From Ignavibacteria bacterium (lineage in GTDB: Bacteria > Bacteroidota > Ignavibacteria > Kapaibacteriales > UBA2268): a stretch of 59,177 bases of DNA. The DNA is taken from contig JAOAGZ010000004.1 of NCBI GenBank assembly GCA_026415495.1, positions 1-59,177 of the forward strand. The letters are read 5' to 3'. The translations under genes were made by a program, and so were the position numbers. Below the pieces are notes generated by a model. The model saw only the letters and a program-made list of their open reading frames with translations. It was not told where the DNA came from and searched no databases. Below are positions 1 to 59,177 of this stretch, piece after piece (within the stretch, counting starts at the first letter, position 1; each line of letters begins with the position of its first letter).

Positions 1-364
1 AGTTTAGAGTTTCGCCAGGGAAAAATCCTTCTTTTACGTTTGGAGTAAGAGTATCATTTTCCCAAACGTTCAAAGCATAGTTCATATCGTTAGTTGTGCC
101 TTGCCAAACAATGTAGCCGCCACATTTGCGGACAGTGCCATCATAGAAGAACACACCAATAGCGTCGCCAGCCGCCATCGGACGACCATTGATCATAAAT
201 ACACCACCATATTGCACAGGTTTGAATAGGATTGTTCCGTATTCACCCGGATTTGGTGTAACAGCCCACGAAGTTGTAGGTGGAGCTGAAGTTTGAGCAA
301 CTGAAGATTCAGTTACTCCCACAAATAATAAAAGAATTAAACAAATGATAGATAATTGCTTCAT
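1..364 (-). CDS. Secreted/surface protein, 5' part only (runs off the window start); absent from the supplied ORF track
   Basis: Manual translation from ATG at 364, with AGGAG upstream: MKQLSIICLILLLFVGVTESSVAQTSAPPTTSWAVTPNPGEYG...GDAIGVFFYDGTVRKCGGYIVWQG...ALNVWENDTLTPNVKEGFFPGETLN. Open to base 1; Sec signal peptide ending in A-Q. Confidence 0.8.
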   Translation of the reverse strand, partial: MKQLSIICLILLLFVGVTESSVAQTSAPPTTSWAVTPNPGEYGTILFKPVQYGGVFMINGRPMAAGDAIGVFFYDGTVRKCGGYIVWQGTTNDMNYALNVWENDTLTPNVKEGFFPGETLN

Positions 365-652
365 ATAAAGCTCCTATATGTGAAAAAAAAATCTATAAAA
401 TTCAATACCTGACTTACTTAGTATTATTAGAAATATTAATTTACTTCAATATTTTCAATACTTTCAACAAATCTAATAAATAATATGAAAATTCAAAACA
501 TTTTTTTTTCTTTTTTTATATTTTTAATTCACACTGGAATGATGAGCAAATACAATAAAAAAAATTAATCAAAACTGTTGAAAAAAATCAATTTTGAGAG
601 AAACTTATTTAATAATTGTTACGTTTATATACAAATATTATTTTGAATTTGT

Positions 653-660
653 TATATTTG
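653..660 (+). promoter_or_regulatory. Bacteroidota-type sigmaA -7 element (TAnnTTTG) for ctpA
   Basis: TATATTTG about 30 nt upstream of ATG 692; the same box recurs before many genes in the window. Confidence 0.55.
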
Positions 661-691
661 ATTATTATAAGTTTTACAGTAGGGAACAATA

Positions 692-2347
692 ATGTATAGA
701 AGAATTTCGCTCTATCTATCTCTTCTTGGATTAGGAATAGTTGCTGGTGTGTTCTTAAGTCCTTTAATTTCAGGCGATAATATTTTCGACCAGCTTGAAA
801 AATACAAAACAGTATTTAACACAGCATTCAAAAATTATGTCGATGAAGTATCACCGAGCACACTCACAGAATCTGCAATCAAAGGGATGCTAAGCGACCT
901 CGATCCGCACTCTACCTATATTAATGCCGAAGAAATGCAGCGTGTAGATGAAGATATGCGCGGTTCTTTCGAAGGAATTGGTGTTCAGTTTGACATAATT
1001 AGCGATACAATAACTGTAATTTCTCCTATTGCTGGCGGACCAAGTGAAGCTGTTGGAATTCTTGCCGGAGATAAAATTGTTAAAATTGATGGCGCGTCTG
1101 CAATAGGAATGAAACAGGAAGATGTACCTAAAAAGTTGCGTGGTCCGAAAGGCACAAAAGTAGAATTAGAAATCTATCGTCCCGGACAGAAGGGAACGAT
1201 GAGTTTCACAATTATCAGAGATAAGATTCCACTGCATAGCGTAACTGCTGCTTACATTTTGGAAGGAACAGATATTGGAGTAATTTCTATTAATCGTTTT
1301 GCAGCAACCACTCACGAAGAGATGCTTAATGCTGCAAATGAATTACGCAGTCAAGGAATGAAGAGACTAATTCTTGACTTGCGTGGAAATCCGGGTGGCT
1401 ATCTCAATCAGGCATTTTTGATGGCTGATGAGTTCTTACCGGGGCAAGGAGATACAATCGTTTATACTCTGGGTCGAATGGACGATGCCAACGAAGTATA
1501 CCGTTCGCGTCGTGGTAACCAACTTGAAGATATTCCTTTAGTTGTATTGATTGATTATGGCTCTGCTTCTGCGAGTGAGATTGTATCTGGTGCAATTCAG
1601 GATTTAGATCGTGGGCTAATTGTTGGAACTACTTCGTTTGGGAAGGGACTTGTTCAAAGGCAATATCCGTTGCAAGATGGTTCAGCATTCAGATTAACAA
1701 TTGCAAGATACTATACTCCATCAGGTCGTTCAATTCAGAGACCATATAAAGACAAAGATAAGTATTTTAAACGTTTTATGGAACGTTTTGAACTCGAAGA
1801 AGGATTAAATCTTGATCATACAATTGAAAAAATGAAAGCTGAAAAAGGAAAAGACAAAATCGAACTCGATTCCATTCCATTATTTAAGACACGTGCTGGA
1901 AGAACTGTGTTAGGCGGTGGTGGAATTACACCTGATTATATAGTAAAAAGTGATACAATTACTAAATTATCAGCACAAATTCGCAGCAAAAACCTTTATA
2001 ATGAGTTTATTAATACTCGTTATAATAGTGGAAAAGAATTAAGAGCAAAATACGAAAATAATTTCAGTGCGTTCTACAAAGAATTCAATGTATCGAATGA
2101 TGATTTGAAAGCTTTCAGAAAATTTGTCGAAAGCAAGGAAATTAAATGGGACGAAAAAGATTTTGAAACTGACAAAGACTATATTAAAACTGTAATAAAG
2201 GCTCTGCTCGCCAACATTATTTTTGACCGTTCAAAGCAAGCCTTAGTATTTAGTGATATTGACAGACAATTGCAAGTTGCTAAAAATTTATTCCCAGAAG
2301 CTGAAAAAATTGCACGAATGGGTCAAAATAAAGGAAAGAAAAAGTAA
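692..2347 (+). CDS. ctpA: Carboxy-terminal processing protease (S41A, PDZ domain)
   Basis: N-terminal TM, LDPHS motif, PDZ (GIGVQF...GPSEAVGILAGDKI), DLRGNPGG, catalytic SASASEI and SFGKGLVQ motifs. Confidence 0.93.
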   Translation: MYRRISLYLSLLGLGIVAGVFLSPLISGDNIFDQLEKYKTVFNTAFKNYVDEVSPSTLTESAIKGMLSDLDPHSTYINAEEMQRVDEDMRGSFEGIGVQFDIISDTITVISPIAGGPSEAVGILAGDKIVKIDGASAIGMKQEDVPKKLRGPKGTKVELEIYRPGQKGTMSFTIIRDKIPLHSVTAAYILEGTDIGVISINRFAATTHEEMLNAANELRSQGMKRLILDLRGNPGGYLNQAFLMADEFLPGQGDTIVYTLGRMDDANEVYRSRRGNQLEDIPLVVLIDYGSASASEIVSGAIQDLDRGLIVGTTSFGKGLVQRQYPLQDGSAFRLTIARYYTPSGRSIQRPYKDKDKYFKRFMERFELEEGLNLDHTIEKMKAEKGKDKIELDSIPLFKTRAGRTVLGGGGITPDYIVKSDTITKLSAQIRSKNLYNEFINTRYNSGKELRAKYENNFSAFYKEFNVSNDDLKAFRKFVESKEIKWDEKDFETDKDYIKTVIKALLANIIFDRSKQALVFSDIDRQLQVAKNLFPEAEKIARMGQNKGKKK

Positions 2348-2370
2348 TAAAATCAACAAATAGTAATAAT

Positions 2371-2406
2371 AAAGAGGCTGTCCGAAAAATTCAGACAGCC
2401 TTTTTT
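2371..2406. terminator. Bidirectional intrinsic terminator between convergent ctpA and LRR genes
   Basis: AGGCTGTC(2375-2382)...GACAGCCT(2394-2401) stem flanked by A- and T-runs. Confidence 0.8.
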
Positions 2407-2430
2407 ATATTAATAAACTATGTTCAAAAA

Positions 2431-3363
2431 TTAAGACCAAATAATGTTTACACCTTTGAGCATTTCATTTATCTTGCGTTTCTCTTCTTCACTAAAATTA
2501 TTTTTAGTTAGAATAACGCTCTTCAAATTTTTGCAATTGACAATGCTTTGAGGAAGAGAAGAAAGCTCGTTGAAACTTAAATCGAGTTCCTGTAATTCAA
2601 CTAAGTTCCCAAAATTTTCAGGCAATTCCTGAAGTTCGTTTTCATAAAGAAACAGTTTTCTTAATTTTTTCAAATTGCAGATAGATGAAGGCAAATTCGA
2701 CAATAAATTTTTATAAACACGGAATTTTTGCAAGTTTTCGAGTTCGCCGAAGCACTCAGGAAGTTCAGCTAAATTATTCTCGTGAACTTCAAGTTTTTCT
2801 AATTTTTTTAAGTTGCAAATAGAGTTGGGCAATTTAGCAAGGAAGTTGCCAGGTGCACGAAGTTTTACTAAGTTTTCTAATTTTCCAATGCTTTCGGGGA
2901 GTTCGGATATTTCATTTTCGCTAAGAACAAGTTCTTGTAAATTGCTCAAATTACCAATACTATCGGGAAGCCTTTTAATTTTGTTATTGTTTAGCCCTAA
3001 GCGTTTTAAGTTTGCGAGATCACCAATGCTTTCAGGAAGTTTTTCGATTTCGTTCCAGCTAAGCACAAGCACAACAAGGTTTTTCAATTCAGTAATGGAT
3101 TTTGGAACATTTTTGATTTTGTTTCCACTCAAATCTAACTTTCTGAGGGATTTGAGCTGAGAGATTTCGTCAGGAATCTCTTCTATCTGATTATTCCAAA
3201 GTATTAAATCTTCTAAGTTAGGGAATTCGAAAATTTGTTCCGGGAATTTGTTTAAATCTTTGAAATGTAGGTCTAAGCGAGTAACATTAAGAGGATCTTT
3301 GAGAGCAGCCTCGATTGAAAAGAAAGTAATCGAGGGATTTTGAGTGCTTGCTTCGGTATTCAT
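2431..3363 (-). CDS. Leucine-rich repeat protein (about 11 tandem 23-aa LRRs)
   Basis: Repeated LxxLxLxxNxI/LxxLPxxIxxLxx units; GGAGG SD upstream; no signal peptide or catalytic domain. Confidence 0.9.
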   Translation of the reverse strand: MNTEASTQNPSITFFSIEAALKDPLNVTRLDLHFKDLNKFPEQIFEFPNLEDLILWNNQIEEIPDEISQLKSLRKLDLSGNKIKNVPKSITELKNLVVLVLSWNEIEKLPESIGDLANLKRLGLNNNKIKRLPDSIGNLSNLQELVLSENEISELPESIGKLENLVKLRAPGNFLAKLPNSICNLKKLEKLEVHENNLAELPECFGELENLQKFRVYKNLLSNLPSSICNLKKLRKLFLYENELQELPENFGNLVELQELDLSFNELSSLPQSIVNCKNLKSVILTKNNFSEEEKRKINEMLKGVNIIWS

Positions 3364-3441
3364 TTCGCCTCCGTTTCTTATATTAGTGCAAGAATTTTTT
3401 CTATATAATAGTTAAAAAAAAATTAAAAAACAACATATATT

Positions 3442-3990
3442 TTATAGATACAAGAGTAAAATCAGAATGGGAATAATGATTCCAATAATTCCCAGAATAG
3501 TGCCTCTCCATTTCAAACCATTTTTTCCTTTTATGATAAAAAGTCCGGATATAGCAAGAAAAGCAAGAGCCACACAGTAAAAGTCCGAGAAATAAGTCCA
3601 GGTTTTTCCCGGATTATAATGCATTTTATTCAAATGGAAAAACAATGGACGGCGTTTAATAGTCTCAATTTCGCAATAGCCTGTATTTAGTTCGCAGGTA
3701 ACACTACCACCATCAATAAAGATTTTTAGTATATTATTTTTTGGGAAGTAGTGGCTTTTGTATGAATCAACATTAACAGAACTGAGGATTTCAGAAACCT
3801 TTTGTTTGTCAATCTGCTCGCGGGATAGATTGGCATTTATTTGGAATGCCTCTTTTCTAATAATATAATTAGGGTTCCAGTCCTTAATATGATTAATGGC
3901 AATTCCAGAAATCGCGTAAATCAGAGTCATACCAATAAAGAAATACCCAAGGTCGCGATGAAGGGTACGATTAAGTTTGTATAAATTCAT
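3442..3990 (-). CDS. PepSY-associated TM helix family membrane protein
   Basis: HRDLGYFF...YAISGIAINH near the N-terminus, LNKMHYNPG, ISGLF; three TM helices. Confidence 0.8.
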   Translation of the reverse strand: MNLYKLNRTLHRDLGYFFIGMTLIYAISGIAINHIKDWNPNYIIRKEAFQINANLSREQIDKQKVSEILSSVNVDSYKSHYFPKNNILKIFIDGGSVTCELNTGYCEIETIKRRPLFFHLNKMHYNPGKTWTYFSDFYCVALAFLAISGLFIIKGKNGLKWRGTILGIIGIIIPILILLLYL

Positions 3991-4020
3991 AATTAAATGT
4001 AGTTAGTTGGACATATATAT

Positions 4021-4052
4021 AAAAATATCGAGACGCTAAAAGGCGTCTCGAT
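4021..4052 (-). terminator. Intrinsic terminator after the dipeptidase-birA-coaX-lipoprotein run
   Basis: Perfect 10-bp stem ATCGAGACGC/GCGTCTCGAT with T-tail on the minus strand. Confidence 0.75.
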
Positions 4053-4074
4053 TAGAAATGAGCAATACAATTGC

Positions 4075-4584
4075 TTATATTTTTTTAAAAGAGATAGCTT
4101 TCATAGTGAATTTCGGAACATATCCTTTAGGACTATTTTGAATTCTTTGTTTTAGATTTTCAACTTTTTTCATACTTTCTTCGAATTCGCATGAGTGTTC
4201 AGTATTATCCTTCGACTCGGCTTTGATTTCTTCTTCTAATTTATTTGCATATTCCATATCGAGTTTTTCTTCTTCAAGAGTGCCAACGACAGAAACTTTA
4301 GTTCCTTCTAAATCCTTTGGGAAAGAAGAAATTTTATCGGAAACAAGAATCTGTATTTTTTGTTCAGGATTATCCGGATTGCCGATGAACATTTTTTTGC
4401 CACTGTGTGCACATACGTGGAGCACCATACCTTCGAGTTCAACTTGTCCGCCTTTGTATTCAAAATTATCTGATAAAAGTTCATCAAAAGTTAATTTCTT
4501 AATTTCATCAACAGGCTTTTCTGCTTGCTTGCAAGAAAAAAGAACAAAAGCAAACACAACAAATAATAATAATGTTTTTTTCAT
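4075..4584 (-). CDS. Lipoprotein, OB-fold-like, with HVCxxxG motif
   Basis: Likely start at 4584 (MKKTLLLFVVFAFVLFSC lipobox); GxVxHVCAHSGKK and VxVxGxL segments. Confidence 0.7.
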   Translation of the reverse strand: MKKTLLLFVVFAFVLFSCKQAEKPVDEIKKLTFDELLSDNFEYKGGQVELEGMVLHVCAHSGKKMFIGNPDNPEQKIQILVSDKISSFPKDLEGTKVSVVGTLEEEKLDMEYANKLEEEIKAESKDNTEHSCEFEESMKKVENLKQRIQNSPKGYVPKFTMKAISFKKI

Positions 4585-4636
4585 AGTAATTTCCTTAATA
4601 CAATGTAATAAAATACTATACAAATTAACAAAAAAA

Positions 4637-5392
4637 TTAGAAATTTTTAACTGATTTTGCTAATTTTTGAAGACCTTTTAAAACAAGATTTGGCTCGAAA
4701 TGAACATCGAAGCCGCTCAGATTTTCAGCAATAAGTGCACCATCTCCACCAGTAACAACAACTGTGGGTTTTTGCCGCTTAAGTTTCTTGCGAGAAAGGT
4801 TTGTTATCACTTCTTTTATTCCCCCTATAACGGAGCTGAAAATACCTATTTGTATAGCTTCAACTGTATTTGTTCCGTAGATTGAGGCTGGTTTTACAGT
4901 ATCAACGAGCGGGAGCAAAGAAGTGAATTGTTCCAATGCTTTCGCCTGAGTTCGCAATCCTGGGAAAACGGCACCACCCAAAGCAATATTAGGTTCAACC
5001 AGAATATTTATGGTAATAGCAGTTCCACAATCAACAGTAACAAGCGGAGGAGAAAACTCATCAACTGTTGCGATAAGTCCAAGGCGTCTGTCAATTCCCA
5101 TTCCTTCGACACGTGAAAAGCTAATAATGTTGGATTTCTCTATAATATCAGAAGCATTAGAGAAAGGAACATTCTTTTCTTTCAATAATTTAATTAAAGA
5201 TGAATAAGCTTCTTGATTAACACTTGAAACAACAATGAACTTATAATCGATATCGGCAAAAACGGTTTTTTCAAGTTTTTTCAACCAATCATCATAATGA
5301 AGCTCATAAACAGAGAAAATATCATCGTCGAGCAATTTAATTCTACTATTTCCAATATCAATAGCAAGTGTTTTTTTCTTAATCCAGTTCAT
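4637..5392 (-). CDS. coaX: Type III pantothenate kinase
   Basis: AIDIGNSRIK, MGIDR, VDCGTAIT and VTGGDG motifs; adjacent to birA. Confidence 0.92.
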   Translation of the reverse strand: MNWIKKKTLAIDIGNSRIKLLDDDIFSVYELHYDDWLKKLEKTVFADIDYKFIVVSSVNQEAYSSLIKLLKEKNVPFSNASDIIEKSNIISFSRVEGMGIDRRLGLIATVDEFSPPLVTVDCGTAITINILVEPNIALGGAVFPGLRTQAKALEQFTSLLPLVDTVKPASIYGTNTVEAIQIGIFSSVIGGIKEVITNLSRKKLKRQKPTVVVTGGDGALIAENLSGFDVHFEPNLVLKGLQKLAKSVKNF

Positions 5393-6110
5393 ATCTTATC
5401 GAGTTAGAGTTATCAACAATTGTCAATTCGCCAGTATCAATAGATTGTAGTTCTAATTGTCCGTTTGGATATAGTTTTTTTGCAATCCACAGACCACTTT
5501 TATTACTAACAATGATAATTTTGTCGAATACATTTAATTTATTTGACCATTCTTCAAATATCTTATTAGAAGGATAGTTTAGATATTTTTTAATATTATT
5601 TGATAGAGGTTCTATCAATTTTTCGGGTTCGGTTTCGATACCCAAAAGCGACAAGGAGGTAGGATTAATACCTTCGGAAATTGGAAATTCTCGCTGATTA
5701 ACATTAATACCAATTCCAATTACAGAGTTTTCGCACCGTTCGCCCGAAAATGAATGTTCAACAAGAACACCGCTGATTTTTTTCCATCCGTTTGGACACT
5801 TTGCATAAACATCGTTTGGGTATTTCAAGCGAAAAGCTACATTTGGAGCAATGGACATGAGCAGTTTCAACACTGCGAGGCAACCTATAAACTGGTAGGA
5901 AACGAGTTCTTCATAATTTACTTCTTTATGATGTTTTTTGCCATATGAGTAATATAGGTTACTTTTATATTCACCGAACCAGTTTTTCTCGTTTCTACCA
6001 CGTCCTTTTGTCTGGAATTCAGCAGTAACAACCACTTCATCTTCTATTTGAAGAAGATGTCCGATGTAATCGTTTGTAGAAGAAATTTCGCCAAAATGAT
6101 AGTGTTTCAT
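5379..6110 (-). CDS. birA: Biotin--protein ligase (monofunctional, no HTH)
   Basis: SSTND, QTKGRGR, KYPND, KISGVL, GIGINVN motifs. Confidence 0.92.
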   Translation of the reverse strand: MKHYHFGEISSTNDYIGHLLQIEDEVVVTAEFQTKGRGRNEKNWFGEYKSNLYYSYGKKHHKEVNYEELVSYQFIGCLAVLKLLMSIAPNVAFRLKYPNDVYAKCPNGWKKISGVLVEHSFSGERCENSVIGIGINVNQREFPISEGINPTSLSLLGIETEPEKLIEPLSNNIKKYLNYPSNKIFEEWSNKLNVFDKIIIVSNKSGLWIAKKLYPNGQLELQSIDTGELTIVDNSNSIRYELD

Positions 6111-6113
6111 ACC

Positions 6114-7010
6114 TTATTGAAGATAGTTCAGAGTAAAATCTTTCAAATTTCTAAACATAATTTTATCGATTAAATCATCATCGGAAAGTGCAATTTTAAG
6201 CATTTCATAAATTTCCGGGTAACTTTCGACACCAGAGAAAGGACAATGAGTAATACCATCGAAATCAGCACCAAATCCCAAAACATTTTCACCACCGAGT
6301 TTCAAGATATGTTGAATATGTTCAATCATTTTGTTTTTAAGATTGTCTTGCTCGCTACCTAAGAAATTAGAATAAAGATTAATGCCGATAAAACCATTTC
6401 TTTTAATAATTTCCTGAATTTGTTCATCATAAAGGTTTCTTGGATGGTCGAAAATTGCACGAGCGTTTGAGTGCGAGGCAATAAAAGGAGATGAAATTGT
6501 GCTGGCAACATCATCGAAGCCAGCAATATTTAAATGAGAAACATCAACAATCATTTTGAGTTTTTCCATTTCGAGGATAACTTCTTTTCCAAAAGAAGTG
6601 AGTCCGAAAGGTTCATCAATGCCATCAGCAAGAAAATTTCTATGGTTCCAGGTCAAGGTCATTGCACGCACGCCAAGTGAGTGAAAAGCATAAAGATTAT
6701 TTATATCGTTAATAATTGGAGCAGCACCTTCGATAGAAAGCAGAATATTTACTTTACTTTCGTCGTAATCGCTTGATTTTGTAAGCAATTGAACTCCGTC
6801 AGAGATTTGTTTCCGGAGGCGACCGAGACAATTAACAGCAAAGCTTAAAGCGGTATCGCCAGCGAGTTCAGGTTCAGTAAACAGGGCAAAATATTGGAGC
6901 TTACCACCAACGGATTGAAATTTCGGCAAATTCCAATGAGCATTTTCACTAAAAAAAATGTTGTTTCTATATGCGGTCAAAGTATCGCAATGAGCATCTG
7001 ATATTTTCAT
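6114..7010 (-). CDS. Membrane dipeptidase family (M19) metallopeptidase
   Basis: DAHCDT, SIEG, LTWN, DVSH, SHSN and GADFDG motifs. Confidence 0.9.
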   Translation of the reverse strand: MKISDAHCDTLTAYRNNIFFSENAHWNLPKFQSVGGKLQYFALFTEPELAGDTALSFAVNCLGRLRKQISDGVQLLTKSSDYDESKVNILLSIEGAAPIINDINNLYAFHSLGVRAMTLTWNHRNFLADGIDEPFGLTSFGKEVILEMEKLKMIVDVSHLNIAGFDDVASTISSPFIASHSNARAIFDHPRNLYDEQIQEIIKRNGFIGINLYSNFLGSEQDNLKNKMIEHIQHILKLGGENVLGFGADFDGITHCPFSGVESYPEIYEMLKIALSDDDLIDKIMFRNLKDFTLNYLQ

Positions 7011-7033
7011 AACTTTCCTTTAATATTAAAGTG

Positions 7034-7041
7034 CAAATATA
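7034..7041 (-). promoter_or_regulatory. Bacteroidota-type -7 element for the dipeptidase-birA-coaX operon
   Basis: CAAATATA on + equals TATATTTG on -, 24 nt before ATG 7010. Confidence 0.5.
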
Positions 7042-7126
7042 TGTATTTTTTTATTTTTTGATAATAAAAATTAAATAAGTTGTTTAAATAATGAACACTT
7101 AATTTTTTTCTTGTATTTTTTTTAAT

Positions 7127-7134
7127 TAATTTTG
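7127..7134 (+). promoter_or_regulatory. Bacteroidota-type -7 element for ftsY
   Basis: TAATTTTG, followed by GGAG SD before ATG 7157. Confidence 0.5.
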
Positions 7135-7156
7135 AGTTCAAAACAATGGAGCAGAA

Positions 7157-8233
7157 ATGAATTTTTTTAAGAAGATAAAAGATAAAGTAACTGAACAAGT
7201 AAGCAAAGTATCAGAACAAGTAGAAAAAGCAACCACACAATTTACCGAAGCAGTCAAGCAGGCAACTTCGGCACTTGGTTTTGATAAAATAAAGCAAGGA
7301 TTATCGAAAACCCGTAATTCTTTGGTAGATAATTTAAAGGCATTGCTCGGCGGAGGAAGAAAAATTGACGATGCGTTGATAGATGAAATTGAGGAAATAC
7401 TTATTTTATCAGATATTGGGGTAGCAACAACTGAGAAGATTATTGAAACACTGCGAAAAAGGGTTAAGCGAGAAGGTTACGAAAATGCAGAAGATTTATA
7501 TGTTCTTTTGAAACAAGAAATACTAAATTTACTTGTTGAATCGCCATCTGCAAAAAATGATGCAATATATGAAATACCAGATGAAAACACGCCTTGGGTA
7601 ATTATTGTTGTTGGAGTAAATGGTGTTGGGAAAACAACAACAATTGGCAAACTTGCATACAATTATAAGTCTGCCGGCAAAAGCGTAGTTATTGGAGCGG
7701 CTGATACTTTTAGAGCAGCTGCAAACGAACAGTTAGAGATATGGGCTGAGCGGGCAGGAGTCGAGATTATTCAGCAACAGCAAGGAGCCGACCCCGCAGC
7801 AGTAGCATTCGATACCCTTAAATCGGCTATATCAAAGAAAAAAGACGTGGTAATTATTGATACAGCCGGAAGATTACATAACAAAGGACATTTGATGGCT
7901 GAACTCGAAAAAATATCAAGAGTTGTGAAAAAATTGAAGCCCGATGCTCCAAATGATGTTTATTTGATTTTGGATGCCACAACCGGGCAAAATGCAATAC
8001 AGCAAGCAAAAGAGTTCTCGAAAGTTGCGAATATTACAGGCATAGTTTTAACTAAATTAGATGGAACAGCAAAGGGCGGGGTAGTTATACCAATTGCAAA
8101 TGAATTGAACATTCCCGTTAGATACATAGGAGTTGGCGAAAAGATTGATGATTTGCAGCCATTCGACCCTAAAGCTTTTGTTGATGCATTATTCGAGGAC
8201 AGAGCAACTAACGAAGAAAATATACAAGAGTAG
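7157..8233 (+). CDS. ftsY: Signal recognition particle receptor FtsY
   Basis: GLSKTR, GVNGVGKTTT, DTFRAAA, DTAGR, TKLDGTAKGG and IGVGE motifs. Confidence 0.97.
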   Translation: MNFFKKIKDKVTEQVSKVSEQVEKATTQFTEAVKQATSALGFDKIKQGLSKTRNSLVDNLKALLGGGRKIDDALIDEIEEILILSDIGVATTEKIIETLRKRVKREGYENAEDLYVLLKQEILNLLVESPSAKNDAIYEIPDENTPWVIIVVGVNGVGKTTTIGKLAYNYKSAGKSVVIGAADTFRAAANEQLEIWAERAGVEIIQQQQGADPAAVAFDTLKSAISKKKDVVIIDTAGRLHNKGHLMAELEKISRVVKKLKPDAPNDVYLILDATTGQNAIQQAKEFSKVANITGIVLTKLDGTAKGGVVIPIANELNIPVRYIGVGEKIDDLQPFDPKAFVDALFEDRATNEENIQE

Positions 8234-8966
8234 TGGCAGATTGCCAGACAATGTAAGCAGAAAGAACAAAAATTAAGGAAAATACTATATAAAGAACAAT
8301 TCTATAAGTTAGTTTTCCTTTGATTGAAATTAAGTGAAATAGTATTCCAAAAGCAGCAGTAAGAGATAATATAAAGAGCAAAAGCTCTTTATTTGTTTTT
8401 ACATTTACTTTTTCGAAATTAGTTTTAGTCCAAAATTCGTGTGAATAAACTTTTATTGGAACTGATGGCACAGCAAAAGCATATCCAATGAAAGGGTCTG
8501 TTTTGTAGCGAAAACCAGCTAATTTAACAATTCCGATAATATCATAATCATTCGCACCGCTTCGAGCATCGACTTCAATTAACGAGTGTTTTGGAACAGA
8601 AAATATTGGTGTTTTGTTGTAATTAATAGGCGATTGATTGTAGATGGGCTCCCAAATATCCGTCTTGAATTTTCTACCAATTAGCAAGAATTTTTGATTA
8701 GTATTTTCTGTATTTTCAATAAACAACTGTTGAACATTATCTGTTGGGTTAAAATAGTTCTCGACGTAAGGGAAAGCAAACGGAATGATGAAGTAGAAAA
8801 AAGATGCCCAAAAAGGAACAAGTATTAATATTTTTAGTGTCCATAAAATCGCTGAAGACGCAATCCATTCTTTGCGAAAGATTTTTCGTAACCACAAAAA
8901 AATATAAAAAGCAAAAGCAAGAATAAATATGTAATAATAGTTTTCCAAATTCATAAAACCAATCAA
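8208..8966 (-). CDS. Hypothetical membrane protein (two N-terminal and two C-terminal TMs around a soluble loop)
   Basis: 252-aa ORF; start overlaps the stop of the upstream kinase; hydrophobic segments at both ends. Confidence 0.65.
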   Translation of the reverse strand: MIGFMNLENYYYIFILAFAFYIFLWLRKIFRKEWIASSAILWTLKILILVPFWASFFYFIIPFAFPYVENYFNPTDNVQQLFIENTENTNQKFLLIGRKFKTDIWEPIYNQSPINYNKTPIFSVPKHSLIEVDARSGANDYDIIGIVKLAGFRYKTDPFIGYAFAVPSVPIKVYSHEFWTKTNFEKVNVKTNKELLLFILSLTAAFGILFHLISIKGKLTYRIVLYIVFSLIFVLSAYIVWQSATTLVYFLR

Positions 8967-10201
8967 TTATTAAATGGAATTTCAATAGCAAAAGTTGTGC
9001 CTTTTCCTAATTGAGTTTCCTTGACAAAAATTTTACCGTTGTGATAGTCTTCAATAATTCGTTTTGCAAGACTAAGCCCAAGCCCCCATCCACGCTTTTT
9101 TGTTGTAAAACCGGGATAGAATAAGTTTCGGCGGACTTTGCTTGTGAGCCCTTTGCCATTATCTTCGACGTAGATAATTGCGTATTTATGGGAAACTTTT
9201 GCTGTGCGGATGATAATCTTACCTTCTTTGTGTTCAATTGCTTCGGCAGCATTTTTAAGCAAGTTTTCAATAACCCAAGCAAGCAAATCCTGATTAGCTT
9301 CGACAGTAATATTTTCGCTGAATTCCCGAATAATTTCAACTTTACGCCCAAGGTGTGGCAAACGTTTTTCGAAATATCTGCAAACTTCATCAATCAGGGT
9401 ATTCAATTCAATTTGCTCTTTTTCCGGCATAGAACCAATTTTGGAGAAGCGAGTAGTGATAATCTGCAGTCGGTTAATATCGTTGCTCATCTCGTTAATT
9501 GTATCTTCAACTGCTTTTGGGTCGTCTTTGGAGAAACGTAATATTTCGAGCCAGGCTAATAAGCTCGACAATGGTGTTCCAAGTTGGTGAGCCGCTTCGC
9601 GAGCCATCCCTACCCAAACTTTGGATTGCTCGTTTTTTCGGACACTACTGAAAGCAACATATCCTATAGCGATAAAAGCTGAGATGATAATCAAGGAAAC
9701 AAATGGAAATAAGCGTAATCTATCAATTAATTCAGAGTGCGTATAGTATATTTTTTGAATTACGACGCCGTTTTCGTCCTCGATAATAATTGGTTCATAA
9801 TTTTCTTTCATTTTTTGAATATAGCGTTTAAGAAAAGCTCGCTGTTCTTCTATAGTCATCATTTTGCTAAGATTAATATTTAGAGTGTAAGAGGCAAAAT
9901 CTTCGAGAGGTTCATCGTTTGCATCAGTCATAATCACCGGAAATGTAATAGTCGGGGTAATTTCATCTAAAAAAAATATAAGATATTCTAAATTTTTTTT
10001 AGGGTCTGAATAATGTTTGTAAGTATTGGAATATAATCTGATGATTCGCTGTTCGTGTTGAATTAATTCATCGACGAGAACCTGAGTAAAAATCACAACA
10101 GCAATAACAATAGAGAAAGCAATTAGCGTAAGCAAAGTTTTAAGTTGCCATTTTCCGTCGGTGCTGAACAGCGATTTTAATAATTTAAAACCATTAAGCA
10201 T
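8963..10201 (-). CDS. Membrane sensor histidine kinase (orphan)
   Basis: Two TMs, H-box EAAHQLGTPLS, N-box ENLLKNA, DNGKG, FTTK and GLGL boxes. Confidence 0.93.
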   Translation of the reverse strand: MLNGFKLLKSLFSTDGKWQLKTLLTLIAFSIVIAVVIFTQVLVDELIQHEQRIIRLYSNTYKHYSDPKKNLEYLIFFLDEITPTITFPVIMTDANDEPLEDFASYTLNINLSKMMTIEEQRAFLKRYIQKMKENYEPIIIEDENGVVIQKIYYTHSELIDRLRLFPFVSLIIISAFIAIGYVAFSSVRKNEQSKVWVGMAREAAHQLGTPLSSLLAWLEILRFSKDDPKAVEDTINEMSNDINRLQIITTRFSKIGSMPEKEQIELNTLIDEVCRYFEKRLPHLGRKVEIIREFSENITVEANQDLLAWVIENLLKNAAEAIEHKEGKIIIRTAKVSHKYAIIYVEDNGKGLTSKVRRNLFYPGFTTKKRGWGLGLSLAKRIIEDYHNGKIFVKETQLGKGTTFAIEIPFNN

Positions 10202-10421
10202 ATAATAGAATTATGAATTTTTTTAAATAATGTAAGGTAATTTAAGAAGAAAAATGTAAAAAAATTAACTTTTTTGGTATAATTTTCGTGCGAGCAAGTG
10301 CTTGATTAATTATAATTAATTGTAATGCAAAAACTTATGTAAATTTTTATTTAAATATTGATTAATTAATTTTATATTTGTGATGAAAATAATGTTGTAT
10401 AATTTTTTAAGGAAAAATGGT

Positions 10422-11966
10422 ATGTCTTTTCTGGATAGGGTAAGAGATTTCTTTCAGAGGAAGAAAACAGTAGAAATCGGCGGTGGCGAGCAAGCAATTG
10501 AAAAGCAGAAGAAGATGGGGAAACTCACCGCACGCGAACGCATTCAGTATCTGCTTGACCCAGGGACGTTCCACGAATACGATATGTTTGTTGAGCATAA
10601 AGCAGAAGACTTTGGGATGGACAAGAAATTTTTGCCGGGCGACGGGGTAATTACCGGAACCGGTAACATTCTGGGACATCCGGTTTGCATTTATGCTCAA
10701 GATTTCACTGTAGCAGGCGGTTCTTTAGGACTTGCACACGCAAAGAAAATCACAAAGATGATGGACCACGCGATGAGAATGGGAATGCCACTTATTGGAA
10801 TTAACGATTCAGGTGGCGCTCGAATTCAGGAAGGCGTGAATTCACTTGCTGGTTATGGCGAAATATTTTTCCGTAATACACGCGCATCGGGGGTAATTCC
10901 ACAAATATCGGTTATATTAGGTCCGTGTGCTGGTGGAGCTGTGTATTCACCTGCTTTGACAGACTTTGTGTTTGTAGTAGACAAAATTTCAAAGATGTTT
11001 ATCACCGGTCCAGAAGTAATCAAAACAGTTCTTGGTGAAGAAATTTCGATGGAAGAACTTGGTGGAGCACGCGTACAAGCAGAAATTTCAGGAAACGCAC
11101 ATTTTTATGCAGAAAGTGAGCAGGAATGTTTCGAGCAGATCAAACGCCTTGTTACTTTTATCCCTTGGAACAACAGAAAGAAAGCTGATAAATTCCAGCC
11201 AAAACCACCAATTTTTGATAAACCTATTGCAGAAATACTGCCCAAAGAACCAAATGAACCTTACGACATCCGAGATGTAATAAAGGCTTTGGTGGATAAT
11301 TCAGATTTTCTTGAAGTGCAAGAGCATTGGGCAAAAAACATCGTGATTGGATTTGCAAGAATTAATGGAGAAACAGTTGGAATAGTTGGCAATCAGCCAA
11401 TGGTGCTTGCTGGTGTGCTTGATGTAGATTCGTCGGATAAAGCCGCACGTTTTATTCGTTTTTGCGATGCATTCAATATTCCATTGCTTACACTTGTTGA
11501 TTTGCCGGGATATTTGCCGGGTGTTGACCAGGAGCATGCTGGTGTAATTCGTCACGGAGCAAAAGTGCTGTATGCATATAGCGAAGCAACAGTATTGAAA
11601 ATGACAGTAATATTGCGCAAAGCATATGGTGGTGGTTATATTGCAATGTGTAGCCGCCATTTAGGGGCAGATTTTGTGTTTGCCTGGCCTTCTGCTGAAA
11701 TAGCAGTAATGGGACCGGAAGGCGCGGCAAATATTATTTTCAAGAGCGAAATTGCTAATGCGGCTAACCCAGAAGAAATGCGCAAGCAAAAGGTTGCTGA
11801 ATATATCGAAAAATTTGCTAATCCTTATAAAGCTGCTGCTAATGGATATATTGATGCAGTTATTACGCCAGAAGAAACACGCGACTTCTTAATTCACGCA
11901 TTGTGGGTATCGCAGAACAAAGAGGATGTTCCACCAAAGAAAAAACATGGTGTTCCACCATTCTAA
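10422..11966 (+). CDS. pccB: Acyl-CoA carboxylase/decarboxylase carboxyltransferase subunit (PccB/MmdA-like)
   Basis: GKLTARERI, DSGGARIQEG, GPCAGGAVYSPALTD, RKAYGG, AVMGPEGA, KKHG motifs. Likely ATG 10422; TATATTTG at 10373-10380 lies at the track's longer start. Confidence 0.88.
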   Translation: MSFLDRVRDFFQRKKTVEIGGGEQAIEKQKKMGKLTARERIQYLLDPGTFHEYDMFVEHKAEDFGMDKKFLPGDGVITGTGNILGHPVCIYAQDFTVAGGSLGLAHAKKITKMMDHAMRMGMPLIGINDSGGARIQEGVNSLAGYGEIFFRNTRASGVIPQISVILGPCAGGAVYSPALTDFVFVVDKISKMFITGPEVIKTVLGEEISMEELGGARVQAEISGNAHFYAESEQECFEQIKRLVTFIPWNNRKKADKFQPKPPIFDKPIAEILPKEPNEPYDIRDVIKALVDNSDFLEVQEHWAKNIVIGFARINGETVGIVGNQPMVLAGVLDVDSSDKAARFIRFCDAFNIPLLTLVDLPGYLPGVDQEHAGVIRHGAKVLYAYSEATVLKMTVILRKAYGGGYIAMCSRHLGADFVFAWPSAEIAVMGPEGAANIIFKSEIANAANPEEMRKQKVAEYIEKFANPYKAAANGYIDAVITPEETRDFLIHALWVSQNKEDVPPKKKHGVPPF

Positions 11967-11976
11967 TGGAGTAGAG

Positions 11977-12291
11977 ATGAATAACGAAAATTTAGGAAAG
12001 ATAATTCTTGACGATACAGTTTACGAAACGCAACTGACTAAAAAATTTGTTGCGAGAAAAAAATATGCTCCGAAAGATCCGAAAAAAGTAACGGCTTTTA
12101 TTCCGGGTGTGATACGGGAAGTGTATATAAAAATCGGAGATAATGTAAAAGCCGGGGACAAGTTGCTTGTGCTGGAAGCAATGAAAATGAGAAATACTAT
12201 TAAATCTCCAATGAATGGTAAGATTAGATATGTTGCTGTTTCGACTGGCAAATCAGTTGCTAAAGATGAACTTTTAGTTGAATTTGAATAA
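11977..12291 (+). CDS. Biotin carboxyl carrier protein (about 104 aa)
   Basis: LEAMKM biotinylation motif; GGAG SD before ATG 11977. Confidence 0.9.
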   Translation: MNNENLGKIILDDTVYETQLTKKFVARKKYAPKDPKKVTAFIPGVIREVYIKIGDNVKAGDKLLVLEAMKMRNTIKSPMNGKIRYVAVSTGKSVAKDELLVEFE

Positions 12292-12308
12292 AGTATTCAG
12301 GAAATAAT

Positions 12309-12343
12309 AAAAAAGAGACGTAATAAATTACGTCTCTTTTTTT
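12309..12343. terminator. Bidirectional intrinsic terminator
   Basis: AAAAAAGAGACGTAAT / ATTACGTCTCTTTTTT inverted repeat between convergent genes. Confidence 0.85.
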
Positions 12344-12358
12344 ATATAAACATTTCTT

Positions 12359-14524
12359 TTATAACATTCCGCTTCGTTTCCGAATGAACCATTCTGCTGA
12401 AAGAAGCAGAACAACAAGAATAAGCAAATAAGGTAAGTTCCAGATAATTATGTCGTTGCGTTTTTTTATGCTTCGTTCTGTAAAGAATCTATTTTTTTGA
12501 ATATCATCAACAATAGATGAAACATCACCGGAATAATAGAATTTCCCGCCGGTAATTTCAGCAATTTTTCTGAGAAGCGGTTCATTCATTTTTAGGTTCA
12601 GGTACTCAATAGAAATTTCCCCGATGGAAAATCTGCCATCATCTGTGCCCAGAACGTTGTTGTTGAGAGTTGCCTCTGCTGAAAAGGAATAATCGCCCGA
12701 AGGGAGGCCTTCTATTGTTGCATAGTAGTTGCCCTGACCTGTGGGGGCAAGAGTGATTTCGCGAGTGTCGCTTTTACCAGAAACTTTAACTTTAAGATTT
12801 GCTTTCTCGATAGGATTGTAGGCAGCGTCGTAAACTTCACCAAAAAGTTCGACTACTTCATTTTCATTATAAAATTTACGCGAAGGACGGACTTTAACTG
12901 GTTTGGTTTGCTCGGCAATGGAAAGCCATCGCAAACTGTTGTTGATAAAAATGTTTAACAAATCTTCGGCATTGCGTCCTTTCGCAAGTTCCGAGGCGTA
13001 ACCAAAAAGCTTCCATCTATGCAAACCATATCCCATCAGAGCAATAGATTTACTATTTTGAAAATGCCGGGACATAATTAAAGGCTCATTTAATGGAGCG
13101 TTGTTGATTTTCATTGTGGCTAATACTTCGCTTTCCGTTTTCGGACGAACAAATGTTTCGGTTCGAAACAGAGGCGGGAGTGAATTCCAAAGTTTAAGGT
13201 CATCGTCGCTACCGGTAATTCTCAAAATCGGAGAAGAGAGAGCTGGCGTTTTGAAATCAGGAACTACAAGTAATTCTTGTGGTCGTGAGGATACTACAAC
13301 AAAAGGCAGATAATTCTGAAATTCTTTAAGTTTATTGTAGTCAGTAGTTTGAGAAGCGATAAAAAGAAGAGGCTTCCCACGTTCTAATTCAAGTTTTATC
13401 ATATCTATTACATTTTTCGGAGTTGATTGGATAGGAAAACCAACAAAAACGATAAGTTCGCTGGCTTGGAGAACTTTCGGATTAGGTGTTTCGTAGAATT
13501 CAGCACCTTTTTTCTGAATAAATTCTTTTATTTCGACGCCTTTTTCGAGCGAAATTGATTGTTTAATCATTGACAAATCAGGTGATGGAGAACCGGCAAA
13601 AATTGCAAAATTACGTTTATTTTCCAGGACACGAATAAATTCTGAAATTGAGTTATTTTTTCGGGTAATTTCATTTTCGATTGGGTCAATCTGTGCGGTT
13701 ATTTTATGAGTTCCGGGTTTGGTGGGAGTATATTCGAAATTGTGAAAATAACGTTCTCTACCCGGCTCAATGAATATATCTTGTTCTCCGATTTTTTCTT
13801 CATTAGAGAATAGCTTTAATTTCAAAGTTTTATTAGAAAATCCATTTGCTTTGAAATTGACCATAATTTGGATTTTATTATCGACATAAGCAATTTCATT
13901 TGTAACAATTGATAATACAGCAATATCAACTGGCTCAGTGGTATCGCCAATACCAACAACGTAAAATGGAGCAGTGAAACGCTCGGCATCAAAAATTGGA
14001 TTTGAACCAGCATTGTAGGCACCGTCAGTGAATAACACCACAGCTCGAATATTTTCTTCGTCGCGGTATCTATCTAATCGGCGAAGTGCTTTTGAAATAT
14101 CAGTTGTTCTGCCATTAAAGGCTAAACTATCTATGTTGAACTTATCTAATTGTTTGACATCGCTATCAAAAAGGAAGGTAATATTATCGAGATTATCAAT
14201 ATTTGAGTTAATCAAAGAATTTTTGAAAGCATCGGCACGATTGCCTTTTGCATCAGTAGTGCCGGCAGAAATTGAATTATCGAGAAGAATAGCTATTTTA
14301 GGTTTTTCGATAAATGCACGAGTAATTGAATATATAGGTTCAAAAATAGCAAAGATTAAAATTGCGAGGGCAAATCCACGAAGAGCAATAAGCAGATAGC
14401 GTTTTTTTTCGGAAATTGGAGGAATTGTTGTTTTGTATGCCCAAAAAGACAGCCCAAATCCAGCTATAATAAATAAAACCAAAAGCCACCAGTAACCAGA
14501 AATAACTAAATTGTATGAATTCAT
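12359..14524 (-). CDS. vWA-domain membrane protein with Ig-like/CARDB and GATase-like regions
   Basis: Two N-terminal TMs (LIALR...IFEP), MIDAS DNSIS...T...FTDG, C-terminal TM ending EWFIRKRSGML; likely start 14524. Confidence 0.8.
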   Translation of the reverse strand: MNSYNLVISGYWWLLVLFIIAGFGLSFWAYKTTIPPISEKKRYLLIALRGFALAILIFAIFEPIYSITRAFIEKPKIAILLDNSISAGTTDAKGNRADAFKNSLINSNIDNLDNITFLFDSDVKQLDKFNIDSLAFNGRTTDISKALRRLDRYRDEENIRAVVLFTDGAYNAGSNPIFDAERFTAPFYVVGIGDTTEPVDIAVLSIVTNEIAYVDNKIQIMVNFKANGFSNKTLKLKLFSNEEKIGEQDIFIEPGRERYFHNFEYTPTKPGTHKITAQIDPIENEITRKNNSISEFIRVLENKRNFAIFAGSPSPDLSMIKQSISLEKGVEIKEFIQKKGAEFYETPNPKVLQASELIVFVGFPIQSTPKNVIDMIKLELERGKPLLFIASQTTDYNKLKEFQNYLPFVVVSSRPQELLVVPDFKTPALSSPILRITGSDDDLKLWNSLPPLFRTETFVRPKTESEVLATMKINNAPLNEPLIMSRHFQNSKSIALMGYGLHRWKLFGYASELAKGRNAEDLLNIFINNSLRWLSIAEQTKPVKVRPSRKFYNENEVVELFGEVYDAAYNPIEKANLKVKVSGKSDTREITLAPTGQGNYYATIEGLPSGDYSFSAEATLNNNVLGTDDGRFSIGEISIEYLNLKMNEPLLRKIAEITGGKFYYSGDVSSIVDDIQKNRFFTERSIKKRNDIIIWNLPYLLILVVLLLSAEWFIRKRSGML

Positions 14525-14740
14525 AACGTGTATTTTTAAATAAAACAAATATGAAAATATGATAACGAAATAACAGCGAAAATATGAAAAATAAATTAGT
14601 AAATCATAAGAAGAAAATCATAATACAGTTGTTTGAATTCATCAATTATTCATAATTCGTTTAGATTTTTTTTGTTAAATCTTGTATTTTTCTTTATATT
14701 AAATGAATAAATAAATGATATTGTTTAATACAAAGGACTT

Positions 14741-16390
14741 ATGATGAAATCCAGATTAATTTTATTAATGCTAATTTTTGCCTTTACATCAGAAGTATAT
14801 CCTTGCACAAACTTTCTGGTAACGAAAGGAGCTTCGGCAGATGGTTCGACAATGATTTCTTATTCGGCAGATGCCGGTGGATTTATGGAGCCATTATATT
14901 ATGCACCTGCTGCAAAACATCCCGAAGGGTCGTGGGTTGATATTTATGAGTGGGATAGCGGCAAACATCTTGGCAAAATAAAGCAAGTGCCTGAAACATA
15001 TAAAGTAATTGGAAATATGAATGAATATCAGGTAGCAATTGGAGAAACAACGTTTGGTGGACGTGAGGAACTGCGGGACACAAACGCAATAATGGATTAT
15101 GGTTCGCTTATGTATATAGCATTGCAAAGAGCTAAAACCGCACGTGAAGCAATTAGAGTAATGACAGAGCTTGTTGCTGAGTACGGTTATTATAGCTCGG
15201 GGGAATCTTTCTCTGTTGCTGATCCTGATGAAGTTTGGATACTTGAAATGATAAGCAAAGGACCATACGAAAAAGGTGCTGTTTGGGTAGCTGTTCGTAT
15301 TCCAGACGGATATGTAGCGGCTCACGCTAACCAAGCACGCATCAGACAATTTCCGATGAATGACCCTAATAATTGTTTGTATGCACCGGATGTGATTTCT
15401 TTTGCTATTGCACGAAGCTACTACAATCCGAAACAGGGACCATTCAGCTTTGCTGACACATATTGCCCACTCGACGCGAGCAGTTTGCTGTTTTGCGAGG
15501 GAAGAGTATGGAGTTTGTTTAGACGTGCAGCACCATCTCTGAATTTATCGAGTGATTATTGGCGTGCATACGAAGGAGAAGAACCTTATCCATTATATAT
15601 CAAGCCGGACAAGAAGCTTACTCCACAAGATGTGATGAGATTAATGCGCGATCATTTCAACGATACAGAATTTGATATGACCAAAGGACTTGCAGCAGAA
15701 CCTTTTGGCAATCCATACAGATGGAAACCGCTTGCATTTAAAATATTCGGCGACACAACAACTTATGCCTGGGAAAGACCAATTTCGACACAGCAAACAG
15801 CATTTTCCTTTGTATCGCAAAGCAGAAGTTTCTTGCCAAGAGAAATTGCCGGAGTATTTTGGTATGGAGTTGATGATACCTATTCTACTGTTTATGTGCC
15901 ACTTTATGTAGGTGCAATGAACGATATTCCAAAATGTTTCAGAGGTGGTAGTATCAAAGAACTTGATTTGAATTCTGCTTTTTGGATATTCAATCTGGTT
16001 GCAAACCTTGCATATACAAAATACTCATATATTATCAAAGACATTCAGGTTGTGCAGAAGCGTCTTGAAAGTAAGTATGAGATGTTTCAGCCAATAATTG
16101 AGAAGGCGGCAAATGAGTTGTATCAGAAAGATAAAGCTTCGGCAATACAATTTTTGAGCGATTATTCATTGAATGAGTCTCAAAAAATGTTTGATGAATG
16201 GTTTACTCTCTGGAAGCAATTAGTTGTAAAATATAATGATGGCTATATTAATGATGTGAACGTTGATAACGGGCGTCATCCAAAGGGTGTAGGTTATGGC
16301 GACGAATTTTTCAAACGTGTTGTCAAAGAAAAACCTGGTTATTTCGAAGTAAAAATGAAGAAGAAAAAAGACAAAAAGAAAGGAAAATAA
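14741..16390 (+). CDS. Secreted C69 family dipeptidase (Ntn hydrolase)
   Basis: Signal peptide followed by nucleophile C-TNFLVTKGASADGS; GNMNEYQVAIGETTFGG, AHANQARI, ERPIS. Confidence 0.92.
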   Translation: MMKSRLILLMLIFAFTSEVYPCTNFLVTKGASADGSTMISYSADAGGFMEPLYYAPAAKHPEGSWVDIYEWDSGKHLGKIKQVPETYKVIGNMNEYQVAIGETTFGGREELRDTNAIMDYGSLMYIALQRAKTAREAIRVMTELVAEYGYYSSGESFSVADPDEVWILEMISKGPYEKGAVWVAVRIPDGYVAAHANQARIRQFPMNDPNNCLYAPDVISFAIARSYYNPKQGPFSFADTYCPLDASSLLFCEGRVWSLFRRAAPSLNLSSDYWRAYEGEEPYPLYIKPDKKLTPQDVMRLMRDHFNDTEFDMTKGLAAEPFGNPYRWKPLAFKIFGDTTTYAWERPISTQQTAFSFVSQSRSFLPREIAGVFWYGVDDTYSTVYVPLYVGAMNDIPKCFRGGSIKELDLNSAFWIFNLVANLAYTKYSYIIKDIQVVQKRLESKYEMFQPIIEKAANELYQKDKASAIQFLSDYSLNESQKMFDEWFTLWKQLVVKYNDGYINDVNVDNGRHPKGVGYGDEFFKRVVKEKPGYFEVKMKKKKDKKKGK

Positions 16391-16397
16391 ATGTTAG

Positions 16398-16427
16398 AAA
16401 AGGCGTATCGCAAAATACGCCTTTTTT
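16398..16427 (+). terminator. Intrinsic terminator after the C69 dipeptidase
   Basis: AAAAGGCGTAT / ATACGCCTTTT stem plus T-run. Confidence 0.8.
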
Positions 16428-16539
16428 ATTTTAACAAATTGCGTTTGAATGGTAAATAAATTCATTGGCAAAGGCACATAAGAATGTAATCAATATTTCA
16501 TTGATAAAATTGTAATTTAAGGAACATACAGCAATGAAC

Positions 16540-16570
16540 AAAAAAGAGGCTGATTTAGAAGTCAGCCTCT
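16540..16570 (-). terminator. Intrinsic terminator after the LolA-like gene
   Basis: AGAGGCTGA / TCAGCCTCT stem with T-tail on the minus strand. Confidence 0.7.
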
Positions 16571-16597
16571 TCCCTATTCGATTGCGATAATTATCAA

Positions 16598-17314
16598 TTA
16601 AGGTTTTTCGAAAATTTTGTCGTCCAAAGCACTATCGATTTCATATTCATCAAAGTTGAATACCATAACAGTATTTCCATTAATTTTTAATTCAATTACA
16701 GATGGAACGATAGCTCCGCCAACTTTTGTTTTTTCTTCAAAAACATATTCGATTGTATTAGATTCATCATCTTTCTTTACTTCAGCCCTTAATTTATAGA
16801 ACCAATTAGTAATTTCATCAAGATAGATAGTGGAGATATCGTTATCTTTGTCTGTCATTTTAATAGTAATGTAGTTCTTGTCATCAATAGTTTCTTTGCC
16901 AAGATACTCAAATGAATAGCCTTCTTCACCGTATTTGACGATAGGAGAATTAAGGAAGTCGAAAATCTGCAAAATTTGGTCTTTTGCGGCATCGGGTAAA
17001 TTTTTCTTATCTTTAGAACCAGTGAGAGGATTGACCATCCAAGCTTTTTTGCCATCAAAGGCTTGAATAATAGTATTGCCCATATATTCGATTTCAATTC
17101 TGACTTTGTCTGGTCTCTTGATTTTGTAAACAATAGGAATTTGTTCGCCTTGCTCAGCAATGAACTGACTGCCGTGGATAACGAAAGTTTCAATTTTATC
17201 TAATGCTTCTTTGTTCATTGCTTTAATAGCATTTTTCATTATATCATCGATATTCTGAGAATAGAGAAAATTTGCAGAAGCAAATAAAAAGATTAAAAGC
17301 AAAAATTTTTTCAT
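16598..17314 (-). CDS. Outer-membrane lipoprotein-sorting (LolA-like) periplasmic protein
   Basis: Signal peptide; KRPDKVRIE, QAFDGKKAW, YLD, C-terminal LDDKIFEKP pattern typical of LolA-like proteins. Confidence 0.7.
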   Translation of the reverse strand: MKKFLLLIFLFASANFLYSQNIDDIMKNAIKAMNKEALDKIETFVIHGSQFIAEQGEQIPIVYKIKRPDKVRIEIEYMGNTIIQAFDGKKAWMVNPLTGSKDKKNLPDAAKDQILQIFDFLNSPIVKYGEEGYSFEYLGKETIDDKNYITIKMTDKDNDISTIYLDEITNWFYKLRAEVKKDDESNTIEYVFEEKTKVGGAIVPSVIELKINGNTVMVFNFDEYEIDSALDDKIFEKP

Positions 17315-17374
17315 AACTACCTCTAATTATTGATTTTTAAAAATAAGTAAAAAATAATATATAATAAAGCAATA

Positions 17375-18262
17375 TTAATAATTTCCATTTTTTTCCAAGA
17401 AAGTGCCTAATTCTGAAATAATCACAGCGGAAAACAGCAAAGTTGCTCCGAAAATTTCGGTATTCGACATAGTTTCATTCAAAAAGATAACAGCCACTGA
17501 ACTTGCTACAATAGGTTCGAGCGAAAAAATTAATGCAGCCTTGACAGGTGTAGTGTATCTTTGAATGCTTGTATGGATAAATGTAACAAAAAATGATGCT
17601 AATACAGCATTAAAAGCTAATGAAATTAAAAGCATATTATCAAATTTTACAACCCAAGAACTATCCTCGAAAGTAACAAAATAAACAAGAGCAATAATCG
17701 ATGATGCAACAAACTGCAAAAAAACCAACTGAGCAGTTATTGAGCGATTTTCAATTTTTTTTGTAAATACATCCATATATGTAATATAGAAAGCCCAAAA
17801 CATTGTGGAGAAGAGAGTAAGGACATCGCCGATATTAATATTATCAAAGTCTGGATTTGTGAAAATCCATAGTCCAATCATAGCAACAAAAACTCCCCAG
17901 AAAGAGTATTTGTTAATTTTTTTGCGACAAATTATGTAATATACAATCGGGGTAAGTGGAACAGTGATGCCAGTAATAAAAGCAGATTTTGAAACAGTTG
18001 TATATTTCAAACCAATAGTTTGAAGCAAGAAACCACCACCAAAAAACAAACCTAAGATTAATCCATTTATTAGAGTTTTATTCTGAATTTTAAATAATTT
18101 CTTGTTAAAGAAAATAACACATAGGAATATAGCAATACTAAAACGCATCAGAATATACACACTTGGAGAGGTGAAATCTAATCCTATTTTAGTAAAAACA
18201 AAAGTTCCGCCCCAGATGAAAGTAACTAAAAAAAGGGAAAGCTCGGCATAGAAAGGCTTCAA
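17375..18262 (-). CDS. DMT/EamA family transporter
   Basis: FIWGGTF, LQTIGLKYTT, GDVLTL, LEPIV motifs; about 10 TMs. Confidence 0.9.
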   Translation of the reverse strand: MKPFYAELSLFLVTFIWGGTFVFTKIGLDFTSPSVYILMRFSIAIFLCVIFFNKKLFKIQNKTLINGLILGLFFGGGFLLQTIGLKYTTVSKSAFITGITVPLTPIVYYIICRKKINKYSFWGVFVAMIGLWIFTNPDFDNINIGDVLTLFSTMFWAFYITYMDVFTKKIENRSITAQLVFLQFVASSIIALVYFVTFEDSSWVVKFDNMLLISLAFNAVLASFFVTFIHTSIQRYTTPVKAALIFSLEPIVASSVAVIFLNETMSNTEIFGATLLFSAVIISELGTFLEKNGNY

Positions 18263-19377
18263 TCAGTTACTCCGTCGTTATGTTCAATATCGTTTAAGAC
18301 AGGAAGATTTTTGTTATTGCTATTTTCTTGATTTTGCATTTGCTTTTTAGCTTGATTTTGGCGTCTCAATTGATTAAAGTTAATTGAAGGAGTAAGTTTA
18401 ACGTGATTTCTAATTATTCCACGTGCCCGAAGAGTATCTTCGGCATACAAATATCTTTCTTTATTAGGTAAGCTGGAGCGAGCTTCTTTTGGAATTTGAA
18501 TAATAGGAATAAGAGCTTCTTCAACTTCGAGTGGATTATCCGGCAATTGGACGACGCCATCTTTGTTAGAGGTAAAATCGAGCCAAGGACCACCACGAGG
18601 ACGCGAATAATCAAAATGACCAAGCAAAATAACTGGTGTTCCACTGAAAGGGATGAGTTTGCCGCTGGTATCTTTTTTAGCGGATTCGCCCCAACTAAAT
18701 AGCCATTGAGCATCATCTAAAAACTGACGTAAGCAGGAATGCGAAACAGGACGGCCTGGCATTTCAAATTGATGGAAGGCACTGCCAGCTGCGACATGGA
18801 AATTGAAAGTGAAAGGCATAACCCAAGTGCTATCGAGAGAGGAACGACGAAGACGTTCTTTCCATACGAGAGCATATTTGCCCGGGAATGACGGAGTACG
18901 TTCCTTACCAGAATTAACGGCAGCAAATCGAACTAATTTGCCATTTTCGTAGCACCCATAGGCTTGCTTATCAATGGAAACTAAAATTATTTTTTTAATA
19001 TTTTGTGCAGGTGGATAATTATGAGGGAAAATTGAATAATCGAGGATATTGTTTGTAAAATTTTCAGGGACAATAATTTTTTCACCATTCCGGATAAACC
19101 GCAATTCTTTTCGGTTCAACGTCATAATGATTTTTTGGGCAACAGATTTATCGATGCTATCGGGAACGGAAGAAAAGATTGAATCAAGAGTGCTCCGATT
19201 ATGAATTTCTACAAGATTATACTTAATGTATGGTGGCTCGTAGAAATCGGTATTAGTATGTTCAGTTTCAGAATTTGGAGAATTTTCAAGATTTTCTTGA
19301 AAATTTTCGTCATTTTGGCTACAACTTGTTAGAATAATTAAAATTATAGCAAAAAAGGTGAAAAATTTGTGTATCAT
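18259..19377 (-). CDS. L,D-transpeptidase (YkuD domain) lipoprotein
   Basis: Lipobox LTSC; VNSGK...TP.FPG, and catalytic HQF...PVSHSCLR (HxxxxSHxC). Confidence 0.85.
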   Translation of the reverse strand: MIHKFFTFFAIILIILTSCSQNDENFQENLENSPNSETEHTNTDFYEPPYIKYNLVEIHNRSTLDSIFSSVPDSIDKSVAQKIIMTLNRKELRFIRNGEKIIVPENFTNNILDYSIFPHNYPPAQNIKKIILVSIDKQAYGCYENGKLVRFAAVNSGKERTPSFPGKYALVWKERLRRSSLDSTWVMPFTFNFHVAAGSAFHQFEMPGRPVSHSCLRQFLDDAQWLFSWGESAKKDTSGKLIPFSGTPVILLGHFDYSRPRGGPWLDFTSNKDGVVQLPDNPLEVEEALIPIIQIPKEARSSLPNKERYLYAEDTLRARGIIRNHVKLTPSINFNQLRRQNQAKKQMQNQENSNNKNLPVLNDIEHNDGVTD

Positions 19378-19383
19378 ACTTCA

Positions 19384-20223
19384 TTATTTATTTATAAAGT
19401 GAATTGGAACAAGTAACTTTGAATGAACAGGCTTTCCACTACGTTTAGCAGGGCGAAACTTCACATAGTCGATCACATTTAGGGCGTAAGAATTAAAAAT
19501 ATCGTTATCGGAAGAAATAACTTTCTTTTCGACGACATTACCGAGTTCGTTTAGAACAATCTCAAGAGTAACTGTTCCTTCGATCTTCTGTTCTTTAGCT
19601 TTTTGAGGATAGACAAGGTTATCGATAATATCGCGGTAGTCGTAAAACGGAGCTTCGTCAATTTCTGGTTTTTCTTCTGCAAGTTGAATACCGCCGCTAA
19701 TAGTTTCTATTTGAATAGGGGCAATACCTTCCTGAGTATTTCTAACTTTATTAGAAGGCTTGGCATCGAATTTAATCCTTTCAGAGTTTTTTAGCATAAT
19801 TGCCAGATTATTCAGGAAGTTAATTTTACCCGGGAAGATGTTATATTTATTTTTTTCTATATTAATTCTATCTAATTGAGTAATTTTTTTTATCAGACTA
19901 TCACACTTCGAATTAATATTTTTTATGAAGGAATTTTTTTCTTCTAAAGACATATCACCATTAAAAAAAGCAGAAACGTTAGCAATCATAAAGAACTGAT
20001 AAGCAGATGAATAATCTTCGAGTTCGAGCAGCCAATTTGCAAATTCTACGAACTTATTCGGGTGTATAGCGGAAAAGTCGTCCCCAAAGTGGTTGGATAG
20101 CCCTTTATATATTTTTGAATGATCTTTTGCATAAATACCAATTTTGATTTCATCTAAATTATTTTGAGAAAAAAGACATAGACAACCCGAAAAGAAAAAG
20201 ACGAGAAAGAACAGTTTTTTCAT
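19384..20223 (-). CDS. TonB C-terminal domain protein
   Basis: Signal/anchor, helical middle region, then YPQKAKEQKIEGTV...FRPAKRSGKPV...VPIHF. Confidence 0.8.
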   Translation of the reverse strand: MKKLFFLVFFFSGCLCLFSQNNLDEIKIGIYAKDHSKIYKGLSNHFGDDFSAIHPNKFVEFANWLLELEDYSSAYQFFMIANVSAFFNGDMSLEEKNSFIKNINSKCDSLIKKITQLDRINIEKNKYNIFPGKINFLNNLAIMLKNSERIKFDAKPSNKVRNTQEGIAPIQIETISGGIQLAEEKPEIDEAPFYDYRDIIDNLVYPQKAKEQKIEGTVTLEIVLNELGNVVEKKVISSDNDIFNSYALNVIDYVKFRPAKRSGKPVHSKLLVPIHFINK

Positions 20224-20305
20224 ATGCTACCAGAAACTAATAATCTATATTAGCAAATATATAAATTATTTTACAAAATAAAAACTGCAAACAAGCAAAA
20301 AATCA

Positions 20306-21613
20306 TTATTTAGCAATACGCATCCATTTAAACAAATCTTTGAAAGTAGGTTTTTTGCCATACATAAGAATACCAACCCGATAAATCCTTGCAGCCATTT
20401 TCAGGCAGAGGAAGAAAGTGCCAAGAGTAAGTATAATTGAAGCCAATATTTGCCATAAAGGCACTTGTGTTGCTGCAATCCGCACTGTCATTAAAATAGG
20501 AGTGAAAAACGGAATTAGGGACAATATTACTGCGAGAGTGCCATCAGGATTGCTAACCACATTGAAAATAAGCAGAATAGGAATAATAATTGGAAGAGTA
20601 ACAGGAGTTTGCAATTGTGCGGCATCTTGTTCCTGATCGACGGCAGAACCTATAGCAGCAAATAAAGTTGCATAGATGAAATAGCCGATTAAGAAATAAT
20701 AAATAAAGCCAATAATAAGCCACGGAGAGATAGTTGGTATTTCGAGACCTGCGATATTAAGCATAGTGCCGGTGCTATGTGGCATAGTTGCCTGATTTTG
20801 CAATTGTGCTATCTGCTCAGGCGAAACAGAGCCGCTGAAAATTGTTCCAGCAATAGTAATTGCAGCAAAACCGAGCAAAATCCAGACAGCAACTTGAGTT
20901 AATCCGACCAAACCAATCCCGATAACCTTGCCCATCATGATTTCGAATGGTTTAGCGGAGGAAGCGATAACTTCAATGATGCGATTAGCCTTTTCTTCGA
21001 TTACTCCACGGCTTACAAGAGAGCCGTAAGCAAACATCAGAAAATAAATCACAAAGCCTAAAAAGTAGCCGATTCCGGCATATATTTCTGTATAATCTTT
21101 TTGTTCGCCACGTTCAGTAACTTTGAGAGTTTTTATTTTGAAAGGTTTATCAATGAGCTTGAGAATATCATCGGTTGCACCAGCATCTTTAAGTTGTTTT
21201 TGCTTAATGATATCGCCAAGATTGCTTTCTAAACTTGTAATAAATCCAATACCACCACCGCCTGATGTGAAGACAAGCGCTTCGCCGCTATTGATGACAT
21301 TATCATCAACAACTACGAAACCATCGCTTTCGCCTCCAAGTACCTGACGACGAAGTTCATCTTCTGACTTATCAGACAAATAATATTTAGAAGTATCGAG
21401 GCTGACTAATTTTTGTCCAATCCCGAAATGTGTTTTATCAACAATAGCAATTTTTTTGGAAGTTGAATCAGCAGATAAATAAGCAACCAAACCGGGTATT
21501 ACAATCAGCAAAATAATAAACAAAGGACCCAAAATAGTTCCTATAATAAAGCCTTTTGATTTAATACGAGTAGAATATTCGTGTGAAATTATTGTGTTAA
21601 TTTTATTATTCAT
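20306..21613 (-). CDS. ABC-2 type exporter permease (NatB/YhaP-like)
   Basis: EY..RIKSKGF, VIEEKANRIIEV, MMGKVIG, IPFFTPILM..R, RIYRVGILMYG. Confidence 0.9.
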   Translation of the reverse strand: MNNKINTIISHEYSTRIKSKGFIIGTILGPLFIILLIVIPGLVAYLSADSTSKKIAIVDKTHFGIGQKLVSLDTSKYYLSDKSEDELRRQVLGGESDGFVVVDDNVINSGEALVFTSGGGGIGFITSLESNLGDIIKQKQLKDAGATDDILKLIDKPFKIKTLKVTERGEQKDYTEIYAGIGYFLGFVIYFLMFAYGSLVSRGVIEEKANRIIEVIASSAKPFEIMMGKVIGIGLVGLTQVAVWILLGFAAITIAGTIFSGSVSPEQIAQLQNQATMPHSTGTMLNIAGLEIPTISPWLIIGFIYYFLIGYFIYATLFAAIGSAVDQEQDAAQLQTPVTLPIIIPILLIFNVVSNPDGTLAVILSLIPFFTPILMTVRIAATQVPLWQILASIILTLGTFFLCLKMAARIYRVGILMYGKKPTFKDLFKWMRIAK

Positions 21614-22530
21614 TTTTGTTCTCCTTGTTGATTAGCGACTGTATCAATGAAAATTTCGTGCATTGTAGGAAGCGAAAGGTCAAATTTTGTAACAGTAGCA
21701 AATTCAGAAACAGTTTTAAAAATATCGTTAGTATTAATGGAATGATTTAGTAATTTCAGTTCTAAACGGGAATTAGAGCGGTTAAGGATTTCAACATTAT
21801 TTAACAATTTGACGAACTCGTCGCTTCCATCAAATTCTATAATCAAATGATTACGACCATATTTTGATTTAATATCAGAGACTTTACCGTTGAGAACGAG
21901 TTTGCCTTTGTTAATCATACAAATGCTATCGCAAAGTTCTTCGACCTGCGACATAACGTGAGTAGAAAGAATAATGGTTTTACCTTCATCTCTAAGTTCG
22001 AGCAGGATATTTTTGACAAGTTCTGTATTGATTGGATCGAAACCAGAGAACGGTTCATCAAGGATGATGAGTTCAGGAGAATGAATAATAGTGGTAATAA
22101 ACTGGATTTTTTGCTGCATACCTTTCGATAGTTCCTGAATTTTTTTGTTTTCCCAACCATATGCACCAAGCTTATTAAGCCAAAAGCGGGCACGCTCGAT
22201 AGCAATCGGTTTTGGTAATCCTTTCAACCGAGCGAAATAAATAATTTGCTCCATTACTTTTAGTTTTTTATAAAGCCCTCTTTCTTCCGGGAGATATCCT
22301 ATTTTATTCTGTAAATTCGGGTTAAGTTTCTCGCCAAAAATATTGATTTCACCTTCGTCAGGAATTAAAATATTGTTAATCATCCGAATAAGAGTTGTTT
22401 TGCCAGCACCATTAGGACCGAGCAGACCAAAAATTTGCCCACTTTCGACTGCAAAAGTAATATTATTTGCAGCAGCATAGTTTCCAAAACTTTTAGTAAC
22501 ATTTTTTACTTCGAGTATTTCCATCAACAT
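21610..22530 (-). CDS. ABC exporter ATP-binding protein (NatA/YhaQ-like)
   Basis: GPNGAGKTT, LPEERGLY, LSKGMQQK, LDEPFSG, STH motifs. Confidence 0.93.
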   Translation of the reverse strand: MLMEILEVKNVTKSFGNYAAANNITFAVESGQIFGLLGPNGAGKTTLIRMINNILIPDEGEINIFGEKLNPNLQNKIGYLPEERGLYKKLKVMEQIIYFARLKGLPKPIAIERARFWLNKLGAYGWENKKIQELSKGMQQKIQFITTIIHSPELIILDEPFSGFDPINTELVKNILLELRDEGKTIILSTHVMSQVEELCDSICMINKGKLVLNGKVSDIKSKYGRNHLIIEFDGSDEFVKLLNNVEILNRSNSRLELKLLNHSINTNDIFKTVSEFATVTKFDLSLPTMHEIFIDTVANQQGEQK

Positions 22531-22567
22531 TGCTCACGAAAATTGAAGAATAAAAACTCAACAAACA

Positions 22568-22594
22568 TACGAAAGAAATAATAAAAAAGTTTCA
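22568..22594 (-). promoter_or_regulatory. Candidate ECF (sigmaW-type) promoter for the ABC exporter
   Basis: Minus strand reads TGAAAC-N17-CGTA, ending 38 nt before ATG 22530; it overlaps a TATGTTTG -7 box at 22562-22569. Confidence 0.5.
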
Positions 22595-22743
22595 TTTAAA
22601 TAGCAACTGAACGATTTTATTAGTCGCTTTATATCTATACAAATATAAAAGAATTAAAGGAAAGAGAAAATATTTAGAATTATTTCATTCAGAGATAGAT
22701 TGAACTAACGAAACAGGATAACAAATTCATAAATTGAATGTCG

Positions 22744-22787
22744 AAAAAAAACAGGCTGAACCAGCAGAATGGAACAGCCTATTTTTT
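22744..22787 (-). terminator. Hairpin/terminator after the TerB-like gene
   Basis: AGGCTG(22753-58)...CAGCCT(22775-80) imperfect stem with A/T runs. Confidence 0.55.
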
Positions 22788-22800
22788 GAAAGATAGACAA

Positions 22801-23292
22801 CTATTCTTCGATTGAATTGATAATATCCATAATGATATTTGTCTGCTCTAAATCTTTAACAGCGATATTCAAACAACGTCCGACTTCGTTGATGGCATCC
22901 ATTTCGTCGTAGCTTATCTTGTAGCCAAACAGAGAACCGGAAGCATTAGCGATAAATACTCCAAGAGCAATTAAATGCTTTTTAAAAGATAAGGCATCTT
23001 TTGGCTCGATTTTATTATCCAGAATGAAAGCAGTTTTGCGTAAAATTTCTTTTGCAGGTTGTTTTTGAGCATCGAAAATGCTGTTGAGTTCATCACCATT
23101 AGGAATAGTCTGAAGAATTTCTTTTGCAAGAGAGTTATTTAACTTATGGGAATTTTTAATAATAACATCGATAGCGTCTTTTTCTTTTTTGTCGATTTTA
23201 CCATCAGCGCCGGCAATCATTTTAAAAACCGCAAAAAATGAAGATTGCAAAATTGCCCAATCTTCACTCGAGAGCAATTCTTTGTAAGCCAT
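22801..23292 (-). CDS. TerB-like (tellurite resistance B fold) protein
   Basis: Duplicated motif IAGADGKIDKKE ... IANASG...ISYDEMDAI; GAGG SD. Confidence 0.7.
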   Translation of the reverse strand: MAYKELLSSEDWAILQSSFFAVFKMIAGADGKIDKKEKDAIDVIIKNSHKLNNSLAKEILQTIPNGDELNSIFDAQKQPAKEILRKTAFILDNKIEPKDALSFKKHLIALGVFIANASGSLFGYKISYDEMDAINEVGRCLNIAVKDLEQTNIIMDIINSIEE

Positions 23293-23365
23293 ATTAACCT
23301 CAAAAAAAGGATAAAAGAAGAATTTTGTTGAAAAGACTTACAAAAAAAAATATTATTGTAAGAAA

Positions 23366-24229
23366 TCAATTGTTTTTGCGAACAAATTCTTCCAAAGTAA
23401 AATAAGTATTTGTAAAATGTTTTCCGACGCGGTAATTATCTTCGTCAAAATATACACGCAGTTTTTGTTCGATAGTCTGGAAGAAATGAACAGGGACAAA
23501 AAATTTAGAAGAAATAAACAATCGACCACCAGAATTAATAATTGCGTTTGTCTGCAGTGATTGTTGTTCAGATTTCATTTGATAAGTAGCTTCTCCGGTT
23601 CGGATGAAACGAAATTTTATACAAGAATAACCAAGAGTATCTATTTTATCTTCGGCACGCATTAAATTTGAATGTTCAACAATAGCGGGTGGGAAAGAAT
23701 TTTCGACAAGAGTATCGATTGAGCTAACAAGCCAAGATTCATTAACTACTTTGCAAGATTGTTTGAAGGGGAAAAATAAGTAAGGTTGATAAGGTCCACC
23801 GGGAGAAACTGCAGCATTCGTAACATCTTCGGCAACAGAACGAATTCTATTGGAAACAGAATCAATAACCAAGTAGAATTTTCTATTAATCCAGGGAGAA
23901 GATTTTCGCATAACATCTTTTATTTCACCTTTAGATTCGACGGCAGAATAGTCTGTGAAATAAAGATTCAGGTGAAATCTGCCGAATTTATCAACTGAAT
24001 CGCATTTGACAATAAATCTTTCCCAACGATCCCGCACCAAGGGAATATCATCGTCAAAAACAATACTATCGCGAGATTCCACACGATAAATAAGCAAATC
24101 GCCTTGTTGAAACTTATATTTGAAACAGACTGTATCAACCTGAACTTTTTCAATTTCTTCGAAATCGGATTGGGCAAAACACAGTAAGCTCGCAAATAAT
24201 AGAGTTATTAAATAAATAAACTTTCTCAT
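23366..24229 (-). CDS. Hypothetical secreted protein
   Basis: Likely start 24229 (MRKFIYLITLLFASLLCFAQ signal peptide); F.YKF..GD...Y beta-rich pattern; TATTTTTG box at 24259-24266. Confidence 0.7.
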   Translation of the reverse strand: MRKFIYLITLLFASLLCFAQSDFEEIEKVQVDTVCFKYKFQQGDLLIYRVESRDSIVFDDDIPLVRDRWERFIVKCDSVDKFGRFHLNLYFTDYSAVESKGEIKDVMRKSSPWINRKFYLVIDSVSNRIRSVAEDVTNAAVSPGGPYQPYLFFPFKQSCKVVNESWLVSSIDTLVENSFPPAIVEHSNLMRAEDKIDTLGYSCIKFRFIRTGEATYQMKSEQQSLQTNAIINSGGRLFISSKFFVPVHFFQTIEQKLRVYFDEDNYRVGKHFTNTYFTLEEFVRKNN

Positions 24230-24317
24230 ATACTCAAAAAATGTATTTGTAATAATTACAAAAATAGTGTTAATTTTGAAATAATTGACGATATTAATAA
24301 TAAATCGTTTCATTAGG

Positions 24318-24389
24318 GGCGCATTCGTCTAACGGTTAGGACGCAGCCCTCTCAAGGCTGAAATAGGGGTTCGATTCCCCTATGCGCTG
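24318..24389 (+). tRNA. tRNA-Glu(CTC); CCA not encoded
   Basis: Acceptor GGCGCAT/ATGCGCT, anticodon arm CAGCC-CTCTCAA-GGCTG, T-arm AGGGG-TTCGATT-CCCCT; TAATTTTG box at 24271-24278. Confidence 0.95.
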
Positions 24390-24486
24390 CTAGAGTTCCT
24401 TTATAATATTCCACATAAAAGAATAGATGATTGATTTGTAAACATTTTTTTTTATTTTTGGATATGTTAAAATTTTGCTGAAAAAT

Positions 24487-24945
24487 ATGGATGAAATAGC
24501 TAAAAGTTTGGATAAATTTAAGTTTTATGTAGAGGGCAAAGTTCAATTTAGTGAAGTTGATTCTTTCGAAGTTGTTCACAACATTCAGTATCTCTATTGG
24601 ATGGAAAATTCACGATTAGAATATTTGGACAAAATTGGCATAAAAATCGAGAAAAACACTATCAGAGAAAAATTACCGCTGATGGTTGTAAGCACCAGTA
24701 TTTCTTATCTTGCTCCATTATTTTTTACTGACAAATACAGAGTATATTGTCGGACAGCTTCAATTGGTAACTCATCGCTGACAATGGAAAATATTGTAAC
24801 GAACGAAAATAATGAAATATGTGCAATAGCAAGGTCTGTGATGGTACATCTTGAAAAAGGATCATTCAAATCAAAAAGAATTCCTGATGAAGTAAGAGAA
24901 AAAATCAAGCAATTTGAACAAACTAATTTAGAGATTACAGGTTAA
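24487..24945 (+). CDS. Acyl-CoA thioesterase (YbgC/FadM hotdog fold)
   Basis: VQFSEVDSFEVVHNIQYLYWMENSR, IGNSSL, RIPDEVR. Confidence 0.85.
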   Translation: MDEIAKSLDKFKFYVEGKVQFSEVDSFEVVHNIQYLYWMENSRLEYLDKIGIKIEKNTIREKLPLMVVSTSISYLAPLFFTDKYRVYCRTASIGNSSLTMENIVTNENNEICAIARSVMVHLEKGSFKSKRIPDEVREKIKQFEQTNLEITG

Positions 24946-24946
24946 T

Positions 24947-26491
24947 ATGAAGAAAACAGAGCACTGGGAAGTTCTCAAACTTGCAGCTCAATGTATTATT
25001 CCAAGATTAGACATTGAGAAATTTCATCAGGAGAATGAATACAAGGATGAGATGATAAAACTAACTGAATCCGGAATTGGAGGATTCTGTATATTTGGTG
25101 GGAATTGCGATCTTGTCGAGAAAGCAACAAGCTATTTACAGTCGTTAGCTGAAATACCACTTATATTTGCAGCAGATTTTGAAAATGGGCTATCTATGCG
25201 TTTGGATGATGGAACTGCGTTTCCACACGCAATGGCTCTGGGAATTGCCGATGACGCAAAACTTACAGAAGAAATTGCAACTGCAATTGCAAAAGAGGCA
25301 AAAGACATCGGAGTACATTGGAATTTGGCTCCTGTTTGCGATATAAACTCAAATCCAAGAAATCCAATAATAAATATACGATCTTTTGGTCAAACAAGTG
25401 AAATAGTTTCTAAGCATATTTTGGCATATATCAAAGGAACACAAGCAGAAAATGTTGCAGCGACAGCAAAACATTTCCCTGGACACGGAAACACTACAAT
25501 TGATTCACATATAGAATTACCAATAATTGATTGTAGTTTAAGTGAATTATTTGAAAACGAAATAATTCCATTCCGGGCTGCTATTGAAAGCAATGTGAAG
25601 TCTATTATGGTTGGACATCTGCTTGTAAAATCGATTGATGAAAGCAAACCAGCGTCATTATCAGAAAAAGTTATCAAGTTACATATCAGGGAAAAGCTTG
25701 GATTTGATGGACTTGTTCTTACCGATGCACTTGATATGAAGTCAGTATCACAGAAGTACTCACCAAGTGAATTATTATTGCTTGCTTTATCGGCTGGAAA
25801 TGATATTTTATTGATGCCTGAAAATCCTATTGATGCAATTAGCATTGTCGAGCAAGCAATAGAAAAATCTGAAGAATTGCGTGAACAAGTAATCAGTTCT
25901 GTTCGTAAAATACTTTCCTTAAAAAGATTTTGCGGGTTAATACCAAGCTTTGCAAAGAATGAGACAAAACTGAATACGTGGATGAAACATACAAATCTTG
26001 CGTTGAGAGTAGCAATAAAATCCATAAAATCAGATATTGCTGAAAGTGATTTACCAATAGACAGTAGCAAGCAATATGCTGCATTTTCAATTATTCAGAA
26101 TGATTATGATATGCAAGCGGCGTCAAGATTTTTTACGATGCTAGCGCAGGCAACAGAAAATGATTGCGATTACGGTTATTTAGACACAAATATTTCAGAT
26201 GAAGATACTCAAAAATTAGTAGAGAACATTGAAAATGCTGAGTTTTTGATTTTTGCAATTTTTTCGAAGGGAAGAGCCTACCAGGGAAGTATTGAAATAT
26301 CTGATAAAATTAACAACATAATAGAAAAAATATCGAATGGAAGAAAAAAGTATGTAATCATTTTCGGTTATCCACATTTTGCAAAAGAGTTGGAGTGTGG
26401 AAATATAATATATTGCTACTCTGATTCTTTTCCGTCTATCGCTGCGGCGATAATGAAGCTAACGGGCAGAGAACTGCCAGAAAATTATTAA
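24947..26491 (+). CDS. nagZ: GH3 beta-N-acetylhexosaminidase (NagZ-like)
   Basis: AADFENG, APVCDIN, RSFG, KHFPGHGNTTIDSH, MVGH, TDALDM. Confidence 0.88.
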   Translation: MKKTEHWEVLKLAAQCIIPRLDIEKFHQENEYKDEMIKLTESGIGGFCIFGGNCDLVEKATSYLQSLAEIPLIFAADFENGLSMRLDDGTAFPHAMALGIADDAKLTEEIATAIAKEAKDIGVHWNLAPVCDINSNPRNPIINIRSFGQTSEIVSKHILAYIKGTQAENVAATAKHFPGHGNTTIDSHIELPIIDCSLSELFENEIIPFRAAIESNVKSIMVGHLLVKSIDESKPASLSEKVIKLHIREKLGFDGLVLTDALDMKSVSQKYSPSELLLLALSAGNDILLMPENPIDAISIVEQAIEKSEELREQVISSVRKILSLKRFCGLIPSFAKNETKLNTWMKHTNLALRVAIKSIKSDIAESDLPIDSSKQYAAFSIIQNDYDMQAASRFFTMLAQATENDCDYGYLDTNISDEDTQKLVENIENAEFLIFAIFSKGRAYQGSIEISDKINNIIEKISNGRKKYVIIFGYPHFAKELECGNIIYCYSDSFPSIAAAIMKLTGRELPENY

Positions 26492-26516
26492 TTTTGTTAA
26501 ACGATTGAAAAATAAC

Positions 26517-27713
26517 ATGAGTAAACGTTTACGAGTTTTATTTTTAACAGCAAGATTTCCATATCCATTGATTGGAGGCGATAGACTAAAGCCTTATTAT
26601 ATTTTGAAATATCTGGGCAAACATCACGATGTTACTTTAGTAACCTTTCATCAAGGTGCAGATTTACCTAAAAGTTATATTAACGAAATAGAAAAATTAG
26701 GTGTTAAAGTAATTGTAATTCCGCTCGACCCTGTTTCGGCAGGTTTGAAAGCAGGGATGAAGCTCATAACGAAAAGCCCACTCGAAATAGATTATTATTA
26801 TTCAAATAGTTTCAAAAAAGCAGTAGAAGAATTGCAACCTGAAAGGAATTTTGATGTTGCAATTGCTTTTTTTATGCGAACAGCAGAGTATATAAAAGAA
26901 TTAAGAATACCCAAAATATTAATGGCAGAAGATTGCAGAACAATTTATCAATATCGTTCGTATAAGGAATCAACAAGTTTGCTGCAAAAATTTGTAAGAC
27001 ATTGGGAATACAATAAATTAAAAAAATACGAGCCTGAAATTGTTAAATATTTTGATATAGTAACATTTGTAAGTAACGACGATATAAAAGAGATGCAAAA
27101 GTTAAACAGTGGAGTTGAATACAGATTACTATCGAATGGTGTTGATTTAAACAGGTATACATTTAACAACGACATAAAAAACCGGGAAGGCATACTGTTC
27201 GCTGGGAAGCTTGATGTTTGGGCAAATCAGATAATGATTAATACAATAGTAAATGAGATATTGCCTGAAATATTGGCAAAATTGCCGGAAGTAGAGTTTC
27301 ATATAGCAGGGGCAAAACCACCACACAGCGTGATGTCGCTCAAGACCAAGAAAAACATTAAGCTTCATATTGATGTACCTGATATGTTGCCTTATTTGCA
27401 TAGTGCGAGAGTATTTTTGCATCCACATTCAGGTGGCTCAGGCATTCAGAATAAATTGTTAGAAGCAATGGCAAGCGGATGTCCTGTAATTACAACTCCT
27501 ACGGGCAATCAAGGAATATATGCTAAGAATGAAGAAAGTGCAATAATATGCAATACGAAAGAAGAAATGATACGATATGCAGTTAAGATACTAAAAGATG
27601 AAGAATTTGCATCAAAACTTATAAAAAATGCAAGAGTGCTAATCGAAGAAAAGCACTCCTGGGAAGCAATATATAAGCAGTTAGATAGTATTCTTGATGA
27701 ATTGCTGGATTAA
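26517..27713 (+). CDS. GT4 family glycosyltransferase
   Basis: RFPYPLIGGDRL, NGVD, GSGIQNKLLEAMASGCPVITT; ATG at 26517. Confidence 0.9.
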   Translation: MSKRLRVLFLTARFPYPLIGGDRLKPYYILKYLGKHHDVTLVTFHQGADLPKSYINEIEKLGVKVIVIPLDPVSAGLKAGMKLITKSPLEIDYYYSNSFKKAVEELQPERNFDVAIAFFMRTAEYIKELRIPKILMAEDCRTIYQYRSYKESTSLLQKFVRHWEYNKLKKYEPEIVKYFDIVTFVSNDDIKEMQKLNSGVEYRLLSNGVDLNRYTFNNDIKNREGILFAGKLDVWANQIMINTIVNEILPEILAKLPEVEFHIAGAKPPHSVMSLKTKKNIKLHIDVPDMLPYLHSARVFLHPHSGGSGIQNKLLEAMASGCPVITTPTGNQGIYAKNEESAIICNTKEEMIRYAVKILKDEEFASKLIKNARVLIEEKHSWEAIYKQLDSILDELLD

Positions 27714-27715
27714 GC

Positions 27716-28168
27716 TTAATTAAATGGCTTAAGCAATGGAAAATCTTTTCCAATAACAACAGTTGAACGAACGAACAAGGTAGAATCTATAGCACTAACT
27801 ACCAAGGAATCCGGCACACCGATAGCATAAGCAACCTTTCTTGCACTGCGAACATCCCCGAGCCTATCGAGAACGAATGATTTTTCTTCTTTTTTTGGAT
27901 AATTACCAATTTCGACTACATCAAATCCACGAAGGCGTAAAAATTCCATTACTTTGGCTGCAAGTCCAGTTTCTCCGCAGGCATTTAGAACGTTCACCTG
28001 AATCACGACATCGTTTTGGCTTGTATTAGCTCCGTTATCAATTTCAGCCTGAACAGGTGGAGAAATAATAACCCGATTAATAAAAGAAGAAAGCATAACA
28101 ATAACAATTAAGCTGAAAGAAACCAGCAATAAAATATTAGCAGTTTTGTTGTTTGAAATAATTTTCAT
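27716..28168 (-). CDS. LytR C-terminal domain membrane protein
   Basis: N-terminal TM, VNVLNACGETGLA, GFDV.EIGNY, TVVIGKDF. Confidence 0.88.
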   Translation of the reverse strand: MKIISNNKTANILLLVSFSLIVIVMLSSFINRVIISPPVQAEIDNGANTSQNDVVIQVNVLNACGETGLAAKVMEFLRLRGFDVVEIGNYPKKEEKSFVLDRLGDVRSARKVAYAIGVPDSLVVSAIDSTLFVRSTVVIGKDFPLLKPFN

Positions 28169-28221
28169 ATTCCCCCCAAAAATGATAAATAATCACAGGG
28201 GAATTATCAATTTTTGTGCCA

Positions 28222-29199
28222 TTATATTTCCCACGTGCCTTTATCAGGGAAATAAATTTGCATTTTTGTATCACCAGCTTTAACGGAGACGGTGCGAGAG
28301 ATTGTATCGCCGGTGTCTTCGCCTAATATTTTGATGCCGCGTTTCAATAGTCCGGCTTTGACGGCAACAGTATTACGTTGACCAATGCTGAAATATTCAC
28401 CGAGTTCGATTTTAGTTTTTGCACCACCAGCGATTTTAGCGAATATTTTTTCCTTAGGGCAGCCCAATTCATTCATTTTTTGCAACAAGGCATCAACAGC
28501 AGTATCAGCGAAATATCCGGGTAGTTTTTCAGCTTTTTCTTTGTCTGTATTTGATTGAGGAAGAGCAACGTGGGCAAGCCCGACAACATTTTTAGAAGGA
28601 CAGAATAATCCCAGACCAATACAAGAGCCAAGAGCGAATATTTTTAAAACTTTGTTAGGATCGTTGGAAATATCCATAGCTCCCATACCGAGAATAATCT
28701 GATTTGTTTTGGCAGTTCTATCAAGATGGTTACTTGGAAGCTTGAATTCTTTTTTAACTTTTTTGAGATGGCTTACATCTTGAGTATATGCAAGTTTAAT
28801 TTTATATATCAGCTGGGAAAACAGCTCAGGCAAAGCACGAGCGCCGGCACCCGGCTTAGGCTGGAAGTCTACAGCACCTGCTTCGAAGGCTTCTTTCGTT
28901 ATTTGAGAATCTTTTTCTGTTAAGGCACTGAGCACAATAGTTGGGATAGGATTGACGGGCATCAGGTTATGCAGGAACTGAATACCGTTCATACGAGGCA
29001 TTTCCATATCAAGGATGATAACGTCGGGCTTTAATCTATTAACCTGATTAAGAGCAATGTAGCCGTCAGTAGCAGTGCCGACAACATCAATCATAGGATC
29101 TTTTGCTAAGCCTTTTGCTAAAATATCAAGCACCAAAGCTTGATCATCAACTATTAAAACTTTAATCTTTTGATTACTGGTATTAGTATTTTCTTGCAT
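28222..29199 (-). CDS. Fusion of a CheB-type response-regulator receiver domain and a CheD glutamine deamidase
   Basis: N-half IKVLIVDD...PDVIILDMEMPRMNG...VLSALT...GAVDFQPKP. C-half ALGSCIG...GLAHVALP...FADTA...KIAGGA...IGQRN...EDTG..SRTV, with the CheD catalytic Cys and His present. Confidence 0.88.
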   Translation of the reverse strand: MQENTNTSNQKIKVLIVDDQALVLDILAKGLAKDPMIDVVGTATDGYIALNQVNRLKPDVIILDMEMPRMNGIQFLHNLMPVNPIPTIVLSALTEKDSQITKEAFEAGAVDFQPKPGAGARALPELFSQLIYKIKLAYTQDVSHLKKVKKEFKLPSNHLDRTAKTNQIILGMGAMDISNDPNKVLKIFALGSCIGLGLFCPSKNVVGLAHVALPQSNTDKEKAEKLPGYFADTAVDALLQKMNELGCPKEKIFAKIAGGAKTKIELGEYFSIGQRNTVAVKAGLLKRGIKILGEDTGDTISRTVSVKAGDTKMQIYFPDKGTWEI

Positions 29200-29260
29200 A
29201 TTATTTTCTCAAAAAAGTATAAATATTTTTTTCACTAATTACAAAATTAATAATATCACA

Positions 29261-32200
29261 TTATTTTTTATCAACTAAATCATTAATACTGGAAACAAGC
29301 GTATCGAAATTAACAGGTTTACTGATATAATCGTTAGCACCGGCAGCAAAGCATCTGTCGCGATCGCCGGGCATTGCAAGTGCAGTAAGAGCGATAATAG
29401 GAATATGTGAAGTATTATGATCATTTTTCAAAATACGAATGGCTTCGATACCATCCATTTTGGGCATTTGAATATCCATCAAAATAATATCAGGTTTGTA
29501 TTCAATAGCCGATTCGATTGCTTCTTTACCATTTCGGGCAACCAGCACTGAATAACCAGCATATTCTAAAAATGCTTCCATAGTTTCAAGGTTTGCTTCG
29601 TTATCCTCAGCCAAGAGGATAAGTATCTTTTCATTTGTCATATCATTTATCTCCGAATCTACAAGTAATTTCGCCTTTTGTTTTTCAAGTTTCAGATCTA
29701 CCTTATTCAATGTTTCATATAAGGTAATAAGTTTATATGGCTTTTGCACATATCCATCTGCCCCATTAGCAATAGCGCGTGTTTTTTCTTTTAATATCGA
29801 AACGATTACAACGGGAATATATTTGTGTTCTTCGTGCAATTTTATGTGCTTTAAATAATCCCAACCTGATTTGTCCCAAAGAAGAACATCAAGGATTACA
29901 ATATCATATTTTTTTTGATAGAGAGTATCTTCAATTTTTTGTTCAAAATCATAGAAATCGGACACAATGCCAAAGCGTTCGAGGTCTTGCCTGAGAAGTT
30001 CTGCATCTTCTTTGGAGCTATTAATAAGAAGAGCATTCTTTATATAAGAAAATTGTTTGTTTAGCAACTCATCGTAATAAGCATCGAAAGCGTTTTTGTT
30101 CTTTATCGGGAGAGTAACAGTAAACTTGCTACCAACTCCGAACTGACTTTCAACGGCAACACTGCCACCCATCATTTCGGTTAATTTAGCGACTAAGGTA
30201 AGTCCTAATCCAGTGCCTTCATATTCACGTGAAAGATTGCTGCTAATTTGAGAAAATGGTTTGAAAAGTTTATTCATATCTTCTTGGCGAATACCAATTC
30301 CAGTATCCCACACTGTGAAATGAATGAGATTATTATCGAGTTCTGCAGAGATAGATAATCCGGCAGAACCACCTTTAGGAGTAAATTTGACAGCGTTGTT
30401 GAGAAGATTAATTAAAACTTGTTTTGTGCGGATTTGGTCTGCATAAATTTCCTTTGGTGTGTCCTGCTGAATATCAAGATGCAGAGAAATATCTTTTTTA
30501 TTAGCCATTTGCCGGATAAAGTTCATAGAAGAATGTGCAATTTGCTCAACAGAACAATCTTCCAAATAGATTTCAAATTTTCCGGCTTCTATTTTGGAAA
30601 TGTCTAAAATATCATTTATTAAATTTAGCAGATGATGACCACTATCGTGAATGGTAGTCAGAGCACGTTGGAAACGATCATTGGAATATATTTCCTGATG
30701 CTTAAGGAGAATTTCCGAGAGCCCGAGAATTGCATTAAGAGGAGTTCGCAGTTCGTGGCTCATATTAGCAAGGAATTCGTCTTTTGTTCGGATTGCACGT
30801 TCGAGCTCTGCGTTGAGGGCACTAAGTTCTTCGGTGCGTTCCATTACACGTTCAGCAAGAAGGCGGCGTTCAAGATTAAGAGCTTCTTCAATTTTTTTCC
30901 GATAAATAACCATTGCAATTTGAGTTGAGACAAACACGAGAATATCTTTTGTAAGTTCATCGAATCTAACATCCTGATTGTAGCTTTTAACTGCGATGAC
31001 ACCAATAGTTTGATTCCCAATTGTTTTCAAAGGCACATCCAGCCAATATTTAGGAATTACGCCCTGTATTTCAATAGTTCGATTTGAAGATAATTCCATC
31101 AGTTTTTCTTCGTCGAGAAGCTGAAAATGCCCGGTATTAATTACATATTCGACTAAACCATTTCCAAATGGATAAGGTCCGCTAAAAGAGGGCTTTGGTG
31201 AATCAATTTCGTCAACAAAATAAGGGAAGTGTATTTCGTTACGTTCAGGATCATAAATCGCAATATAGAAATTACTGGCAAAGATGAGTTGAGAAATAGA
31301 ATGATGAATAAATTTATAAAGATCCTGGAGATTATCAAGATTATACGCTGCTTCGGAAATGCTATAAACAGCTTGCTGTAATTTTTCTGACAATTTGCGT
31401 TGAGAAATATCTTCGGCTGTACCTTCGATAAAAAGAACATTACCGTTTGCATCCCTAACCACTCTTGATTTTTCCAGAACATTAAGAATTGAACCATCTT
31501 TTTTTATCCAGGTGCTTTCAAAAACCTGAACTTCATCGCTCGAAAGAATAGAGTTCAGAAAAGATTGTCTTTCAGATGAGCTGAGAAATCCTTCGAAATT
31601 TAAATTTCGATCTTTTAGTTCATTAATTGAATCAAAACCGAGCATTTTAACAAGAGTTGGATTGGCGAGAATAATTTTGCCATCAAGAGTGGAGCGGTAA
31701 ATTCCAACCGGTACATTATTAAATAAGTTTCGATAAATTTCACGACTGCGTTTGAGTTCTTCTTCAATACGAATACGCTCCTGAATCTCCATCTGGAGTT
31801 TCATTGTTCGTTTTTCGATAATAGATTCAAGTTCGTGGTTTATGCGTTTAATGTCGTCTTCAAGTTTTTTGAATTCAGTAATATCGCGAGCAATACCGAT
31901 TAATCCAATTGGATTTCCTTCCGGGTCGAAAAACGGTGTTTTGATATTGTCTAAAGTATGCAGAGTGTTATCGGAAAAGCGTAGTAACTGTTCCGAGCGA
32001 ACAGTCGTTTTTGTTTCAAAAACGGCTTTATCAAAATCGGTAAAGGCATCAGCTTCATCTTTAGAAAAAAGATCGTAGTCAGTTTTACCGATTATCGCAT
32101 TTTTTGGAAGGTTAAGAAACTTGCAGTAAGCTTCGTTGCAATTAATGTATTTTCCTGAAATATCTTTAACTACAATAAAATCTGGCACATTATCAATTAG

Positions 32201-33580
32201 TTTGGAGAGTAATTCCGACTGCTTTTGAATTTCGAGAGTTCGTTCTAAAACTGTTTGTTCTAATTCGAGATTTGTTTTGGAAAGAATTTTTTCAGCTTCT
32301 TTGAATTGAGTAATATCATTAATAAAAATACAAGCACCTGCAATTTCTTCACCGACTTTGATCGGATAAAGAGAAATTTCGTAATAGATAGATGTATTTT
32401 TTATTAATACATCATATACAAAGGTTGATGAAATTCCTTTATAAGCATTTTCAAATTTATCAAGAATAGCAGGGACATTAATAAAAAGAGAATTCAGATC
32501 ACATTTGGCAGTAACATCGTTGCCTGAAATAAATTTAACAGCATCAATGAAGACTTGATTATATTTTGTTATTGCTTTATGAATATCAAAAAGAGCAATC
32601 CCGATGTGTGAATAATTTATAGCGGTTGAAAGGTTTGCTTCGATTAATTTTTGCTGTTCTTCGGCAATTTTTTTGTATGTAATATCTCTTAAAGTAACAA
32701 AAATCAGGTTGTATCCATCTTTCTGAATTGGTTTTAGATATACTTCTGTATAAATCAACTGGCTATTAGAATTAAGATGCACCCATTCAAAATTATTTAC
32801 ACCTTTAGAGTAAGCTATATCTATCATTAGTTTAGCTTTCTCAACTGAACTTGTGCCATCGGGTTGGAAAGGAGGAGAGAAATCATAAGGATGCTTACCG
32901 ATAATATCGCTTTTGCTTTGCAGACCAAAAATTTTCAATGCTTGCTGATTGCAATCGGTATAAGTATCTCCATTGAGAAAATAAAAGGCATCGGCTGCTT
33001 GTTCGAAGAAAAAAGAATAGAGCTTTTGCTGCTCTTCGATGATTTTTTGATTTTGCTCAACTTCTGTATTATCAATAAATGCCGCATAAAATTCAGTTTG
33101 TTTGTCTCTGATAATTGCTTTGACAACACCAGACAAACTAATGACAGAACCATTAGCAGATTGAATTCTAATATAGCACGGGATAGACTCATTAAAATCG
33201 ATAGCCTCGTTGCAAGAATTAAAGAAGTTGTCAATATAATCTGAGAGAATAAAAGAAGTAATATGCTTTCCAATAATCTGGTGTGTAGGTAATCCAAGAA
33301 CTGTGGAAGTGCTTTTATTAGCAGAGATAATTTTTCCTTCGGAATCAATATTAAAAAAAAGCACAGGAGAACTATCGTAAAGGAATTTATACCAGTCGCG
33401 GGAAACATCTAGTTCGTGTCTGATTAGATTTAACTCATTATTTCTAATGGAAATATCAATAAGATAATTTTTAATTTCTTCAAAGTCTGGTTCAATTTCT
33501 TTGGCGACTTTCTGACAATCAGGGCAGGATACGCTGCGCATTTTCTTTAAAATATTTTCTATAGTAGAAAAAGCATCCAT
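29261..33580 (-). CDS. Cytoplasmic hybrid sensor histidine kinase (5 PAS, GAF, HisKA, HATPase, 2 REC)
   Basis: PAS/PAC repeats ending DIT/DIS; GAF (NFYIAIYD...FPYFVDE); FLANMSHELRTPLNAI; NLLNNAVKFT, DTGIG, GTGLGL; two receiver domains; no TM. Confidence 0.93.
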   Translation of the reverse strand: MDAFSTIENILKKMRSVSCPDCQKVAKEIEPDFEEIKNYLIDISIRNNELNLIRHELDVSRDWYKFLYDSSPVLFFNIDSEGKIISANKSTSTVLGLPTHQIIGKHITSFILSDYIDNFFNSCNEAIDFNESIPCYIRIQSANGSVISLSGVVKAIIRDKQTEFYAAFIDNTEVEQNQKIIEEQQKLYSFFFEQAADAFYFLNGDTYTDCNQQALKIFGLQSKSDIIGKHPYDFSPPFQPDGTSSVEKAKLMIDIAYSKGVNNFEWVHLNSNSQLIYTEVYLKPIQKDGYNLIFVTLRDITYKKIAEEQQKLIEANLSTAINYSHIGIALFDIHKAITKYNQVFIDAVKFISGNDVTAKCDLNSLFINVPAILDKFENAYKGISSTFVYDVLIKNTSIYYEISLYPIKVGEEIAGACIFINDITQFKEAEKILSKTNLELEQTVLERTLEIQKQSELLSKLIDNVPDFIVVKDISGKYINCNEAYCKFLNLPKNAIIGKTDYDLFSKDEADAFTDFDKAVFETKTTVRSEQLLRFSDNTLHTLDNIKTPFFDPEGNPIGLIGIARDITEFKKLEDDIKRINHELESIIEKRTMKLQMEIQERIRIEEELKRSREIYRNLFNNVPVGIYRSTLDGKIILANPTLVKMLGFDSINELKDRNLNFEGFLSSSERQSFLNSILSSDEVQVFESTWIKKDGSILNVLEKSRVVRDANGNVLFIEGTAEDISQRKLSEKLQQAVYSISEAAYNLDNLQDLYKFIHHSISQLIFASNFYIAIYDPERNEIHFPYFVDEIDSPKPSFSGPYPFGNGLVEYVINTGHFQLLDEEKLMELSSNRTIEIQGVIPKYWLDVPLKTIGNQTIGVIAVKSYNQDVRFDELTKDILVFVSTQIAMVIYRKKIEEALNLERRLLAERVMERTEELSALNAELERAIRTKDEFLANMSHELRTPLNAILGLSEILLKHQEIYSNDRFQRALTTIHDSGHHLLNLINDILDISKIEAGKFEIYLEDCSVEQIAHSSMNFIRQMANKKDISLHLDIQQDTPKEIYADQIRTKQVLINLLNNAVKFTPKGGSAGLSISAELDNNLIHFTVWDTGIGIRQEDMNKLFKPFSQISSNLSREYEGTGLGLTLVAKLTEMMGGSVAVESQFGVGSKFTVTLPIKNKNAFDAYYDELLNKQFSYIKNALLINSSKEDAELLRQDLERFGIVSDFYDFEQKIEDTLYQKKYDIVILDVLLWDKSGWDYLKHIKLHEEHKYIPVVIVSILKEKTRAIANGADGYVQKPYKLITLYETLNKVDLKLEKQKAKLLVDSEINDMTNEKILILLAEDNEANLETMEAFLEYAGYSVLVARNGKEAIESAIEYKPDIILMDIQMPKMDGIEAIRILKNDHNTSHIPIIALTALAMPGDRDRCFAAGANDYISKPVNFDTLVSSINDLVDKK

Positions 33581-33670
33581 AATAATTAAAAACTAATAAT
33601 AAACTCATATAAATATATACAAAAAAACTAAAAATTCAATACGTGAAAATACTGAAATTTTATAATAATG

Positions 33671-33698
33671 AAAAAGGCTGCCTATGAGAGACAGCCTT
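33671..33698 (-). terminator. Intrinsic terminator after the TPR gene
   Basis: AAGGCTG...CAGCCTT stem with T-tail on the minus strand. Confidence 0.7.
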
Positions 33699-33716
33699 GC
33701 GATAAGCATTGGAAGA

Positions 33717-35420
33717 TTATTCGCAACCAAGAGCTTTAATATTGTCGCGAGCAGTTTTATTATTAGGATTAATTTTCAGAACAAGTTTATAATTTCTGCA
33801 GGCTGCTTCATTTTGACCTTGTCCGTGGAACGCAACTGCAGTAAACAAGGCAGCAAATTCATTTTCAGGCATAGCAGTAAGCCATTCTTTACCAATTTTT
33901 TCGAGGTCTTTATATTTTTTCTGTTCGAGTTTCATTTGAGCAAGTTTAGCAAAAGCCTGATTGAGCTCCGACTTATATTTTTCAACGTCAGAGGTACCGG
34001 TGGAAATAGCACGGGAGAACATTTCTTCTGCTTTTACGTTATCATTCAGGTTGGCATAAACATCGCCCAAATAAATCATTGACCACAAGAAAGCAGGGTT
34101 GAGCTCGATTGCTTTTTGGAGAGGTGCAATCGCCTGCTGAGAGTTGCCATCGAAGAAGTAGCTTAATCCAATGAAATAATGAATAAGATAATTATTATCA
34201 TCGTTGCAAGCGTTTGTTGCTAATCTTTTATTTAAAATTTCGATAGATTCCTTATATCGTTTCATTTTATTAAGTGAGGTGCCAAGGACATACATTAACT
34301 GGCAGTTCTCAGTTGGGTTCATTTCAATTGCTTGTTTCCATTTTTCAACTGCAATGTTGGTGTCGCCGGCAAACAAAGCAGCCTGTCCCCAACGGCGAAC
34401 ATCTTCCATTTGAAGAGATACGGAAGCACTCAATTCTTCGAAAGTTTTTTCAGACTGTGCATAGTCGCCTTCTGAAAGGTAGCATCTTGCAAGAAGCAAT
34501 TTGGCACGAGCAGCGGCGGTATCAATTTCATTTGCAACTATGCGAAGGTGGGAACGAGCAGAATCGCAGCGACCGAGTTCATACAATGATTGAGCCAGAT
34601 ACCAACGACCAAGTGAACCGCTTGGACGCAACTGAATATAGTTATTAAGAGATTGTGCAGCCTGAACATAATTTTTAGAGAAGAAGAAAAGTTTGCCTTG
34701 TTCGAACCAAGCACGAGCATTTTTGGGATCTTTCTGAGTTAGAGTGTTCCATTCCTGCAATGAACGGGTAAAATAGAGATTTGCTAAATCAGGATTAGCT
34801 TCATTTTCGCGGATACCAAGCCAATAATAAGATTGGGCAAGTTTCATTCTTGCTTCGTTCAAATCAGGGTTGATGGAAAGAGCGGCTTCGTAACTATCTT
34901 TCGATAGTTCATACACTCTTTGCTGATAGTAAATATCTCCACGTTTAATGTTTGCTTCGACGTTATTTTTGTCCATATCAAGGACACGAGCAACGGCAAG
35001 TTCAGCCTGGCTTAGTGAGTCTGCTCTAAGATAAACATCAACAAGAAGCAGCCAGTTGCTTATTTCTTTTTTTTCGTCGATTGTGAGTTTTCTTAAAATT
35101 TTAACTGCTTCTGAATGATAAGAATTTATAGAAAGAGTGTTAGCTAATTTTCTAAGAACGGGAGGCTTGCTTGAAATTTTTTCAGCCTGGCGAATTACTT
35201 CCAATGCTTTATCGTTTCGACCGAGTTCGAGATAAACATCGTTGCAAAGCAAGTGAAGATCTAAATCTTTAGGGTTTTCTGCAAGAGCAGCCGGGATAAA
35301 ACTTTCTGCTAATTCATAATTTTTCTCATTCAAAGCCGACAAGAAATTTTGCTTGGCTTGCTGAGCATAAGAGAAAGAGAAGCTGAACAAAAGCAGCACA
35401 AAAAATAATTTGAATTTCAT
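33717..35420 (-). CDS. Secreted tetratricopeptide repeat protein
   Basis: Signal peptide and many TPR units (A...Y..AL..NP, A.AW...G). Confidence 0.9.
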   Translation of the reverse strand: MKFKLFFVLLLFSFSFSYAQQAKQNFLSALNEKNYELAESFIPAALAENPKDLDLHLLCNDVYLELGRNDKALEVIRQAEKISSKPPVLRKLANTLSINSYHSEAVKILRKLTIDEKKEISNWLLLVDVYLRADSLSQAELAVARVLDMDKNNVEANIKRGDIYYQQRVYELSKDSYEAALSINPDLNEARMKLAQSYYWLGIRENEANPDLANLYFTRSLQEWNTLTQKDPKNARAWFEQGKLFFFSKNYVQAAQSLNNYIQLRPSGSLGRWYLAQSLYELGRCDSARSHLRIVANEIDTAAARAKLLLARCYLSEGDYAQSEKTFEELSASVSLQMEDVRRWGQAALFAGDTNIAVEKWKQAIEMNPTENCQLMYVLGTSLNKMKRYKESIEILNKRLATNACNDDNNYLIHYFIGLSYFFDGNSQQAIAPLQKAIELNPAFLWSMIYLGDVYANLNDNVKAEEMFSRAISTGTSDVEKYKSELNQAFAKLAQMKLEQKKYKDLEKIGKEWLTAMPENEFAALFTAVAFHGQGQNEAACRNYKLVLKINPNNKTARDNIKALGCE

Positions 35421-35421
35421 A

Positions 35422-36351
35422 TTAATCCTCTTTTATTAAATTAAATCTTGCGAATTTCGGAACAACACCAGCATCTTTCAGGTATTTTGTCGATGAAGCC
35501 TCGCGGGAAAGATGCATAGCAAACCAGAAAGGCAAATCTTTGAAATTATTCAAGAAAAGTGCTTTATAAGTTACGATATATGGATATAAACCTTGCACAA
35601 TATAAGCCTGATGAACAGGTTTCGGAGTAATGTATTTTCCAGTGGTATCAGTATATCCAACAGGTATTGGCTTGAAATCTAAATTTCTGTGAATATGTGA
35701 TAAATAAGCAATTCCGATAGCATTGGAGTTTGTTTTGACAAAGTTAAGCAAGGAATCAACAGTAGAAAACAATTGCAAACGTCTTTGTATAGGTTTATTA
35801 CGAACGACTAATTTATTTATGTTTGCAAAAACGGATGAGTTTTGTTCTAAGGTTGCGAAAATTGGTTCATCTTTTAGAGATGGGAAGTAAGATTTCAGAG
35901 TTTTGCTTTTATCAGTAAGAACATTGAATATTTGTTCAGAATTGAGAGTATCCATAGAAGAGTTGATTTGAGTAAAGAAACATAAAGCATCGTCTGCAAT
36001 TTCTTCGTAATTGTGTTTAGCTACTTTGTAAACGCTCATAAGAGAATCCTCGTCCCGAAGATAATCTCTCGCAATGATGATAACCCGAGCTTCGCCTGCG
36101 AGAAGCTTCGCCATTGCCTCGCGAGCTGAAACAGAATTAACAGTAAGATTGACGTCAGGATAAGCCTTACGATAAGAAGCAAAGAGAGTATCGAATAGTT
36201 TAGTTAATGTATTATCGCAGTAGGCGGTAATTTTGCCACTTGTCATTGATTCACGTTGAGTAGCCTTGTTGTCAGATTTTTCGTTACAGGAGACAAGAAA
36301 GAGAAGCAACAAAATTGCTGCAAACAAAATATTTTTAGTTCTCATTCTCAT
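35422..36351 (-). CDS. PstS-like periplasmic binding lipoprotein (PBP-like)
   Basis: Lipobox LVSC; TSGKI..YCD, IADDAL, NAIGI, YP...Y motifs; start 36351 or 36345 (GAGGA SD). Confidence 0.8.
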   Translation of the reverse strand: MRMRTKNILFAAILLLLFLVSCNEKSDNKATQRESMTSGKITAYCDNTLTKLFDTLFASYRKAYPDVNLTVNSVSAREAMAKLLAGEARVIIIARDYLRDEDSLMSVYKVAKHNYEEIADDALCFFTQINSSMDTLNSEQIFNVLTDKSKTLKSYFPSLKDEPIFATLEQNSSVFANINKLVVRNKPIQRRLQLFSTVDSLLNFVKTNSNAIGIAYLSHIHRNLDFKPIPVGYTDTTGKYITPKPVHQAYIVQGLYPYIVTYKALFLNNFKDLPFWFAMHLSREASSTKYLKDAGVVPKFARFNLIKED

Positions 36352-36565
36352 TGTCGTCCTCATTAATATTAAAATTGTATCTTTCAAGTTGTGTTCTATA
36401 CATTATTAGACGATATACACCAAAAAGAGTTACTACAATCCCCATTACGATAATTAAGGTGCTATCGTGTAGTTCGTTTTTATACCAAATACCATAAATT
36501 ATAAAGGCAATACCCAATATTATCATTAAAATACGAACGCTGTAATTTACAAATTTTGAAAACAT
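36335..36565 (-). CDS. Small two-TM membrane protein
   Basis: 76 aa, two hydrophobic helices ending FGVYR; overlaps the next gene start; TAAATTTG box at 36591-36598. Confidence 0.65.
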   Translation of the reverse strand: MFSKFVNYSVRILMIILGIAFIIYGIWYKNELHDSTLIIVMGIVVTLFGVYRLIMYRTQLERYNFNINEDDNENEN

Positions 36566-36769
36566 AGAATATCCGCATTTTTATAACTTACAAATTTATC
36601 AAATTTTTATTAATAATAAATTAAGTAAAGCGAAAAAATTATAATGTATGAATAAATGAACAAAAATTAAATCATTTTTCATAATCAGATATTCAACAGA
36701 AAGCAACTGAATTAAATATATTTATTTATTATTCCTTTTTTTATAAATTTGTAAAATTATCTAACTATT

Positions 36770-38425
36770 ATGCAGTGCAATATGAAAAAAACGATTTGCA
36801 CAAGTATTATATACTATTTGATTTTTGTCTTCGCTAACTGTATTTCAACAGCACAAATTGATTATAGCATATATCGTTTGCCAAAAGACGAATTCAGTGA
36901 TTCACTTGCAAAGGAGATGGCTTTTTCTTCTCTTAAATCGGCAACCGGATTATTAGAAAAAGAGATTGAGCCGGACAAGTATATTTTAGGACAAGGCGAT
37001 GAATTAGCAATTTCAATCATTTCTGCAAAACCTAAGCATTTTGAGATAAGTATATCTCCAGAGGGAGCTCTGCTAATTCCCGGTATAGGCAAAGTTGATT
37101 TGAAAGGGAAAACATTAACACAAGCAATTTCATTAATTGAGGAATTAATAAGAAAACGGCTAAATCCAGCGGAAATACATATTTCTTTGCAGAAGATACG
37201 ACAGTTTAAAGTGAGCGTAAGCGGACTGGTTGTGCGGAACGGTATTTATCCTGCGACACCGGCAGATAGAGTGTCTGAAGTGATAGACAAAGCAGGTGGA
37301 TTGCGCCGGGAATCTTCCTGGAGAAATATCATATTACTGAGAAGCAATGGCGAGCAAAAAAATGTAGATTTAATGAAATTTTATTTTCTTGGCGATGAAG
37401 AAGCTAATCCTTATGTGCTTGGAGGAGATAAGATAATTGTACCGGAAATAAATGAAAAAACAATAATTGGATTGTATGGTGATGTTGTCAATAGTGGATT
37501 ATTTGAATATCGTGAGGGGGATAGCTTATCAACATTATTGAAGTTTGGGCTTGGATTTACAGAATCAGCTTTTCTTGACTCTGTAGAATATTATTCTGCT
37601 CAAAGAACAGGCTTTCAAGTGAGTTTTCTAGATTTATCATACTTAAAAAATCAAAAATTAAGCACTGAAAAAATAAAGAATGATTTTCCTTTGAATTCGG
37701 GAGATAGAATTTTTGTAAGGAGCATACCTAAATGGAGGAAATTGCATTATGTTGTAATCAAGGGAGAGGTAAATTTTCCGGGTTACTATGCAATAGAAGA
37801 GAAAAAAGACAGAGTAACTGATTTGATAAAGAGAGCCGGCGGTTTTACAGATGAAGCAGCAGTTGAGTTTGTAGAATACATAAGTCAGTATGAATTAGAA
37901 AAACCTGATTTAGAAATGGAAAGATTAAGCAGAGTGCTACCATCAGAAATGTCGGAAAGCGAATTTAGATACTTTCAATCAAGGAAAACCGAAAGAAAGG
38001 GAGTAATTTCGATAGATTTTCGGAAAATAATGAATAATCCGAATACACCTGACAATTTTTATTTAACGCATAGGGATTCAATTGTAGTTCCATCGATTAA
38101 GAAATTTGTAAATGTTCAAGGACGAGTAGCTAAGCCTGGTTTGATAGCATTTCGTCCGGGTGCAGACTATTTGGATTACATTGAGTTGGCGGGTGGATTT
38201 GGATACAGAGCAGACGAAAGCGAAACAATGATTAATAAACACAGCGGTGGGTTATTTCGTGCAAAGAAACGTGATTACGTTATTGAACCCGGCGATGTAA
38301 TACTCGTGCCACCTGAGAGAGAATTAACGTTTATGGAGGCGTTTACTAAAGGACTGACAATAGCAACGCAAATTCTGACAATTGCCGGGGTTGCACTTGC
38401 ATTTTCAAATATAAATAAGAAATAA
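36770..38425 (+). CDS. Polysaccharide export outer-membrane protein (Wza/KpsD-like, multiple SLBB domains)
   Basis: YILGQGDEL, IPGIGKV.LKGKTL, repeated V.G.V..PG.Y...LI..AGG and GD.I.VP; C-terminal amphipathic helix; start may be 36782. Confidence 0.9.
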   Translation: MQCNMKKTICTSIIYYLIFVFANCISTAQIDYSIYRLPKDEFSDSLAKEMAFSSLKSATGLLEKEIEPDKYILGQGDELAISIISAKPKHFEISISPEGALLIPGIGKVDLKGKTLTQAISLIEELIRKRLNPAEIHISLQKIRQFKVSVSGLVVRNGIYPATPADRVSEVIDKAGGLRRESSWRNIILLRSNGEQKNVDLMKFYFLGDEEANPYVLGGDKIIVPEINEKTIIGLYGDVVNSGLFEYREGDSLSTLLKFGLGFTESAFLDSVEYYSAQRTGFQVSFLDLSYLKNQKLSTEKIKNDFPLNSGDRIFVRSIPKWRKLHYVVIKGEVNFPGYYAIEEKKDRVTDLIKRAGGFTDEAAVEFVEYISQYELEKPDLEMERLSRVLPSEMSESEFRYFQSRKTERKGVISIDFRKIMNNPNTPDNFYLTHRDSIVVPSIKKFVNVQGRVAKPGLIAFRPGADYLDYIELAGGFGYRADESETMINKHSGGLFRAKKRDYVIEPGDVILVPPERELTFMEAFTKGLTIATQILTIAGVALAFSNINKK

Positions 38426-39631
38426 ATGAAAGAGACAGAAACAAAAATAGAAAGTATTGGGATAAGCAAATTTATCGAGATATACAGAAAACACTCGAAA
38501 AGAATTTGGATAATTGTGGCTATTGCTTGTGTGGTTACATTTATTTTTTCGCTAATAATGCCACACACATACAGGACATATACAACGGTTATGCCACCAA
38601 AACAAGGCGAAAACACCGGCTTATCAGGAATTCTGCAAAATTTTGCCGGGGGATTGCCTTCGGGACTCTCAATTCCGGGAAGTTCGAATAATCAATCATT
38701 AGTATTAGCTGATATATTAAGAAGCAGAGCAATAACTGAGCATCTGATAAAAGAGCTTCATCTAAAGAAATATCCACAATACAATGGAATGACACACAAT
38801 GAATTAATTGAGTATTTGCAGGAAAATTTCAAAGTTGATGTAGAAAAAACAGGGCTTATTGTATTCCAAACATCTGCAAAGACGTGTTTTTTCCCATCAT
38901 CGCGGGAAAAGCAAGAAACGAAACAATTAGCAAAGAATCTTGCAGATGAAGCAGTAAAAGGATTAGATATTATCGTTCGCTCGAAGAACACATCGGCAGC
39001 AAAAAAATCAAGGATGTACATAGAGAAAGAATTAGCAAAATATAGAGGAAAGTCTGATTCAATAGACAATATACTTGAGAATTTTCAAAGAACCAACAGG
39101 GTTCTTAAAATTGATGACCAAACACAGGCACTTGTGAAACAAGCAATTGAAGTAGGTTTGCAATTGGCAAAAGCTGAAATGGAGCTTAACGTAGCAAAAA
39201 ATGAACTAAGCAAAGACAATCCATATTTAATACAGCAACAAAATATAGTAAATCAGCTACGTAAGCAATATAATGCAGTGCAAAGTGGTGGACTGACAGG
39301 CTCTGATGGTTTTTCGATCCCTTTTGATAAAATACCAAGTCTTGCAAGAGAATACGCAAATTTATATAGAGATAAAAAAATTGTCGAGCAGATTATTATG
39401 TATCTTGAAACGCAGCGTCATCAGGAAGCTATACAAGAAAATCGTGATGTTCCAACTGTTGAAGTGCTCGATAAAGCCTATATACCGGATTATCAAAGTT
39501 CTCCAAACAAAAAATTAATGGTGTTGCTGTCCTTTGTGCTTTCTTTTATGTTAGCTCTAATGTATTTTACATTAAAAGAGTTCAGGAATTTTTACAAAAA
39601 AGTAGAGAAGGGAAATGAGCCTGATCAATAA
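38426..39631 (+). CDS. Polysaccharide chain-length determinant (Wzz/GNVR-type co-polymerase, no kinase domain)
   Basis: N-terminal TM followed by P..Y...T.VMPP, ILRSR, long coiled coil, VLDKA..P...SSP.K and a C-terminal TM. Confidence 0.85.
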   Translation: MKETETKIESIGISKFIEIYRKHSKRIWIIVAIACVVTFIFSLIMPHTYRTYTTVMPPKQGENTGLSGILQNFAGGLPSGLSIPGSSNNQSLVLADILRSRAITEHLIKELHLKKYPQYNGMTHNELIEYLQENFKVDVEKTGLIVFQTSAKTCFFPSSREKQETKQLAKNLADEAVKGLDIIVRSKNTSAAKKSRMYIEKELAKYRGKSDSIDNILENFQRTNRVLKIDDQTQALVKQAIEVGLQLAKAEMELNVAKNELSKDNPYLIQQQNIVNQLRKQYNAVQSGGLTGSDGFSIPFDKIPSLAREYANLYRDKKIVEQIIMYLETQRHQEAIQENRDVPTVEVLDKAYIPDYQSSPNKKLMVLLSFVLSFMLALMYFTLKEFRNFYKKVEKGNEPDQ

Positions 39632-39911
39632 AATAAAATCTAACAGATGGAAAACATTTGGACTTGTTGTATTATCAGCGATAATAACCATAACATATAT
39701 TGATAATGTATTTAAAGTGAATAGTTTGCTATCGGAGATACAGAATCTTGAGAAGCAGTATGATGAGATTCGGACGTCCAATCAAGTATTAATAACAAAA
39801 ATAATTGAACTTGAAAGCGTTTCGAGAATTACAACGATTGCAGAAGAGAAATTAGGAATGATAAAACCAACGAAAGTGCCTCAAAAAATTAAATTGAAAA
39901 ATGAAGAATAG
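39615..39911 (+). CDS. ftsL: Cell division protein FtsL
   Basis: Single TM, leucine-zipper coiled coil, RI..IAEEKLGM..P; immediately upstream of PBP3. Confidence 0.82.
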   Translation: MSLINKIKSNRWKTFGLVVLSAIITITYIDNVFKVNSLLSEIQNLEKQYDEIRTSNQVLITKIIELESVSRITTIAEEKLGMIKPTKVPQKIKLKNEE

Positions 39912-41982
39912 CGAAGAGAATACATATACAAGAAGAAAGAAGTTCTGGAAGTTCTGGTTATTAATGATTGCAATTAATTTAGGGTTGTTGATTGTAATTG
40001 GTCGGCTATTCCAGCTTCAAGTATTAAAAGCTTCTTATTACAAGGAAAAAGCACGGCGGCAGCACGAAACTAAATTAGATTTAAGTTCGCAGCGAGGCAA
40101 TATATACGATAGGAATGGCAATTTGCTTGCTTCGTCTGTAAAGAGTTACTCAATAGCTGTAGACCCAAATTTATTGCAGAAAAAAGCAGAAATTCTGAAA
40201 ATTATTGAAAAGAATTTGGGAATATCGGCAGAGAGTTTAAATAAAAAGATAGCATCTGCAAAAGGTTCGTTTTTATGGCTTGTAAGAGGCGTTACACCTG
40301 AAAAAGTAAAGGAATTGCTATATATCAAAGATAGAGGACTAATTTTAATAGAAGAACCAAGACGGCAGTATCACTATGGTGCTCTGGCATCACAAATAAT
40401 TGGCTGCACTGATATAGATAACCGCGGGCTAACAGGAATAGAATTAAGCTATGATAGCATTCTTACAGGAAGAAGCGGATATATGATTATGTTTAGAGAT
40501 GGGTTGGGCAGGTTGAGACCATCAGCAGATTTACCAATAATACGACCGACAAACGGATATTCAGTGCAACTTACTTTGGATATTGATTTGCAAAGGATAG
40601 TTGAATTTGAATTGATGCAAGGAATAAAGAACTCGCTTGCTGAATCCGGGACAGTTGTCGCAATAAAACCATCGACAGGTGAGGTGTTGGCAATGGCGAC
40701 CTACCCAAATTTCAACCCGAATGATCCATCTACATACATTAATTCAAATATGCGAAATCGTTCAATCACTGATGTTTACGAACCCGGATCAACATTCAAA
40801 GTAGTTACAGCGGCGGCAGCACTTGAAGAAAACATAACAAAGCTTGAGGATAAATACAACGGATTTCAAGGAGAATTGCATTTTTCGAACTTTGTGATAA
40901 AGGATGTGCATCCACTTGGCATAGCTACATTTAGAGAAGGTTTGGTGCACTCGAGTAACATTATTTTGTCGAGTGTTGCAGCAAAGATACCTGATTTTAA
41001 ATTTTACAAATATATAAGAGATTTTGGCTTTGGTATTCCAACAAGGATAGATTTGCCGGGCGAAGTATCCGGAAAAATACAAAGAGCGGAACAAATGAAT
41101 GTTTCAACCAAAAGATTTATTGGATTTGGATACGGAATTTTGGCGACTCCACTTCAAATGGCAAACGCTTTTGCGACAATTGCAAACGGTGGGATAATGA
41201 TGAAACCCTACGTAATAAATGCAATATATGATGAGAAAGGAAATTTAATTAAGAAAAACAATCCTGAAAAAATCAGACGTGTAGTATCTGAAAATACATC
41301 ACATACTCTGACAAATGTATTAAAAGAAGTAGTAGAGAAAGGAACGGGAGTTGCAGCAAAAATCGAAGGAGTGGAAATTGCGGGGAAAACCGGGACTTCC
41401 CAGCAGCTTGTTGATGGGACATACTCAAAATCGGATTACAACGCATCGTTTGCGGGATATTTCCCTGCTAATAATCCAGAAATTTGTATTCTTGTCTTTT
41501 TAGACAAGCCGAAAACAAGCATATACGGCGGTTCAACTGCTGCACCAATTTTCAAAAATATTGCAATGAGATGGCTTTCTATTAAGAACCACTCGATAAA
41601 AGTCAAAAACATTGAAAATAATGCGAATGACACCGTGTTTGTTCCGAATATTAACGGACTTGAATTTTCGGAAGCAGAAAAAATATTACAAGAATTAGGA
41701 TTGCGTTACTCAACTACAGCAAAAGAAGGAATGGTCAAGCAAGTTTTTCCGGAGCCCGGGAGAAGGATTTTGCGTTCGACTGTAATAAAGATAGAGACTG
41801 AGCAGGAAAAAGCAAACAACGAGAAAATGCCATCAGTAGTTGGATTGCCATTGAGACGAGCAATTACAATATTGCATTCGGCAGGAATAAAGGTGCAGGT
41901 GCGAGGTTCAGGTAAGGTTGTACGACAAGTTTGGGAACGCACAAATAATGAACTTACCTGCACATTATTCGCAAGCCCTTGA
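39901..41982 (+). CDS. ftsI: Class B penicillin-binding protein (PBP3/FtsI) with C-terminal PASTA domains
   Basis: RGNIYDRNG, GLTGIE, EPGSTFK (SxxK), SSN, KTGT; two PASTA-like repeats. Confidence 0.9.
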   Translation: MKNSEENTYTRRKKFWKFWLLMIAINLGLLIVIGRLFQLQVLKASYYKEKARRQHETKLDLSSQRGNIYDRNGNLLASSVKSYSIAVDPNLLQKKAEILKIIEKNLGISAESLNKKIASAKGSFLWLVRGVTPEKVKELLYIKDRGLILIEEPRRQYHYGALASQIIGCTDIDNRGLTGIELSYDSILTGRSGYMIMFRDGLGRLRPSADLPIIRPTNGYSVQLTLDIDLQRIVEFELMQGIKNSLAESGTVVAIKPSTGEVLAMATYPNFNPNDPSTYINSNMRNRSITDVYEPGSTFKVVTAAAALEENITKLEDKYNGFQGELHFSNFVIKDVHPLGIATFREGLVHSSNIILSSVAAKIPDFKFYKYIRDFGFGIPTRIDLPGEVSGKIQRAEQMNVSTKRFIGFGYGILATPLQMANAFATIANGGIMMKPYVINAIYDEKGNLIKKNNPEKIRRVVSENTSHTLTNVLKEVVEKGTGVAAKIEGVEIAGKTGTSQQLVDGTYSKSDYNASFAGYFPANNPEICILVFLDKPKTSIYGGSTAAPIFKNIAMRWLSIKNHSIKVKNIENNANDTVFVPNINGLEFSEAEKILQELGLRYSTTAKEGMVKQVFPEPGRRILRSTVIKIETEQEKANNEKMPSVVGLPLRRAITILHSAGIKVQVRGSGKVVRQVWERTNNELTCTLFASP

Positions 41983-41995
41983 TTTATAAAATTTA

Positions 41996-42487
41996 TCAAG
42001 CAAAAATATCGTTTTTGGCACGAGATTCTTCTGCCATTTTGTTTTTGTACTCAATCATTTTTTCTAAAAGCTTCGGGTCTGCAATAGCAAGCATTTTAAC
42101 AGCAAGCAAGCCAGCATTTTTAGCATTCCCGATGGCAACGGTTGCTACAGGGACACCAGCAGGCATTTGAACAATTGACAATAAAGAATCAAGTCCATTC
42201 AAAGCTTTTGATTGGACAGGAACACCAATGACAGGAAGTGGAGTGTGCGATGCAATCATACCAGGTAAATGAGCAGCACCACCGGCACCAGCAATTATCA
42301 CTTTAATTCCACGGTTGTGGGCACTGCGACCGTATTCAGCCATATCATCAGGGGTCCGGTGAGCCGAGACAATTTTGATTTCGTAAGGAACTCCGAATTC
42401 TTCGCAAATATCGACGGCAGCCTGCATAGTCGGGAGGTCGGAATCGCTTCCCATAACTATACCAATTATTGGTTTAAGTTGTAGCAT
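41996..42487 (-). CDS. purE: N5-carboxyaminoimidazole ribonucleotide mutase
   Basis: [34 protein letters not shown]. Confidence 0.97.
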
Positions 42488-42502
42488 ATATCACCTCTAT
42501 TA

Positions 42503-43006
42503 TTAAAAATTTGATTCATCACGCCATAAAATGATTTTCCATTCATCGCTTGCGTTTTCCCGTTTCAAATAAAAGATAGCTTTTCCAAATACATTTAAAA
42601 TATCATTTGGTGCAAAAGTGATTGTAAGAGAGAAACTCCGAGAAACATCTAAAAAAAGAGAATCGCCCCGCGTGTAAAGAATTTCGTTCCAGACAAGGTT
42701 TAGGTCCTGAGCTGCTGAAAACAGCCGAGCAGTAGCAATCATATCTTCGCTACGGGTCCAGGTCGGGTCTATATTTTTATCATAATTGCGATAGTTGAAA
42801 GTAAAGTCGGGATGTAAAAGCTTTCCATAAAGAACAGTATCTTTGTATTTATAAGCATAGCTAAAATTTTTGAATACACCTTCTATTGTTCGTTGGTCGC
42901 CGAGTTGGAAGTCGCCTTGTGCATCTTTAAGCAAAGCCGGAGCAAAAGGATTTGTGCAGGAAACTGCAAGAAACAAGAAAAGTAGTATGTAAAATATTTT
43001 ATTCAA
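42503..43006 (-). CDS. Hypothetical lipoprotein (NTF2/SnoaL-like fold suspected)
   Basis: Lipobox AVSC-TNPF; LHPDFTF...W.R.ED and C-terminal WKI..W.D pattern. Confidence 0.7.
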   Translation of the reverse strand: MNKIFYILLFLFLAVSCTNPFAPALLKDAQGDFQLGDQRTIEGVFKNFSYAYKYKDTVLYGKLLHPDFTFNYRNYDKNIDPTWTRSEDMIATARLFSAAQDLNLVWNEILYTRGDSLFLDVSRSFSLTITFAPNDILNVFGKAIFYLKRENASDEWKIILWRDESNF

Positions 43007-43893
43007 TTCAAAAGTAATTTTTTTAAAATAATTTGTTCATTTTTTTTCAAAACTATGAAATATGGTCCATTTAGCAAAAAATTCAGATTAATTACTGTAT
43101 TATTTTGAAATAATTTTGAAGAGTAAACAATTTGACCTAATGAATTATAAATTTCAACAGAAGAAACATCGTTTGAAGTTAAGAATAGTGATTTATCGAC
43201 CAATTGAAATTCAATGTTTTCTATTTGATCATTTATCGAACTGTTCAGGTTGTCGGCAACATAAATATCATCGACTGCAAGCTGAGGGCGAGTGCCCGAT
43301 GAGGCATCATTGGCATAGCAGTATTTCCATCGAAGTTGGATGTAGTTTTTGTTCGCACAATTATCTGGCAACTTGATGGGTCCGAAAATCTTAAAATCGC
43401 CTTTTGTTTGAGAAGAGGAATATATTGAATTGGATACATTAACGAATTTGGATTTATCATCAGTTCGATACTGCAATTGGATAAAATAGTTCCTCTCCCC
43501 TACGTTATAAGTGCGAGCTGTCCAACGAAGATAAACTTCTGAACAATTACGGGTGTCAAGAGCAAGAACAGCAGCCCCAGGATAGCCATCATCATCTTGC
43601 GAGGAAGATGTGGATAAAAAAGAGAAACCGTATTGCCCAAGTCCGTTAATTCTTGCTTTGGATTTCAAGTTGTAAGGAGAAATCCAGTCGCCGGTCATTT
43701 CGTCGTCGATTTTAGGGTCGGATTTTTTGAGAGTATGAAAAATCATAGAAACAGGATAAGTTCGAGCAGGTGCATCTTCTCGCCATTCATTGAAATAGTA
43801 AGATGAGCCACTCAATTCGAAAGGTTGAGGATTGCTTTGGGCAAATGACAAATTAGTTACAAAGCCAAATGCCAGAAAAATAACAAGTATCAT
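43003..43893 (-). CDS. Secreted protein with T9SS type A C-terminal sorting domain
   Basis: Signal peptide ending AQ; jelly-roll-like LRW...AVDDI.V; CTD VEIYNSLGQ.V...L.NG.YFI......KKL. Confidence 0.8.
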   Translation of the reverse strand: MILVIFLAFGFVTNLSFAQSNPQPFELSGSSYYFNEWREDAPARTYPVSMIFHTLKKSDPKIDDEMTGDWISPYNLKSKARINGLGQYGFSFLSTSSSQDDDGYPGAAVLALDTRNCSEVYLRWTARTYNVGERNYFIQLQYRTDDKSKFVNVSNSIYSSSQTKGDFKIFGPIKLPDNCANKNYIQLRWKYCYANDASSGTRPQLAVDDIYVADNLNSSINDQIENIEFQLVDKSLFLTSNDVSSVEIYNSLGQIVYSSKLFQNNTVINLNFLLNGPYFIVLKKNEQIILKKLLLN

Positions 43894-43895
43894 AA

Positions 43896-44219
43896 CTATA
43901 TATTTTGATAGTTCGAAATATATTTTTCGAAATCATTAATAATTTGTTTGAAAATGCTTTCAGGAACTATCATTCGGAGGAAATTCTGACCAATCGAACC
44001 TTTCAGGGTGAAATTACCTTTGACAATAATTTTAAAATAAGGAATATCAAATGTGTTATCTATTTTTATTTTGCCTAATTTGGCAAGATAACCGACAAAT
44101 TTCTGGTCAGTATTGTTGTCAAAATAGATATCGTAGCCGATATTACCATCAGCACAACTTTCGGCATCGGATATTTTAATTATTTTCAAAGCGAATAAGT
44201 ATAAAAAATTTAAACACAA
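43896..44219 (-). CDS. Small hypothetical protein
   Basis: 107-aa ORF ending 2 bp before the next same-strand gene; start uncertain. Confidence 0.5.
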   Translation of the reverse strand: MCLNFLYLFALKIIKISDAESCADGNIGYDIYFDNNTDQKFVGYLAKLGKIKIDNTFDIPYFKIIVKGNFTLKGSIGQNFLRMIVPESIFKQIINDFEKYISNYQNI

Positions 44220-44269
44220 AGAAAAAATAACTTATTTTTGTAAATTAAGCAAGAATAAAAATATTGATT

Positions 44270-44977
44270 ATGAAACCAGAATTATCGGTAATAATACCTG
44301 CATATAATGAAGAGGCAAGATTAGGAAATACACTAAGTCTAATCACACAGTATTTAAGAAACACAAATTTAACTTATGAAATTATTGTTTCGGACGATGG
44401 TTCGCAAGACCAAACAATCGAAGTTGCCAAAAGTTTTGAAGATGTGAAGGTAATAAGTGATGGGAAAAATTATGGGAAAGGGGCGGCAGTCCGGCGAGGA
44501 ATGCTTGCTGCAAATGGAGAGTATAGATTATTTACTGATGCAGATTTATCTACACCTATATATGAAATAGATAAGTTAAAAAAATATCTTAAAGATGGAT
44601 ATGATGTTTGCATAGGGTCAAGAGCAGTTGATTATAGATTAATCAAGAAGCACCAGCCGTTTTACAGAGAATTTATGGGCAAAACATTCAATAAAATTGT
44701 TCAGATGCTTGTAGTAAAAGGAATAAAGGACACACAATGTGGATTTAAGTGTTTTCGTGAAAAAGCAGCAGTGGATATTTTTAATCGAGCACAAATCAAC
44801 GGTTTTTCGTTTGATGTCGAAATATTATTTTTAGCAAAAAAATTGAATTATAAGATAAAAGAAGTGGGAGTAGAGTGGTATAATGACGAAAGAACAACGG
44901 TTAGCCCGATAAAGGATAGTATAAAAATGTTCACAGAAATTCTCAAAATCAGAAGAATTCATTCGGATTTGAAATAA
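44270..44977 (+). CDS. GT2 polyprenyl-phosphate glycosyltransferase (DPG-synthase-like)
   Basis: IIPAYNEE, DDGS.D.T, GKGAAVR.G, FTDADLS, DTQCGFK, FSFDVE; TATTTTTG box at 44233-44240. Confidence 0.9.
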   Translation: MKPELSVIIPAYNEEARLGNTLSLITQYLRNTNLTYEIIVSDDGSQDQTIEVAKSFEDVKVISDGKNYGKGAAVRRGMLAANGEYRLFTDADLSTPIYEIDKLKKYLKDGYDVCIGSRAVDYRLIKKHQPFYREFMGKTFNKIVQMLVVKGIKDTQCGFKCFREKAAVDIFNRAQINGFSFDVEILFLAKKLNYKIKEVGVEWYNDERTTVSPIKDSIKMFTEILKIRRIHSDLK

Positions 44978-46200
44978 TGGATTTATTGAATAAATTCAAA
45001 AAAATTCGTCAAATTTTATTCAGACCAATCAACGAAAATTTATGGAAGCGTAATTTAATCATTCTTGCAATTGCACAGTTTATTGCAATGGTAGGAATGA
45101 ATGGGCTTGTGCCATTTCTTCCGTTATTTGTGCTGGAATTGGGGATAAAAGACCCCGTGCAGGCAAAATTTTGGAGCAGTATGGTATTTGCAGGACCTTA
45201 TTTTTTGTCGATATTCGCGGTTCCTGTGTGGGGAATGCTTGGGGATAGATACGGGCAGAAAAAAATGGTAATTCGGGCAATTTTCGGTTTAGCGTTAGCA
45301 GTATTTCTGATGGGATTTTCGATAAACGTTTATCAATTATTTGCATTAAGGATTTTTCAAGGAGCATCGAGCGGCTTTATTGCTGCAGCACTTGCGTTTG
45401 TAAGTAAGAACACTCCCAAAAATCGCAATGGATATGCAATTGGCATATTGCAAAGTGCATCCTCGGCTGGAATAATAATAGGACCATTTTTCGGAGGAAT
45501 ACTATCCGATGCAAGCGGAGTCAGAAGCGTTTTTATAATTGTAGCTATATTATGCGTTATAAGCGGAATATTAATTATTGGATGCGTAAAAGAACAAAGA
45601 GTGGAAGTAACAAGCACTCAAAGCAAAGTTTTAGATAACTTAAAAACGGTTATCCACAACGGAGAAATGTCGAAAATAATCTTGTTGATTATATTATCGC
45701 AATTGGCGATATTACTATCAAATCCAATTTTTCCATATTATGTAGCAAGACTTGGAGCACCACAAAGCATTCTATCAACAATCACAGGACTATTAGTAGC
45801 AACTGTTGGAATATTCAGTATTATTTTTGCTCCATACTGGGGAAGAAAGAATGATACAACTGCTTATAGCAAGATATTTTCGCCTGCTGTGTTTGTAGCT
45901 GGATTGGCATCATTGCTTCACGTGATTTCTAATCATTATCTCTGGTTATTTCCAATTAGAGCAACAGTGGGTGTATTTTTTGCTGCAATTGCACCAAGTT
46001 TATATTCCGCACTAAGTTATCGCGCTGATGAAAGCAACAAAGGTGGAATAATGGGGATTGCCTCATCAGCAAATTTATTAGGTGCTTTGCTAAGTTATCT
46101 GAGTTGCAGTGTTATTGTTTCGCACCTTGATATGGTGTGGACATTTGTTGCTTCAGGAGTTATCTTAATATCGCTATCAATTTGGGCAAAAGTCAGATAA
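44977..46200 (+). CDS. MFS efflux transporter (MdtG/DHA1-like)
   Basis: WKRNL, PFLPL, WGMLGDRYGQK, RIFQG, GPFFGG; 12 TMs. Confidence 0.9.
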   Translation: MDLLNKFKKIRQILFRPINENLWKRNLIILAIAQFIAMVGMNGLVPFLPLFVLELGIKDPVQAKFWSSMVFAGPYFLSIFAVPVWGMLGDRYGQKKMVIRAIFGLALAVFLMGFSINVYQLFALRIFQGASSGFIAAALAFVSKNTPKNRNGYAIGILQSASSAGIIIGPFFGGILSDASGVRSVFIIVAILCVISGILIIGCVKEQRVEVTSTQSKVLDNLKTVIHNGEMSKIILLIILSQLAILLSNPIFPYYVARLGAPQSILSTITGLLVATVGIFSIIFAPYWGRKNDTTAYSKIFSPAVFVAGLASLLHVISNHYLWLFPIRATVGVFFAAIAPSLYSALSYRADESNKGGIMGIASSANLLGALLSYLSCSVIVSHLDMVWTFVASGVILISLSIWAKVR

Positions 46201-46201
46201 A

Positions 46202-46717
46202 TTATTCTTCAATGCCAGTCCAATCACTCCAAGAGGTAGGCACAATCATATTCTCGTCGTTTCTAAATACAAGGGTTACCTTTACAGTTCTGCTGTCGCC
46301 ACCCCAATGAGTCATTGTAGGTTTTATCCAATAATCACTAAATCCCGGCTGGTCGTTAATAAATATAGTTTGCTTAGATACAGAATCATAAACTCCAATT
46401 CTGCAAACAGCCCAATATTGACGAGGAATATTAATTAAGAAAAAAGTATGTTCGCCGGGTTTAAGAGTTTGGTTTGTTTTAAGCAAGTTATCGCTCCATT
46501 CTCCGGTTGGGTTCAATCCAGATGTAACTAAACCAGCATTTTTATATTGCAAAGAAGTAATAGTATACATCGACTCTTGATTATTGACAAACTTTACATA
46601 AAGCCTGTTTTTGTCGCCAGTAAGATTATCATCGGGATTAGTTGGTTCGTTTTTATCGTCATTGCAGGAAAACGCTAAAAACGAAATTGCAAATAGTAAA
46701 ATGTAAAAAAGTTTCAT
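46202..46717 (-). CDS. Hypothetical lipoprotein
   Basis: Likely start 46717 (MKLFYILLFAISFLAFSC-NDDKNEPT), GAGGA SD. Confidence 0.7.
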   Translation of the reverse strand: MKLFYILLFAISFLAFSCNDDKNEPTNPDDNLTGDKNRLYVKFVNNQESMYTITSLQYKNAGLVTSGLNPTGEWSDNLLKTNQTLKPGEHTFFLINIPRQYWAVCRIGVYDSVSKQTIFINDQPGFSDYWIKPTMTHWGGDSRTVKVTLVFRNDENMIVPTSWSDWTGIEE

Positions 46718-46786
46718 TACAAAATCCTCAATAATTATATTTTGTTTATCGCTCATAAACATAAATTATTGTAAAATCGATAAAAT

Positions 46787-46820
46787 AAAAAAAAGTGTTT
46801 ACCTGCGAAGCGGTAAACAC
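46787..46820 (-). terminator. Intrinsic terminator after HMG-CoA lyase
   Basis: GTGTTTACC / GGTAAACAC stem plus long T-tail on the minus strand. Confidence 0.75.
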
Positions 46821-46848
46821 ATCGGTTTTGGGATATAAAATTAGTTGA

Positions 46849-47754
46849 TTAGTAGTTTAAGGTTCCTGCCTGATAAACGCAACCGGGAAGTGTTTTGCCA
46901 AAGAATTCGGAGACTTGTTTTGCTAAATCAACAATTTGAGAAATAATAATATCTTTTCGCAAGTTTAATCTATGCAAGTAATGAAGGAAATCTTCTGTAG
47001 AGACATTGCCTGAAGCAATTTTGGTAAACGGGCAGCCTCCTAATCCTCCGAATGCAGTTTCAAAATATTCGACACCCATTTGCATTGCAACATAGATATT
47101 AGCCATACCGAGACCGTATGTATTATGAAAATGGCAAGTAAGTTCAGCCTTATCGGAACGCTTTTTTATTTCACCGAACAAGTCTTCAACCTGCTGTGGA
47201 TAAGCGTGTCCGGCAGTATCGGCGAGTGAAATTTTGAATAAACCATTTTCTAAATATTTGTCAATGATTGATAAGACGCGTTCTTTGGGCACCCGACCTT
47301 CGAAGCCACATCCAAAAGCACTCTGAACAGACACCTGAACAGCGAAACCGGCGGATTTAGCCTGTTGTGCCATAGACAAAATTCTTTGAAGAGCTTCGGA
47401 AGTAGTCATACCAGTATTTTTTTGGCTGTGGGTTTCGCTTGCAGAAACTCCCATACAAATAAGTTCAACGCCGGAATTGATCGCCCGCTCTAATCCTTTT
47501 TCGTTCAGGACGAGCCCAGAAAAGATTGGGTGCTTCGTGTTTGCATATTTTTGATTGATTTCGAGAAAAAGCTCGTCTGTGTCTGCCATTTGTGGCATTC
47601 TTTGTGGATTAACAAAAGAGCCAATCTGGATAATATCAACATTTGCATTTACTAACTGATCGATCCATTCGAGTTTTTTTTCTTTTGGGACAACGGATTT
47701 CTCCATTTGCAAACCATCACGCATCCCAACTTCGTGAATAAAAATATTTTTCAT
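46849..47754 (-). CDS. Hydroxymethylglutaryl-CoA lyase (DRE-TIM family)
   Basis: EVGMRDGLQ, GSFV.P..MPQMAD, SASETHS, LADTAG, HFHNTYG, GGLGGCPF...SGN.STED. Confidence 0.9.
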   Translation of the reverse strand: MKNIFIHEVGMRDGLQMEKSVVPKEKKLEWIDQLVNANVDIIQIGSFVNPQRMPQMADTDELFLEINQKYANTKHPIFSGLVLNEKGLERAINSGVELICMGVSASETHSQKNTGMTTSEALQRILSMAQQAKSAGFAVQVSVQSAFGCGFEGRVPKERVLSIIDKYLENGLFKISLADTAGHAYPQQVEDLFGEIKKRSDKAELTCHFHNTYGLGMANIYVAMQMGVEYFETAFGGLGGCPFTKIASGNVSTEDFLHYLHRLNLRKDIIISQIVDLAKQVSEFFGKTLPGCVYQAGTLNY

Positions 47755-47845
47755 ACAAATCCTTTTATAATTAACAAACACAAAATATTAAATAAACAAA
47801 TTATTACTAAATTGATAATAGAAATTAATAAAAGTTTGAACAATT

Positions 47846-48703
47846 ATGAAAATTGAAGATACAATATTTATTGATGAAGTTCAAAAAAGATATGAATTAT
47901 TGACTGATACTTATATTAGTCTATACAATAGTGCTTTGAAAAAATTTAAGAATGATACAATTCATGATTTGCGGGTATGTTCAAGAAGAATTATTACATT
48001 GGTAGAATTTATTTTGAGTAAAGTTAATTCAACCTATGGCTTGAATTTAGTAAAAATATTGAAATTCTATTTCAAGAAACTTTCCAAACTCAGAGACATT
48101 CAAATATTGATAGAGAATCACAAAGCAAAGGCAATAAGCAATGAATATTGGTTGTTGTTCATTAATTATTTAAATAAGAAAGAGAAAAGAATTATCAAGA
48201 AGTTGCAGCCGTTATTTACTCAGGAAAATTTAACGGAAATAGAAGGGTTATTTTTCTTTTTTGAATTGGAGTTGCGTAATGCTCTAAAAAATAGGATAAT
48301 TTCGGCTGAAGATTTAATTGGTGCAATTGACGAAAAGTATAAGCAAGCAATGAATAAATTTAAAAATATTGATATAGCGAAAATTGAGACAATTCATAAA
48401 TTTCGAATTAAGTTCAAGAAATTCCGCTATTTATATGAATTTTTGCAACAAATTGTTACTGAAAATAGTATTTCGAGTAAAGAATTAGGGAAATATCAAA
48501 CATTGCTTGGAGATATACAGGATAGCGAAATACTAAATAACTGCATATTAGTATATTTAAAAAAGAGTGAGAAATACAACCAAGCCAGCAAGTTGCTATC
48601 GGATGCAGCTGGGATTAAAACAGCGGCAGTTTTAAAATTTATTGAAAAGAAAGACGATGTCTATAAATTTTGGGAAATAAAGTCAAATGCCGTTCCCAAC
48701 TAA
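47846..48703 (+). CDS. CHAD domain (polyphosphate-binding) protein
   Basis: IHDLRVCSRR, LRDIQI, IHKFRIKFKKFRY, QTLLGDIQD motifs. Confidence 0.85.
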   Translation: MKIEDTIFIDEVQKRYELLTDTYISLYNSALKKFKNDTIHDLRVCSRRIITLVEFILSKVNSTYGLNLVKILKFYFKKLSKLRDIQILIENHKAKAISNEYWLLFINYLNKKEKRIIKKLQPLFTQENLTEIEGLFFFFELELRNALKNRIISAEDLIGAIDEKYKQAMNKFKNIDIAKIETIHKFRIKFKKFRYLYEFLQQIVTENSISSKELGKYQTLLGDIQDSEILNNCILVYLKKSEKYNQASKLLSDAAGIKTAAVLKFIEKKDDVYKFWEIKSNAVPN

Positions 48704-49417
48704 TTTGGAAATATTATCTACGACAGCATCGTTATTTACTTCAAAGCTAAAGATAAAATTCGCCTCGTATTTCTTTAATGCAGTAGGACGGAAACTCACA
48801 ATAAGTTGCCGAGGAGTGCCATTTGCCGGAATAGAAATAGGAAAGCTTTTGGGGCTTAGATTTTCAATTTTAAAAACAGAAGAATCACCAATAATTGAGA
48901 AATTATCAATAAATACTTCACTAGAAGAAAAATTATAGAGATTAAGAGTGCTTAGTTTCATTGACCCCACCTGAACATTTCCAAAATCTAAATCAGAGGA
49001 AAAAATATGTGGAACACGGTAATGAGTAAGCAAAAATGGGCGGAAATATTCCCGGAAGAACAAAGTATCCGTAAAATATCCAAACTTAGATGGATTGACT
49101 GTAAGAACAATGCTATCATTTGATAGCGGAGATAGATTAAGAGTAACTGGATTATTGAACTGGTAGTTGTTTTTATTACCTTTGATAATAATATATTTAA
49201 GCAACAGATATTTATTAGAAAAATTCTCAACTTTTAATGAAATGGATGCACTTTTCCCAAACAAGAGATCATCTAAATCAACATTATCCGGAATAATTGC
49301 AAAAATTGAATCGCCGTTTTTGCGTAAGTCCAAAATCTCACGATTCGCTTGAATATCAATTGGGCTATCGCAAGCGTTTATTGCAAAAGCAAGCAATATA
49401 AACAGCATAATTGACAT
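48683..49417 (-). CDS. Lipoprotein with two Ig-like (ASH/choice-of-anchor D-like) domains
   Basis: Lipobox INAC; LDFGNV.VG, V.F.P and L.GNG motifs. Confidence 0.7.
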   Translation of the reverse strand: MSIMLFILLAFAINACDSPIDIQANREILDLRKNGDSIFAIIPDNVDLDDLLFGKSASISLKVENFSNKYLLLKYIIIKGNKNNYQFNNPVTLNLSPLSNDSIVLTVNPSKFGYFTDTLFFREYFRPFLLTHYRVPHIFSSDLDFGNVQVGSMKLSTLNLYNFSSSEVFIDNFSIIGDSSVFKIENLSPKSFPISIPANGTPRQLIVSFRPTALKKYEANFIFSFEVNNDAVVDNISKLVGNGI

Positions 49418-50598
49418 CAGAATTTAATTGATAGTCCTCCGGATAATCCACTTTTCAGAGATGAATACCATTTATTCTGGAACTCATAGAACAGACCAGT
49501 ATTTTCTAAACCAACAAAAGCATAGATTTTGTTGGATAAGTAATACTTACCGCCAATTATAATTTTAGAAACAGGTCCGATACGAGTTCCGCCAATCATC
49601 CCACGAACAAAAGGGCTAACAGATTTGTAATCTTCGAAAGTGTATTGATAGGATGCCCCTGCCCAAAAAGCAGTGTAGTTTTGTTTTATCAACGAAGGAA
49701 ATTCATCTAAATCGCCTTTGAATTTCTGCACAAAGTCTTCTTGTCCGAGTTCTATCGCAACAGAATTTTTGGTGTCAAGATCATAGATAATTGCAAAACC
49801 AAAATTATTTAGAATTGGTTCGCTAATAGGCTTAACGTTAGTATTCACAAAGTTTTTAGCTTCGAAAAAACGGATTTGCATCGAAAGCTTATCTAAAAAT
49901 TCGGTTTTTGTAAATGCATTTTCGAGAATCTGTGAAAAACGCTTATTGTTGTTGAACAACAAGTTAGAATTGGGCTCGACAAAATTACTTATGTCAATAA
50001 AAAATACATTATTATCAGCGGGTAGATTTGCACCTTCTTCATCAACTTTTGATAGTTCTCTCAATTGAGATGGAACAGGATTGAAGTTTCTCAGAGGAAC
50101 TGATGTTACTTGTGAACTATTGAATTTAGTAAGATGTTTGGGTAGCACTTTATCATCCACACTAAAAGAGCCCGTTTGAGGAATTTCTTTTGGTAAATCA
50201 AATTTCGCAGGAGTTGACGCAAGAGTGGTATTATCTTGCGACTGTTTATTATCAAAGAATTGATAATAAACGAAAGGAATAAGTAGAAGCAAAAGCGAAG
50301 ACAAAATCAAAGTTAATCTTTTATTAAGCAACTTCGAATAAAATGTTTTAGGAACATCAGGTGCTACGGCAGAAGTAGCCCCGATAGCAGCAAAAATATT
50401 TTGTTTCAAAGTCTCTGGTGGCGATAAGAGAGACTTTTTCAAAGTTTGAGAGATAATGATTTGCTGTCGCATCTCTTCCTGCAATTGAGGACTTGACGCC
50501 ATTGTAAGAAACAGGCTTTCGCGTTCGGAGGCGTCAAGTTCACCATCGAGGAAGGCGACAATTTTTTCAGAATAATTAATATTTAGAAAGTCATTCAT
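49417..50598 (-). CDS. Anti-sigma factor with TM and C-terminal outer-membrane beta-barrel-like domain
   Basis: N-terminal I.AFLDGEL...E...L anti-sigma helix, one TM, low-complexity linker, alternating beta strands ending GLSIKF; overlaps the sigma gene stop. Confidence 0.7.
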   Translation of the reverse strand: MNDFLNINYSEKIVAFLDGELDASERESLFLTMASSPQLQEEMRQQIIISQTLKKSLLSPPETLKQNIFAAIGATSAVAPDVPKTFYSKLLNKRLTLILSSLLLLLIPFVYYQFFDNKQSQDNTTLASTPAKFDLPKEIPQTGSFSVDDKVLPKHLTKFNSSQVTSVPLRNFNPVPSQLRELSKVDEEGANLPADNNVFFIDISNFVEPNSNLLFNNNKRFSQILENAFTKTEFLDKLSMQIRFFEAKNFVNTNVKPISEPILNNFGFAIIYDLDTKNSVAIELGQEDFVQKFKGDLDEFPSLIKQNYTAFWAGASYQYTFEDYKSVSPFVRGMIGGTRIGPVSKIIIGGKYYLSNKIYAFVGLENTGLFYEFQNKWYSSLKSGLSGGLSIKF

Positions 50599-51179
50599 TT
50601 TATTTTACCAATTTTGTTTTTTTCATTTTCGTTTAAAAAAGGTGCCAAAAATTCTCTCAGTTTGTTTTTAGCACGAAAGATACGTATTCGAACAACCGGC
50701 ATAGAAACACCGAGAATATCGGCAATTTCCTGATAAGAAAAGTCCATAAACTCGCGCAATACCAAAACTTCCCGGTATTTTTCGGGAAGAGCATCTAATC
50801 CGATATCAACAAGCTCGTTAATTTCTTTATTTTCATAAGATTTGTCGTAATAAGCGAAGTTAAAATTAGAAATATCCAGATGTGTTGAATTTTTTGATTT
50901 TTTTTCGTTAAGGCACAGATTTCTTGCAGTTTTTATCAAGAAGCCAATTACGTTGGTCATATTTTTGGATTTTTTTGAAAATTCATAGAAACGAATAAAT
51001 GTTTCTTGAAAAATGTCGTCCGAAGCTGGTGAGTTATTTAAAATTTTTCTTATATAAGTATAGATTTTCGATGAATATCTATTGTATAATTCTTCGAAAG
51101 CAAGAAACGAGAGTTTGTCTTCTTTTGCCATCAGCAAAAAAAGTTGCTCATCTTTAATATTTTTTAAATCACTATTCAT
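50595..51179 (-). CDS. ECF RNA polymerase sigma factor
   Basis: AFEELYNRY, DIFQETF, ARNLCLN, LP..YREVLVLR...SYQEIADILG...V..RIFRA. Confidence 0.95.
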   Translation of the reverse strand: MNSDLKNIKDEQLFLLMAKEDKLSFLAFEELYNRYSSKIYTYIRKILNNSPASDDIFQETFIRFYEFSKKSKNMTNVIGFLIKTARNLCLNEKKSKNSTHLDISNFNFAYYDKSYENKEINELVDIGLDALPEKYREVLVLREFMDFSYQEIADILGVSMPVVRIRIFRAKNKLREFLAPFLNENEKNKIGKIK

Positions 51180-51300
51180 TTAATAGAAAAACAATCGAAC
51201 AGCATAAAAGTAACAAAAAAATTTCACAAAATTTCAAACTAATAATTCATAAAAAATTGCTAATTTTATTGAATGTTAAATATTTTTCGAATAATTAATA

Positions 51301-52767
51301 ATGGAAATCAGGTTATATAATTCATTAACAAAAAAAGTAGAAAAATTTGCACCAATCAAAGACAATGAAGTAAGGATGTATTCTTGCGGTCCAACAGTTT
51401 ATAATTACGCACATATAGGCAATATGAGAGCATTTTTATTTGCAGATTTTCTGCAAAGGGTATTAAGAGTTGTGGGTGGATATAAGATGCGATGGGTGAT
51501 GAATATAACAGACATAGATGATAAAACGATACGCGATAGTCAGGTTGGTTCTCGAGAGTGGAAGAACGAAATGGGCGAACAAACAGAAGATCCTAAAGAA
51601 AATTTAAGAAAATTCACGGATTATTATTTGAATGCATTTATTGAGGATATTTCGAGGTTAGGCATAAAAAAAGAGCACTTTTATTCTATGCCAAGAGCGA
51701 CGGAATATATTGATGCTATGCAAGAATTGATATTGAAAATAATTAAAAATGGCTTTGCTTATATTTCAGAAGGCTCTGTATATTTTGATGTTTCTGCCTG
51801 GCGAAAAGTTGATGTTTATGGGAAACTATATAAAATTGATTTTGATAATTTCAAAAGCGGATATAGAATTGATACTGATCAATACGAAAGAGAGCAAGCA
51901 AGCGATTTTGTTTTGTGGAAAGCACACAAAGAAGGCGAACCGTACTGGGATTTTTACATAGATGGGACAAACTATCCGGGACGTCCCGGCTGGCATATCG
52001 AATGTTCGTCTATGGAGTATGAGTTATTAGGGTTGCCATTTGACATACATACAGGTGGAGTTGATTTAAAATTCCCGCATCACGAGGATGAAATTGCACA
52101 AAGCAAGGCTGGATATAGCATTGAACCGACAGCGTTTTGGTGCCATAATGAATTTTTAGAAGTAGAAGGCGAAAAGATGAGCAAATCGCTTGGGAATTTC
52201 TTTACTCTCAGAGACTTAATAGGCAAAGGGTTAGACCCAATAGATATTCGTTTTGCAATGCTATCGGCACATTATTCATCAAAATATAATTTTACTTTTG
52301 GTGGAATAAGTGCAGGAAGGAAAGCAAGATTAAAGGTACAGGAATATATTTACGAATTGTGGGATAAAACTGCCGGGATTGCGGATGAAAAAGTTGAAGG
52401 CTTAGCACTTGAATTGCAGAACAGAATATTTACAGAGCTTGCAAATGATTTGCATTCTCCGAAAGCATTAGCAGCGTTGTTTTCGTTCATTAATGAAAAC
52501 GAGGTTGATAAAATTAGTGTGGAAGATGCAAGAAAATTATTAACTGTAATGTCGCAATTAAATGAAATATATGAAGCTTGGGAAATATCTGAACGAAAAG
52601 AAATCAAAGAAGAAATTCCACAAGAAGTGCTAAAATTAGCTGAAGAAAGATTAATGGCGAAAAAAGCAAAGGATTTTAAGCGAGCCGATGAAATCAGAAA
52701 CAAAATATTAGAAATGGGATATTCGATAAAAGACACAAAAGAAGGTTACGAAATATCAAAAGGCTAA
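51301..52767 (+). CDS. cysS: Cysteine--tRNA ligase
   Basis: YSCGPTVY, HIGN, TDIDDK, DFVLWK, GRPGWHIECS, FPHHEDE, KMSKSLGN. Confidence 0.98.
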   Translation: MEIRLYNSLTKKVEKFAPIKDNEVRMYSCGPTVYNYAHIGNMRAFLFADFLQRVLRVVGGYKMRWVMNITDIDDKTIRDSQVGSREWKNEMGEQTEDPKENLRKFTDYYLNAFIEDISRLGIKKEHFYSMPRATEYIDAMQELILKIIKNGFAYISEGSVYFDVSAWRKVDVYGKLYKIDFDNFKSGYRIDTDQYEREQASDFVLWKAHKEGEPYWDFYIDGTNYPGRPGWHIECSSMEYELLGLPFDIHTGGVDLKFPHHEDEIAQSKAGYSIEPTAFWCHNEFLEVEGEKMSKSLGNFFTLRDLIGKGLDPIDIRFAMLSAHYSSKYNFTFGGISAGRKARLKVQEYIYELWDKTAGIADEKVEGLALELQNRIFTELANDLHSPKALAALFSFINENEVDKISVEDARKLLTVMSQLNEIYEAWEISERKEIKEEIPQEVLKLAEERLMAKKAKDFKRADEIRNKILEMGYSIKDTKEGYEISKG

Positions 52768-54725
52768 CTAATTACCTTTCTTACTATTTCGATATTCTCA
52801 ACGCTACCGAATAACAGAATAATATCCCCCGATTGAAGGCGGAAATCAGGAGGGGGATTGATTATAACTTCCGAGGAACGCTGAACAGCGATAATAGCTG
52901 TTGAATATTTGCCGCGTAAATCAGATTCGAGCAAAGATTTGCCGTCAAGGAAAGAATTTTTGTTTACTTTTGTTGCATAAGTTCGATGGTTGCTTAACTT
53001 AGAAAGAAAAACCTTATGTTTGATGGATTTTTTGATATTTCTAAACAGTTCATATCTATTTCCACGAATATAATTAGCGAATTTTTCAATATCTTCGGAA
53101 GGGACATTAAAGATATGCAAAACGCGGGTAAAAATTTCAATGGAAGTTTCAAATTCTTCCGGAATAACTTCATCAACACCCAGAGAATAAAGAGGCTCCA
53201 TTTCTCTGTCGTAGCGAGTTCTAATAATCAGGTAAACATTTGGGTTCATTCTTTTGACAGACTTAGCGATTGCACGTTCAGCAATGGGGTCCGGGATAGT
53301 TGAGACGACGATTTTGGCAGTAGCAATACCAGCTTTGGAAAGAATAAGCTCACGAGTTGCATCACCAAAGATAATTCTTTCTCCTTTTTTGGCTTCTTCT
53401 CTGACGGTTACGGGATTCATTTCAATAACAGAATAAGGGATATTAGCAAACTTAGCAGCGGCGGCTAAGTTTCTTCCGTTTAGTCCAAACCCAATTATTA
53501 TAAGGTGATTACTTAGATTGAAAATATTGTGGATTTCATTATCGATGGATTTATCTTTTTTATATTTTTCTGAAAAATTATTAATCAGAAGCATTCCGAG
53601 TTCAATCATAATAGGATTAATTGTAATAGAAAGAACAGTTGTAGCAAGAAAAAGCTGGTGAGTGAAATCATCGATAAGACCGAATGAAATACCAGTAATT
53701 GCCAAAACGAAAGCAAATTCCCCAATCTGAGCAACTGTCAAGCCGGTTAGAACAGATGCCCGAATGCTTTTGGTGAGCAAGTAAGATGGGATAAATGCAG
53801 AAATGAACTTAATTGTAATTAACAAAAACAGTGCTAAAAGAACAATACCATAATTATGAAGAAGAAAGTTTATATCAAGAAGCATTCCGACAGAAACGAA
53901 GAAAAAGCTTGCAAAAACTTCTTTGAAGGGTTCAATGTTTGATAATGCTTCTTCGCTATATTCAGTTTCAGAAATGACAAGACCGGCAATAAATCCACCA
54001 AGTGCGAGAGAAATTCCGATTAAAGAAGAAATCCATACTGTAATAATGCAAATAGACAAGATGACAAGGATAAACAGTTCTTTGATACGAGTTTTAGCAA
54101 TATGAAAAATCAAATTTGGCATTATATATTTGACAGAAACAAAGATAAAACCGACAATAAACAAAGTTTTTCCCAAAAGGATAATAATTTCTTCCTCAAT
54201 TTTTATTTCTCCACCTACAAGAAGCGGAATGAACAAAAACATTGGCAAAATTGCCAAATCCTGGAAAATTGAAATAGACAAAGAAAGCCTTCCCGACGGG
54301 CTATCGGTGCCTAAACGGTGAGAAATAATTTTCATCACCAAAGCAGTGGAGCTAAGAGCAATTAAAAAACCAATAAAAATTGCCTGATTAAGGTTAAAAT
54401 TCAAAAAAGAAGAGAGAAAAACAGACAATGCAATTGCAATACCAACTTGCAATCCACCACCAACGAACACATTCCGTTTGATAGCGAAAAGTTTAGTTAA
54501 GGAAAATTCTATACCAACAGAAAACAGAATTAATATAACACCTACTTCTGCAATAAGTTGCACCTGAGACAAATCAGAGATAAGCTTCAATCCAAAAGGA
54601 CCGATAAGCATACCTGTGAGCAGAAAACCAACGATAGAAGGTAATTTGAGCTTATGGAACAAAAAAACAACGAAAATCGAAGTGCTAATAATAATTAATA
54701 AGTCTTTTAAAAGATGGTGTTCCAT
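52764..54725 (-). CDS. CPA2 cation:proton antiporter with TrkA-N and TrkA-C domains (KefB/YbaL-like)
   Basis: AEVGV..ILF.VGIEFS, LSSTA, FQD, FFVSVGM, AQIGEFAF; GFGLNG, GDAT; C-terminal RCK-C domain. Confidence 0.9.
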   Translation of the reverse strand: MEHHLLKDLLIIISTSIFVVFLFHKLKLPSIVGFLLTGMLIGPFGLKLISDLSQVQLIAEVGVILILFSVGIEFSLTKLFAIKRNVFVGGGLQVGIAIALSVFLSSFLNFNLNQAIFIGFLIALSSTALVMKIISHRLGTDSPSGRLSLSISIFQDLAILPMFLFIPLLVGGEIKIEEEIIILLGKTLFIVGFIFVSVKYIMPNLIFHIAKTRIKELFILVILSICIITVWISSLIGISLALGGFIAGLVISETEYSEEALSNIEPFKEVFASFFFVSVGMLLDINFLLHNYGIVLLALFLLITIKFISAFIPSYLLTKSIRASVLTGLTVAQIGEFAFVLAITGISFGLIDDFTHQLFLATTVLSITINPIMIELGMLLINNFSEKYKKDKSIDNEIHNIFNLSNHLIIIGFGLNGRNLAAAAKFANIPYSVIEMNPVTVREEAKKGERIIFGDATRELILSKAGIATAKIVVSTIPDPIAERAIAKSVKRMNPNVYLIIRTRYDREMEPLYSLGVDEVIPEEFETSIEIFTRVLHIFNVPSEDIEKFANYIRGNRYELFRNIKKSIKHKVFLSKLSNHRTYATKVNKNSFLDGKSLLESDLRGKYSTAIIAVQRSSEVIINPPPDFRLQSGDIILLFGSVENIEIVRKVIS

Positions 54726-54727
54726 AG

Positions 54728-55621
54728 CTAAAATTTCAAATAGTGCATTAATTTATAAACCAAGCTGGCAGTGGTAAGGTCTGGGAGGTGCAATCCATCG
54801 ATCGGAGCCAGTTCAACAACATCAAAGCCGATGATTTTCTTGTTTTGCTTTTGCATTTCGTAGAAAATATCTAATACTTCAGCATAGAAAAGTCCGTTGG
54901 GTTCGGGAGTGCCTGTTGATGGCATAAGAGAAGGGTCGAAACAATCGACATCGAATGTAACATAAACGTTTTCTGAAAGGGTGTCGGCAACAGCTTTCTG
55001 CCAATTATCACCCCAGATTTTTCTACGAATTTGCCAAGAGTAGAAAGTATTAATATTATTTTGTTTGATAAAATCGGCTTCTTCGATACATTGGGCACGA
55101 ATACCAACCTGAGTAATATTATTAGTGCCAAAAAATTCCACAACCCGATGCATAAAAGAAGCGTGAGAGTATGGATTATCTTCATAATTTTCGCGTAAAT
55201 CTGAATGAGCATCGAAATGCAAAATCGACATATCTGGATATTTTTTGAAGTGCGATTTTATAGGAGCAGTAGAAATTGTGTGTTCGCCACCAAGAGTAAC
55301 CACAAATTTGCCATCAGCAAGGAGTTGATCAACGGTTTGTTCAATCAAATCCAATGCTTCTTTGTCGTATTTTCCATTAAATTCAATTGGGTAAAGCGTT
55401 GCAATACCTTTATCAAAGCAAAGCTGACTGTTAAATTCCTCATCATAAAATTCGACATAGTGAGAAGCAGCAATAATGGCTTCGGGTCCGAGAGAGGTGC
55501 CTTGTCCGTAGCTTGTAGTATGTTCGTAAGGCACTGGGAGAACAACAATTTGAGAGTTGTCATAAGATGAGAAATCTTCTTCAATTGCAAGGAAATTTTC
55601 AGAAATATTCTTAGTTTTCAT
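54728..55621 (-). CDS. speB: Agmatinase (ureohydrolase family)
   Basis: GGEH, HFDAHSD, SHAS, GIR, FDVDCFDP, TGTPEPNG, DVVELAP. Confidence 0.92.
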   Translation of the reverse strand: MKTKNISENFLAIEEDFSSYDNSQIVVLPVPYEHTTSYGQGTSLGPEAIIAASHYVEFYDEEFNSQLCFDKGIATLYPIEFNGKYDKEALDLIEQTVDQLLADGKFVVTLGGEHTISTAPIKSHFKKYPDMSILHFDAHSDLRENYEDNPYSHASFMHRVVEFFGTNNITQVGIRAQCIEEADFIKQNNINTFYSWQIRRKIWGDNWQKAVADTLSENVYVTFDVDCFDPSLMPSTGTPEPNGLFYAEVLDIFYEMQKQNKKIIGFDVVELAPIDGLHLPDLTTASLVYKLMHYLKF

Positions 55622-55699
55622 ATCTATTTGCCAATTTATACAAAATTATATTAACGAAAATGAAGTCTTTATCATTTATTTAATAAATTAATTCAGTAG

Positions 55700-55736
55700 T
55701 TAATTCGTTAAAGATTTTATTTAATTCGTTAAAGAT
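55700..55736 (+). repeat. Perfect 16-bp direct repeat with 21-bp period in the divergent promoter region
   Basis: TTAATTCGTTAAAGAT at 55700-55715 and 55721-55736. Confidence 0.85.
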
Positions 55737-55764
55737 ATGACAAATAAATTAATCTGAGGGAAAA

Positions 55765-56544
55765 ATGAAAAAAGTATTATTTTTATTATTATTTGTATTA
55801 TTAGCTACTTCAAGCATATTAGCGCAAGATGACGAGTTGGATAATTATTCATTCGAAACTGAGCCATTGAAAAGCGAAAGCAATCCTTATTTTTCGGTCG
55901 GAGCTGGTTATCAGCTTACTTTTTTGACGCTAAATTATGATGAACTCAACAAATATGTTGCTGATAAGCTTGGTTTAGATGAGTTTAGCGGAATATTCAC
56001 GTTAGGCGGGGTGCATGGATTTACAGGGTTAGTTGTTATCCCAAACACCCGACTTGGCTTTTATGGAGTAAGTGGGAGCAAAATTTCGGAAAAAGAAAAT
56101 TCTTCTACAAATTTGAAAAGAACTGCTGAACTAAAAGTGGCAATTAACGGTTTTTCGATTGATTATGGAATAGTGCCAATAAAAAGTCTGGCTGTGCTTC
56201 CGGGTGTTAATTTTGGGTGGGGAAATTATATTCTTGAAACAACAGAGACGCCCACTACAATTGACTGGAAAGACGTTGATAACATTATAGTTGGCTCAGC
56301 TAAAATGAACAGAATTGAGAACAAATTTATGATGGTTCAGCCACAATTGAGTATTGAGTATGCGGTTACCAATTTCGCAATGATACGTGCAAATGTTCAT
56401 TATAACCTGACTTTTGATAATCCATTGGTAGATAAAAAATGGACATTTAATAAAGATGCAAAACTGAAAAATACACCAAATAATATGAATAGTAACGGAT
56501 TAGGATTGCAGATAGGCATATACTTAGGATTGTTTAATTATTAA
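55765..56544 (+). CDS. Outer-membrane beta-barrel protein
   Basis: Signal peptide ending AQ, amphipathic beta strands, C-terminal GLQIGIYLGLFNY; GAGGG SD. Confidence 0.7.
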   Translation: MKKVLFLLLFVLLATSSILAQDDELDNYSFETEPLKSESNPYFSVGAGYQLTFLTLNYDELNKYVADKLGLDEFSGIFTLGGVHGFTGLVVIPNTRLGFYGVSGSKISEKENSSTNLKRTAELKVAINGFSIDYGIVPIKSLAVLPGVNFGWGNYILETTETPTTIDWKDVDNIIVGSAKMNRIENKFMMVQPQLSIEYAVTNFAMIRANVHYNLTFDNPLVDKKWTFNKDAKLKNTPNNMNSNGLGLQIGIYLGLFNY

Positions 56545-56627
56545 TTTGTATTTTATTGATTTTTTATTATTTTTGTAGTCTATGAAATATCTATATAACG
56601 AGATTTCATAGGTAAAAATAAGTGTGG

Positions 56628-56701
56628 GGGCCTGTAGCTCAATTGGTTAGAGCGCCGGACTCATAATCCGTCGATTGGGGGGTCAAGTCCCTCCAGGCCC
56701 A
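56628..56701 (+). tRNA. tRNA with CAT anticodon, most likely tRNA-Ile2 (lysidine); CCA not encoded
   Basis: Acceptor GGGCCTG/CAGGCCC, D-arm GCTC/GAGC, loop CTCATAA. It has no initiator features (no C1 mismatch, no GGG/CCC anticodon stem). T-loop reads GTCAAGT. TATTTTTG box at 56568-56575. Confidence 0.85.
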
Positions 56702-56708
56702 CAAAAAG

Positions 56709-56735
56709 AAACTGCCTCGAAACGGCAGTTTTTTT
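56709..56735 (+). terminator. Intrinsic terminator after the tRNA
   Basis: AAACTGCC / GGCAGTTT stem plus T-run. Confidence 0.8.
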
Positions 56736-56868
56736 GTTTAAGTATGAAGTAAATAAAGATGTTGTTGATTTTCCCACTCCTGAAATAAATCCTATTATCA
56801 GTCGAAATACATTACATTTCTATAAAAAGAATTAAAAATCTTGGAATTAGTAACAACTATGATTAAAT

Positions 56869-56899
56869 AAAAAAGGCTGTCCTAAATGAATGGACAGCC
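56869..56899 (-). terminator. Intrinsic terminator after pckA
   Basis: GGCTGTCC / GGACAGCC stem with T-tail on the minus strand. Confidence 0.75.
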
Positions 56900-56920
56900 A
56901 TAGAAAAATATCAGAGTATA

Positions 56921-58576
56921 TTAATAGTTTCGAACGATGCGTTGAGGACCAGCTTTTTTGACTTCATCGGGGCAACCGCTTTCGAACAATTTGAAGTTTT
57001 CGATATAGCGAGCTGCAAGAGCATCGTATTTGCTCCAGTATTCGTCTTTATTGCCCCAAGCGTTAGATGGTTCGAGCACATCATCGGGAACACCCGGACA
57101 GGTAAGTGGAACGCGGAAACCGAAAACTTTATCAGTTCTGTATTCAACATTATCGAGCAAACCGTCCAAAGCAGCATTAAGCATATTACGGGTATGGCGA
57201 ATACTAATACGTTTGCCAACACCAAATTTTCCTCCAACCCAACCGGTATTAACAAGCCAGCAACGAGTGCCGTGTTTTTCCATTTTGCTACGCAACAAAT
57301 TAGCATAATAGAATGGATGATGTACCATAAAAGGTGCACCGAAGCAAGCACTGAAAGTAATTTCTGGTTCGATACCAAGCCCGATTTCTGTTCCAGCAAT
57401 TTTGGAAGTGTAGCCACTGATGAAATGATACATAGCCTGGTTCATATCGAGACGAGCAATTGGAGGGAGCACACCAGTTGCATCGCAAGTAAGGAATATC
57501 ACGTCTTTTGGATGAGTACGTGACATCTTTTCAGGCAGAGAGTTAGGAATAAAGTCGAGCGGATACGATGCACGAGTATTTTCAGTAAGCATATCATCGT
57601 CCAAATCAATTTTGCGAGAAGCCGGATCGTAGATAACATTTTCCAAAATAGTGCCGAAGCGGCGAGTACAGGAATAGATTTCCGGCTCGTGTTCGGCAGA
57701 AAGGCGAATAACTTTTGCATAGCACCCCCCTTCGAAATTGAAAACGCCTTCGTCGCTCCACCCGTGTTCGTCGTCGCCAATAAGCTTACGGCGAGGGTCG
57801 GCAGAAAGAGTTGTCTTACCAGTACCTGAAAGCCCGAAGAACAGAGCTACACCACCATCATTTCCAACATTTGCTGAGCAGTGCATAGCCATAACATTTT
57901 CGAGTGGTTTAAGGAAATTCATAACTGTAAAGATAGTTTTCTTAATTTCGCCGCCATACATACTGCCAGCGACAATAGCCATACGTTTTGCAAAATTAAT
58001 TACCATAGCGGTTTCGGTTCGTGTGCCATCAATTTTGGGGTCGGCTTTGAATGATGGAGCAGCAAACAGTGTGAATTCAGGAACGTGGTTCTTTAAAGCA
58101 TCGCGATTTTCGATCGGAATAAACATATTGCGAGCAAAAAGGCTTTGCCAAGCATATTCAGTAACTATTCTAATTGGCATACGATAATTTGGGTCGGCTC
58201 CGACGTAGCAATCCTGAACAAAGAGCTCTTCGCCCTGCCAATATGCCAACAAGCGAGTGAGCAAAGAATTGAAATTTTCTTGGGTAACCGGACGATTATA
58301 TACACCCCACCAAATTTTATCACGAGTAAGTTCTTCATCAACGATAAATTTATCGTTGGCAGCGCGAGCAGTCCATTTACCAGTGTTTACCACAAGAGCA
58401 CCGCCAGAAGTAAGATGACCCTCGCCACGAAAGACAGCTTCTTCGATGAGAGCAGGAGTTGACAAATTCCAATAAACTCTATCTAAATGCTGAAGTCCGT
58501 GGTTAGCAAGTTTGAAATCGCTTGCATATTCACGTGCGTGTTTGGAGGCTGGAGTTGGAAATTCTAAATATTTCAT
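56921..58576 (-). CDS. pckA: Phosphoenolpyruvate carboxykinase (ATP)
   Basis: YGGEIKK, MHCSAN, FFGLSGTGKTTLS, IGDDEHGW, FNFEGGCYAK, TENTRASYP; ATG 58576 overlaps the upstream TGA. Confidence 0.97.
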   Translation of the reverse strand: MKYLEFPTPASKHAREYASDFKLANHGLQHLDRVYWNLSTPALIEEAVFRGEGHLTSGGALVVNTGKWTARAANDKFIVDEELTRDKIWWGVYNRPVTQENFNSLLTRLLAYWQGEELFVQDCYVGADPNYRMPIRIVTEYAWQSLFARNMFIPIENRDALKNHVPEFTLFAAPSFKADPKIDGTRTETAMVINFAKRMAIVAGSMYGGEIKKTIFTVMNFLKPLENVMAMHCSANVGNDGGVALFFGLSGTGKTTLSADPRRKLIGDDEHGWSDEGVFNFEGGCYAKVIRLSAEHEPEIYSCTRRFGTILENVIYDPASRKIDLDDDMLTENTRASYPLDFIPNSLPEKMSRTHPKDVIFLTCDATGVLPPIARLDMNQAMYHFISGYTSKIAGTEIGLGIEPEITFSACFGAPFMVHHPFYYANLLRSKMEKHGTRCWLVNTGWVGGKFGVGKRISIRHTRNMLNAALDGLLDNVEYRTDKVFGFRVPLTCPGVPDDVLEPSNAWGNKDEYWSKYDALAARYIENFKLFESGCPDEVKKAGPQRIVRNY

Positions 58577-59158
58577 AGCCAATCCCTCACTAATTTACGT
58601 TCACCAATATAAAGTTCGTTAGGTGAGTTCGGGTCTAAAGCCCATTTAATGCGTTCAATACCTTCTGTAATATCTTTAATAGTACCGCAAGTAGAGAGTC
58701 GCAAGAAACCATCCATACCGAATTCAATACCGGGAACAGTCAGGACGCGAACTTTTTCGAGAAGGAATTCGCTAAGCTTGCGGGAATCTTTTTCGTAATG
58801 GCTAAAATCAGCAAAGCAATAGAAAGTGCCATCGGGCTTATAAGCACGAACACCCTCAAAAGCATTTAATCGTTCCATCATCACATTGCGATTATTTTCA
58901 AGGGTTCGGCGAAGGTTTTCAACACCTGATTGAGTTCCATTCAAAGCACCAACTGCAGCTTTTTGAAGCACAACGCTTGGACCGGAAGTTTGGTGTCCCT
59001 GTATGTTAGTCATAACACGAATTAGGTTTTTATTAGCGACAGCCCATCCGATACGGAAACCGGTCATAGAATATTGCTTGCTAATACCATTGATAAGGAT
59101 TAATTTGGAGTTTTCACCCAAATCTTTAGCATATTCATAGCAATTAATTGGTTTACGT
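58573..59158 (-). CDS. Class I/II PLP-dependent aminotransferase (aspartate aminotransferase-like), 5' truncated
   Basis: NGISKQYSMTGFRIGW (PLP lysine), PDGTFY, VPG..FG, LRLS. The track's N-terminal MCIRDR comes from adapter sequence. Confidence 0.88.
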
Positions 59159-59177
59159 CTGTCTCTTATACACATCT
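59159..59177 (+). other. Nextera/Tn5 mosaic-end adapter remnant (library artefact)
   Basis: Exact CTGTCTCTTATACACATCT as the last 19 bases. Confidence 0.97.

Follow-up and report, generated by a model that had tools for sequence, protein, structure and literature searches.

A CheB-type receiver joined to a CheD domain

The window, which is the whole 59,177-nucleotide stretch of DNA analyzed here, carries on its minus strand a single intact open reading frame that encodes 325 amino acids comprising a receiver, a linker helix like that of CheB and a complete CheD domain. We refer to this protein as REC-CheD. Its gene lies between the genes for a large hybrid histidine kinase (upstream) and a LytR_C protein (downstream), and the features of the locus are as follows.

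28222..29199, minus strand: the whole REC-CheD gene, 325 codons plus stop, from the list of open reading frames and the Pfam receiver and CheD matches
28795..29166, minus strand: CheB-type receiver, aa 12-135, from Pfam, NCBIfam and PDB matches, identity to the genome's own CheB and the modelled fold
29008..29010, minus strand: GAT codon of Asp64, the putative phosphorylation site, present in all 62 aligned fusion proteins and aligned with the DxEMP motif of CheB structures
28705..28794, minus strand: linker, aa 136-165, consisting of the end of a long helix (aa 119-138) and then an extended segment
28225..28704, minus strand: CheD domain, aa 166-325, from Pfam CheD, phmmer and Foldseek
28621..28623, minus strand: TGT codon of Cys193, the predicted catalytic Cys of CheD, from the GSC motif of Thermotoga maritima CheD, invariant in 62 of 62
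28570..28572, minus strand: CAC codon of His210, the predicted catalytic His of CheD, matching the His in AHV.LP of T. maritima CheD and shared by all 62 fusion proteins
29261..33580, minus strand (context): 1439-aa hybrid histidine kinase with several PAS domains, HisKA, HATPase_c, two REC domains and no Hpt, by Pfam
27716..28168, minus strand (context): downstream 150-aa LytR_C protein, Pfam LytR_C at 2e-14

Pfam recognizes both halves of the protein, with Response_reg at aa 14-117 (E = 1.7e-21, which exceeds the gathering cut-off) and CheD (PF03975) at aa 213-315 (E = 9.7e-24; 84 bits versus a cut-off of 25), and gave no match to CheB_methylest (PF01339) in REC-CheD. The top NCBIfam match is the CheB model PRK00742 (1.7e-39), which aligns over profile positions 2-153 of 357, covering just the receiver and linker; its score of 136 falls short of the cut-off of 293. 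This partial match and the lack of PF01339 indicate that the protein is not a CheB. The extension of the NCBIfam CheB match to profile position 153-159 further indicates that the CheB linker has been retained, and the length of this linker differs between two clades among the 62 fusion proteins that were aligned. CheD equivalog models rank next after CheB, matching aa 166-323 with a score of 100.8 against a full-length cut-off of 240, and a score below that cut-off is expected of a fusion.

The translation contains the motifs KVLIVDD, VVGTATDGYIA, PDVIILDMEMPRMNG, VLSALT, GAVDFQPKP, ALGSC and AHVALP. The receiver has the acidic pocket (D18, D19), the phospho-acceptor Asp (D64) and the conserved Ser (S91) and Lys (K115). 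None of D19, D64, S91, K115, C193 and H210 varies across the 62 fusion proteins, and at least 90% of them keep D18. An earlier, sequence-only reading of this DNA had described a CheB receiver followed by an intact CheD domain, with the methylesterase absent; the Pfam, NCBIfam and PDB matches bear out that description, and all of the motifs it quoted are present. NCBI-sourced records name the fusion proteins just 'response regulator', which conceals the sole CheD of these genomes and affects their annotation.

The N-terminal half is closest in the PDB to the CheB structures 6ymz, 1a2o and 3t8y. Over aa 10-146 it shares 56% identity with the receiver of a CheB encoded on another contig of the same genome (C118), whereas all other receivers of the genome are at most 38% identical to it, the receiver of the adjacent hybrid kinase being 30% identical. 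We also placed this half in a receiver tree, as the sequence-only reading had proposed. REC-CheD and CheB receivers cluster together to the exclusion of CheY and the remaining response regulators (SH-aLRT 98), and the inner branches have support of 83-90, which leaves one versus two fusion events for the two clades unseparated. Judged by its sequence, the receiver of REC-CheD is CheB-derived, linker included. The identity to the C118 CheB and the grouping in the tree likewise uphold the proposed architecture, in which CheD stands in the methylesterase's place behind a CheB receiver and linker. REC-CheD thereby resembles CheB (1a2o, 6ymz, 3t8y) in having an N-terminal receiver with the Asp/Ser/Lys set and then a linker helix, and it follows the same overall logic of a receiver ahead of an MCP-modifying catalytic domain. 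However, its C-terminal domain is not the methylesterase of CheB; it has the fold of CheD, which is unrelated, and an active site of Cys and His.

The C-terminal half matches T. maritima CheD (2f9z, chain C; phmmer 2.2e-20), and in this match the Cys residues of GSC and the His residues of AHV.LP align. The AF2 model of the whole protein has a pLDDT of 90.3 and a pTM of 0.84, with blocks in aa 141-160 at pLDDT 77-80. In that model, the CheD half superimposes on 2f9z_C according to Foldseek (E = 1.8e-15, target TM 0.90, rmsd 1.7 Å, 164 columns), and the receiver superimposes on the CheB receiver 3t8y with a TM of 0.91. The pTM value is the sole hint, and one from modelling, of a defined arrangement of the two domains; interface prediction between receiver aa 8-140 and CheD aa 160-325 gave a median score of 0.43, with one control at 0.26, a result that weighs on neither side as to contact between the two domains. 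REC-CheD therefore has the Pfam family, the fold and the aligned Cys and His of stand-alone CheD (T. maritima 2f9z chain C; Bacillus subtilis), but differs from it by approximately 165 extra N-terminal residues, which comprise the receiver and linker.

Integrity and distribution of the fusion

A fusion of this kind could in principle arise from a chimeric joint between the 5' end of a cheB gene and a cheD gene, introduced during assembly or binning, and the source genome is indeed a fragmented metagenome-style assembly (163 contigs, 83% complete, 5% contamination). However, two contigs, one of 32,408 nt and the other of 30,267 nt, which come from two different studies, span positions 27600-29700 with 17 and 28 substitutions, respectively, and with no indel or joint. 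The intactness of the junction, which the sequence-only reading had wanted checked for fear of a chimera, is thus confirmed by independent contigs that cross the gene. The same architecture occurs in approximately 118 of the best 120 protein clusters, which derive from several sources, and the full-length homologs are 99-35% identical. Furthermore, among 81 genomes of the window's own family, which are relatives, so that counts overstate independence, the fusion is present in 34, including the single-contig genomes G160, G166 and G167. Taken together, the independent contigs, the spread across clusters and the family-wide presence refute an assembly artefact, to which we assign practically no probability.

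Within the family, CheD is found nearly always in frames of 318-370 aa. A search of 121 genomes of the class yielded only six CheD matches, the other five of which lie in frames of stand-alone size; this sample was too coarse and was replaced by samples of the family and the order. When the best 150 CheD sequences out of 4379 representatives are considered, only about 6-8 are extended at the N-terminus to the degree seen in REC-CheD. A search for fused forms longer than 570 aa found none, which is weak evidence.

The sequence-only reading had allowed that such fusions might prove common and already characterized in ordinary che operons. They are common and, as described below, they do occur in che operons, but our literature search found no paper that names a REC-CheD fusion, let alone one that characterizes it; subscription-only work, such as the classification of Wuichet and Zhulin and Galperin's response-regulator censuses, and supplementary tables may list it. 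The passages on CheD in PMC2577667 and PMC9239204 mention no fusion. REC-CheD is a real, conserved and unstudied variant.

Chemotaxis genes and genomic neighborhood

Whole-genome profile searches found no match to MCPsignal, CheW, CheR, CheB_methylest, CheC or Flagellin_N on the window's contig (C108), which agrees, for these six families, with the earlier statement that the window lacks che, MCP and flagellar genes. The genome as a whole differs, as it carries all six families except a Pfam-detectable CheC on contigs other than C108. These include four MCP genes, three CheR, three CheB, five to six flagellin matches, and CheW domains that are found, among other places, in CheA proteins of 780 and 684 aa. 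REC-CheD is the sole CheD of the genome. The operon on C118 has the order CheA-CheW-CheR-CheB-hybrid kinase-REC. Three of the four MCPs have Gln in motifs resembling methylation sites and are possible substrates. Although the Pfam search of this genome gave no match to CheC, a tblastn search with the CheC-like proteins of relatives located a CheC/CheX-like gene on contig C33, next to a CheY, and we dropped the reading that the genome has no CheC.

We next consider co-occurrence within the 81 family genomes. MCPsignal is present in 33 of the 34 CheD-positive genomes, and CheD is present in only 1 of 18 MCP-less genomes. The exception, G202, is CheD-positive with no MCP seen, and its assembly is 94% complete in 340 contigs. 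An ortholog of the C118 CheB (at least 60% identity) occurs in 34 of 34 CheD-positive versus 1 of 47 CheD-negative genomes. REC-CheD is therefore co-inherited with MCPs and with a C118-type CheB, as is expected of a chemosensory component, even though the gene lies outside a che cluster here. With the query from the window's own genome, a CheC-like gene was detected in 15 of 34 CheD-positive versus 4 of 47 CheD-negative genomes, and was undetected in the remaining 19 CheD-positive genomes. Based on this enrichment and on the gene on C33, a CheC route may still operate on REC-CheD in its own genome.

Direct linkage to chemotaxis genes is seen in a sister family. In genome G149 the gene order is CheA-MCP-CheR-CheB-[REC-CheD]-116aa-CheY-Hpt/REC-hybrid kinase, and 6 of 9 loci of the sister family have cheB upstream and cheY downstream of the fusion gene. 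The C118 operon of the window's genome has the same order as G149, minus the fusion gene. Within the window's own family, no che neighbor of the fusion was found in 11 loci or in 30 loci, and the genes found beside it most often encode a Peptidase_S13 and an ABC permease. In 11 of 30 loci the fusion gene is followed by a 113-aa open reading frame without a Pfam match. The window's own genome lacks a homolog of this frame, the 116-aa frame of G149 is unrelated to it, and we rejected it as an obligate partner.

These observations bear on the suggestion of the sequence-only reading that the protein may act on something other than a chemoreceptor, in which case REC-CheD would be a phospho-switchable deamidase unconnected with chemotaxis. 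The neighbors of the gene in its own family, which are never che genes and include Peptidase_S13, ABC permease, LytR_C and glycosyltransferase genes of cell-envelope or housekeeping character, are compatible with such a role, as is the MCP-less genome G202. However, that suggestion rested on the contents of the window, and genes for MCPs, CheA, CheW, CheR, CheB and flagellins are present elsewhere in the genome. The near-complete association with MCPs, the unbroken co-occurrence with one CheB ortholog, the che-operon location in the sister family and the CheB-type receiver all argue against it, and we consider a substrate outside chemotaxis very improbable. The best reading is that REC-CheD is part of an ordinary pathway of the chemotaxis type, whose other genes lie elsewhere in the genome, and it points to neither a new kind of system nor a new substrate class.

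The neighboring hybrid kinase could be another source of control. Its gene lies upstream on the same strand, 61 nt from the start of REC-CheD, with no terminator-like site called between the two, and the four closest loci (L027-L030), all at least 91% identical, share this layout. A hybrid kinase is also part of the che operon in G149 and on C118. The PAS-rich kinase might thus let redox, light or metabolite cues act on receptor modification or on another target, which would make the pair a self-contained two-component system that is not driven by CheA. In contrast, the adjacency is confined to those closest relatives, and in none of 25 further loci (within L034-L063, at most 72% identity) does this kinase adjoin the fusion gene. 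In addition, the kinase lacks an Hpt domain through which its own receivers could pass on phosphate, the fusion receiver is far closer to that of CheB than to that of the kinase (56% versus 30% identity), and the phyletic profile of the fusion tracks the C118-type CheB exactly. We therefore regard control by the adjacent kinase as quite unlikely.

The LytR_C neighbor is kept only in L027-L030 and L033. A promoter scan called 10 promoter-like sites versus 7.0 (sd 2.3) in shuffled sequence, which is not above expectation, and such a scan is uninformative for the promoters of this phylum. Contigs of RNA library X7 cover positions 27600-28789, 28858-29174 and 29156-29306, a coverage that does not show transcription.

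Control and activity of the CheD domain

Outside Bacillus and Thermotoga, the regulation and real purpose of CheD are unsettled, with an enzyme on one side and a receptor-binding modulator on the other. CheD without CheC is the situation of many bacteria. Two positions set REC-CheD apart from the stand-alone CheD of T. maritima. The first is Thr21, which we take to be the third active-site residue of T. maritima CheD and which aligns with an Ile in REC-CheD. The second is the 'GGASMF' segment of T. maritima, which aligns with 'GGAKTK', so that Met-Phe is replaced with Thr-Lys; across the 62 fusion sequences this Thr is invariant and the following position is variable. The T. maritima Met-Phe pair would correspond to M101/F102 of B. 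subtilis. According to Yuan et al. (2012; PMC3513319), this pair forms part of the CheC interface and is conserved only in CheC-bearing species. REC-CheD thus lacks the Met-Phe pair that marks the CheC-dependent subclass of CheD (Bacillus/Thermotoga type).

Cys193 and His210 align with residues that are presumably catalytic in T. maritima CheD (2f9z), and their invariance in all 62 fusion proteins, down to 36% overall identity, suggests that catalysis is under selection. The CheD part is probably a glutamine deamidase and possibly also a methylesterase. This conservation bears on a reading in which REC-CheD is mainly non-catalytic. It would then modulate CheA by binding receptors in a phosphorylation-dependent manner, or compete with CheY and CheB by drawing off phosphate, and deamidation would be reduced to a minor, once-only maturation, as is reported of the stand-alone CheD of B. 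subtilis. The same study states that the deamidase activity of B. subtilis CheD is minor in chemotaxis and its binding roles major (Yuan et al., 2012; PMC3513319), and the identity and tree placement of the receiver suggest that it would compete for CheA-P as a CheB-type receiver does. However, the invariant Cys and His speak for retained chemistry, and the CheC-binding Met-Phe pair, which is important for the binding role in B. subtilis, is absent. A mainly non-catalytic role is accordingly unlikely in our estimation.

We conclude that REC-CheD probably serves a chemosensory pathway as a chemoreceptor deamidase or adaptation protein, one that is phosphorylated by CheA and regulated like CheB. 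The joining of a CheB receiver and linker to CheD, with a receiver that groups with those of CheB, makes direct phosphorylation control of CheD the natural inference. In the mechanism that we propose, the CheA of the C118 operon would phosphorylate Asp64, as for the paralogous CheB receiver, and phosphorylation would alter the seating of the receiver against the CheD domain. In CheB the receiver holds the catalytic domain in check, and the fused receiver may do likewise. This change would gate the access of CheD to the methylation-site region of the MCPs, where it could act by Gln-to-Glu deamidation or by receptor binding that modulates CheA. Which kinase donates the phosphate, which way the switch works and which protein is modified are all inferred, as is the phospho-switch itself. 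Of the phospho-controlled CheD put forward in the sequence-only reading, the domain make-up, the intact residues and the CheB-type receiver are therefore supported by our analysis, and the switching of CheD by the fused receiver stands as that reading had left it, as a deduction from architecture.

In Bacillus and Thermotoga, feedback to CheD runs via CheY-P and CheC. [quoted passage not shown] The two differ in that CheY is a separate protein that acts via CheC, whereas the receiver of REC-CheD is covalently joined, and the fused receiver would return kinase activity to CheD directly. More tentatively, REC-CheD could represent a third kind of phosphorylation-gated receptor-modifying enzyme, at work beside CheB within one pathway, that reads CheA activity directly and collapses the three-protein loop of CheY-P, CheC and CheD into one polypeptide. 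Receptor deamidation is normally regarded as a one-time maturation step, and under this doubtful but possible scheme deamidation or receptor binding would become signal-dependent feedback; in the window's genus, where the gene has newly come to lie behind the PAS-rich hybrid kinase, this kinase might also bring a second input, other than CheA, to the chemoreceptors.

The natural fusion to a CheB receiver makes the question of what CheD does testable in one lineage, as one can ask whether phosphorylation switches CheD activity or receptor binding. It also raises a second question, which is whether CheB and REC-CheD, both under a single CheA, share their target sites. Of the stand-alone relatives seen, the nearest is a CheD of Oligoflexus (164 aa, 47% identity), whose gene directly follows cheB in a cheW-cheR-cheB-cheD-cheY-cheX cluster. 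With a receiver that comes from a neighboring cheB, and with cheB and cheD seen side by side in unfused form, REC-CheD provides a clean example of adaptation modules rebuilt by domain swapping.

Domain architecture and spread of the fusion

28222..29199, minus strand: REC-CheD gene, one 325-codon open frame

Two Pfam matches to the REC-CheD protein exceed their curated cut-offs: the receiver family covers aa 14-117 (E 1.7e-21), and CheD covers aa 213-315 (E 9.7e-24). The CheB methylesterase domain had no match. The top NCBIfam match was the CheB model PRK00742, restricted to positions 2-153 of 357 (receiver and linker), and CheD equivalog models ranked next, on aa 166-323. Among solved structures, CheB (6ymz, 1a2o, 3t8y) came nearest to the N-terminal half, and Thermotoga maritima CheD (2f9z chain C, 2.2e-20) to the C-terminal half, where the 'GSC' Cys and the 'AHV.LP' His align. 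An AlphaFold2 model from a 62-row alignment (mean pLDDT 90.3, pTM 0.84) was superposed by Foldseek on 2f9z chain C through its C-terminal half (TM 0.90, rmsd 1.7 Å) and on the CheB receiver 3t8y through its N-terminal half (TM 0.91). The sequence-only reading, which described a CheB-type receiver joined to CheD without the methylesterase, is borne out by the Pfam, NCBIfam and solved-structure matches, and all of the motifs it quoted are present in the translation.

An alignment of 62 fusion proteins, extending down to 36% identity, revealed invariant D19, D64, S91 and K115 in the receiver and invariant G191-S192-C193, H210 and a further set of residues in the CheD half; the phospho-acceptor and catalytic residues are intact. 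One main rival explanation holds that REC-CheD is mainly non-catalytic, and the invariance of the Cys and His argues against such a role. Two contigs (32,408 nt and 30,267 nt), each from a different study, span positions 27600-29700 with substitutions only, and one record from a third run bridges 28655-28965. This excludes the chimeric junction for which a check had been advised. DNA nearly identical to 27600-29700 also occurs in sequencing runs X1-X20 from 15 studies, labeled as hot springs, activated sludge, sediment, anaerobic digester and microbial fuel cell, with four of the runs mapped onto the region; the source organism or close strains appear to have a wide distribution across anoxic habitats, engineered as well as natural.

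A protein search returned 3974 relatives. In the 120 best clusters, about 118 have both Pfam domains, in proteins of about 320 aa, with a second fusion clade of about 350-385 aa among them. The best clusters come from NCBI, JGI, ENA and Logan assemblies named Kapabacteria/Kapaibacterium, Ignavibacteria or Bacteroidota. Scanning species-representative genomes yielded 37 loci (L027-L063) with 56-99% identity to REC-CheD, all full-length except L063, which is broken off by a contig end. Within an order sample of 201 genomes, the fusion was present in 25/76 genomes of the window's own family (f1) and 9/11 of its sister family (f30); the nine remaining families, with 113 genomes, yielded none. Of the best 150 of 4379 CheD representatives, only about 6-8 extend N-terminally by a matching length, which indicates that the architecture is a small minority of CheDs. 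JGI automatic names give both domains, and NCBI-sourced names say 'response regulator'. Full-text searches of the openly readable literature returned no paper in which a fusion of receiver and CheD is named, and the CheD passages of candidate papers mention none.

Origin and relocation of the fusion gene

Contig C118 of the source genome, che operon: CheA-CheW-CheR-CheB-hybrid kinase (REC-REC-PAS-HisKA-HATPase-Hpt)-REC
29261-33580, minus strand: PAS hybrid histidine kinase of 1439 aa, 61 nt upstream of REC-CheD
L055:10975-11316, plus strand: ORF of ~113 aa, also at 10 further loci (e.g., L035, L036, L042-L044, L054, L056-L059)

The receiver and linker of REC-CheD (aa 10-146) share 56% identity with the N-terminus of the C118 CheB, and all other receivers of the source genome reach at most 38% identity to the REC-CheD receiver. 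In a receiver tree (90 segments, 141 columns, quick search), a placement the sequence-only reading had proposed, the two fusion clades grouped with two sets of CheB paralogs (SH-aLRT 98), and CheY and other response regulators fell outside this group. The receiver therefore derives from CheB. Branches inside this group have support of 83-90, and the tree fits one fusion event as well as two. The closest unfused CheD seen, a 164-aa protein with 47% identity on an Oligoflexus contig, is encoded in a cheW-cheR-cheB-cheD-cheY-cheX cluster in which cheD overlaps the cheB stop by 4 nt, an arrangement that is a plausible starting state before fusion.

The f30 genome G149 carries the order CheA, MCP, CheR, CheB, REC-CheD (385 aa), a 116-aa ORF, CheY, Hpt-REC and a hybrid kinase (REC-REC-HisKA-HATPase-Hpt), which is the C118 operon with the fusion gene still inside. 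The fusion is immediately preceded by a CheB catalytic domain and immediately followed by CheY at 6/9 f30 loci and 0/11 f1 loci; the gene has moved in f1, where Peptidase_S13 and ABC-permease genes precede it at 15-16 of 30 loci. The highly conserved ~113-aa ORF lies directly downstream on the same strand at 11 of 30 loci; its core reads '...LRVLEQQINS...GEK.K.Q.YITKCYGSLTSFNF...', and it has no Pfam match and no homolog in the source genome, which is 83% complete.

In the window, REC-CheD follows the 1439-aa kinase, which contains several PAS domains, HisKA, HATPase_c and two C-terminal receivers, and precedes a LytR_C gene. A main rival explanation is that this adjacent kinase controls REC-CheD. 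Against it, the adjacency is recent and genus-level, as the full arrangement is confined to the window's genus (L027-L030, at least 91% identity; the LytR_C neighbor also occurs at L033), the kinase contains no Hpt domain, and its receiver is dissimilar to that of REC-CheD (30% identity).

Association with chemoreceptors and one che operon

Contig C44 (L133:5022-9803), second che cluster: CheR, CheY, 125-aa ORF, 320-aa CheZ-like protein, 684-aa CheA
Contig C109:473-1510 (L134), third CheB: 345 aa, REC and CheB_methylest domains

The absence of che genes noted in the sequence-only reading stands for the 59-kb window, as searches for six che, MCP and flagellar families gave no match on its contig, but not for the genome (2.22 Mb, 163 contigs), which encodes elsewhere four MCPs, about ten CheW-domain matches including two confirmed CheA proteins (780 and 684 aa), three CheR, three CheB and five to six flagellin matches. 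REC-CheD is its sole CheD. The C109 CheB is divergent: its catalytic domain shares 34% identity with the C118 counterpart, and its receiver lies on a very long branch of the receiver tree. The next gene encodes an FAD-dependent oxidoreductase, and no che genes follow. The C44 320-aa protein matches Pfam CheZ at 1.2e-7 (32.3 bits, cut-off 30.7), and a putative CheZ-like phosphatase in this phylum may merit attention.

Among 81 genomes of the window's family, CheD is present in 34, almost always in the fused form (frames of 318-370 aa), with extra stand-alone copies in G160 and G167 only. MCPsignal is found in 63, including 33/34 CheD-positive genomes, and CheD in 1/18 MCP-less genomes; these genomes are relatives and their counts are not independent trials, though the pattern is sharp. 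The exception is G202 (94% complete, 340 contigs); an MCP does occur in its congener G168. Orthologs of the C118 CheB (at least 60% identity) occur in 35/81, namely all 34 CheD-positive genomes and G201, a CheD-negative, 85% complete congener of a CheD-positive genome, which indicates that the fusion travels with one specific che operon. In the congeners G132 (C1:141957-143009) and G191 (C7:133208-134260), this CheB lies in a 1137-aa open frame and may be fused to the next gene, the counterpart of the C118 hybrid kinase.

The suggestion that the substrate might not be a chemoreceptor, the third main rival, was not upheld, given the MCPs in nearly all CheD-positive genomes and the che operon surrounding most f30 loci. 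Three of the four MCPs in the source genome contain Gln in motifs that we take to resemble methylation sites, which makes them plausible REC-CheD substrates. We infer that CheA of the C118-type operon, rather than the adjacent kinase, would phosphorylate Asp64, that phosphorylation would relieve or alter the contact between receiver and catalytic domain, as in CheB, and that the altered contact would gate either deamidase or methylesterase action of CheD at the methylation region of the MCPs or CheD binding to this region.

Relation to CheC

Contig C33:15589-16200 (L131:4587-5201), minus strand: CheC/CheX-like protein of 204 aa

A Pfam CheC search detected no CheC in the source genome. The C33 protein, encoded beside a 125-aa CheY-like receiver and a PAS histidine kinase, was detected with CheC-like proteins of relatives, through a 57%-identical one that passes the CheC cut-off; its own match to Pfam CheX (1.9e-4) is below cut-off. 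With this protein as query, homologs were found in 19/81 family genomes (15/34 CheD-positive, 4/47 CheD-negative). Hosts of the fusion are thus enriched in CheC-like genes, yet none was found in 19/34 of them, including several genomes that are 96-100% complete. A study of Bacillus subtilis CheD places Met101 and Phe102 at the CheC interface and describes them as conserved solely in CheC-bearing species (Yuan et al., 2012, PMC3513319). The Met-Phe of T. maritima 'GGASMF' probably occupies these positions and aligns to 'GGAKTK' of REC-CheD, in which the Thr is invariant across the fusion family. Together with the 19 hosts in which CheC was not detected, this replacement suggests that REC-CheD does not depend on CheC, although CheC may still play a part in the source genome. 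REC-CheD is neither a new system nor a deamidase freed from chemotaxis, and it offers a testable case of rewired CheD regulation.
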